Virus record (IMG/VR): IMGVR_UViG_3300002182_000011
Coordinates: 1 to 39,877 of that record
Direction: 5' to 3' (one strand)
Length of the DNA: 39,877 bases
From: a virus
Lineage: Duplodnaviria; Caudoviricetes
Shown: one piece after another, positions 1 to 39,877 of the stretch
How positions within the stretch are numbered: the stretch's first letter is position 1
How the letters are laid out: the number at the start of each line of letters is the position of its first letter
Notes under the pieces: model-generated
Told to the model about the DNA's origin: nothing
What the model saw: the letters and a program-made list of their open reading frames with translations, nothing else
Database searches by the model: none
Made by a program: the position numbers and the translations under genes

Positions 1-235
1 TTGTAATAGCAATTAACTTTTCTGTCCCATCTGTCTTATAGAATTGGTCTAATAGCATAATTGCACCATTTAAAGGAAGATTTGAACCTTTAGCAGTATA
101 ACCTTCAATCTTTTTAAGATTAGAGAACTTATCAATATAGATATTCCTACAATCAGTAAGTTCCATATCATTGATTAGAGTTCCTGCCAAGTTGTAGCGT
201 AGACCTTTTAATGGAATATAGAGATTTGCTTGCAT
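1..235 (-). CDS. 5' fragment of the tail stabilisation protein gene (second allele of 37956..39683), truncated by the window edge
   Basis: Aligns to 39449..39683 with 8 substitutions; ATG at 235 gives MQANLYIPLKGLRYNLAG... Confidence 0.9.
   Translation of the reverse strand, partial: MQANLYIPLKGLRYNLAGTLINDMELTDCRNIYIDKFSNLKKIEGYTAKGSNLPLNGAIMLLDQFYKTDGTEKLIAIT
1..235. repeat. Imperfect terminal overlap with 39449..39683, implying a ~39,448 bp circular or permuted genome unit
   Basis: First 93 nt identical; mismatches at 94, 127, 137, 152, 155, 161, 202 and 221; sequences diverge completely just beyond the ATG. Confidence 0.92.
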
Positions 236-237
236 AT

Positions 238-531
238 CTAAATTTTTAGAGCTGATATTTCTTCATCAGTAAAACCTAATGCTTTAAACTTATTTAATAT
301 ACTCTGTTTTATTTGTTCATGTTTTTTCTGCTCTATTTTTATTTTTTCAATTTCTTCTGTTGGAGGAATATATCTTATAATTTTCCCATCTTTATACATT
401 GCTTCCTCAAATAAAATATTTTCTTCAGAATAAATTGCTATTTCCCCTCTACTTTTCAAATCTTCTTCCGAGGGTTCATACCAACATTTTACTATTACTT
501 TCCCTTCTTTGTTAACTACGTACCAAGGCAT
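238..531 (-). CDS. Small protein downstream of the tail fibre, probable tail fibre assembly/chaperone protein
   Basis: 97 aa ORF coupled by TAATG to the tail fibre gene; size and position fit a fibre chaperone. Confidence 0.55.
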   Translation of the reverse strand: MPWYVVNKEGKVIVKCWYEPSEEDLKSRGEIAIYSEENILFEEAMYKDGKIIRYIPPTEEIEKIKIEQKKHEQIKQSILNKFKALGFTDEEISALKI

Positions 532-1361
532 TATTTTATTCCAATAATAATATAATTAGCTCTTTGCGTAGAAGGATGTCCTGTTGGATATCTCATTAAT
601 CCATTTCTCCATCCGTCTTTATGATAAGAACCAGTAGTTACTATTCTTCCGCTTAAAGGATTATCATTCCAAGTTCTATAAGCGTTAGAAGTATAACACC
701 ATATAGAACCATTACCTGCCTCTGCAGGATTCTCCGCTTCATCATAACCTGCGGCAAGCCCTACTATCCAAAAACATTCTGATTCTGAAAATCCCTCAGG
801 TAAAGGAATAGTAGCACCATCAGCTGCAGTTCCTACTAAAATAGCTATATTATTTTTTAATAAGCCTGCCCCTGCAGGAAATCTTGCATTTGCATCAAGA
901 GCTAAAGGAGCATTTGCAGTAGGAGTAGTTTTGATAAATCCTTTCCTCACTGCCTGATTATCAGAAGTTGGGTCAACTGCAGGTAGAACTGGAATAGATG
1001 TAAAAGTCTTAACTCCGTCAATAGTCTGATCTCCACTAAGTAAAACTGCTTGATTTAGTTTACCTCCTGTCGTTAATTGTAGAACATTTCCACTTGAATC
1101 TTTATAGAATAATTCTGTAATTCCATTTACATCTTTTGTGTAAAGAATTCCATAATCTGTTAAAGTAGTCGGGTCTGAACTTTGCTCTTTTAAAGTTGCT
1201 TTCTTATGATATCCGTCCGTAGCCGTAGAATCATTCCAGATATGGTCTACTGCCATACGTTCACGAATATCAAGTTTTGTAGCTCTTATCTCATCATCTC
1301 CACCACTAATTTGGTCTGTCCCCGCAGGAAGACTTTCGTTCCAAGCTCTGGTATGGGGCAT
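531..1361 (-). CDS. Tail fibre / receptor-binding protein
   Basis: 276 aa; GDQTIDGVKTFTSIP fibre-type repeat and C-terminal GATIPLPEGFSESEC...ANYIIIGIK fibre-tip-like domain; SD GGAGGTG. Confidence 0.7.
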   Translation of the reverse strand: MPHTRAWNESLPAGTDQISGGDDEIRATKLDIRERMAVDHIWNDSTATDGYHKKATLKEQSSDPTTLTDYGILYTKDVNGITELFYKDSSGNVLQLTTGGKLNQAVLLSGDQTIDGVKTFTSIPVLPAVDPTSDNQAVRKGFIKTTPTANAPLALDANARFPAGAGLLKNNIAILVGTAADGATIPLPEGFSESECFWIVGLAAGYDEAENPAEAGNGSIWCYTSNAYRTWNDNPLSGRIVTTGSYHKDGWRNGLMRYPTGHPSTQRANYIIIGIK

Positions 1362-1373
1362 AATACACCTCCT

Positions 1374-1601
1374 TTATTTCTTAAGTTCTTCTGTCATCAT
1401 TTCTATTATACTTAACCTTTTTTCTAAATTTATTTCTAATTCCTGATGATGTCTTAAATGATTTTTCATTTCTGTCTTTATTTCTTTTATCTCATCTCTT
1501 ATTCCGTTCAAAATAAATAAGATTAAAGCAATAAGTAAAGGAACTAAAAAGTCTAATACTCTCTTAGCTCCATTATTAAATTGTTTTACTCTGCTCACCA
1601 T
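1374..1601 (-). CDS. Small membrane protein (one TM helix plus coiled coil), holin-like
   Basis: 75 aa; hydrophobic FLVPLLIALILFIL followed by a charged heptad region. Confidence 0.55.
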   Translation of the reverse strand: MVSRVKQFNNGAKRVLDFLVPLLIALILFILNGIRDEIKEIKTEMKNHLRHHQELEINLEKRLSIIEMMTEELKK

Positions 1602-1789
1602 TTAAATTTAATGCGTATTCCTCTGTATTCAATTCCCTCTTCTGTTTTAAACTTACCAAATCTTATATTTAATAATATCTTTAACCACAAAGGAAGCTCT
1701 CCTCTTTCTAAACTCTTTAAAGCTGTCTCAATAAGCCAAAGAGAAAACCTTCCTTTTAAAGTTAAGCCTTTTGAGGTAAGAAAAAATTT
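1595..1789 (-). CDS. Start-less open frame, candidate -1 frameshift extension of the 1762..1992 gene
   Basis: Open frame KFFLTSKGLTLKGRFSLWLIETALKSLERGELPLWLKILLNIRFGKFKTEEGIEYRGIRIKFKW* fills the gap, ends overlapping the next ATG (ATGGTGA) and begins at the slippery run AAATTTTTTC. Confidence 0.45.
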   Translation of the reverse strand, partial: KFFLTSKGLTLKGRFSLWLIETALKSLERGELPLWLKILLNIRFGKFKTEEGIEYRGIRIKFKW

Positions 1790-1992
1790 TTAATCTTTTC
1801 TACTTGAGCATCTATCAAGTTAACTACATTTCTTACCTTTTCTACACTCTCAAAGAACTTGCTCTGTGGAAGAGCAATATACAAGAAATTCAATATCGCA
1901 GTAAGAATTTCCTTCAACATCTTTAGAAAAGCTTGTGTAATTGCAAAGATACTTGCTAAGTTTACTGAAATCCAAGAAATAACTTTCCACAT
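1762..1992 (-). CDS. Small amphipathic/membrane protein, possible lysis protein
   Basis: 76 aa, hydrophobic N-terminal half, strong SD GGAGGTGA. Confidence 0.55.
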   Translation of the reverse strand: MWKVISWISVNLASIFAITQAFLKMLKEILTAILNFLYIALPQSKFFESVEKVRNVVNLIDAQVEKIKNFFLPQKA

Positions 1993-2009
1993 ATTTCACC
2001 TCCTTAAGT

Positions 2010-2465
2010 TTAGCTAATTTGAATTTTCCAAGTTATAGTTAAAGTATTTCCACTTGTTACATTCAAAGCACTAAAAGATTGAGATGCTAACATTGTTCCA
2101 CCAGAGGGAGCATTAAAAAGTCCAGCTTCAGTTACAGCAAAAGATGAAGTAAAAGTAAAAGTTGTAGTCCACTGCGCTGTATCGTTTGTAGTATTTGTAG
2201 TTATTCTTGTTCCTGTAACATTTGCACCACCTCGTCTTTCACCACCACCACTGGTTATCTCCGCACCTAAAGCAGTAGAAGTCGGTGTTCCTGTTCCAAT
2301 AGCAATGTAGTCCCATCCAGTTCCACCTACATCTGCAACCATCAATCCCGCAAGTTCAGCCTTACCTACAGAAGTAATAGTATTAGAAATTAATCTTTCA
2401 TCAAATATTTCTCCATTTGAATCTTTGGCTACAAGATGAATAATCCCTTTTAGTTTTAAATCCAT
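2010..2465 (-). CDS. Virion structural (tail-associated) protein
   Basis: 151 aa, Thr/Gly-rich beta protein with YIAIGTG...VTEAGLFNA...LTITWKI motifs common in phage tail proteins. Confidence 0.7.
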   Translation of the reverse strand: MDLKLKGIIHLVAKDSNGEIFDERLISNTITSVGKAELAGLMVADVGGTGWDYIAIGTGTPTSTALGAEITSGGGERRGGANVTGTRITTNTTNDTAQWTTTFTFTSSFAVTEAGLFNAPSGGTMLASQSFSALNVTSGNTLTITWKIQIS

Positions 2466-2617
2466 TATTCCTCCTTTCTTTTAACTTTACCAGTTATTAA
2501 ATCACGCTCTTCTTTATCACAAACCATTCTATGTTCTTTTCTTTTTCCTTTTTGTTTTAACTCTAAAATAATTCCTTCATTTATAGTTATCTTATCTATG
2601 GTGACGTTTCCGTCCAT
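2465..2617 (-). CDS. Hypothetical protein (50 aa, below the ORF track cutoff)
   Basis: SD GGAGGTGA then MDGNVTIDKITINEG...; TAATG coupling to the next gene. Confidence 0.6.
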   Translation of the reverse strand: MDGNVTIDKITINEGIILELKQKGKRKEHRMVCDKEERDLITGKVKRKEE

Positions 2618-3318
2618 ATTTCACCTCCTGGTTCTTCTTTAATCCAAGTTGTATTCTGTGGTGTTGTTTTTACCCACATCATATTTTGTGGTAATGCTTT
2701 TGTCCAAGTTGTGCTTAAAGGTGATACTCTTGACCAAACTCCTTCGTTTGGCTTAATACTTCTCCAGTATTTATAGATATCTGCTAAAATTAGGATTTCA
2801 ATAAAAGTTTTGCCTAATTGCTTTCCTAAAAATTCAGTTAACTGATAAGTTTCTGTCCAAGTTCTTCCAATATTTTTTGTAATAAAATCTTGTAAAGTTA
2901 TAGAATCTGCAAAAGTTCTTTCAGTTTGTTTTTGGATAATATCAGTTAAAATCAAGAAATCTAAAATACTTATACTAATTTCTTTTTGCGCTATTTCAGT
3001 TAAATATAAAGTATCTGTATAAGTTCTGTTTAGCGTTGCTGTCCTTGAATAGATTTCAATAAGATTAATTAAGTCAAGAAAAGTTCTGCTTATTTGCTTT
3101 TGTATAGCTTCTGTTAGAATAATAGAATCTAAAACGGTTATACTTACTGCTTTTTGAATTGTTTCAGTTAAAGCAATAGATTCAGAAAAAATTTTGGTTA
3201 TATCTTTAATAAAAGATGGCTCAGAAAGAAATAAACTCTCTGTGAATAATATAAATTTTTCAACTCTTCCTACTTCTCCACCGTAACTTGTGCTTCCATA
3301 CGAAAAACTACCATACAT
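2596..3318 (-). CDS. Virion protein with internal ~19 aa repeats (tail/fibre-associated)
   Basis: Repeated (R/K)xFxDxIxLTE units; N-terminal MYGSFSYG motif seen in phage tail proteins. Confidence 0.6.
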   Translation of the reverse strand: MYGSFSYGSTSYGGEVGRVEKFILFTESLFLSEPSFIKDITKIFSESIALTETIQKAVSITVLDSIILTEAIQKQISRTFLDLINLIEIYSRTATLNRTYTDTLYLTEIAQKEISISILDFLILTDIIQKQTERTFADSITLQDFITKNIGRTWTETYQLTEFLGKQLGKTFIEILILADIYKYWRSIKPNEGVWSRVSPLSTTWTKALPQNMMWVKTTPQNTTWIKEEPGGEIWTETSP

Positions 3319-3319
3319 T

Positions 3320-3628
3320 TTAGATGCTCCCTTTCTCTAATTTCTTTTCAAATTCTCTTTGTTTTTCTATTGCAGATTTTAACAATGGAGAATTTTCAGC
3401 AATTAGTTTTCTAATAATCTGAATCTTCTTTTCAGGTGGAGTAAACTTTGAACCTTCTCCTGATTGTTCTACAATTTGGTCTATAATCTGACGAATTTTA
3501 TTTGATAGAGCATTTGAACACCATTCATCAATACTAATCATATCTGTTTCAAGTGCTTTCTTTTCTTCTTCAGTAATCTCTAATATTATTTGATACTTTT
3601 TTATCCCATCCTTAATAATTTCTTGCAT
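3320..3628 (-). CDS. Hypothetical protein downstream of the C1q-like fibre
   Basis: Track ORF 3320..3646; probable start at MQEII (3628) after SD AGGAGG. Confidence 0.65.
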   Translation of the reverse strand: MQEIIKDGIKKYQIILEITEEEKKALETDMISIDEWCSNALSNKIRQIIDQIVEQSGEGSKFTPPEKKIQIIRKLIAENSPLLKSAIEKQREFEKKLEKGSI

Positions 3629-3805
3629 AACTGAACCTCCTTTCAAATTGATTTTTACTTCCTAAATGGCTTAAACTTATTTTTCTTTTTGTTTCTTCTG
3701 TATGTTTTCTATTAATCATTCTCAATCCACTCCTGGATAGAAATCATATCTGTAAGCAAAGCCTTTCTCTTCTTTTTCGGTGAGATTAATGATATATTGT
3801 CCCAT
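3612..3805 (-). pseudogene. Frameshifted, truncated paralog of 3320..3628 followed by a NUMOD3 fragment
   Basis: SD plus MGQYIINLTEKEEK, then a 1-nt shift to ALLTDMISIQEWIEN (compare ITEEEKKALETDMISIDEWCSN); then MINRKHTEETKRKISLSHLG at 3612..3719. Confidence 0.7.
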
Positions 3806-3817
3806 TTTTACCTCCTG

Positions 3818-4726
3818 TTAAGCTATTTTTACGATTATAAATCTGCAATTGACTTCAGTTTCATAAGCATTCTGGTTTGAGCCTGAATTCTGATATACTT
3901 CTACTTCAAAGTAATCTCCTGCTGAAACTGTTGGAGAAACCAGCAATTGAACTGTATTTTCTGTTGATGTTGCACCTGCTGTTGTCCAAGCATATCCTAC
4001 TGCATATCCATTTTTATTCAATCTTATCATTAGAGTATTCCCATCATTACAACTTATTCTTTGAAATGCGTAAAATAAATATACTCCTGGTTTAGTAGCA
4101 GTCCATCTATAATTGATTGAACTATCAAATTCGTTTTGTATATCTCTTATTTCTGAATTATAAACTTTTTTAGTCCAAGTTCCTGAAGGGATTGTTTGAA
4201 TTGCAGTAGAAGTTACACTGACTGCACTTTGCTTTGCTAAATCTAAAATCCCATTACTATGAAACCTTAAACACTCAACCCCACTAACTTTACCGACGAT
4301 GGTATCGGCGTCAGAGGTTTCCTCTACATCTAAAGAAGTATCGGCATCAGCATCTTTGATATAAGTCTTTTTATCTACATAAGTTTTTATATCATCTATC
4401 GTCTTCTTTGTAGGAGCAAGAATTATTCTATATGTCTTCCCTGAAGTATTATGATTTTTAGCAGTAGTCCCTTCTTGTGCTCTTGTAATCGTGTAAGTCG
4501 TATTTCCACCTGAACTTGACGAAGCAGTTACTCTGACTATCTCTACATCTGGGTCTTGAGCAGGATTAGAATAATCTGTAGAATTAAAAACTACAACATT
4601 GAAAGCACCATCGGTATTGGGATTAGGAAATTTACTTGCATCACTATCAGAAATTATTAAAGTTGTATCAGTATTGGAAATACCAGATACTAAAGTTCCA
4701 AAAGCAAAGTTTCTAATTGGGTCCAT
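3818..4726 (-). CDS. Tail fibre/spike protein with a C1q-like C-terminal domain
   Basis: N-terminal EIVRVTA...TITRAQEGTTAKNH anchor motif; C-terminal DIQNEFD...WTATKPGVYLF...GDYFEVEVYQ typical of C1q-like domains. Confidence 0.7.
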   Translation of the reverse strand: MDPIRNFAFGTLVSGISNTDTTLIISDSDASKFPNPNTDGAFNVVVFNSTDYSNPAQDPDVEIVRVTASSSSGGNTTYTITRAQEGTTAKNHNTSGKTYRIILAPTKKTIDDIKTYVDKKTYIKDADADTSLDVEETSDADTIVGKVSGVECLRFHSNGILDLAKQSAVSVTSTAIQTIPSGTWTKKVYNSEIRDIQNEFDSSINYRWTATKPGVYLFYAFQRISCNDGNTLMIRLNKNGYAVGYAWTTAGATSTENTVQLLVSPTVSAGDYFEVEVYQNSGSNQNAYETEVNCRFIIVKIA

Positions 4727-4738
4727 AGCAATATACTC

Positions 4739-5362
4739 CTATTTTATCCTTAACCTCAAGCGAGGACTGTAAAATGTATATCTTTTCTTTCCTTCTCTAC
4801 GCATAAGCTTTACTAACTCATTATTATATTTTTGCTCCCATTCAGCTGTCTTATCTGGTTGTTGAAAGTAATGAAATCCTTCTGCAGTTGCTCCGTATAT
4901 AAGCAAATCTGCCCAATATTTACAAAGGTCATTTTCTTCAACTGCAGTATCAGTTAAATCTGGTAAATATTCGTAATATTTGAGTTTTAAAGTATATACC
5001 CCATCAGGGATAGGATAAAGCCAATAAGCATTATCCCATATCCAATAGTTTGTAGGTCTGCCTGTTTTATCTGTTTGAGTATAAGAGCGCTCTGCTTCTG
5101 AGCCTACCCATTTAACTAAATAATATTTTATATTTTCGCTCTCTAACCAGATATGCAATTCATCTTTATAGTCAGAAGGTAAGGTATAACTTTGCTGATT
5201 TGCAACTGTAGAAGCCGAAGCAGTTGCTTCCATAAAGGAGAAATTATCTATATTGCATATCTGTTTTTGTCTATTATTAAGCCATTGGAGAACTAAAGAA
5301 GTTGTAGCATCTTCTCTATTTAAATTTGCTTTTACTTGAGCGATAATTTCCTGAGAAGTCAT
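4739..5362 (-). CDS. Head-tail adaptor protein
   Basis: 207 aa; TVANQQSYTLPSD, GRPTNY, LYPIPDGVYTL and DLLIYGA motifs of podovirus adaptor proteins. Confidence 0.7.
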   Translation of the reverse strand: MTSQEIIAQVKANLNREDATTSLVLQWLNNRQKQICNIDNFSFMEATASASTVANQQSYTLPSDYKDELHIWLESENIKYYLVKWVGSEAERSYTQTDKTGRPTNYWIWDNAYWLYPIPDGVYTLKLKYYEYLPDLTDTAVEENDLCKYWADLLIYGATAEGFHYFQQPDKTAEWEQKYNNELVKLMRREGKKRYTFYSPRLRLRIK

Positions 5363-5363
5363 T

Positions 5364-5801
5364 TTATCTTCTCCTGTATTTTCTAATATATTCTTCTAAA
5401 CTCCTCGTTCTTTGCGGAAGAGGAGTTAATGTTCCTTTTTTGTAAGCTATTGGTCCACGCCAAGCCTCTCCTAAAATCTTCATTATCTCTTCACGAGGTA
5501 ATGTATAACTTAAATGCAAATATAAACGAGAAATTATATCTGCATATTTTTTAGCTACATCTTCATATAAGTTTGGATTTCTGATTATATCTTCCCATTT
5601 GTATCTTTTATATTCAGGAAATATCCTTTGCACATCCTCAAAAGCTTTTGCAGTTAATCCTAAAGGTCCATAAGCCACTCCTCCTGGATGAACATAAGAA
5701 TAGGGAACTTTTCCACCAGAGCTTTCTACATAAGCTATCCCACCTCTTAAATATTCCCATAAATCTAAAGGTATCCCTACTCCAGCCATTGCGTCCCCCA
5801 A
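5364..5801 (-). CDS. Lysozyme-like / transglycosylase-fold protein
   Basis: IAYVESSGG catalytic-Glu motif and YGPLGL motif; start may be the ATG at 5789. Confidence 0.55.
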   Translation of the reverse strand: MGDAMAGVGIPLDLWEYLRGGIAYVESSGGKVPYSYVHPGGVAYGPLGLTAKAFEDVQRIFPEYKRYKWEDIIRNPNLYEDVAKKYADIISRLYLHLSYTLPREEIMKILGEAWRGPIAYKKGTLTPLPQRTRSLEEYIRKYRRR

Positions 5802-5953
5802 TTTTTTATTTCAGTTATAGTCACAGGATATTTTGCCTTAAATCCACAATCTGCACAAGCTAAATACCTCTCTAAAGGTTGTCTCTCCCAATAAATTTTA
5901 ATATTCTCCGACTTACACTTCGGACAGTGCTTAATCAATAAATTATCTTCCAT
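5777..5953 (-). CDS. Zinc-ribbon protein (58 aa, below the ORF track cutoff)
   Basis: MEDNLLIKHCPKCKSENI...LACADCGFKAK with two CxxC pairs. Confidence 0.65.
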   Translation of the reverse strand: MEDNLLIKHCPKCKSENIKIYWERQPLERYLACADCGFKAKYPVTITEIKNWGTQWLE

Positions 5954-5975
5954 AGCGCAACCTCTTGCACTATGA

Positions 5976-6110
5976 TTATTTTTTCTTATGTTTAAAGTAT
6001 TCTATCTGTCTCAATCTGCGAACCGCTTCAGCTTTTGTTTTGTAAGGTCTGGATAAGCGCTTTCCTTTTTCGCTATATACTACATATCCTTGCGCTGTTT
6101 TCCTTATCAT
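5976..6110 (-). CDS. Small basic conserved phage protein (44 aa)
   Basis: MIRKTAQGYVVYSEKGKRL...RLRQIEYFKH; TAATG coupling to the upstream gene; the track start at 6188 is probably too long. Confidence 0.65.
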   Translation of the reverse strand: MIRKTAQGYVVYSEKGKRLSRPYKTKAEAVRRLRQIEYFKHKKK

Positions 6111-6403
6111 TATTCTTTCCTCCTTCTTTTTCTTTTTTCTGCAGGAGACCCACGCATCTTTACTGCTATAGGAGACCATCTCAACCAACCTGCTAATCTC
6201 TTAGGGTCAGTAATATGGTCTTTATGTCTCTCTAAAGCTGCTTCTGCTTCTTCAAAACCTACCTTTCCTACCCAACGCTCTGCCGCAGGAACTAAAACCT
6301 CTCGAGCTCTTTTTGCCCTTCTTTCTCGCTCTGCTTCCGATAAGCGAGGAGGTCTGCGAGAATCTACATATCCCCTTGCTCCTTCACTACGAGTTCTTCC
6401 CAT
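6110..6403 (-). CDS. Basic hypothetical protein
   Basis: 97 aa, Arg-rich, SD GGAGGTGA. Confidence 0.6.
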   Translation of the reverse strand: MGRTRSEGARGYVDSRRPPRLSEAERERRAKRAREVLVPAAERWVGKVGFEEAEAALERHKDHITDPKRLAGWLRWSPIAVKMRGSPAEKRKRRRKE

Positions 6404-6508
6404 TTTTCACCTCCTTTCTTTTTTTTTGCTTCTATTTCATAAATATTTATTTTATTTTTCTTAACATCTTTAGAAATATCTAATTTTGCCATTTTTCCTC
6501 CTTAAACT

Positions 6509-6859
6509 TTATGGTTGTTTACCAAAAGGCTCAGCAATTATCGTTACATAAACTGTTCCTGTAAGATTTGCATTTGTGCAAGTAACCTTTACTTCATCCC
6601 CATCCATAAAAATACATTGTCCTGTAGGTCTAAAAACATAGTTCTGTGCTGCAGTTAAAGAAGTAGAGTCTAAAACTACATCATAATTTGAACCTTCCTT
6701 ACTATCAAAAACTACAGTAATAGTCTCCGTAATGTTAGTGCTTGCTTTTAATAAAACTTGACAGAGCCTAAAATTACAACCAAAAGATGTAGTATAACTT
6801 AACGCTGCACTCGCTAAATTCTGACTGGTAGTAGCTCTTAAATACTGAACTTTTTCCAT
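6509..6859 (-). CDS. Probable virion structural protein
   Basis: 116 aa beta-rich protein in the head/tail operon, SD GGAGGTGA. Confidence 0.6.
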   Translation of the reverse strand: MEKVQYLRATTSQNLASAALSYTTSFGCNFRLCQVLLKASTNITETITVVFDSKEGSNYDVVLDSTSLTAAQNYVFRPTGQCIFMDGDEVKVTCTNANLTGTVYVTIIAEPFGKQP

Positions 6860-6870
6860 TATTCACCTCC

Positions 6871-7068
6871 TTAAGTTTTAAAATAGTGTTTTGACACTTT
6901 GGGAGATTCTGCTTTCATCTCCTCAAATCCTAACTTGTCTGCACATTCAGGACAAACTAATAACCCTGGAGTAGCTGGGTCTTCAATAAGTTCCTCTACT
7001 AACCGTGCTTTATAACATCTATCACATCTATACTTTGCCACAGTTTCTTTAATATCTTCTATACCCAT
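6871..7068 (-). CDS. Zinc-finger protein
   Basis: CDRC...GLLVCPECAD motif, common next to phage head genes. Confidence 0.7.
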   Translation of the reverse strand: MGIEDIKETVAKYRCDRCYKARLVEELIEDPATPGLLVCPECADKLGFEEMKAESPKVSKHYFKT

Positions 7069-7979
7069 TATACCATCACTCCGTTAGGAATTTTTAAATA
7101 TAGAACTTCTCTTAATTTTGATTTAATTCTATTAAATACTCTTTCTGGTTCATCATAAATAAAAGCAATATAATCTCTTCTTTCTATAGTTTCAGGGTCA
7201 GGATGAGAATACATTAAAGCTTTCTGATGTTTGGGCCACATAACCGCACAAGGTTTATTTAAGACATTTCTTATGCAATTTAATCCTGAAGAAAAACCTA
7301 TATAGTAATCCAAAGTATCTAAAATCCTAATACAATCAGAAATATTTGTCTTTCCTACTAAATCAATGAGCGGAAAAGTTTCAGGTAATAAACCTTTGAT
7401 TTCTTGAATTGTATCTATATCCCAAATCCCTCCTAAAGCTACAAACTCAAAGTCGGGGAATTCTTTATGTACAAGCTGTAAAAATTCAACCCATCTTTCA
7501 GGCATCCAAGCATTCCAATTACGGATTCCTTGTATACTTGCCGTATGAAACCCAAAAGTAGGTTTATTAAATTTGATATTTATTTGAGGTTCATTAAGAT
7601 TTATTTTAAAATGATAGTTGGGTTCTAAATCAGGAAGCCAATCTTTAAGAGGTAAGCCTTTCTCTAAATGCTTATTAGCTTCAATGTAGATTATATCCTC
7701 TCCAAAAGCATCTAAATAATTTTGCCAGGTTCTTAATGGATAATATCTTCTTTGCTGGAATAAAATATCTTGATAGGTATGTTTTCCATACTTAGCTACA
7801 CAGTTAGGCAGTAAATCACAAAATTCTTTTGTTCGACGAGGATATTCATCAGGAATATAAACTTCCCATTGAATATCATGAATAGTAGAAAGCTTAATCC
7901 AAATCCAGATAAAGTCTCCTCAACCTATGCCAGACGGCACAGCCAATTTAATGACTTTCCTATCTGGCATATATACCAT
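7068..7979 (-). CDS. Glycosyltransferase family 9 (heptosyltransferase-like) with an in-frame TGA at codon 20 (7920..7922); readthrough or pseudogene
   Basis: SD GGAGGTG and ATG at 7979; VPSGIG*GDFIW, then an uninterrupted frame into the track ORF 7068..7505 (WMPERW, LIDLVGKT, YIGFSSGL GT9 motifs). Confidence 0.75.
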
Positions 7980-7986
7980 CACCTCC

Positions 7987-8454
7987 TTATGCTTTGGCAA
8001 AAATAGCTTCTTTTATAACTTCATGCTTATACCCATTCTTTTCCAGTTTTTCAATTAGCAGTTTTTTAATATTTAGCGAATGACATTCAATAATATATTC
8101 TGAAACAATTCTAAATATCTCACTGGGAACATAAGCTAAATGTATTTCTCGTCCTTCAATATCAATCTTTACAATGTCTACTTTCTCTCCAAAAGTAGCT
8201 AAAAGCCAAGTAAAATCATCTGCACCACGAATTTCTAATTCAATTAGCTCTACTTCTTTGGTAAAGAACTTCTTTAAATGCTCTTTTACAGATTTAGGGA
8301 ACTTTATATCTACAGCATAAACCTTTTTTGCTCCTTTAGAGAAAAAGTATTCAGCAGTTGTTCCTACATCTGCTCCAATATCAAGAATTACTTTCTCTCT
8401 AAAGTCAGTAAATCCTAAATGCTGTTCATAATTATTATAAAGATTTTCAAACAT
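7987..8454 (-). CDS. FkbM-like SAM-dependent methyltransferase
   Basis: VILDIGADVG motif I; DIVKIDIEGRE; IIECH. Confidence 0.8.
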   Translation of the reverse strand: MFENLYNNYEQHLGFTDFREKVILDIGADVGTTAEYFFSKGAKKVYAVDIKFPKSVKEHLKKFFTKEVELIELEIRGADDFTWLLATFGEKVDIVKIDIEGREIHLAYVPSEIFRIVSEYIIECHSLNIKKLLIEKLEKNGYKHEVIKEAIFAKA

Positions 8455-8458
8455 CTAT

Positions 8459-8716
8459 TTATGATTGTGTTCCTACTACTGTTCCATCACTATCTTGGTC
8501 TGTAGGAATAGCATTGTAAATTCTTAATTTTCCATTAGAATCAACCCATAAGTAATAGCTCGTAATCGTTCCTGCATCATTAACAGCATCTAATCTCAGA
8601 AGACCAGGTTTGTTTGCTTCTGCTTCTGCACAAGCCGCTATCCCACCCTGTTTTACATTCATATCATTTTGATGTGCAGCAGTAGAATTATCTCTACCAA
8701 AATGGGTAATAGCCAT
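8459..8716 (-). CDS. Small virion/head-associated protein
   Basis: Probable start MAITHFG after SD AAGGAGGT; directly follows the capsid locus. Confidence 0.6.
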   Translation of the reverse strand: MAITHFGRDNSTAAHQNDMNVKQGGIAACAEAEANKPGLLRLDAVNDAGTITSYYLWVDSNGKLRIYNAIPTDQDSDGTVVGTQS

Positions 8717-8797
8717 AGATACCTCCTTTCTTAGGGAGGGGGCGTTCCCTCCCTGGGATTTCTTTTTCAATACCTAAGTAGAAATCCCAAAAAGAAC

Positions 8798-9310
8798 TTA
8801 GACTTCTGGGACACGCCCCTCATTCCCAATTTTATTACCACGAGTATTTAAGGAAAGTATTTGTTGCCTTATTTGTAGCATTCTATTAAATTCATTCTCA
8901 TTACTCGCAAAACAGAATCTTCTGTTAATACCCCTTTTTAGGTATTTCAGAAGTTCTAAAATTAATTCTGCTTGCGGTTTCTTGATGAAAAGATAAGGCA
9001 ATACTTGAGGTAACAGATGACGAACTTGGTTAGGAGAAAAACTTAAACGATATACTTGCTTACGATTTTTTCTTTTCTCTTTTGTATAGCAAATATATCC
9101 ATTTTGTAGTTTTTCTCTTAACCAAAGCAAAAATTCAAGATTGGAATTAGAAATTTGCATACACGCCTGGAGTTTAAATCCACAGCGTGTATGCGCTTTC
9201 ATTTTCTTAACTCCAATCCAGCCTTCGCCATCAATTATCCCAGCAAGATAACTTGCCTCTCTTTCATCAAGAATTTTCTGAGAATGAATATTGCTACAAA
9301 GAATAGGCAA
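8798..9310 (-). CDS. Free-standing LAGLIDADG homing endonuclease
   Basis: YLAGIIDGEG motif, LPYLFIKKPQAELI; SD TAAGGAGG overlaps the MCP stop, with TTG at 9310; lies outside intron 3. Confidence 0.85.
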   Translation of the reverse strand: MPILCSNIHSQKILDEREASYLAGIIDGEGWIGVKKMKAHTRCGFKLQACMQISNSNLEFLLWLREKLQNGYICYTKEKRKNRKQVYRLSFSPNQVRHLLPQVLPYLFIKKPQAELILELLKYLKRGINRRFCFASNENEFNRMLQIRQQILSLNTRGNKIGNEGRVPEV

Positions 9311-9320
9311 CTTAACCTCC

Positions 9321-11318
9321 TTAGGCTCCTGGAGAACCAAATCAATCTGTTGCTTTATGACTTGCTAATTAGTTAGCAAGCGGATAGGTATTTCTACCTA
9401 TCTCTGCAGGTCGCCCTGCAGTTCGGACTATATCTTCACGGATTAACCGTGTCCCGTGTATAGTCTCTACACCTTCCAGATTAACTCTGGCTTGGCTCGG
9501 TGTTGTCTCAGAGAGACTTTCACCGAATTTACGGGATATGGGCATTTCTACCCCTCTCCAATCTGCCCAACCAACAGAGAATCTGGTTATCACAGAATAC
9601 AGATAATCTTTGGTGTTGAAATCTCTATCTGAGTCAGTTTCAAGCTCAATTCTGTTGTAGAAAATCAAATTATGATAATCTTTTTCAGTAAGTAAGAACC
9701 AAGCATCCGGGTCATCAAGTCTGTTCCAAACGATTATCTGTAAATTCTGTGTAGCTAACCAGTTATCTGCTCTGTTAGCTGTATCAGGTCTTCCAGCACT
9801 GCGGATTAACTCCCAGGCTGTCCTTTCAAGTTGTGGAGGAACAAGCAAGTAGCGAGGATTAATATCTAAGAGCTCACCTTTATCTCCAGGAGTAAGTCTC
9901 ATTGTATAGAGTGCTTCTTCAAGAGAAGAAACACTCAAATCTGCAGGTGTGGTAAGCTCATTTTGATACGTGCCTCCACCTGCTACCTACCACACTAAGT
10001 TTCCTTAGCCAGCTTTCGCTGTTGTGGTCTGGACTATATCATCCCTTTCGGGCAGGGTCTATAGTCTCTACACCTTCCTTATCTTGCGATAAGGCTTGGC
10101 TCGGGGTTACCATGGCATTACGCTTTAGGCTTTCCCCGAATTTACCCTGTTTTTCAAAAGAGCCTTTCTTATTGAGAGCTTTTATAGCTAAATACAAAGT
10201 TCTTTTTTGCTCAAGTTGTCGCTCATTTTTAACCCAGAGATGATTATTTAGTCCTCTTAGTTGATTTTTAGCATCTTTTTTAGTTATATCTAAAAATTTT
10301 TGGAGTATTTTAGCTTGCTCTCTCTTTACAATTAACAAAGAAGAAATTTGAGGTAATAATTGACGGCATTTTTCATAAGTTATTTCTAAGCGAATTTGTG
10401 GTTTCCAATCTTCTCTTTTTGAAGAAGTTTTATAGATATTTCCGCCAATTAATCCTTGGATATATCGTAAAACTTCCTCATTAGTATTAGTTATGCAAAT
10501 TCTGGGAACATATCCTTTTTTACCAAGTTTAATGGATAAGTTTCCTTCGCCGTCAATCATACCCGCAATATATCCTTTTTCTTCTTTTGTTAATTGCATA
10601 GAAAAGCTCCTTTGCCGCTAACTTTTGTTAACGGATGGTCTGTATCAAAAAGATACTGGCCATCTCCTCCACTCATGAAAGGTGTACCTGTGGAAGAAAA
10701 TCCATTGTTAAATATCTCAGCAGCCATTGTATCTTTGAATCGCACTACTGCATCCGCAAGTGCAGCAGGAAGTCTGGAAATGACATTGTATAAATCATCT
10801 TGAGTCATTTCCATAGTTATCCTTGCACCCAAACCATAAGTAAGGTGGGTGAAGGTTGTATCATATCCCTGCACTGGGTCTTCATAGCTTATAGGAGTTC
10901 CTTCTTCTTTAAGAACTAAGCTTCCAAAACCAGAAAACCCAGTAATTTTTTCATACTTACGGTCAGAAGTGCGAATATCAAAGATTTTGGCATATACAGG
11001 CTGGATTTCCCGATACTTTTGAAAGAGCACTTCCGTTGTGTTAACTGCATATTTCTATGCAGACCAGACTATATCATCCCTTTCGGGGAGCGCGCATAGT
11101 CGTTACACCTTCCGAGAAAATTTTCTCGGCTTGGCTCGGTGTCACCATGAGTAAGTTCAACACTTACTTTTAGGCTTCCACCGAATTCACGCTCTTTTCC
11201 TAAGTGACAGTGATTAATGACATCTTTTTGCGGACATTTCACTATCACTTAGGGGACTGATTGCTCAATCCAACCCTACGTGTAATAGGTCATCAGCATT
11301 AGCTCTTAGCAAAGGCAT
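9321..11318 (-). CDS. Major capsid protein, 4 exons: join(11268..11318, 10631..11033, 9550..9985, 9321..9342), 303 aa after splicing
   Basis: Joined exons are in frame and restore ...LLHVGLD/EVLFQKY..., ...DHPL/AGGGTYQNELTTPADL... and ...WADWRGV/FGSPGA*; YLLVPPQLE and DPDAWFL capsid motifs; SD AGGAGG upstream of 11318. Confidence 0.9.
9343..9549 (-). mobile_element. Group I intron 3 in MCP (207 nt, no ORF)
   Basis: P1 GGGU/A-GAAA-U-GCCC with U.G at the splice site; core AATTCGGTGAAA, ACACCGAGCCAAG, GTAGAGACTATA, AAGATATAGTCC; terminal G at 9343. Confidence 0.9.
9986..10630 (-). mobile_element. Group I intron 2 in MCP (645 nt) encoding a LAGLIDADG endonuclease
   Basis: P1 CCGU/UAAC-AAAA-GUUA-GCGG; P10 GUUA pairs with exon UAGC; R element GTAGAGACTATA and S element GATATAGTCC; terminal G at 9986. 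Confidence 0.92.
10039..10599 (-). CDS. Intron-encoded LAGLIDADG homing endonuclease
   Basis: YIAGMIDGEG motif; own SD AAAGGAG; C-terminus reads through the ribozyme core. Confidence 0.9.
   Translation of the reverse strand: MQLTKEEKGYIAGMIDGEGNLSIKLGKKGYVPRICITNTNEEVLRYIQGLIGGNIYKTSSKREDWKPQIRLEITYEKCRQLLPQISSLLIVKREQAKILQKFLDITKKDAKNQLRGLNNHLWVKNERQLEQKRTLYLAIKALNKKGSFEKQGKFGESLKRNAMVTPSQALSQDKEGVETIDPARKG
11034..11267 (-). mobile_element. Group I intron 1 in MCP (234 nt, no ORF)
   Basis: P1 GGAU/UGA-GCAA-UCA-GUCC; long P2 hairpin; AATTCGGTGGAAG, ACCGAGCCAAG, GTAACGACTATG, GATATAGTCT; terminal G at 11034. Confidence 0.92.
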
Positions 11319-11433
11319 CGGTAATCCCTCCTTTCTTTTTTAAAATTTTAGGTTATTACTTTTAGCCATTTGCTAATATTTTTAATTCGTGGAAGGGGCG
11401 AGCTTCCATTACGCCAAATTTTTATTTAATTCA

Positions 11434-11494
11434 GTGCAACCCCTTGCACTATAAACTAAACTTTCACGTGAAAATTCAGTGCAAGGAGTTGCAC
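11434..11494. promoter_or_regulatory. Composite site: two GTGCAA-N4-TTGCAC palindromes flanking TTTCACGTGAAA, upstream of MCP
   Basis: Palindromes at 11434..11449, 11462..11473 and 11479..11494. Confidence 0.7.
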
Positions 11495-11505
11495 CAAGCT
11501 TATTT

Positions 11506-11976
11506 TTATGATGTTCCTCCGCTCAATTGAGCATAGTCATCAAGAACTTCTACAATTACTCTTCCGTTTGTATCTCCAACATTATCTTCAGGAGCAAGGT
11601 CAACTACTCTTAATCTCTTATTGGTTGTATCTCCTACATCACAGTAGCAAATATTGTTTGCTACATATAGACCATAGGATTTACCAACTTGAGAATAAGA
11701 AGTAGTTGTAGCAGTCCCTGCATTTGTTACGTGAAGAGTAAATTGCTGTCCTTCTTTTGCTATTGTAATTGCAATAGCAGTATTCTCTGTTCCAGAAGCA
11801 TCTTGCATAGCCATCCCTGCTATTCCTGCGGGGTCAGAAGAACAAGCAGTTAATTTTCCATTATTATCCAAATAAACAAATTGTCCTTTCTTAAAGCTCT
11901 GACCTGCAGCTTCAGGAAAGTATGCAATCTGTCCTGGAAGAGTAGGATAACCAGCCTTCACAGCAACAGTTGCCAT
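11506..11976 (-). CDS. Capsid decoration/cement-like protein
   Basis: 156 aa, Ala/Gly/Thr-rich (EAAGQSFKKGQFV, IAGMAMQDA), immediately upstream of MCP. Confidence 0.65.
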   Translation of the reverse strand: MATVAVKAGYPTLPGQIAYFPEAAGQSFKKGQFVYLDNNGKLTACSSDPAGIAGMAMQDASGTENTAIAITIAKEGQQFTLHVTNAGTATTTSYSQVGKSYGLYVANNICYCDVGDTTNKRLRVVDLAPEDNVGDTNGRVIVEVLDDYAQLSGGTS

Positions 11977-11990
11977 CTTAATTCACCTCC

Positions 11991-12371
11991 TTATTCTTCT
12001 TTGATAGTTTCCGTCACAGAAGTTCCAGGAACTCTCATCCCTCTTTCCCTTCTTACCCCATGTCTCATCGCTTCCCTACGCTTTTTTCTTAATTCTTCTT
12101 TTATCTTTTGATGCTCACTATGATGAGAGGCAGGCTCTACCATTAGGATAAGGTCACCATACCGAGCAGAACCATCGGCTGATGGTTTAAGACCTGCTGC
12201 TCGGACTGTATCAGAATTGGCAACCTCATATCCTTTAGCTTCTGCCATGCTTATAGATTCAGGCGTATTCCTAACCCAGCGATAAACAAGCGTAGGATTC
12301 TTTTTGGGTATTTTTAAAGGGTCAGGATAAGACCTGGATAATTCTTTCTGTAACATAGTTATTTTCTCCAT
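11991..12371 (-). CDS. Conserved head-module protein
   Basis: YRWVR...GYEV...GDLILM motif found between scaffold and capsid genes in many podoviruses. Confidence 0.65.
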   Translation of the reverse strand: MEKITMLQKELSRSYPDPLKIPKKNPTLVYRWVRNTPESISMAEAKGYEVANSDTVRAAGLKPSADGSARYGDLILMVEPASHHSEHQKIKEELRKKRREAMRHGVRRERGMRVPGTSVTETIKEE

Positions 12372-12381
12372 TTTTCACCTC

Positions 12382-13122
12382 CTATAATCTCATTTTACCT
12401 GTCTGTGTAGGTTCTTTCTTTTGATATTCACCTTCTTGCTTTAGGTATCTCTCTAAACGTTTTTTATATTCTTCTTCAGAAATACCCAATTTTTTAGCTA
12501 AAATCTTAGCTTCTAAGGGTAATTCTGAAGGAGTTTCCGTAGCAATAGGTGTGCTTCCTTCTACAGGAGGCTTTTCTGGAGGTTTAAGACTTAATCCCAT
12601 TTCGTAAGCAACTCTTGAGCAAGCATCTAATATTCCATGTGGGTCATAATAATATTTGGGATTTGCATTCATAAATGCCTCAACTTTCTTAAAGAATGTT
12701 GAAGATGGATTGTTTAAATCGGGAAATAATCTTTTCGCTTCTTCAATCGCTTTCTCTCTTTCCCGATAAATAAAATATCTCTGCTCCCATTCTCTAATCA
12801 ACTCTTCTTTGGCTTTCGGATATACCTTCTGCCAATACTTTTCCAACTGCTCTTTTGTATATGGGTCAATATCAACTTCCTCAGTAGGTTGAGGAGTTGA
12901 AGTTAATCCTTGCAGTGTTGGTTGTAAAGGCATTTGCACTTGTTGTGTCATATTTTTTAGCATTTGCTCTCTTAAAATTTTTAATTCATTTTCCATTTCT
13001 TCTCTTTTTCTTTTTTCTTCTTCATATAAATTCTTTAATCTTTCCAGCTCTACATCTGGTTTTACTTCTGGAGCTTGAGCAATTTGCTCTTGTTTCAATT
13101 CTTCTTTAGGCTCTCCGTTCAT
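12382..13122 (-). CDS. Capsid scaffolding protein
   Basis: Acidic coiled coil with C-terminal AKKLGISEEEY helix; lies between portal and MCP. Confidence 0.7.
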   Translation of the reverse strand: MNGEPKEELKQEQIAQAPEVKPDVELERLKNLYEEEKRKREEMENELKILREQMLKNMTQQVQMPLQPTLQGLTSTPQPTEEVDIDPYTKEQLEKYWQKVYPKAKEELIREWEQRYFIYREREKAIEEAKRLFPDLNNPSSTFFKKVEAFMNANPKYYYDPHGILDACSRVAYEMGLSLKPPEKPPVEGSTPIATETPSELPLEAKILAKKLGISEEEYKKRLERYLKQEGEYQKKEPTQTGKMRL

Positions 13123-13361
13123 TCTTCACCTCCTATCTTTCTTATTCCATCATCCGCAAATTGTGTCGGATTTTCAAAAAGAAATAATATATGCTTTGCT
13201 ACATTGTAGCATCCTTTTAAATATTCAAATTCATCTTTAGTAGCAGCGTGAAGTTTTTTATCATAATAATCTACCAAAAGCTTTATCCTATTTTTAATAT
13301 ATTCCCATCCAGGGTCAGAAATAATTGGTTTAATCTGTGCTAATATATAATCGTTTATCAT
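13119..13361 (-). CDS. Small protein following the portal gene
   Basis: 80 aa, ATGA overlaps at both ends; PGWEYI...YLKG motif. Confidence 0.65.
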   Translation of the reverse strand: MINDYILAQIKPIISDPGWEYIKNRIKLLVDYYDKKLHAATKDEFEYLKGCYNVAKHILFLFENPTQFADDGIRKIGGEE

Positions 13362-15196
13362 AATTCCTCCTTTGCACCTCTCATTTCTACTTCAGGTGGT
13401 AAACCTGTCTGAGGAGGTCTCCTCAAAGCCTCTCGAGGAGTAGCTGGACCTCTCTTTTCCAATCTTTCTTCTCCTCCAAGCATTAAAGCCATAAGTTTAC
13501 GCATATTTGCTTCCGTTAATAAACCTACGTATTCCTCAGGAGGCAGAAATCTCTTAATGTTTCTTTTGCCAAAAGCATTAAATACTTCTTTTAATAATTC
13601 TAATTGCCCACTGTAATACTCTTGTAAAATAGGATGTTTACTCACTAAAGCATATAAAGCCAAAGTATCTTCTCTTTCTAAAGCTTTATTCCCTGTAGTC
13701 AAAGAACCTAAAACTACAAAATCAAAATCGTCTAATTGTTGCATCTCTAAAGGAGTGAGAGCTTCTTCAAAACGCACTGTTTCTCCTTCTACAATCCTTA
13801 AAGTTCTTCCGGAAATGGGATTATCTTTATAGAGCTGAAAGATAAATTTCAAATGTTTACTAAATACTTCCTGGAAACTTGCTATTCTATCTTCGTGTTT
13901 TAATGAACCTTCTGTAATTATTGTCCTAATTTCTGTAGCTGTTTTTCTGGTAGGGAATTCTTTTCCCATATGCGGAGCGGAAATACCTGACTGCCTTTCA
14001 ATAAAACTCATTAAAAGCATTACAATATCTGCACTCAAAGCCGCAGAAGGAGGAAATTGAGTAATTCTCACATCATTAGGGTCATCTACAGGTATCATTA
14101 CTCCTGGAGCAAGCTTAACTTCTTCAGGTCTAAAACTTGAACCTAAACGATAAAAACCAAAAGGTAAAATCTGAAGCATAGCACAATTTACTCCATAATT
14201 AAACACATCATTAATTGCTTTTCTATAAGGCTTAAGAATTTCAGGTATTCCTCGTCCATAGAAAGTTCCCGTATCTTTATATCTATAAACATGGAAAGGA
14301 CGCTTATTATTATAAAATATTTCTATAAGCAAATGAGCTTTAAGTAAAACGTTTGCTTTGGGACAATACCAAAAAATACATTCTTCATCAATCATATCAT
14401 CATCAATATCATGACGCATATAAACTTCTAATATCTCAATTTTTTCTTCAGGTAATTGTTTAATATTCTCAATCTTTTCTTCTGCAGTTTTTGCTTGCTG
14501 GTCTTTTTGTATCTGCACGAAGCTGATAATATCATCTACTCTGTCTTGAGGATAAAACCCAAGTTGAGCTTTTTTCTTTAAGTCGGAAACTGTGAGCCAA
14601 ATCCTATGCATAATCCAGGGAAGCTCATCTACTTCCTTGTAAAGTCCTTCAGGAACAATTACATCCTCTAAGGCTAAAACTTCAACTTTTACTCTTTGAT
14701 TTATACGCTCCACTTTCGTGGGCACAAAAGCTCCTTCAATAAGCTCTAAACGCATAACTTCTTCTATCTCTTTGGTCCAGTAAGTCTTTGTAATACAAGT
14801 CCCATATTCAACAGTCTTTTGACAAATATCATCCATTATTCTATCTATATCTACTTCGTTATCTAAAACATAGTTCATAAAATCTTGCACTTTATCTTTG
14901 TATGCTTCTCCTTTGGGAGTTGTAGGAATAACATTAAACATAGGCTTTGCCCCAATAGTGGAAAGCTTAAATCTTGCTTTCATATTATCTACAGTCATTT
15001 CAATAATTCCTAAATCTACATTAGAAGCATCTGGCCAGGGAAAAGAAGTAGGCGTATCTTTAGTAAGACATAATTCATGACACTCTTTCCATAGTTTAAG
15101 CTTATTCTGATAATAAGAAGAATTTATCGTCTTATAATACAGAGATGAAATCTTTGTTTTTATTTCCTCTTCTTGTTCTCTTGTTAATTCAATCAT
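13358..15196 (-). CDS. Portal protein
   Basis: 612 aa; FPWPDASNV, YGTCITK, FYGRGIPE and KTATEI motifs of P22-like portals; follows the terminase. Confidence 0.88.
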   Translation of the reverse strand: MIELTREQEEEIKTKISSLYYKTINSSYYQNKLKLWKECHELCLTKDTPTSFPWPDASNVDLGIIEMTVDNMKARFKLSTIGAKPMFNVIPTTPKGEAYKDKVQDFMNYVLDNEVDIDRIMDDICQKTVEYGTCITKTYWTKEIEEVMRLELIEGAFVPTKVERINQRVKVEVLALEDVIVPEGLYKEVDELPWIMHRIWLTVSDLKKKAQLGFYPQDRVDDIISFVQIQKDQQAKTAEEKIENIKQLPEEKIEILEVYMRHDIDDDMIDEECIFWYCPKANVLLKAHLLIEIFYNNKRPFHVYRYKDTGTFYGRGIPEILKPYRKAINDVFNYGVNCAMLQILPFGFYRLGSSFRPEEVKLAPGVMIPVDDPNDVRITQFPPSAALSADIVMLLMSFIERQSGISAPHMGKEFPTRKTATEIRTIITEGSLKHEDRIASFQEVFSKHLKFIFQLYKDNPISGRTLRIVEGETVRFEEALTPLEMQQLDDFDFVVLGSLTTGNKALEREDTLALYALVSKHPILQEYYSGQLELLKEVFNAFGKRNIKRFLPPEEYVGLLTEANMRKLMALMLGGEERLEKRGPATPREALRRPPQTGLPPEVEMRGAKEEL

Positions 15197-15198
15197 TT

Positions 15199-15363
15199 CT
15201 AAACAGGTATCTTAATTTGTTTAATTTTTGTTCCAGGAATTTTAAATGGTTTAAAGCCTTTAGAAATAGAAGGAAAACTTACCTTCTGTTTTCTTAACTT
15301 CGGAAATCTTACCTGTATCCCAGGCTCAAGTAAAGATTTTAAATTTGCTCTTAAGGTTGTCAT
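15199..15363 (-). CDS. Small basic protein (54 aa) between terminase and portal
   Basis: SD GGAGG, ATGA overlap with the terminase stop; MTTLRANLKSLLEPGIQVRFPKL... Confidence 0.65.
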   Translation of the reverse strand: MTTLRANLKSLLEPGIQVRFPKLRKQKVSFPSISKGFKPFKIPGTKIKQIKIPV

Positions 15364-16679
15364 CTATACCTCCAGTTTCCAATTCTTATGGGTTTAACTT
15401 CTTGACTTAATAAATCAAAATTGTAATGAGAAAATAAATTCACTGCTATATACCCTAACGCGTCAACATAATGGTCAAAAAAGTTATCCTTTTCTGGTTC
15501 ATCTGTATTTTCTTTATAATGATAACCTCCTGCTAATGCATCTATCAAACCTATACATCTTCTATCAATAAGGAGCTCTGGTCCTGTAGGATTTCCCTGC
15601 AATTTTCTCTGAATAATTTCAATACGAGAAACAATAGAAGAACGCCTTGTTCTGATTATAATTGGTTTTTCCCTTATTTTATATTGCATAAATATCTCTT
15701 TGGTAGTCCTTTCATTCTTATCAGATTTCTGGTCGCAAGCTGGGTCTCCATAGAAATAAATATCTGAAACATAAGGAAAATTCTTATTGATAAAATCTAC
15801 AACCATCTTTGCAAAATCATAAGCAGTTATATTTTCTGGACTCAATTCTTTTAATATAAGCCAACGCTTTTTCTCATCAATCTGCGTAAATAAAGCACAA
15901 GGCTTTCTGAATCCAAAATCTAATCCCACATATAAAGGCTCTTCTCTTAAATAAACTAAATCCCGCACATGGATATCTTCTCTAAAGTTTGTAAATACGG
16001 GTTGACCTTCAGAAGTAAATCCCCAGTTTCCTTTTAAATATTTGTTTACCCAAGAAGCAGGATAATTCTTCTCTAATGCTTCAATATATCCTTCAGGTAA
16101 ATTCTCTTTATTCTCATAAGTTGAAGCATGAAATTCCTCAAAATCCTCACTTTTATTTTCTACAAATAACTTGTAAAGCCAATGCGTCACATTTACAGGG
16201 TTAGAAGTTAATATTCCACAGAGCCTTTTTATTCCTGGCTTCCTTAAACGTCCTGCTAATGTCCAGAACATCTCTTCTGTTGTTTCGGAAGCCTCATCAA
16301 TGTAGAAGAAACCAATCTCTAAGCTCTTAAACTTATCTGGATTATCTAAGCTTCTAAATAAAATCTCAGAATTGTTATATAAAATAAGTCTGCGTGAATG
16401 TGCATTCCAATATCTAATCAATACGGAAGGACAAATCTGAAAAAATGTCCTCATCGTCGTATCTTCAAGCTCTTGATAAGTCTGCCGTGCAATAATCCCT
16501 AAGTTGTTAGGTTCCTCCAAACTTAAAAATAAACTCTCATAACATCCCGCTACTGTCTTACCTGCTCCTAAAGCTCCTCTGTAAAGTCTATATTTAGCAA
16601 GAGATTTGTGAAACCTTTCTTGCGTGGGTAAAGGATTATAATCAATATCAACCGTTAGAACTTGATTCTGATTGGACAT
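15360..16679 (-). CDS. terL: Terminase large subunit
   Basis: Walker A GALGAGKT, Walker B FYIDEASE, coupling motif LTSNP, nuclease motifs GLDFG and DHYVDALGY. Confidence 0.95.
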   Translation of the reverse strand: MSNQNQVLTVDIDYNPLPTQERFHKSLAKYRLYRGALGAGKTVAGCYESLFLSLEEPNNLGIIARQTYQELEDTTMRTFFQICPSVLIRYWNAHSRRLILYNNSEILFRSLDNPDKFKSLEIGFFYIDEASETTEEMFWTLAGRLRKPGIKRLCGILTSNPVNVTHWLYKLFVENKSEDFEEFHASTYENKENLPEGYIEALEKNYPASWVNKYLKGNWGFTSEGQPVFTNFREDIHVRDLVYLREEPLYVGLDFGFRKPCALFTQIDEKKRWLILKELSPENITAYDFAKMVVDFINKNFPYVSDIYFYGDPACDQKSDKNERTTKEIFMQYKIREKPIIIRTRRSSIVSRIEIIQRKLQGNPTGPELLIDRRCIGLIDALAGGYHYKENTDEPEKDNFFDHYVDALGYIAVNLFSHYNFDLLSQEVKPIRIGNWRYR

Positions 16680-17118
16680 CTTTTTGCTCTAAACTTTTTA
16701 ATTCCTCTTCTCCTGGTAAAAGCCCTTCCGCTTTCCCACTCTTATCAATTATCTTCCTAATCTTTTCCCCATAAACATAATTCACTTGTATCGTCGTAGG
16801 AACATTTATGTCCGTAAACTTCCCCTCTAACCTGTCTAATTGCTTCGCCGCCTCCATCGCCATGTCCCCCGAAACTTTCCCATCAAATTGCTCAATAAGC
16901 CTCCAATACCAATGCCTCCTGTCCCTCTTCTCCTCTAACTTCGCCGCCCGCGCATGCTTGATAATCGTCAGCTCATCTACATTATATTGCTTCTTTATAT
17001 AACTAAACGGCACACACCTTAAATATAACATCTCTATCTCTTCCCTCTTAGGATGATTACAAATTGAACACTTCCCTTTGTGACGATTGCTTATCGGAAA
17101 AACCTTCTTTTTCTTCAT
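16648..17118 (-). CDS. Terminase small subunit-like protein
   Basis: CSICNHPKREEIE plus an HTH-like region, directly upstream of and overlapping terL. Confidence 0.7.
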   Translation of the reverse strand: MKKKKVFPISNRHKGKCSICNHPKREEIEMLYLRCVPFSYIKKQYNVDELTIIKHARAAKLEEKRDRRHWYWRLIEQFDGKVSGDMAMEAAKQLDRLEGKFTDINVPTTIQVNYVYGEKIRKIIDKSGKAEGLLPGEEELKSLEQKDVQSESSSNG

Positions 17119-17259
17119 TTCTTAATCGGTAAACTATATTAAGCAATTGGCTGGCTTTCTGCAATTGGCAAGCTCTTTTAACTGTCAACTTCTATATATA
17201 CCACAAAACTTTTCTTTTGTCAAGAAAAATCTTTTTCTTTTAATTCCTACACTTTACCT

Positions 17260-17403
17260 TCAGTGCAAGTATTTGCACTTCACTATCAGCTCTTTCTTCT
17301 TCTTTTCCCTTTCTTCATAAAAAGGACAATATATCACCTTAACCCAACTGGCTTGCTTACATCTCCTTGAACATTCTAAACATAATGCATTAATGCCCTT
17401 CAT
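17260..17403 (-). CDS. Small Cys-rich protein, probably leaderless
   Basis: MKGINALCLECSRRCKQ...CPFY; ATG lies 7 nt after a TATAAT box. Confidence 0.55.
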   Translation of the reverse strand: MKGINALCLECSRRCKQASWVKVIYCPFYEEREKKKKELIVKCKYLH

Positions 17404-17410
17404 GCCTATT

Positions 17411-17439
17411 ATTATACTATATGCCTTCCTTTTTGTCAA
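17411..17439 (-). promoter_or_regulatory. Consensus sigma70 promoter heading the terminase/structural operon
   Basis: TTGACA-17 nt-TATAAT on the minus strand. Confidence 0.8.
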
Positions 17440-17610
17440 GCTCTTTTTTTTCAGTGCAAGAGCTTGCACCAAAATTTGAGGTTTTGACTTACTTCGGTGA
17501 GAGCTCATATCTGAGATTTTAACCTTCTTCGGCGAGAGCTCTGATAGTATTACGGCCCATCTCCCCGATGGATGCCCCCCCTATGCCAAAAAAAATAAAA
17601 AAAATCTTTG

Positions 17611-18069
17611 CTATAATATTCCTTTTTCTTTCAAGGATATATATTTTTCTTTTCCTATAATAACATGATCTATAACTTCAATTCCTATTATTTTCCCCGC
17701 CTCAACAAGCTTTTTTGTGATTTCTACATCATCCTCAGAAGGGTAAGGGTCTCCAGAGGGATGATTATGCGCTAAAATTATCTGGGCCACTCCCACCAAA
17801 ATAGCAGTCCTAAAAACTTCCCGCGGATGCACCAAAGAAGCATTTAAACTTCCTACGCTGACAATATCAATATATTTAACCTTGTTTCGTGTGTCTAAAC
17901 CAATGACAAACTCCCTCTCTTTTTCCTGTTCTACAATATCAAGGGTTGAAAGATAAGCGGAAATATACCGAAAAACATCGCGAGGATATGAGATTTTAGT
18001 TTCTCCTTGTGTTGTTTCTCTGAGCTTGTAGATTTTGCTTAGAGCTTCTTGAGGAAGAGCTACTAACAT
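17611..18069 (-). CDS. radC: RadC-like JAB/MPN domain protein
   Basis: VHPREVFR, ILAHNHPSGDPYPSEDD and VIDHVII motifs. Confidence 0.92.
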   Translation of the reverse strand: MLVALPQEALSKIYKLRETTQGETKISYPRDVFRYISAYLSTLDIVEQEKEREFVIGLDTRNKVKYIDIVSVGSLNASLVHPREVFRTAILVGVAQIILAHNHPSGDPYPSEDDVEITKKLVEAGKIIGIEVIDHVIIGKEKYISLKEKGIL

Positions 18070-18233
18070 CTTTTATCACCTCCTTTTTTATCTTTCATCT
18101 TTCACTTTATATATACGTTCAATTTTGTAAAAACTATGCCAAAAAAAATAAAAAAATATCTATAAATAAAAAGCCTCGCTTTCGGCTATGTGCCTACTTG
18201 CGAGGATTGGCAAGATTTCTTCTTTTTCGTTTC

Positions 18234-18425
18234 CTATAAATATTTCACTAATTCTAGATATTTTTCTGTCAGCACATCATAGAAAATTTCTACTGCTTTC
18301 TGGTAGGAATGCTCCCAATCTATGGTAGCAAACATCCTTTGAATGTGTTCTGTTTTTCCTTCTTTTTCCAGTTGGGAAGCTGTATTCAGAAACTTTTCAA
18401 TTTGGGGTCGGGCATATAGTATCAT
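18234..18425 (-). CDS. Hypothetical accessory protein
   Basis: Probable start MILYARP after SD GGAGGTGA. Confidence 0.65.
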   Translation of the reverse strand: MILYARPQIEKFLNTASQLEKEGKTEHIQRMFATIDWEHSYQKAVEIFYDVLTEKYLELVKYL

Positions 18426-18512
18426 TTTTTCACCTCCTTTCATTTTTATATATACGCCTACTTGCGAGGCTGGATTTTTGCTTTTTATATTTTCCAAAAT
18501 GGTATATGTTTT

Positions 18513-18947
18513 CTATTGCTTTTTCCCGAAAATATATACTCCCCAAGTAGGACCAAATTTAAAACTCGCCTCCCAATATACACATATCACTGAAGAATAT
18601 TTTTCTTTACTCATTTTGTTAAAGAAATTGAGCGCTTCCTTTTCTTGCAACTTTCTCCTATATATTTCTGATATCAGTTTCGCACAAGAAGTTATGCCCA
18701 TGTCCTCTGCTTCCAGAGAAGGTTCCCAGTGTATATCTCCAGGTAAACTGCCAAAATTATCTCCTATATATAACTCTTCATATCCTTTGGGAGTTTCTAC
18801 GTCCCAATATTCTTTTTTTCTTACTTCATCCCAATCTACTATCGTTTCATACAGTTCTGGTTCTGCTTCACTGGGAATTTCCCAAGCAGAAACTTTTGCT
18901 CTCATGTGTTCAGCCCAGCCTTTTTCAATCTTCTTTCTGTTCTCCAT
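18513..18947 (-). CDS. Hypothetical accessory protein
   Basis: Probable start MENRKK after SD GGAGGTGA. Confidence 0.7.
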   Translation of the reverse strand: MENRKKIEKGWAEHMRAKVSAWEIPSEAEPELYETIVDWDEVRKKEYWDVETPKGYEELYIGDNFGSLPGDIHWEPSLEAEDMGITSCAKLISEIYRRKLQEKEALNFFNKMSKEKYSSVICVYWEASFKFGPTWGVYIFGKKQ

Positions 18948-19079
18948 ATTCTCACCTCCTTTTTTATCATCTTCCATTTTATATATACGTTCAATTTTGT
19001 AAAAACTTCCAAGAATTTGTAAGCAAAAGATTGGCATTGTTTTTTATTTTGTTATATTTTTCATCTTTTACCTCCTTTT

Positions 19080-19706
19080 TCACTTCAAAATTTCAAAAAT
19101 CTGTATTTGCGGAGTTGTTTTCTTTGTTTTCTCAACTTGTGCTATTTCTGTAAGATGTGAAAATGTAAGTTCTTTCTGTGTAAGGGAAAGTAAAAATCCT
19201 ATTTTATTTTCTATTGTTCTGGCCTCTATTATACCTAAATAAGAGTAATAAGATTTTGTAGGGACGACAACACATAAACCAATAACATCTTTTTCTATCA
19301 TATATTTTGCCAATCTAATTATGTCTGCTTCTTCGCTCCACAGCTCAAAGACTTTTTCCACCAAAAAATTCTCTTTCATTTCATACGGCACAAACTTTTT
19401 TATTTCAATTGTTTCCGTCCGCTCAAATGGCTTGACTGGGATTTCTTTGCCGTCCAAAACTTGGTATGCTTGAATATTCCCCACTGCTGGCTCTCCGTTT
19501 TCTTTCCTCCTCCACTCTAAATGGCGAGGCTCTCCGATATATTTTCTTTCAACCTCTTTTCCTTCCTCATCTTTAAATATTATGGTAGGTAATATATCTT
19601 TAGCAGTTATCCTTTTGTATCGGATAGGAATTTCTAAATCTAATTCCTTAGCTATAAGCTTGCCTGTATATCCTTCTGGCTTTTTTATTATATCCTTCAC
19701 TTTCAT
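19080..19706 (-). CDS. Divergent Ku-like DNA end-binding protein (tentative)
   Basis: Ordered similarity to the prokaryotic Ku core: EIPIRY, TETIEIKKFVP, EKVFEL, RLAKYMIEKDVIGLCVVV. Confidence 0.55.
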   Translation of the reverse strand: MKVKDIIKKPEGYTGKLIAKELDLEIPIRYKRITAKDILPTIIFKDEEGKEVERKYIGEPRHLEWRRKENGEPAVGNIQAYQVLDGKEIPVKPFERTETIEIKKFVPYEMKENFLVEKVFELWSEEADIIRLAKYMIEKDVIGLCVVVPTKSYYSYLGIIEARTIENKIGFLLSLTQKELTFSHLTEIAQVEKTKKTTPQIQIFEILK

Positions 19707-19720
19707 CTTTTACCTCCTTT

Positions 19721-19951
19721 CTATAATCTTGTTTGCAGTATTTCCCGGAGTTTCTCTAATTGCTCTCTCATTTCAGAGATATGAGAAAGCATTTTTTCTC
19801 CAATTTCTACCAGTCGAAGCCTCCAATCATTGAGTTTTTCCCGCAATTCCTCTACTTTCACATAAGGATTTTGCTCTTCGTGTCTCCATTTCTCCATAGC
19901 TTCTACCTCCTTTTCATAATCTATGGGGTCTTTTGGTGTAAATTTTTCCAT
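19721..19951 (-). CDS. Small coiled-coil protein
   Basis: SD GGAGGTGA; heptad-rich C-terminus. Confidence 0.65.
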   Translation of the reverse strand: MEKFTPKDPIDYEKEVEAMEKWRHEEQNPYVKVEELREKLNDWRLRLVEIGEKMLSHISEMREQLEKLREILQTRL

Positions 19952-20019
19952 TTTTCTCACCTCCTTTCACTTTTATATATACGTTCATTTTTGCTCAGTG
20001 CAAGCTCTTGCACCAAAAA

Positions 20020-20184
20020 TTAACTCCACTCTTCCCACTCTCCTTCCCCATCGCATTTCTCACAGCCTCTCCCATAGCAGTATGCACAAACATATCTTCT
20101 ACAAGTATATGTTGCTACAGAGTTTCCGCTCCTTACATTTTTCCTTTCCTCTGAAATCAAAATTCCTTCCCTTTCTTCTTTCAT
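20020..20184 (-). CDS. Small protein with a DnaJ-type zinc finger (54 aa)
   Basis: CAYCYGRGCEKCDGEG; SD GGAGGTGA. Confidence 0.65.
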   Translation of the reverse strand: MKEEREGILISEERKNVRSGNSVATYTCRRYVCAYCYGRGCEKCDGEGEWEEWS

Positions 20185-20187
20185 TTC

Positions 20188-20325
20188 TCACCTCCTTTTT
20201 ATATCTTGCTTAAGAAGCCACTTTTCATATTTCGGACACCTTTCGTCCTCTCCCCAACATAAGTTTTCTATATATAACCTACATTTTTCGCATATTTCTA
20301 CTATTTCCTTTTCATTTCTTTCCAT
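20188..20325 (-). CDS. Small Cys-containing protein (45 aa)
   Basis: MERNEKEIVEICEKC...LCWGEDERCPKYEK; SD GGAGGTGA. Confidence 0.55.
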   Translation of the reverse strand: MERNEKEIVEICEKCRLYIENLCWGEDERCPKYEKWLLKQDIKRR

Positions 20326-20413
20326 TTTTTCACCTCCTTTTTAATAATAAAATAAGTTTCACACCAAATAGGTATAAAAATTATAAATAAGAAAAATATA
20401 AAAAATATCATTT

Positions 20414-20677
20414 TCATCTTTCATTCCTCCTAATTACATCATCAAAAGCACACTCTATGCATGCTCCACAATCACACCTTTCCAACAGCTTTTTGATTTT
20501 TTCTACTATTTCTCTCAAATCAGTTTTAATACCTTCTTTTTCTAATATTGCTTTTACATCTGCTCCCGACCACGTGATTAAAGCTTCGTTTTCTGGTATA
20601 GCTAACTCCTCTACTTTAACTATACCCATCGCCAAACTTTCTAAATCCCATTTAGATACTAAATACATTTTTACCAC
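20414..20677 (-). CDS. Hypothetical accessory protein
   Basis: 87 aa ORF with SD AGGAGGT. Confidence 0.6.
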   Translation of the reverse strand: MVKMYLVSKWDLESLAMGIVKVEELAIPENEALITWSGADVKAILEKEGIKTDLREIVEKIKKLLERCDCGACIECAFDDVIRRNER

Positions 20678-20683
20678 CTCCTT

Positions 20684-21463
20684 TCATTTAATATATACGC
20701 TCAAATTTTCTTTCTTCAAATCTTCTCTTAACCGTTTTATGCGAGGATGTCGCAAGTGAATTCCGTGATTTTTTATTATTCCTAAATACTGAACCTCTAC
20801 AATAATAGAAGGATTTTTGAAATAATAATTGTCTTGGTCTTCTTTTTCAATTTCCATATCTTTAATTTTTTCTTGTATTTCTGTAAAACCATTTAAAGAA
20901 CAGTGTCCAAATACTTTTCCTTCTATTCCTACCGCAACAGAAAATTTATTCTTTCTTACTCCTAAAATCAACAAATCAATCGTTTTATCTGGCTTATATT
21001 TTATCCAGGTGGAAGAAGTTTTCCCTAAAATTGGCTTTATTACTGCTCCTTCGTAGCCTTCTTTTATCCAGATTTCAGCAAATTTTTGAACCTCAATATA
21101 GGAATAAGCAGTAATGCCATTTATGCGGTTAGGTAAAAAAGCTGTCAAATACAATTGTTCAATATAAGGAATATTAGCTTCATAAATTCCTAATATTTTG
21201 TATTTTAGCTTTGGAGAATTATTTTTGAGATGAGGTAAAGCCTCATAAAAATTGCATTTTCCATCTCCATAATACAGCTCTCCAATAAGCTTCATATCTT
21301 TAGGCAAGTTTTCACATAGGGGAAGCCATCTTTCTGTTCCATAGCGATTGATAAGCTTTTCTCCATCCCAGATGTTCAATTCTCCATCATATTTAGGCTC
21401 TACTCTGGCAGGTAAAACAACTTTGGAAAGGTCTTCCGATAGGCTTGGAAATTCAATCTTCAT
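20684..21463 (-). CDS. Minimal ATP-dependent DNA ligase
   Basis: Motif I EPKYDGE, III LIGELY, IV EGAVIK, V WIKYK, and OB-domain LRHPRIKRLRED; start at 21463 after GGAGGTGA. Confidence 0.9.
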   Translation of the reverse strand: MKIEFPSLSEDLSKVVLPARVEPKYDGELNIWDGEKLINRYGTERWLPLCENLPKDMKLIGELYYGDGKCNFYEALPHLKNNSPKLKYKILGIYEANIPYIEQLYLTAFLPNRINGITAYSYIEVQKFAEIWIKEGYEGAVIKPILGKTSSTWIKYKPDKTIDLLILGVRKNKFSVAVGIEGKVFGHCSLNGFTEIQEKIKDMEIEKEDQDNYYFKNPSIIVEVQYLGIIKNHGIHLRHPRIKRLREDLKKENLSVYIK

Positions 21464-21663
21464 CTTTTCATCACCTCCTTCATCTTTCATCTTCTCCGCT
21501 TATATATATACGCTCAATTTTGCAAAAACTCAATAAAAAAGTAAAAAAATTCCTAATAAAATTCTAATCAATCTTCCAATTTGAAAAAATAAACGAGGTT
21601 CAAATGCCCAAAGAATAGATAAAATCCCATCAATTATTAAGATTATCCCAATAACTTTAAGTA

Positions 21664-22383
21664 TCATTTTTTTCTTTTTTCTTTTATTTGCGCTTGAGCT
21701 AAAGCATTTCTCATTGTTCCAAAATGTCTTTTAACACTTGAACTTTTATTTTGAGTAAATTTATCAAATGTCCACGCTCCAAAAGGTCTTTTTACAATAT
21801 TATAAACTCTTTTAATCTCATTTAATAGAAATTCATCAGTATATCTATTTCCTATTTTTATATCAGCATTAGGAAAACTCTCTAAGTATTTTTTCATTTT
21901 TATGTAAGTCCATTTAGTTCTTTTTGTTCCCCGATTTAATTTATCATTTAATTTTGCAATTGTTAATAAATCTTCTTTCGTTCTATGTTTCCATTTTCTT
22001 TTATTCATATAATTTATAATTTTACTCCAAATTTCAAAATCTTTCTTTTTTATTTTTAAAGAGTATTTTTTAAAAAAATCTATTAATTGTCTACATGCTG
22101 TTGTCTCGCATTGTAAAATCGCTCTTTTAGAAATTTTATTTTCTTTTTTCTTTTTATAAATATTAATAATTGGTTTTCTTATCTTAATTCCAAAGAAGTT
22201 TTTGAGATTTTTTTGAATATATAGCAATGTGGGATACTCTTTTTCATTTAAAGTAATAATAAATCGGGGATGAATTTGTAAAGCGAAATTTGAATGAGGA
22301 ACTTTACGAATAGCGATATTAAAACATCCTTCTCCATCTACCAATCCCGAAAACCAATATCCAAATTTATCTTTTTTATTCAT
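21664..22383 (-). CDS. Free-standing LAGLIDADG homing endonuclease with a C-terminal endonuclease-associated repeat
   Basis: WFSGLVDGEGCF motif; C-terminal YTDEFLLNEIKR...RHFGTMRNAL. Confidence 0.88.
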   Translation of the reverse strand: MNKKDKFGYWFSGLVDGEGCFNIAIRKVPHSNFALQIHPRFIITLNEKEYPTLLYIQKNLKNFFGIKIRKPIINIYKKKKENKISKRAILQCETTACRQLIDFFKKYSLKIKKKDFEIWSKIINYMNKRKWKHRTKEDLLTIAKLNDKLNRGTKRTKWTYIKMKKYLESFPNADIKIGNRYTDEFLLNEIKRVYNIVKRPFGAWTFDKFTQNKSSSVKRHFGTMRNALAQAQIKEKRKK

Positions 22384-22390
22384 AATTTAA

Positions 22391-22419
22391 ATTATATACC
22401 AAGTCGAAAATATTGTCAA
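22391..22419 (-). promoter_or_regulatory. Consensus sigma70 promoter for the LAGLIDADG gene (leaderless)
   Basis: TTGACA-17 nt-TATAAT, ATG 7 nt downstream, no SD. Confidence 0.78.
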
Positions 22420-23189
22420 GACTTTTTTTTCTTTTTCATCTCAAAATACTCATCTATTTCCTTTTGGGAATAACAACCTCTTTTATCTTCGCCTTCTAAA
22501 AAATACTCGCAATATGAGCATTGATAATCTTCAAAAAGATTAAAATCTCTTGGTGGAAGTATATTTGTTTCTAAGCACATTTGCAATATCTTCCAGCGCC
22601 AGATGATTTTTACAAAATATATTCCCTTTTCTTCTATCTCTTTTTTTGTTATCCTAAATCCGCTCCTTCTTGCTGTATTATCTCTTGAACCATAGGGAAC
22701 AATTGCTGTATTAAGTCCTAATACTGCCATATAGACTAATATTTGTGGAAGATTTTCTATTTTGGGCTCATTTGCTACTGAAGAGTAAAATGCTTCCCCG
22801 TAAGCACTTTTGCACTCTATTATTTCTTTATCTTTAGTTATCCCATCTACTCTCCCCGCGATAGGTATTCCCATAATTTCTACAAAAAAAGGAAATTGCT
22901 TATGTTTTAATAATCCTGCTTTTTCATAGGCTTCCAAAAATGCTTCTTCATATGCTTCCCCTAATCTAATTGCCAACCAAGAACGATAGACTAATTTGTT
23001 TGTTGGCTTAATTCCTTTCCATTGATAGTATTGTTTTCGTAAACAAGCAGACCATCCTCCAATAACTTTTCCATTTACAATACAAGAAGCATTTGAAGGA
23101 TAGAAAGCAGTGGGAATTTCTATTTCATCACTAAGTTTATGGATATATTCCTCAATGGGATTAAAGATAGAATTATCTTTCATATTCAT
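22416..23189 (-). CDS. Cas4-like PD-(D/E)XK exonuclease
   Basis: CLRKQYY, GRVD, IECKS, QILVY and C-terminal CSYC...C Fe-S-type ligands. Confidence 0.85.
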   Translation of the reverse strand: MNMKDNSIFNPIEEYIHKLSDEIEIPTAFYPSNASCIVNGKVIGGWSACLRKQYYQWKGIKPTNKLVYRSWLAIRLGEAYEEAFLEAYEKAGLLKHKQFPFFVEIMGIPIAGRVDGITKDKEIIECKSAYGEAFYSSVANEPKIENLPQILVYMAVLGLNTAIVPYGSRDNTARRSGFRITKKEIEEKGIYFVKIIWRWKILQMCLETNILPPRDFNLFEDYQCSYCEYFLEGEDKRGCYSQKEIDEYFEMKKKKKS

Positions 23190-23199
23190 CCTCCTTTAT

Positions 23200-23466
23200 T
23201 TATATATATTCGTATTCATCAGTTTCTTTATTATATGCCTTAAGATAAAATTTTCCTTTTTCCTCATCATGAATTATTTGTAAAAGTCCTTCATCGATTA
23301 ATTTTATAATTATTTCTTCAGCCTCATCTCCACCTAATTTTCTAAACTCAGGACTTTTTTCTCTTAAAGCTTCAGCAAATTGTCTAACTAAAACTAACAT
23401 CACTTCTCTAAGTTTACCCTTAAGTTTTGTAATTGGGACTTTAGGCTTTATAATCGGCATCTTCAA
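23200..23466 (-). CDS. Hypothetical protein
   Basis: 88 aa ORF within the operon. Confidence 0.6.
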   Translation of the reverse strand: MKMPIIKPKVPITKLKGKLREVMLVLVRQFAEALREKSPEFRKLGGDEAEEIIIKLIDEGLLQIIHDEEKGKFYLKAYNKETDEYEYI

Positions 23467-23785
23467 TTTTTGTTCTATATGGTTCTTTTTGATATTTTTT
23501 CCAAAACCAAATTTCTAATTGTGCAATTGAAGGAAGTTCTTCTCTAAATTTTCTTATTTTTTCAATTTCTTTTTTCTTTATTTTGGAAGTTCCTGATTTG
23601 TTTTGAATAAACAAAAATAAAGGAAGTTCATAGGAACAGAAATCTAAATTCTTTTTCTTCCACGCAATTATGTCTACAATCCCATGAGAACCTCTTGAAG
23701 AAATACATCCATAACCTAATTTTTTAAGAAAATTCATTGCTTTTCTTTCGTAATAATAACCAATTTGATAAGGAGTTCTTTTCAT
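23441..23785 (-). CDS. Hjc-like Holliday junction resolvase (PD-(D/E)XK)
   Basis: GYYYER...LKKLGY...GSHGIVDIIA...FIQNK. Confidence 0.78.
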   Translation of the reverse strand: MKRTPYQIGYYYERKAMNFLKKLGYGCISSRGSHGIVDIIAWKKKNLDFCSYELPLFLFIQNKSGTSKIKKKEIEKIRKFREELPSIAQLEIWFWKKYQKEPYRTKIEDADYKA

Positions 23786-23977
23786 TTATATTTTATCTAT
23801 TATTTTTACCAAAGTTTTTTTATTTGTTGCATAAATAACTGCTAACGCAAGATAGCCCTTTTTATATCTAATATGTCTTAGAAGATGATTTTTTACTACC
23901 CAACCTAAATGCTCTTTATGTCTCTTTTCAAGTCCTTTAATATTTATAAACATAGTCCAGATTTTATAGTTTTTCAT
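23786..23977 (-). CDS. Hypothetical protein
   Basis: 63 aa ORF abutting both neighbours. Confidence 0.5.
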   Translation of the reverse strand: MKNYKIWTMFINIKGLEKRHKEHLGWVVKNHLLRHIRYKKGYLALAVIYATNKKTLVKIIDKI

Positions 23978-24203
23978 AGGTAGTGATTTTGTATGATATT
24001 TTTCCTTCTATAGTTTGAACTTTTATTTCTATTCCGTTTTCAGTTTCAATTATTTTTATATCCTGTGGATTGATTAATAAAATTAATCCGTTATTTAATA
24101 TTTTAAGTCCTTGAAGGTATTTTACAAGTGGAGAAGCAGGATTTATTACAAAAATCTGCTTTTTAAAAAAGTCAATCATTAAAACTTCATCAATTTTATC
24201 CAT
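23964..24203 (-). CDS. Hypothetical protein
   Basis: 79 aa ORF, SD GAGGTGA. Confidence 0.6.
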   Translation of the reverse strand: MDKIDEVLMIDFFKKQIFVINPASPLVKYLQGLKILNNGLILLINPQDIKIIETENGIEIKVQTIEGKISYKITTYEKL

Positions 24204-24224
24204 AATTCACCTCTTTAATAAGGT

Positions 24225-24557
24225 CTATTCTTCTGGTAAAAGTATAAGTATTTTCTTCAATTTTCCAAAAGTTATTTGCTCTACAAATTTAACTCTTATT
24301 TTTTTGCCTATCCAATTATCCGTATTATTTCCCCAAGCATCAATCAACGCTTTTAAGGAAGTTTTGTTATATGTAAGAACCTTTTCTGTCCCATCTGAAA
24401 GCCTAACTCTTCCTTGCACTACTCTTTTCAATCCAGAGCCATCTTTTGCAGGAGAAAAATCAAAATCTTTTTCTTCAGGAGCAGTCGTAATCAGCAAGAC
24501 TTCATTTTCTTTCACATCTCCAACACGTAAAAAATTAGAAATGTTTATTATGGGCAT
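24225..24557 (-). CDS. Putative single-stranded DNA-binding protein
   Basis: NKTSLKALIDAWGNNTDNWIGKKI motif of small phage OB-fold SSB-like proteins; sits in the recombination module. Confidence 0.6.
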   Translation of the reverse strand: MPIINISNFLRVGDVKENEVLLITTAPEEKDFDFSPAKDGSGLKRVVQGRVRLSDGTEKVLTYNKTSLKALIDAWGNNTDNWIGKKIRVKFVEQITFGKLKKILILLPEE

Positions 24558-24753
24558 TGCTCACCTCCTTTTTCTTTTTACTTGCTTTTTTGTTTTCCTA
24601 AACATTTCTTTTGTGAGGAATTCATCCCATTCTCATCTTCTTTAGACATTTCCCATCTGTTCTGTTTAACTTTTAATTTGATTTTATACTTACTTGGGCT
24701 TGGTGCAGTAAGCACTTTATTCATCTTATACCTCCTTTATAAGTTTTTTAACT

Positions 24754-25194
24754 TCAGATTATATTTTTATATTTTCCTCTCAAAAAATCAAATTTCTTTA
24801 ATCTATTCTCATCCTTCTTTTCTGCTTCCAAAATTTCTTTTATTTTATTCTTAATTTTTATCTTGTCCTCATCTTCCACAAATTGCAAACACCAAACAAG
24901 CCACTCTAATTGAGCTGTCGTATTCCAAAAAATTTGTGCTTGCTTTTCATAAAATCTATCTACTTCAGGATTTTCAGCTAAAAAACTTCCCCAATTTATT
25001 CTCACTTTTTCAGAATTATCCAATCCTTCATATTCTTGCAATATTAATGGCTTTTGGGGAACTTTTTGATATTTAAAACTATCTAAAATATTTACAGTCC
25101 AAAAAGCACATTTTTTGTCAAATTCTTCCTTTGTAATTCGTTTTTCTTTTAAATCTTTAAGTAATTCCTTCATTTTTTCAAATTCTTTTTCCAT
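24754..25194 (-). CDS. Hypothetical protein (replication module)
   Basis: 146 aa ORF, SD AAGGAG. Confidence 0.6.
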   Translation of the reverse strand: MEKEFEKMKELLKDLKEKRITKEEFDKKCAFWTVNILDSFKYQKVPQKPLILQEYEGLDNSEKVRINWGSFLAENPEVDRFYEKQAQIFWNTTAQLEWLVWCLQFVEDEDKIKIKNKIKEILEAEKKDENRLKKFDFLRGKYKNII

Positions 25195-25206
25195 CTTTTC
25201 TCCTTT

Positions 25207-25980
25207 TTATTTTTTGTATTTGTCTAATGGAGATATTTGTTTAAAGCAATCTGCCCATTTTTTAACGACTGTCTCTAAAGTCCATCTATCTTTAAATTCT
25301 TGATTGCACCAAGAAATAGCTTTCTTTGCCTTATTTACGTCATATTTAGCTAAATCTAAAATATGTTTTGCTGTTTTAAAGTTTCTTCCCCAAAAAGAAT
25401 TGTCTAATTCCTCTCGGTTATATTTCTTTAATTGAATGTAATATTCCACAACTTCCACAAGCATATCTCTTAACTTTTGAGATTTTACATCTAATACTTT
25501 AGGAGCTTTATAGAGACGCACAACTAAAGAAAGCTTTTTATCAGGAGAAGTTATTTTTAAAACTTTCAAATTTTGCTGATTTTTCCACCAATCAGTTATT
25601 CCCCATTCGTCTATCTTCTCAATAATAGGAGAAAAAGGTTTAGGGATAGAAAAATCTATATAATTATGAATAAGTTTAGACCAAGAAATATTTTTTCCTT
25701 CAGGTAGTTGTTCCCATAAAAGATTTAATTTAGGAAATTTCTTTCTGAAAGCATAACAATATTGTAGCTCTCTTTCTTTGATATGCACATCTTCTTCTAA
25801 AGCCATTAAATCTTCTGCAGAAAGCTCACCGCCTTGAGTATATTCATAAATAGCATCCCCTATTTTCCACTTCATTTCTATAACTTTTTCTCTCATCAAT
25901 GTAATATTTTCCACTATTATGTTTTTAATTTCTTCTACTAAATGAATATATTTTTCATCTTTTTTTTGTAATGCTTTCAT
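25207..25980 (-). CDS. DNA-binding protein with a DUF1016-N-like helical domain; possible replication initiator or regulator
   Basis: KWKIGDAI...LQYCYAFRKKFP...ISWS pattern; C-terminal KKAISW...WTLETV. Confidence 0.5.
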   Translation of the reverse strand: MKALQKKDEKYIHLVEEIKNIIVENITLMREKVIEMKWKIGDAIYEYTQGGELSAEDLMALEEDVHIKERELQYCYAFRKKFPKLNLLWEQLPEGKNISWSKLIHNYIDFSIPKPFSPIIEKIDEWGITDWWKNQQNLKVLKITSPDKKLSLVVRLYKAPKVLDVKSQKLRDMLVEVVEYYIQLKKYNREELDNSFWGRNFKTAKHILDLAKYDVNKAKKAISWCNQEFKDRWTLETVVKKWADCFKQISPLDKYKK

Positions 25981-26228
25981 TTCATCTCCTTTCTTTTAAT
26001 TAAATCTCGTAGATATTGAAAATTTTGGAAAAGTGAATATGCATCTATTTGAGATTGTCTTGTCCAGTATTTTTCTACTAAAGCATCGAGATTATCTCCT
26101 TTTAAAACAAATAGAAAATAATCATAAGGCGTGGGCTCTAAATTGGAGAGTTTTGCACCGCAGGTTAAAAGATACGATGCTTCATATATGTCTTTAGTTT
26201 TGTATTGAGTTTCCATATTTTGGTTCAT
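25977..26228 (-). CDS. DUF5659-like protein
   Basis: YKTKDIYEASYLLTCGAKL motif. Confidence 0.65.
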   Translation of the reverse strand: MNQNMETQYKTKDIYEASYLLTCGAKLSNLEPTPYDYFLFVLKGDNLDALVEKYWTRQSQIDAYSLFQNFQYLRDLIKRKEMK

Positions 26229-26394
26229 CGTTAATCATTTTTTATTTCTTCTGCTAAATCTAAAAATAAATCTTTTTTTATTCTAAAACATTCCCCACAT
26301 TCTTCTCAACCCTGTTCCTCTTGGTGGTAATTTGCTTCCCTTTCCGTATTTTCTTTCGTGAGTTTTTCTTCTTTCGGCATCTGTTTTAGGTTTA

Positions 26395-26520
26395 CCTAAT
26401 CTTTCTCTTGGGAACATTTCTTTTCCTCCATTCGTAACCACATCTTCTACACCAAAAGGCGTTTTTACGTTTCATATAAAGAATATCTTTACTTTGACAT
26501 GATGGACATATTGGTCTCAT
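26395..26520 (-). CDS. Small zinc-ribbon protein
   Basis: MRPICPSCQSKD...FWCRRCGYEW; SD GGAGG; first gene after the promoter at 26541. Confidence 0.65.
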
Positions 26521-26540
26521 CCTTAACCTCCACATACACA

Positions 26541-26568
26541 ATTATAGCATATTTCAAAAATTTGTCAA
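26541..26568 (-). promoter_or_regulatory. Sigma70 promoter for the replication/recombination operon
   Basis: TTGACA-16 nt-TATAAT with a TG extended -10. Confidence 0.75.
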
Positions 26569-26576
26569 GAAAAAAA

Positions 26577-26750
26577 TTAATAGCACACACCTCTTGCACA
26601 AATTTTCCAATCTTCAATATAGCAACATTCTAAATTACCGAAAAGATTTTGATAACAGCACAATTTGTAGTAAGAAAAACTTTTACTTATTTTGCTCATG
26701 GCAAAAAGAAAAATCAAAATAAGTATTAAGCTAATTAAAAATTTTTTCAT
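26577..26750 (-). CDS. Small exported Cys-rich peptide
   Basis: MKKFLISLILILIFLFA signal/TM segment, 6 Cys in the C-terminal part; SD GGAGGTGA. Confidence 0.55.
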   Translation of the reverse strand: MKKFLISLILILIFLFAMSKISKSFSYYKLCCYQNLFGNLECCYIEDWKICARGVCY

Positions 26751-26779
26751 CTTTATCACCTCCGCTTATATATATACGC

Positions 26780-27187
26780 TCAATTTCCAATTTTTCTTTT
26801 AAAAATTTTCACAACTACTCCTGCCCAATGTTCCCAGATGTTTCCATCTACATCTTTTCTATTTATTTCTACATCTATTTTCAGATTATCATTTTTAAAG
26901 GTCCAAATTTCCTTCTCCCCATAGTTAAAAGTAATTGTTCCAGTTTTAATACAATTTTCTACTTCTTCAATAGAAACATTAGCTTCTTTCAATTGTTTTT
27001 CATAAACTACTATTCCATTTCCATAAAAAGGAAGTATATAAATTTTCTGTGGTTCTCTTACTCGGCGAGCAGTTATTTCTGTAATTTTTAGTGCAAGCCC
27101 TTGCACTACAAAGGATATTAAAAAACTAAATAAGATGCTGGTTTTGTAAAATCTGATAAAATTTTTCTGCTTCTTTTCCGCAATCAT
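26780..27187 (-). CDS. Hypothetical protein; start uncertain
   Basis: 135 aa ORF overlapping the 3' end of the upstream gene. Confidence 0.45.
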   Translation of the reverse strand: MIAEKKQKNFIRFYKTSILFSFLISFVVQGLALKITEITARRVREPQKIYILPFYGNGIVVYEKQLKEANVSIEEVENCIKTGTITFNYGEKEIWTFKNDNLKIDVEINRKDVDGNIWEHWAGVVVKIFKRKIGN

Positions 27188-29432
27188 TCCTGAACTCTAA
27201 ATCTAATATTCCAAACCTTTGCAATTTTTTCTCTAATAAATGGTATACTCTTTCGCTTGCTTGCTGGATAGTTATTCCTGTGGAAGTAATTATGGCAGGT
27301 TGGAAATCTGTATCTGCACAAACTAAATTTCCTTCCTCATCAAGCATACAATCAAGTAAATGAACATGCTTATAGTTTTCTATGTTTTGAATTAATCTAT
27401 GCGGAATATAAGGCTTTTCTGGTAGGAAAGTCCTTACAGAAGCAGAGAAGAGGTCTTTATTGGTCTTAACTTCCTTTAATACTCCTAAACAAGCATCAGA
27501 AATGATTTTACCCAAATCTTCGTTAACAAGCTCTAACATAGTATAGATAGCATTTAAACCAAAACGGCAATTTCCTACAATTGCTGGAAATCCATTTCTT
27601 CTTGTAAGGAGTAAATGATTAGGAACTTCTAAACAATAAACTTTTCCTTCATAAGGAACTTTTTTAATATCTCTTCCTTGTATCCAATTACCTATTTGTT
27701 TTTTTCTTTCTGCAACTATATATAAATCATGTTTCCTTTGATAAGTTTTTCCCTTTATAGTTAAAGAAGTATTTTTTGATTTTCTTATTTTGATATGAGC
27801 AGAAATTCCACATTTTAAACATAATTCTTGTAAATCATCTGCTAACCTTTTGGAAGTAGTAAAATAAAGTCTTTGTTTTTTATGAACACATCCGTCTCCT
27901 AAAAAATAAGCATCCAAAAAAACTTTTATTTGTGAAGGTGGAAGTTCTTTAACATAAGAAGGAACATATTTTTCTGAAGCAGTTCCAAAATTTAAAATCT
28001 TAGCTAATTGTATTGAACTAATTTGAAAACCATGTTTAGTTTCTGAGAACTTAAAAGGTAAATTCTTAAGTATTTCTCTTATTTGGTCTTTTTTAGAATA
28101 TTGTGAAATTGAAACAATATATTTTTTGTGTGCTAAAGAACCTTCTGCTAAGTAAATACCTAAAAATTTAAGCCAATCTTCCATTTTAATTAATATTGCT
28201 TTATGTTTAATTTCTAAAGTTTTTTTATATCTTCCCAAATAATGTTTTTCAATATACTCTGGAATTTCAAAGAATTCTCTTTTTTGCCCAGTCCATTTTC
28301 CTGTAATCTTAATTTCATATCCATGTTTATTTAATTGGTCCGCGCGTAAAAATTTAAATCTTTTTTGTTGAGGAGGTCTTACCCACATATTATGGTCAGG
28401 AGTCACTAATATATCTTTATTAGGAGTTCTCTTTTTAGTTAAACCTGAAGTAAAATGTATTAACTCTCCTTTAAAATATTTTTTAATAGTTCCTATGACT
28501 TTTTGATATTCTAAATAATCAGTTTGTGGATTAAGTGTCATAACTTCTTCACCTAAATCCACATCTTTAATATATTTCCAACCATTTTTAGTTAAAACTT
28601 CTGTTTTTTCATCAAAACAAGTAAATTCCAATCCAAAAGGAGTTCCATTAAATACTATACAATTTATATCTATTACTCCTAAATAATTTGTATTTTTAAA
28701 AAATGGAGTTAATTTTTCTAATGTTTTCTTAAAATGAGGAGTTTCTCTTTGTTGAGGGAGAACTTTTACTACATCCAGGGAACAGCCTGTGTTGACTCCT
28801 GTATTATTATCTCCTTTTCTTTTTCTTTCAAAAGTTATATTGCACCACCCATCTACCCAATCTCCTACCCATAGTCCTTCACAAGAAACTTCCACTCCTT
28901 CTATATATTCTTGAAGCTCAAACTCAACTATTTTATGCATTTGTTTTTTAAGACCTTTAAGGAAATGAACCATATCCTGAGCATTTGAACTCACATAAGT
29001 TAAGGCTGTAGACATATTATTAGAAGGCTTAAAGACATATCTTTTATTAGAATATTGCACAAATTTTATCGCAGAGTCAAAATCCTGAAAAGCAGTAGTA
29101 GGAGGTATTTTTATACCTGCAATCTTCATAATCGAAGAACCATAAACCCTATCTAATTCTAATTTATCATGAACCAATCCTCCTCCAAAAACTTTGTATC
29201 CTGCATTTTTAAGTCTGTCCGCTAAAGCTCCGTATCCAACCATATCAAAGACTATAATTTTGTCTGGCTCTAAAGCTTTTCTCCAATCTGTTATTTTGTT
29301 TATAAGACCATCCCCTACATGCTTATATTTAGGAGTTGCAATATAAAAATCTACTTCATTACCTTCCCTTGCCAGCCTCATTGCCAGTGCTAATGTATCC
29401 CCAAATTTGGAAAACCATAAGAACTTTGCCAT
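27126..29432 (-). CDS. PurD (GAR synthetase)-like ATP-grasp ligase containing an intein (418 aa after splicing)
   Basis: LELDR, YVFKP, LQEYIEGVEVS, ERKRKGDNNTGVNTG and spliced LEFT/CRFG motifs. Confidence 0.85.
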   Translation of the reverse strand: MAKFLWFSKFGDTLALAMRLAREGNEVDFYIATPKYKHVGDGLINKITDWRKALEPDKIIVFDMVGYGALADRLKNAGYKVFGGGLVHDKLELDRVYGSSIMKIAGIKIPPTTAFQDFDSAIKFVQYSNKRYVFKPSNNMSTALTYVSSNAQDMVHFLKGLKKQMHKIVEFELQEYIEGVEVSCEGLWVGDWVDGWCNITFERKRKGDNNTGVNTGCSLDVVKVLPQQRETPHFKKTLEKLTPFFKNTNYLGVIDINCIVFNGTPFGLEFTCFDEKTEVLTKNGWKYIKDVDLGEEVMTLNPQTDYLEYQKVIGTIKKYFKGELIHFTSGLTKKRTPNKDILVTPDHNMWVRPPQQKRFKFLRADQLNKHGYEIKITGKWTGQKREFFEIPEYIEKHYLGRYKKTLEIKHKAILIKMEDWLKFLGIYLAEGSLAHKKYIVSISQYSKKDQIREILKNLPFKFSETKHGFQISSIQLAKILNFGTASEKYVPSYVKELPPSQIKVFLDAYFLGDGCVHKKQRLYFTTSKRLADDLQELCLKCGISAHIKIRKSKNTSLTIKGKTYQRKHDLYIVAERKKQIGNWIQGRDIKKVPYEGKVYCLEVPNHLLLTRRNGFPAIVGNCRFGLNAIYTMLELVNEDLGKIISDACLGVLKEVKTNKDLFSASVRTFLPEKPYIPHRLIQNIENYKHVHLLDCMLDEEGNLVCADTDFQPAIITSTGITIQQASERVYHLLEKKLQRFGILDLEFRNDCGKEAEKFYQILQNQHLI
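27570..28619 (-). mobile_element. Intein with LAGLIDADG endonuclease domain (350 aa)
   Basis: Block A CFDEKTEVLT, block B VTPDHNMW, endonuclease blocks YLAEGS and FLDAYFLGDG, block F VYCLEV, C-terminal GN/C. Confidence 0.93.
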
Positions 29433-29704
29433 ATGCCTTAAAAATGCCCGTTTTTTGCCCTTAATTAAGCCTACAACAAGACTTTTTAGCTTAGCCTATA
29501 TCTGAATACCCCCTGCTTTTCGGTGCAACATATTGCACTTACTCGTTTATTATGTAATTCTTTGAGTATATTGTTCATGCGTTATTGCTAATGCTATTGC
29601 TAATGCTAATGCTAATGATATAATATTATTGCTAATGTTAATGATATTGCTAATGATATAATATATTTTTATAAATAAAAATATTATTTTTCTTTTTTTC
29701 AAAA
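29433..29704. repeat. AT-rich non-coding region with hexamer tandem repeats; candidate replication origin
   Basis: Degenerate (GCTAAT/GCTATT/GTTAAT/GATATT)n at about 29581..29660, an almost pure AT tract after it, and a palindrome at 29523..29538. Confidence 0.5.
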
Positions 29705-32700
29705 TTATTCTTCTTCCTCATTATCTAAGTATTCTTCAATAAACTCTCTCAAAGGAACAGGATGAGTTCTAAGATAATCTTCCTTGCGCTTCTTCCTATT
29801 TACTATTGCCCGATATAATTCCATTTCGCTTAATATTAAACCTCTTACTAAGTCTTCATCTAAGTTGTATCTTTCTCCTAAAGCCCTTATATCTTCATTG
29901 TATTGCTCGGCCATTTTATACACATGATTTAAAGCATCTCCTCTCTCTAAGGCTCTTACCCCTAATTTTACTAAATTTGATTTTGCTCTTTTCCTAAACT
30001 CTTCTACGTATTTAATATAATCCATCTTATTGTAAAGCTCTCTTATCCGAGCAGGCATAAAACTTAATGCTCTTATAAACATTTCTTCAGCAGTAGGAGT
30101 ATAATAAATAGCTCCTCCCTTAGTAATTCCTCCTTCTTTTATCCATTCTAAGACTTGTAATAAACCTGTAAAGGCACTGGGAGTAAGCCTCTCCAATGCT
30201 TTTAAATAGTCTCCATTAGCAATATCTTTCCATCCTTCTTTTATATTTTCATAAAATCCCACTACTGCAGGTCTACCATAAGCTAATATAGCAGGATAAT
30301 CCAATAATGTTACTTGAGGTCCCATATCCACTCCTGTAAAATAAGTAAAAGGACCTTTTGCCATCATTTCAGCAAATTCTTTCCCTCCTAAAGTCTCTGC
30401 CCATTCTTTAATATCATCTTCTAAATTGCGTTTAGTTTTAGCTCTATATGCTTTTTTCCAAAGCCAAAAACCAGGCATAAGTCTCATGCCTGCAAAAAAA
30501 CCAAAAAATAAGCTCAAGATTAAAAATCTTCTAAAATTAGACCATCTGTCTTTAGGTTCTTTAAGAGCTTGCCAACCACTTCTCATAAAAACATGAGCCA
30601 TGCGTGTCGTAGTTATAAAGAAACGATAAAAAATATCTAATAGAGGTGTTTGCTCTACCATTACAGGAAGCTCATGTTCATAAAGCATCTGAGTTCTGCT
30701 AATATAATCTCTAACAAAAGGCATAACTTTTTCTACATATTCTGGTTTTGCGGAAAATTCAGGGTCTTTTTGTTTCAAAATACGTGCGATATCAAATAAA
30801 GATTTCGTTCTTAAAAATCTCTCCATCTTCTTTGTAGGTAAGGTAAGAAATAAATCTATTGTCCAAGGTATTTTTCTTTTACCTACTACAAAAGGGATAT
30901 ATGCTTCTTGTCCTAATCCTCTTCTATCTAACTCTTTTACAAACTCAAGGATATCTTGAGGTATGCCTTCTATTTTATCTGGTAAAGGAAATCCTTTTTT
31001 TAATAAATACTTTAATGTATCCTCAAAAGTTTGAACCCATATTTTTGTTCCATCTGTAATACCTATCTGTGAGCTATTTTCTGCAAGATTCCAAAAAGTT
31101 TGTAACCCTTCTGTAGCCAACCAGGATAATCTTGTTCCTAATGCATAACCTGTTATAGCTAAATTTAACCATAAAAGTCTTGACTCATTTGCAAAGATAT
31201 TATCTAAATAAATTCTTGTATATTCTTTTATGTCTGGGTCTGTAATCTTAGTAGTTATTTCTGGTAAAATAGCTCTAAATTCTTCTATTGCTCTTTTATA
31301 AGCAGTCCAAGAATTAAGTCTTAACAAGGAAGCCATCCAATCTTCCATATCAAAATATTGCCATCCTCCTACTTTTTCTCTGGGTAAAAGGAAAGGAGGT
31401 AAGGACCTTTCTTGAATATAATCAATAATTTTTTGCACTTCAGGAGTAATTTTTATATCTTTTTCTTTTATAATCATTTCTATATCTAAATCGCTTGTAT
31501 ATCTACGATATAAAGTCCATTTAGGCGTAGGTATAGGAGAAGTAATTGCATTTATCCACTCTTTGGCTGTTCCTTGGAAGATTATTCTTGCTCCTCGTTT
31601 TTCTAAATCTTGAACTGCTTTATTTAAAGACTTTCTATCTTTGAAATGATAATAAACATCATATTTTTCTTTTATTTTTGCCCTTTCTTGTGGAGATAAT
31701 GTATCAAAAGTTTCTTCTACTTCTGGAGGTCTGAAAGTTGCTAATAAAACATAAGGATTTTTACTCAAAGGGGCACGAGTTAAAGTCATGTATCCTATTG
31801 CTTCAGATTTTGCTTTAAAATCATTTGCCCATTCTTCATATCTTGCCAATTGCTCTTGAACTCTGGCTCTATCTTCAGGAGTTACTGCTTCTTTCAATCT
31901 TTGTTCTAAAAGAGCTTTACGGGATAATAGATAATTATTTGTTACATAACGGTGGAAATCAACTAAGCTATTATAAGCAGCAATCTGTTCAGCATTAAAA
32001 CCATATGCTTTTAATTCTTCTTCTGTAGCATAAGGCTTTTCTTGTAGAGTTCTTTCCATTGCATACCTACGCACCAATTCCGCTTGATAAGGAGCTTTAT
32101 CATATAAAGTAATTAAATCTTTTAAATGCTCTAACCCTTTTACATTATAATACTTGTTTAATTCTATAAAATTATGATATGCATCCCAAACTTCTTTAAA
32201 CTCTGGATACCAATCCGCCATCATTCGTGGTAAAGCCCCAAAATACCAGAAAGCTTTTTCTGACAAAGTAACGACAGGTTTAATTAAATTAAATGCTTTT
32301 ATCCCTTCATTAAGTCTTTGTTGTGCTAAGGGATTACCTTGTAAGAAGCGATGAATCATCCCTGCAGGAATACCTCCACCTTTAGGAGTATATTTGCTAC
32401 GTAAAGATACCCAAGTAGAAACTTTAGCTAATTCATCTTCAGTAAGAGCTTTTAAACCTTCTTCTATTTGTCTTTCTACTTGTTTTTGGGGAATTTTTAA
32501 TATTTTGGCTATTTCTCTTATGCTCCCTTTAGGATATTCTCCTTTTTGTAAAATAGAAAAGAAATCATCTGCACTGATTATATTTATTAATCCTCTCACT
32601 AAAGCTGGATATTGAGAAGCATATTTTGCAAAGATTGGCTCTAATTCAGTGGCTAATAAATCTAAGTCTCCATCAGGCTTAGAGATTATCTTCCCAGGTT

Positions 32701-34744
32701 CAACTTCTTCTCCTTCAGGAGTAGTTATTTTTTGAGCTAAGGAATAAACTTCAATCTTCTTTGCTTCTTCTATCTTTTGGGCTTCTTTTTTCCCTACTTT
32801 CTTAGCCAAAGCAGAACGAATTTCTTCTTCAGTAGGTTCTCTACCTAATTGCTGTCTTAAAGTATCCATTATACGAGCATATCTTCGTCTTGCTCTTACT
32901 ATAAAAGGAGCATAAGGATTGTATTCTTCTAAAACTTTTCTTAATTTATAATCAACCAATTGAGTCCAATTTGGTAGATGTCCTCTTTCAATTGCTGAAC
33001 GCATCCCTAAATAACTTTCTGTTAAAATTCTATCTTGAAAATTCTCAAGCTTACCTACCATTTTAAAAAATTTTGTTTTTTCATCTTCAGTTAAGGAATT
33101 CAAAAATCCTTGCACTACTCCTTTTACTGTAGATTTTAATTTATCTATATCTATGTTCTTTATCTGTAATTCTATCTGAGCTAATTTCTTAAGTTGTGGG
33201 TCTTCAGTAGTATTGATAATCTTTTCCAATTGCTCAGGCATAGCATTTCTAACCATATCAATATAGTGTTTTTTATCGGCAGGTAATTGAGCAATTATAC
33301 TATCTTTTTGTTTTGCAAGAGTCTGAACTTTTACTATTTTTTCTGGCTCAGGAGGTTTAATCTTTGGTTTTACTGGTTCAGGTAAAACAATTTTAGCCTT
33401 ATGAGTTTCTAACAATTGTAAAGTTTTTTCTATCCCATATTCATCAATTCTTCTTAAAGCATTTTGAATAGCTTCTTTCTGAGTATTTCCTGTAGCAATT
33501 TGCAAACCTGTTTCTTTATTTGTAATTACCCATAATTTAGGATTTATTATATCCCGATGAGCAAACATATTTATTGTCTTATAAGTAAGAGGATATGTCC
33601 TTGTTTTTATAGGAATTAAACCTTCATCAGTTTGCACAAAATATTCAGAAGGAGCAATTAGTTTTCCTTGAGCTTGTTGTTCAGTAACGGTAGAAGGTTT
33701 TATTTGTTCTTCAGTAGGAACAGCAGGCTTTACTCCTGGAGGAATTTCTTTAGGACTTGTAATCGGAACTTCTTCTCCTACAGCTTCTACTCCTTTGGCT
33801 TTTGGCAGAGGAACTTCTAATTCTGGAGCTTTTACTGTTGGAGGTGGAGCTGTTACTGCTGGAGGAGCCACTTTGGGTGCTTCTGGAAATCTAAATGTAG
33901 GTATAGGACGAGGTTCACTAATAACTTTTTCATAAGGTTGAGCTCTAAAATAAGATTTTAATTTAGCCCAAAAAGGTTTATCTACAACTCTAATAAATTT
34001 CTCCGCAGGAATTTCTATATCTATTCCTCTTTGTAATGCGGTCCTTAATTGGTCTCTGGATAAGTTTAAACTGGCAAAAAGAGATTGTAGCTCTGGAGGA
34101 GTTAAAGTTCCCGATTGATAAATGTCTTTTACTTGTTCTGCAGAAAGTCTGACTGTTTTAGGTAAATTATATTCTACTATTTTTTGTTTAGTAAAACGTT
34201 CAAAAATAGGAGAAGTTACCCAGGGAGCTCTTTTATAAACTTGTCCTGCAATTGCTCCTTTACCGATAAAGTCTATTAATTCAATCAATGCTTTCCAATC
34301 ATCACTAATATCAGAAGGAATAAATTTTTCTGTAGGAATAAGCTTATCTAAAATATGGAATGTAGCAATAGAAGATAACATAGGAACAGGCTCTGCAACT
34401 AACCCTGCAATTACTACAGGAGTAGAAAGTAACTGTTTATATTCTTCTTCACTAATATCAGTTGGTTTTATACCTGTTATACGAGGGTCACGAGCTAATT
34501 TTTGATAATGTTCCCGAATCACGTGTAAAGGAATTTTTGTCTGTTGAGAAAGAGCCCATATATTCTGAGCATAAGCTATTTGTTCTGCTGGACGTTCAAA
34601 AATCTTTCTTCTTAATTGCTCTAAACGACTAATTGGTGGAGCAGTCCTTAGCTCAGGAATTTTAGGCAATATCTCATTTGCCTCTTCTTCAGTGAAGATA
34701 GTTTTAGAAAATTCTTTTAAGTCTTCTTCATTAAAAATAGGCAT
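29705..34744 (-). CDS. Large internal virion / DNA ejection protein
   Basis: 1679 aa helical protein, last of three genes after the tail module, with a C-terminal hydrophobic segment; podovirus ejectosome position. Confidence 0.7.
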   Translation of the reverse strand: MPIFNEEDLKEFSKTIFTEEEANEILPKIPELRTAPPISRLEQLRRKIFERPAEQIAYAQNIWALSQQTKIPLHVIREHYQKLARDPRITGIKPTDISEEEYKQLLSTPVVIAGLVAEPVPMLSSIATFHILDKLIPTEKFIPSDISDDWKALIELIDFIGKGAIAGQVYKRAPWVTSPIFERFTKQKIVEYNLPKTVRLSAEQVKDIYQSGTLTPPELQSLFASLNLSRDQLRTALQRGIDIEIPAEKFIRVVDKPFWAKLKSYFRAQPYEKVISEPRPIPTFRFPEAPKVAPPAVTAPPPTVKAPELEVPLPKAKGVEAVGEEVPITSPKEIPPGVKPAVPTEEQIKPSTVTEQQAQGKLIAPSEYFVQTDEGLIPIKTRTYPLTYKTINMFAHRDIINPKLWVITNKETGLQIATGNTQKEAIQNALRRIDEYGIEKTLQLLETHKAKIVLPEPVKPKIKPPEPEKIVKVQTLAKQKDSIIAQLPADKKHYIDMVRNAMPEQLEKIINTTEDPQLKKLAQIELQIKNIDIDKLKSTVKGVVQGFLNSLTEDEKTKFFKMVGKLENFQDRILTESYLGMRSAIERGHLPNWTQLVDYKLRKVLEEYNPYAPFIVRARRRYARIMDTLRQQLGREPTEEEIRSALAKKVGKKEAQKIEEAKKIEVYSLAQKITTPEGEEVEPGKIISKPDGDLDLLATELEPIFAKYASQYPALVRGLINIISADDFFSILQKGEYPKGSIREIAKILKIPQKQVERQIEEGLKALTEDELAKVSTWVSLRSKYTPKGGGIPAGMIHRFLQGNPLAQQRLNEGIKAFNLIKPVVTLSEKAFWYFGALPRMMADWYPEFKEVWDAYHNFIELNKYYNVKGLEHLKDLITLYDKAPYQAELVRRYAMERTLQEKPYATEEELKAYGFNAEQIAAYNSLVDFHRYVTNNYLLSRKALLEQRLKEAVTPEDRARVQEQLARYEEWANDFKAKSEAIGYMTLTRAPLSKNPYVLLATFRPPEVEETFDTLSPQERAKIKEKYDVYYHFKDRKSLNKAVQDLEKRGARIIFQGTAKEWINAITSPIPTPKWTLYRRYTSDLDIEMIIKEKDIKITPEVQKIIDYIQERSLPPFLLPREKVGGWQYFDMEDWMASLLRLNSWTAYKRAIEEFRAILPEITTKITDPDIKEYTRIYLDNIFANESRLLWLNLAITGYALGTRLSWLATEGLQTFWNLAENSSQIGITDGTKIWVQTFEDTLKYLLKKGFPLPDKIEGIPQDILEFVKELDRRGLGQEAYIPFVVGKRKIPWTIDLFLTLPTKKMERFLRTKSLFDIARILKQKDPEFSAKPEYVEKVMPFVRDYISRTQMLYEHELPVMVEQTPLLDIFYRFFITTTRMAHVFMRSGWQALKEPKDRWSNFRRFLILSLFFGFFAGMRLMPGFWLWKKAYRAKTKRNLEDDIKEWAETLGGKEFAEMMAKGPFTYFTGVDMGPQVTLLDYPAILAYGRPAVVGFYENIKEGWKDIANGDYLKALERLTPSAFTGLLQVLEWIKEGGITKGGAIYYTPTAEEMFIRALSFMPARIRELYNKMDYIKYVEEFRKRAKSNLVKLGVRALERGDALNHVYKMAEQYNEDIRALGERYNLDEDLVRGLILSEMELYRAIVNRKKRKEDYLRTHPVPLREFIEEYLDNEEEE

Positions 34745-34745
34745 A

Positions 34746-35750
34746 TTAATATCCTTTTCTCTTTAAGATTTCAATTGCTTTACGAATATTTGCTTCTGTA
34801 ATTGGTATACCATGTTCTTGTAATCCTTGTATAGCTAATTGCCTTAATCTTGTTCCTTCATCTATAGTCGGTGTAGAAGGAGGAGCAAGTAAAGGTAAAT
34901 ATTCCTGAATAAACGAAGGAGTAGTCGGTGTAGTCGGAATAGGCATAGGTGTAGTCAGCGGTGTTGGTGTAGGTGTTGAAGTCGGAGTAGGCATAGGTGT
35001 GGTTGGTATTGGCGTAGGTGTTGGAGCTGATGTAGGAGCAGAAGGAAATATGCTTTTTAAGAATCTTTCTAAAAGAGATTCTTTCTTATCTTCATCTTTT
35101 TCTTTTTCCTTTTTCTTTTCAGGAATAGGAAGAGCTTCAATCTCAGCAAGTAATTCAGGGTCAAAAGGGTCAATTTTATAGGTTGTAGAGAGTTCTGCCA
35201 ATGCATTTCTAAGCTCTTCTTTTGTTTTATAATTTTCTCTCTTTAAAGTTTTACCTGTAGTAGTAGAAAGTTCTGAAAAAGCTCCCCTAAGCCACCCAAT
35301 TATTGCATTTTTATGTGCTATACGAGTTTTTTCTGCCTCTGTAGGTTCAAATCCTAAAGTTTTTGCTAATTCTGGATGTTGCTTAACTATTTCAGCTATA
35401 CGAGAAAGTTGTGTTAAATATTGCTCTAAAGCTGTAGGAATTTTTTCAGGCATAGGAACAGTTGCAGGACGAGGAGGTCCTAAACCAAACCACGTAGGTT
35501 GTCCCATTAAAATATCCCAAGCTCTTTTCTCTCTTTCTCCAGGACGTAATTCAGGATAAATCTGTCCCAAAGTTAAATATCTCTCTAAGGTTTTTGCTGC
35601 TTGCTCTTCTCTTAAACGAGGTATTTGCGCTAAAGTCCCTACAAATTCTCCTAATGGACCACCTGCCATCTTTTCTCTCCAATAAGGGTCAGTCTGATAA
35701 GCGGATAATAATGAATAGTCAATTAAAGGTGCTCTGGGCATATTTTTCAC
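34746..35750 (-). CDS. Internal virion / ejection protein with a Pro-Thr linker
   Basis: 334 aa; PT-rich repeat at about 34920..35040; likely start is the ATG at 35741. Confidence 0.6.
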   Translation of the reverse strand: MKNMPRAPLIDYSLLSAYQTDPYWREKMAGGPLGEFVGTLAQIPRLREEQAAKTLERYLTLGQIYPELRPGEREKRAWDILMGQPTWFGLGPPRPATVPMPEKIPTALEQYLTQLSRIAEIVKQHPELAKTLGFEPTEAEKTRIAHKNAIIGWLRGAFSELSTTTGKTLKRENYKTKEELRNALAELSTTYKIDPFDPELLAEIEALPIPEKKKEKEKDEDKKESLLERFLKSIFPSAPTSAPTPTPIPTTPMPTPTSTPTPTPLTTPMPIPTTPTTPSFIQEYLPLLAPPSTPTIDEGTRLRQLAIQGLQEHGIPITEANIRKAIEILKRKGY

Positions 35751-35753
35751 CTC

Positions 35754-36650
35754 CTATATATTCCAAGGCATAGAATATATCCAGGGTAAGGTCGCTCCTT
35801 GATAGCCTCCTAATCCTCCTAAAGCCGCTCCTCCTAAAGTTCCCCATAATCCTCCTCCCCCTAAATATGCTCCTAATCCTCCCAAAACAGCAGGGGCAAT
35901 ATATTGAGCAAAAGGAGAAGCTTTACCAGGAATATAACGATAATAAGGATAATACTCTGCTAATCCTGCAGAAACTTGAGCCAATTCTAAAGGTGTGCCT
36001 AATTCTTCTTCTCTTTGCCTTAACCATTCTCGATAACGAGCTTCTAATTGTGCTTGCTCTATTTGTCTTAAATAATCAGCTAAAGACATAACTCTGGCTA
36101 ATCTTGTTGCTGGTTCTTCCGTTTCCACTTCCGCTAAACGCATTGCGGTAGGAAGCATAGCTACCTGTCGCTCTCTTTCCTGAGCTAATTCCTCTGCTCT
36201 TGCTTCAGTTAATCTTCTCCCTATATCTTCTAACAACTCTCTTTCTCCTTTTTCTGCGGCAGAACTATAAAAAGTTCCTCTCATTGCTAAAGCTTGTCTT
36301 AACCGAGAAGCAAGTTCAGGATATTCTTCTTCTAACATTGTTTTTCTTAAGGCTTCATAAACAGGAGAAGGAGTTGTTAGATATTCTCCTCTTACAATCT
36401 TTTCTATTTCTTCACGAGGAATTTTATATAAAGATGTTTCTGTAGAGTAAGGTCTTCTTAAATATTCTTCTAATAAAGCTCTTTCTTCAGGAACATAAGT
36501 TTGAGCAACAAGCTCTCCTCCATAAGGCTCTCCTAACCTTCCCAATCCTGCATAAGCACGAGAAATGAGTTCTTGTGTTAACTTCCTTGCTTCAGGATAT
36601 AAAGGAGAAATTTCTTCATATGTTGGTTTTTTCCCTTTTAAAAGGTTCAT
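35754..36650 (-). CDS. Internal virion / DNA transfer (pilot-like) protein
   Basis: Helical, RGTFYSS motif, Gly-zipper hydrophobic C-terminus. Confidence 0.65.
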   Translation of the reverse strand: MNLLKGKKPTYEEISPLYPEARKLTQELISRAYAGLGRLGEPYGGELVAQTYVPEERALLEEYLRRPYSTETSLYKIPREEIEKIVRGEYLTTPSPVYEALRKTMLEEEYPELASRLRQALAMRGTFYSSAAEKGERELLEDIGRRLTEARAEELAQERERQVAMLPTAMRLAEVETEEPATRLARVMSLADYLRQIEQAQLEARYREWLRQREEELGTPLELAQVSAGLAEYYPYYRYIPGKASPFAQYIAPAVLGGLGAYLGGGGLWGTLGGAALGGLGGYQGATLPWIYSMPWNI

Positions 36651-37161
36651 TTTTACCTCCTTCTTTTAGTGCAATATCTTGCACTGAAGTTTGATTATTT
36701 TCTTCTACTTTCACGTGAAAGTTATCTTGTTTTTCTTCGTAAGTTTCTGTTTTTTCATAAGTTATATCTCTACCCATTAAAGTAGAAATAACTTTAAAAT
36801 TATATTTTTTTTCATAAGCTTTCACCCTACTATCGGCAAGAAAGATTATTCTTTTTGCTTTCTTTAATCTTCCCCATAACTCTAATAACTCAAGAAAATC
36901 TTTTCCTAACTCTTTCTGTTTAGGAGAAATATAAGCTAAATCTATAAAAACATCCGGATGAGGATTATAAACAATCTCGGCAAATAAAAAGCTGTCTGCC
37001 TTGTCTTTCTCAAAATTTACTAATAAAAGTGTATCTGAACTATCTAAATTTCGTGAAATATATTCTACATATTCTTCTACACTGCAAGGCAATTTCTTGA
37101 TTTTCTTTATAAGTTCAATTATATCAACCAGATATTGTTTATCTTTAATTGGTATAACCAT
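36616..37161 (-). CDS. GNAT-fold acetyltransferase-like protein
   Basis: AYISPKQKELGK...LELWGRLKKAKRI pattern; typical position before internal virion genes. Confidence 0.55.
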   Translation of the reverse strand: MVIPIKDKQYLVDIIELIKKIKKLPCSVEEYVEYISRNLDSSDTLLLVNFEKDKADSFLFAEIVYNPHPDVFIDLAYISPKQKELGKDFLELLELWGRLKKAKRIIFLADSRVKAYEKKYNFKVISTLMGRDITYEKTETYEEKQDNFHVKVEENNQTSVQDIALKEGGKNEPFKREKTNI

Positions 37162-37195
37162 ATTTTCACGTGAAAGTTCAGTGCAATATCTTGCA

Positions 37196-37540
37196 CTAAA
37201 ATACCAAAATTTTTACATGATTACTTGCTGTTGTGCATTTTAAATAAATATATTTTGTTGTCCAGGCAGTTGTCCCGTTATAAAGAACACCTCCATTTCC
37301 ATTTTCTAAAATTATATATCCATGAGGAACTCTATTTAAATGATGTTGTATCTGGTCTTCAGCATTTGCTGTTGCATTAGTTGTATATTCTATTTCTTCA
37401 GAATTGTTAAAAGGAATTTCTTTTGCTTTTTCATTAAAATCTAACAAATATCTTGTTATATCTTCTGCCCAACGCCTTAGCTGTGGGTCAAGCGTAGGGC
37501 TCTCTGGTAAAGATGGTAGAATTAAACTTGGTAATTTCAT
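37196..37540 (-). CDS. Tail-associated structural protein
   Basis: IQHHLNRVPHGYIIL motif common in small tail proteins. Confidence 0.6.
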   Translation of the reverse strand: MKLPSLILPSLPESPTLDPQLRRWAEDITRYLLDFNEKAKEIPFNNSEEIEYTTNATANAEDQIQHHLNRVPHGYIILENGNGGVLYNGTTAWTTKYIYLKCTTASNHVKILVF

Positions 37541-37959
37541 AGTAATTCTCCTATTGTTAATCCAATTAAAGCTCCTGTTAAAAACTCAACTGCTTTCCAA
37601 TAAAAAGTTGACGCTGTAGCTTCCCAATTAGAAAGTTTGAATAATATTATCCAAACTAAAGGTGTAATAATCTGCCAATAAGTTAAGCCTAAAAACAAAG
37701 TAGGTAAGACAAAGCAAACTCCTACTAAACCTTTCCAAAAATAGCTCTTTTTTTCGCCATAACCTAAGCTAAAAGCCACGATTAAGCCTAAACCCATACA
37801 AAATGCCTTCCAGAAAAGAAAACCACTTAGAAGGGCAATTACGCTAAAAATTAAGGGCAAAACAAACCTTCTTAACCATTTCCAACGATATCCACCTAAA
37901 CTAAATAGTAATCCACCTAAAGTTGCACTGATAATTTGTAAAACTTCTTTATCAATCAT
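37537..37959 (-). CDS. Multi-pass membrane protein
   Basis: Several hydrophobic segments; GG...KWLRRF and LGYG motifs. Confidence 0.7.
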   Translation of the reverse strand: MIDKEVLQIISATLGGLLFSLGGYRWKWLRRFVLPLIFSVIALLSGFLFWKAFCMGLGLIVAFSLGYGEKKSYFWKGLVGVCFVLPTLFLGLTYWQIITPLVWIILFKLSNWEATASTFYWKAVEFLTGALIGLTIGELL

Positions 37960-39683
37960 ATTCTACCTGCCCAATTCCAGTATAATGTGAGCATTCTGAT
38001 TTTAAATGTTTCTCCTGAATTATTATTCCTAAATCTAAACCTTATCTTTTCTGAAGTTATCCTAAAATCCAACTTATGCCAATTCATTTCTGCAGTTAAA
38101 GTCAAAGTTCCTAAATTAGTCCAAGTATTACCTTCATCAGTGGAATAATCAACAACTACAGAGTTTCCTGCTCCATAGACGTCTAATCTTGCCCAATATT
38201 TTCTCCTAACAAAATCATTCATTGTGAAATCTTTAGTTGTAAACCAACCGTCAATTGCTACACCTGCCTCATCATTTACAGTATAATCCCACTCATAGAC
38301 ATAACCAGAAGAATCCCCCAAAAGATTAGTAGGAGATAAAGCACCATAAACCCTATCATCCCATCTTGCAGTCTGACTATCCCAAGTTCCTGATAGAGTA
38401 TCCCAAGTTGCAGAGGATTGTTTTTGATAATAGCCTGCTCTTGTGATATTTTTTCTTGAGTTTCTATACCAAGCTTTTCTGATATAGTTATAAACCCATT
38501 CTGTATCTGGATAAGTAGAATCAACTGAAGGCACAAATAGATGATATTCATCTAATTCTTCAATTATTAAAGCATGGCAATTTCCTATTTTTTCTGAGTT
38601 CATCGTTGAAAATAATTCATCTTTTATTGGCTCTCCTATATCTTCAATAGTAATTCCATTGAAAGCATAAATATTATCCCAACCTAAAAAGATAAGCTCA
38701 TCTCCTACATTTCCAATAGATGCTGGAGCAGGAGTTCCTATCCCTGAAACTTTTAAATCAAAGTTAAAAATTTCTGATGTTCCTACAAGATAACCTGAAT
38801 AAATAGAGCGTTCTTTAAAAACAATTAACCTATCTCCTAAAATCTCAAGTCCAGTTATCCAGTCTACACCTTCCAATAAATCCTGATAACCTGCATTTCC
38901 AGTAGACCATTCTTCTGGATTTCCTGTATCAGACCATTGCACTCTTTGTGGATAGACAGTTGTCCCCGAAAATACATAACCTAAAACCAAATAATCTTTA
39001 TATTTTCTTATAAATTTAGCTCTGGGTGGATTTCCTCCTAAATCTGTCATAGTTCCTGAACCCGTCCATTTCTTAATTGGATTTACATAATTAGTTGCAA
39101 TAAATAAATCTGTCATTATCTCAGCATAGAATAAATTATCTTCATCTCCAGTATAGAGCTTTCTAATGCAATAACTCTGTCCTGAAGCAGTTGGTCCTTG
39201 ATAATTTGAAGCTAAAGTAATTTGTGTATCTGAATCTACGCTCTGAATTGTATACCAAGTCGTAATTTCATTTGGGTCAGTTGAGCCTACACCAAACTTA
39301 TCCCCTGCAGAAACATTACCAGTCCAAGATGTTCCTGAACCTGTGACAGTTGCTGAACTATTAGTAACAGATACTGTTCCTGTAGTATAGCAGTGAGTAA
39401 TATATTTCCAAGTATTTGCACTTACATCATAGTAATAGGCATCATCAGTTGTAATAGCAATTAACTTTTCTGTCCCATCTGTCTTATAGAATTGGTCTAA
39501 TAGCATAATTGCACCATTTAAAGGAAGATTTGAACCTTTAGTAGTATAACCTTCAATCTTTTTAAGATTAGAGAGCTTATCAATGTAGATATTCCTACAG
39601 TCGGTAAGCTCCATATCATTGATTAGAGTTCCTGCCAAGTTGTAGCGTAAACCTTTTAATGGAATATAAAGATTTGCTTGCAT
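37956..39683 (-). CDS. Tail stabilisation / tubular protein (P22 gp10-like beta-propeller)
   Basis: 575 aa; RVQWSDTGNPEEW and LIVFKERSIY motifs; podovirus tail position. Confidence 0.82.
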   Translation of the reverse strand: MQANLYIPLKGLRYNLAGTLINDMELTDCRNIYIDKLSNLKKIEGYTTKGSNLPLNGAIMLLDQFYKTDGTEKLIAITTDDAYYYDVSANTWKYITHCYTTGTVSVTNSSATVTGSGTSWTGNVSAGDKFGVGSTDPNEITTWYTIQSVDSDTQITLASNYQGPTASGQSYCIRKLYTGDEDNLFYAEIMTDLFIATNYVNPIKKWTGSGTMTDLGGNPPRAKFIRKYKDYLVLGYVFSGTTVYPQRVQWSDTGNPEEWSTGNAGYQDLLEGVDWITGLEILGDRLIVFKERSIYSGYLVGTSEIFNFDLKVSGIGTPAPASIGNVGDELIFLGWDNIYAFNGITIEDIGEPIKDELFSTMNSEKIGNCHALIIEELDEYHLFVPSVDSTYPDTEWVYNYIRKAWYRNSRKNITRAGYYQKQSSATWDTLSGTWDSQTARWDDRVYGALSPTNLLGDSSGYVYEWDYTVNDEAGVAIDGWFTTKDFTMNDFVRRKYWARLDVYGAGNSVVVDYSTDEGNTWTNLGTLTLTAEMNWHKLDFRITSEKIRFRFRNNNSGETFKIRMLTLYWNWAGRI

Positions 39684-39877
39684 TATTTAATTCCTTTTCT
39701 TAATTTTTCTATTTCTAATCTCAATTCCGTTATAAGTATTGATTGCCAAGCTATAGAACATCTCGCAACTTTTTGTTCTCCGTAATTTAACTCAACCCAT
39801 AATTCACATCCGTGCTTCAAACAAGTACTTTTAAAATAAGGACACATTACTAATCCTGCTATACCTATACCAGGAAC
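39683..39877 (-). CDS. 3' part of a Cys-rich small protein (alternative gene upstream of the tail protein)
   Basis: Open frame ...MCPYFKSTCLKHGCELW...RCSIAW...KGIK* with TAATG coupling; unrelated to 238..531. Confidence 0.7.
   Translation of the reverse strand, partial: VPGIGIAGLVMCPYFKSTCLKHGCELWVELNYGEQKVARCSIAWQSILITELRLEIEKLRKGIK

Follow-up and report, generated by a model that had tools for sequence, protein, structure and literature searches.

A phage major capsid gene split by three predicted group I introns, with a candidate LAGLIDADG partner for one of them

How can a phage make its capsid protein from a gene that is broken into four pieces, and what keeps the interrupting sequences in place? 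A 39,877-nt stretch of viral DNA (hereafter the window) raises this question, an original prediction having placed three group I introns within its major capsid gene. The answer that we favour, with a probability of roughly 0.8, is that these introns are selfish elements that spread by homing and that are predicted to self-splice, yielding a 303-aa capsid protein.

The gene lies on the (−) strand. Exon 1 (11318–11268) comprises 51 nt, or 17 codons, and stands 3′ of a GGAGG ribosome-binding motif. Exon 2 (11033–10631; 403 nt) carries the Pfam domains Phage_capsid_4 and Mu-like_gpT, while exon 3 (9985–9550; 436 nt) is defined by the joined frame and by alignment with homologs. Exon 4 (9342–9321) is only 22 nt long and supplies the last six codons and the stop, equalling the conserved C-terminus of the homologs. 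Scripted joining of the four exons resulted in 912 nt encoding 303 aa, with no internal stops. Of 43 longer proteins retrieved with exon 3 as the query, the 29 closest (P0001–P0029) were aligned; because the search targets full-length proteins, this set is intron-free by selection. All 29 align with the joined protein, with 184–234 of 303 residues identical, and every alignment is collinear and gap-free at all three junctions, both small exons included. Within exon 1, 11–17 of the 17 residues are identical in 28 homologs, the 29th (P0015) having a late start. The original prediction of the coordinates, of phases 0, 1 and 2 and of a 303-aa product including the 51-nt and 22-nt exons was correct to the base, and the reading frames bear out its view that all three introns would have to be removed for an intact capsid protein. 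Skipping of exon 2, exon 3 or both gave no in-frame capsid product, each combination running out of frame or into a stop.

The exon 2 and exon 3 ORFs match PF25209 and PF10124 above the cut-off, and also phrog_371. For the fold, a model of the intron-free homolog P0001 (229/303 residues identical) stood in for the joined protein. This model (pLDDT 66) shows an HK97-type fold, with the capsids of phiXacJX1 and T5 as the best Foldseek matches (E < 1e-9) and phage capsids and encapsulins matching at a TM of about 0.5. A sequence search of solved structures returned a single weak match, 9jod_A (E = 7e-4), and a search for capsid relatives in prokaryote genomes returned a single distant one (27%). 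Upstream of the capsid gene, and on its strand, are terminase, SU10-like portal and cement-like genes. The gene could in principle be a decayed copy or a misassembly from which no protein is made, a reading that we find scarcely credible: the head module has no other annotated capsid gene, its exons are under purifying selection (58 synonymous and 28 non-synonymous changes in exon 3), one 8,600-nt contig in each of two DNA runs covers 9536–12000 without a difference, and two of the introns recur at the same sites in a relative, L018. The ~180-nt leader before the gene (11330–11500, (−)) holds a long inverted repeat and is shorter in L018 and L015. A promoter and terminator scan gave nothing usable, with 11 promoter-like sites in 8300–12500 against 10.9 in shuffled sequence.

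The three inserts are discrete insertions relative to the intron-free alleles of relatives, and all lie on the (−) strand. Intron 1 (11267–11034; 234 nt, phase 0) and intron 3 (9549–9343; 207 nt, phase 2) contain no ORF and match the covariance model RF00028 at 53.2 bits (E = 7e-11) and 66.1 bits (E = 9.7e-15), respectively. Intron 2 (10630–9986; 645 nt, phase 1) matches at 48.6 bits (E = 1.6e-9), 1.4 bits below the gathering score of 50 bits. An Rfam scan of the whole window at E ≤ 1 yielded these three matches only. In all three introns P1 is paired at 4/4 positions, with the last U of the 5′ exon pairing with G; P3 (6/6), P4 (6/6), P7 (5/5) and P8 are fully paired; and the intron closes with a terminal G, its ends being fixed by homolog alignment. 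Before P7, the helix of the guanosine site, stands an A-U pair in intron 1; introns 2 and 3 both have G-C there. P10 is paired at 4/4 positions in introns 2 and 3 and is weak in intron 1 (3/6 pairs). P9.0 of intron 2 is also fully paired, and the core of this intron, at about 10160–9986, is ~470 nt away from P1. An early in-frame stop is described for most such introns in PMC3073962; the first codon of intron 1 is an in-frame TGA, and intron 3 has no early in-frame stop. Judged on sequence and predicted pairing, the inserts are group I introns that split a gpT-like major capsid gene, as the original prediction held in naming three group I introns with a U·G pair in P1 and a terminal G, and their splicing is predicted. 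By established group I chemistry, external GTP would attack at the U·G pair, and the exons would next be ligated at the terminal G.

Rfam, motif scans and a core hidden Markov model (HMM; trained on 90 of 122 unrelated loci sharing a core motif, with the window sequence excluded) found no further introns in the window, although IA-like introns can escape all three, Rfam having overlooked three of the four introns in L018. The core HMM recovered 3/3 introns in the window and three in a second near-complete genome, G001, where the next match had an E value of 3.6; in both genomes the detected cores are confined to the capsid gene. A comparison of intron 3 with cultured phages yielded 30 matches, all partial and most of them within the terminase genes of T7-like phages, and none of them covered >80% of its length.

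The locus also contains two LAGLIDADG genes that the original prediction overlooked, one in intron 2 and one behind the capsid stop. Its description of three ribozyme cores holds for the cores themselves but is incomplete for the 645-nt intron, which also encodes a 186-aa protein (10599–10039, (−)) with a single motif (Pfam LAGLIDADG_3, 29.2 bits, above the cut-off). This ORF begins after P1 and extends through the core to P8, an overlap termed core creep in PMC3073962. The free-standing ORF (9310–8798, (−); 170 aa) likewise has a single motif (Pfam LAGLIDADG_1, 27.3 bits, above the cut-off). It starts with TTG, begins 33 nt past the end of intron 3 and is preceded by an AGGAGG motif that overlaps the capsid stop. 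No second copy of the 3′ exon was seen behind this gene. The two proteins are 31% identical to each other, and in both the motif is intact with its acidic residue and conserved in a 19-row alignment. We found no relatives of the intron-2 endonuclease in viral contigs, and intron 1 has no evident endonuclease partner in the genome.

Under homing, intron 2 would spread through its own LAGLIDADG gene, whereas the ORF-less intron 3 would likely spread via the free-standing gene behind the stop codon, its candidate partner. The endonucleases would cut intron-free alleles during co-infection, and repair of the cut allele would copy the elements. The essential nature and conservation of the capsid gene likely make it a good target: only by exact loss can an intron be removed from it.

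A pseudo-palindromic target suits a homodimeric enzyme. The intron-free codon-297 site in two relatives, L017 and L044, forms a pseudo-palindrome of 8/12 pairs centred 1 nt off the insertion point. Only 3 of 596 centres score equally high (P = 0.015 by synonymous resampling), evidence that is modest given that seven offsets and several sites were examined. The score in 16 other relatives is only 1–7/12, and the codon-152 site of intron 2 has 6/12 pairs.

Relatives of the free-standing endonuclease point to a similar neighbourhood. Its three best matches among 85 loci (L037, L222 and L051, representing two distinct elements) lie directly behind intron-free gpT-like capsid genes. Of 80 loci retrieved by means of an endonuclease alignment, 5 have the gene in this position, with the strand shared in three and opposed in two. 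The enzyme of L037 and L051 is related at 41% identity, and intron 3 is absent from both. In L037 the endonuclease gene has its own TTGACA-17-GATAAT motif (1505–1560), and the capsid site reads Gly-Ala, not Gly-Val, which possibly avoids self-cleavage. Intron 3 and the free endonuclease gene are both present in the window and in a second strain described below, and both are missing from L017 and L044. Their co-inheritance is not strict: L018 has the intron 3 ortholog without the endonuclease, while L037 and L051 have a related enzyme without the intron.

We surveyed the distribution of introns in 38 fetched loci matching at ≥55% identity, a set with self-hits removed that still includes many duplicates across collections. 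Introns are present in three contigs. L018 (identical to L096) has four, after nt 51, 278, 436 and 890, and its exons join to a 303-aa protein with 246/303 residues identical to that of the window. The first and last of these are orthologs of introns 1 and 3 (82% and 80% identical) at the same sites, with six compensatory pairs between intron 3 and its ortholog; the middle two are different introns with LAGLIDADG-like ORFs. L015 (identical to L046) has the nt-278 intron only, its sites at nt 51, 436 and 454 being empty, and L044 starts within the nt-278 intron; by tblastn, site 93 of L015, L044 and L046 reads as empty where the piece enters the intron, which is present. The intron 2 site (nt 454) is empty in all close relatives that cover it. 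Together, the window and its relatives have five insertion sites in the 912-nt gene, with those at nt 436 and 454 just 18 nt apart.

The intron 3 ortholog of L018 (4450–4643) is 10 nt shorter in P8, where hardly any helix is left, and may be impaired or misassembled. Another intron of L018 (3155–3995) carries a 270-aa ORF through the whole core and ~230 extra nt at P8. The 3′ half of intron 3 (window 9343–9437) shares 80–81% identity with the 3′ end of the nt-278 intron (L018 2906–2996; L015 3413–3502), an intron from which it otherwise differs, a likeness that suggests exchange between introns of the same gene.

Because the number and sites of introns vary among close relatives, we read them as mobile elements and not as a conserved switch. 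The original prediction had raised the idea that triple splicing is a timing checkpoint on capsid output, and a GTP-sensing version can be added. Such an adaptive role would fit the dependence of the protein on three splicing events, and PMC11878797 considers, as a hypothesis, a 'molecular on-switch' for DNA-metabolism genes. We nevertheless consider it very unlikely, since relatives have 0, 1, 3 or 4 introns at differing positions, the nearest strains have intron-free alleles and the two endonuclease genes account for spread with no benefit needed. Moreover, the capsid-gene intron of the mycobacteriophage LittleE is described as efficiently spliced in late expression (PMC3706429).

Retention of intron 3 would give a protein of 356 aa with 59 new residues and a stop at 9371–9369. 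The original prediction of this variant is right about the open frame, the 59 residues and the stop at 9369; the comparison with L018 argues against protein selection on the tail. The idea that retention makes a functional minor capsid protein draws on a frame that runs without a stop for 59 codons in the window (P = 0.012 against dinucleotide shuffles, for that frame) and for 56 codons in L018. Yet the read-through codons differ from those of the L018 ortholog by 1 synonymous and 13 non-synonymous changes, set against the 58 and 28 of the exon 3 control. The substitutions fall mostly at codon position 2, the indels shift the frame (+1, −10 and −4), and when the same substitutions are placed at random, 41% of trials keep the frame open. 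Within RNA helices the changes are compensatory, and the alternative tail would displace the conserved last six residues. Judged by these differences, the tail is evolving as RNA, not as protein; any read-through product is most likely a by-product, and we give a functional minor capsid protein only a slim chance.

Evidence on how recently intron 3 has moved comes from strains close to the window. L017 and L044 are 78% identical to the window in exon 3, and the next gene of L044 is 89% identical. Over a stretch of 527 nt L015 does not differ from L017, and its end falls exactly at the fork between the intron-plus and intron-free sequences. The DNA runs X1 and X2, both labelled hot springs metagenome, are possibly those from which the window itself came and are hence not independent of it. 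In both, an L017-type contig (78% identical to the window in exon 3) extends as far as the opening bases of intron 3; a further contig links the spacer behind the endonuclease gene to the L017-type next gene. A contig over window positions 9197–9565 begins where the two exon-3 types converge and has zero differing letters. It reaches depths of 76 and 116, compared with 35 and 45 in the case of the window-only contig, depth being a rough guide. The two strains have 17 bases in common at the fork, which we infer to be too few for joining in the assembly graph without spanning reads. Because the contigs are shared and fork at the point of convergence, and because this overlap is too short, the diverged strain apparently has an identical intron 3, exon 4 and endonuclease gene start. 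Such a segment in a strain that is otherwise 78% identical points to recent homing, possibly of the collaborative type.

The middle of the endonuclease gene (8977–9197, 219 nt) has a second, diverged allele in both runs, with identical flanks, and is possibly a swapped DNA-binding region. L221, an independent window-type contig, starts at the boundary of this variable middle. Binned depth suggests that the intron-free allele also occurs in X1 and X2.

The co-occurrence of a 78%-identical strain having an intron-free allele with the phage of the window could also mean that the endonucleases are weapons that cut the capsid gene of co-infecting relatives, the introns being kept as a shield. PhiPA3 provides a precedent in its action against PhiKZ (PMC11878797), and the target gene is essential. 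We think this role unlikely as the explanation, although it is compatible with homing, because the second strain apparently gained the cassette, which is gene conversion and not exclusion. Homing of selfish introns remains the reading that we prefer.

Elsewhere in the window, further LAGLIDADG sequences are present. An ATP-grasp (PurD-like) protein (27126–29432, (−)) contains a LAGLIDADG-bearing intein, which is optional, since the G001 ortholog lacks residues 272–612. A third LAGLIDADG gene (21664–22383, (−)) with an HNH_repeat C-terminus lies between a Cas4-like nuclease and a DNA ligase; it has no match in G001, and the perfect TTGACA-17-TATAAT motif before it hints at a bacterial host. A RadC-like JAB protein (17611–18069, (−)) and a 1,679-aa protein with a weak PLxRFG match (29705–34744, (−)) have no match in G001 at E ≤ 1e-5.

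Capsid-gene introns as such are already known, and the view of the original prediction that three of them in one such gene are unusual is not supported. For LittleE, splicing of a capsid-gene intron was established by RT-PCR and N-terminal sequencing, and a capsid-gene intron of Tuc2009 is cited in the same source (PMC3706429). As described there, the LittleE intron resembles those of the window in interrupting the major capsid gene behind a small first exon, in the U at the exon end, the terminal G and an internal LAGLIDADG-like ORF, and in being optional among relatives. It differs in being a single intron with an opposite-strand ORF in a siphovirus of a high-GC host, whereas the window combines three introns with an ORF on their own strand that overlaps the core, and with an endonuclease gene that is free-standing. 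In the crAss Zeta-group phage OLRF01000054, also known from a metagenome, the capsid gene is in five fragments parted by group I intron segments (PMC7886860). The gut phages of that source are large and have introns across many of their genes; in the 40-kb phage of the window, whose capsid is of another family, all detected introns lie in one 912-nt gene. Another precedent is orf142 of the Staphylococcus phage Twort, a virion structural gene with three group I introns, and polymerase and terminase genes of Bastillevirinae have up to three (PMC11878797, PMC3073962). By contrast with the window, where skipping yields no in-frame capsid, orf142 encodes a tail tube protein and exon skipping is reported for it.

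Pairs in which a group I intron that lacks an ORF is accompanied by a free-standing endonuclease gene beside the host gene, as seen for intron 3, are likewise known from collaborative homing. The cases described are the S-PM2 psbA intron with F-CphI, T3/T7-like phages, and the ICP1 terminase intron with a T5orf172 gene (PMC6083498, PMC10448857, PMC3984707, PMC2988022). These systems use Endo VII-type or T5orf172 enzymes, whereas the enzyme in the window is a predicted single-motif LAGLIDADG protein; a limited literature search found no phage case of collaborative homing with a LAGLIDADG enzyme.

Phage group I introns are described as biased to genes of nucleotide and DNA metabolism (PMC11878797, PMC12350094). 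To place the window's introns among environmental phages, we used the shared core motif, which occurs in about 1,100 viral stretches (estimated from 8 of 64 parts). The search returned 122 loci, 80 of them with flanks (L099–L178). The ORF pieces adjoining the core in these 80 belong to the major head protein in 18 loci, DNA polymerase in 12, tape measure in 8 and terminase in 5. The 18 capsid-adjoining loci fall into 17 of 76 clusters; 17 of them match RF00028, and four (L133, L136, L150 and L159) have two cores each, the second within 1.5 kb. In 3 of the 18, both flanks show the insertion to be inside the capsid gene; for the remainder this is inferred. Across the 80 loci, virion genes exceed DNA-metabolism genes as neighbours of this intron core.

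What the locus adds to the known cases is a hotspot of five sites, along with an intron 3 that is apparently still spreading in the company of a free-standing LAGLIDADG gene. A bolder, two-part proposition is that intron 3, together with the free gene, constitutes a collaborative-homing unit of the LAGLIDADG type that is midway through a sweep between phages only 78% identical in the target gene, with two alleles of the enzyme's central 219 nt (the predicted DNA-binding region) present in one population, and that the capsid gene, not DNA-metabolism genes, may lead as the host of this intron type in environmental phages. We regard the odds of both parts holding together as even.

The locus shows no new kind of regulation; its significance lies in the elements and where they reside. 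ORF callers break such capsid genes and overlook the 51-nt and 22-nt exons, so that capsid-based phage surveys miscount these phages. The introns are compact ribozymes from a habitat labelled hot springs in the run records. With filled and empty alleles from one population and a candidate pseudo-palindromic target, the locus is a compact natural test set for homing. Contrary to the described bias towards DNA metabolism, two near-complete phage genomes have all their detected introns in one 912-nt capsid gene.
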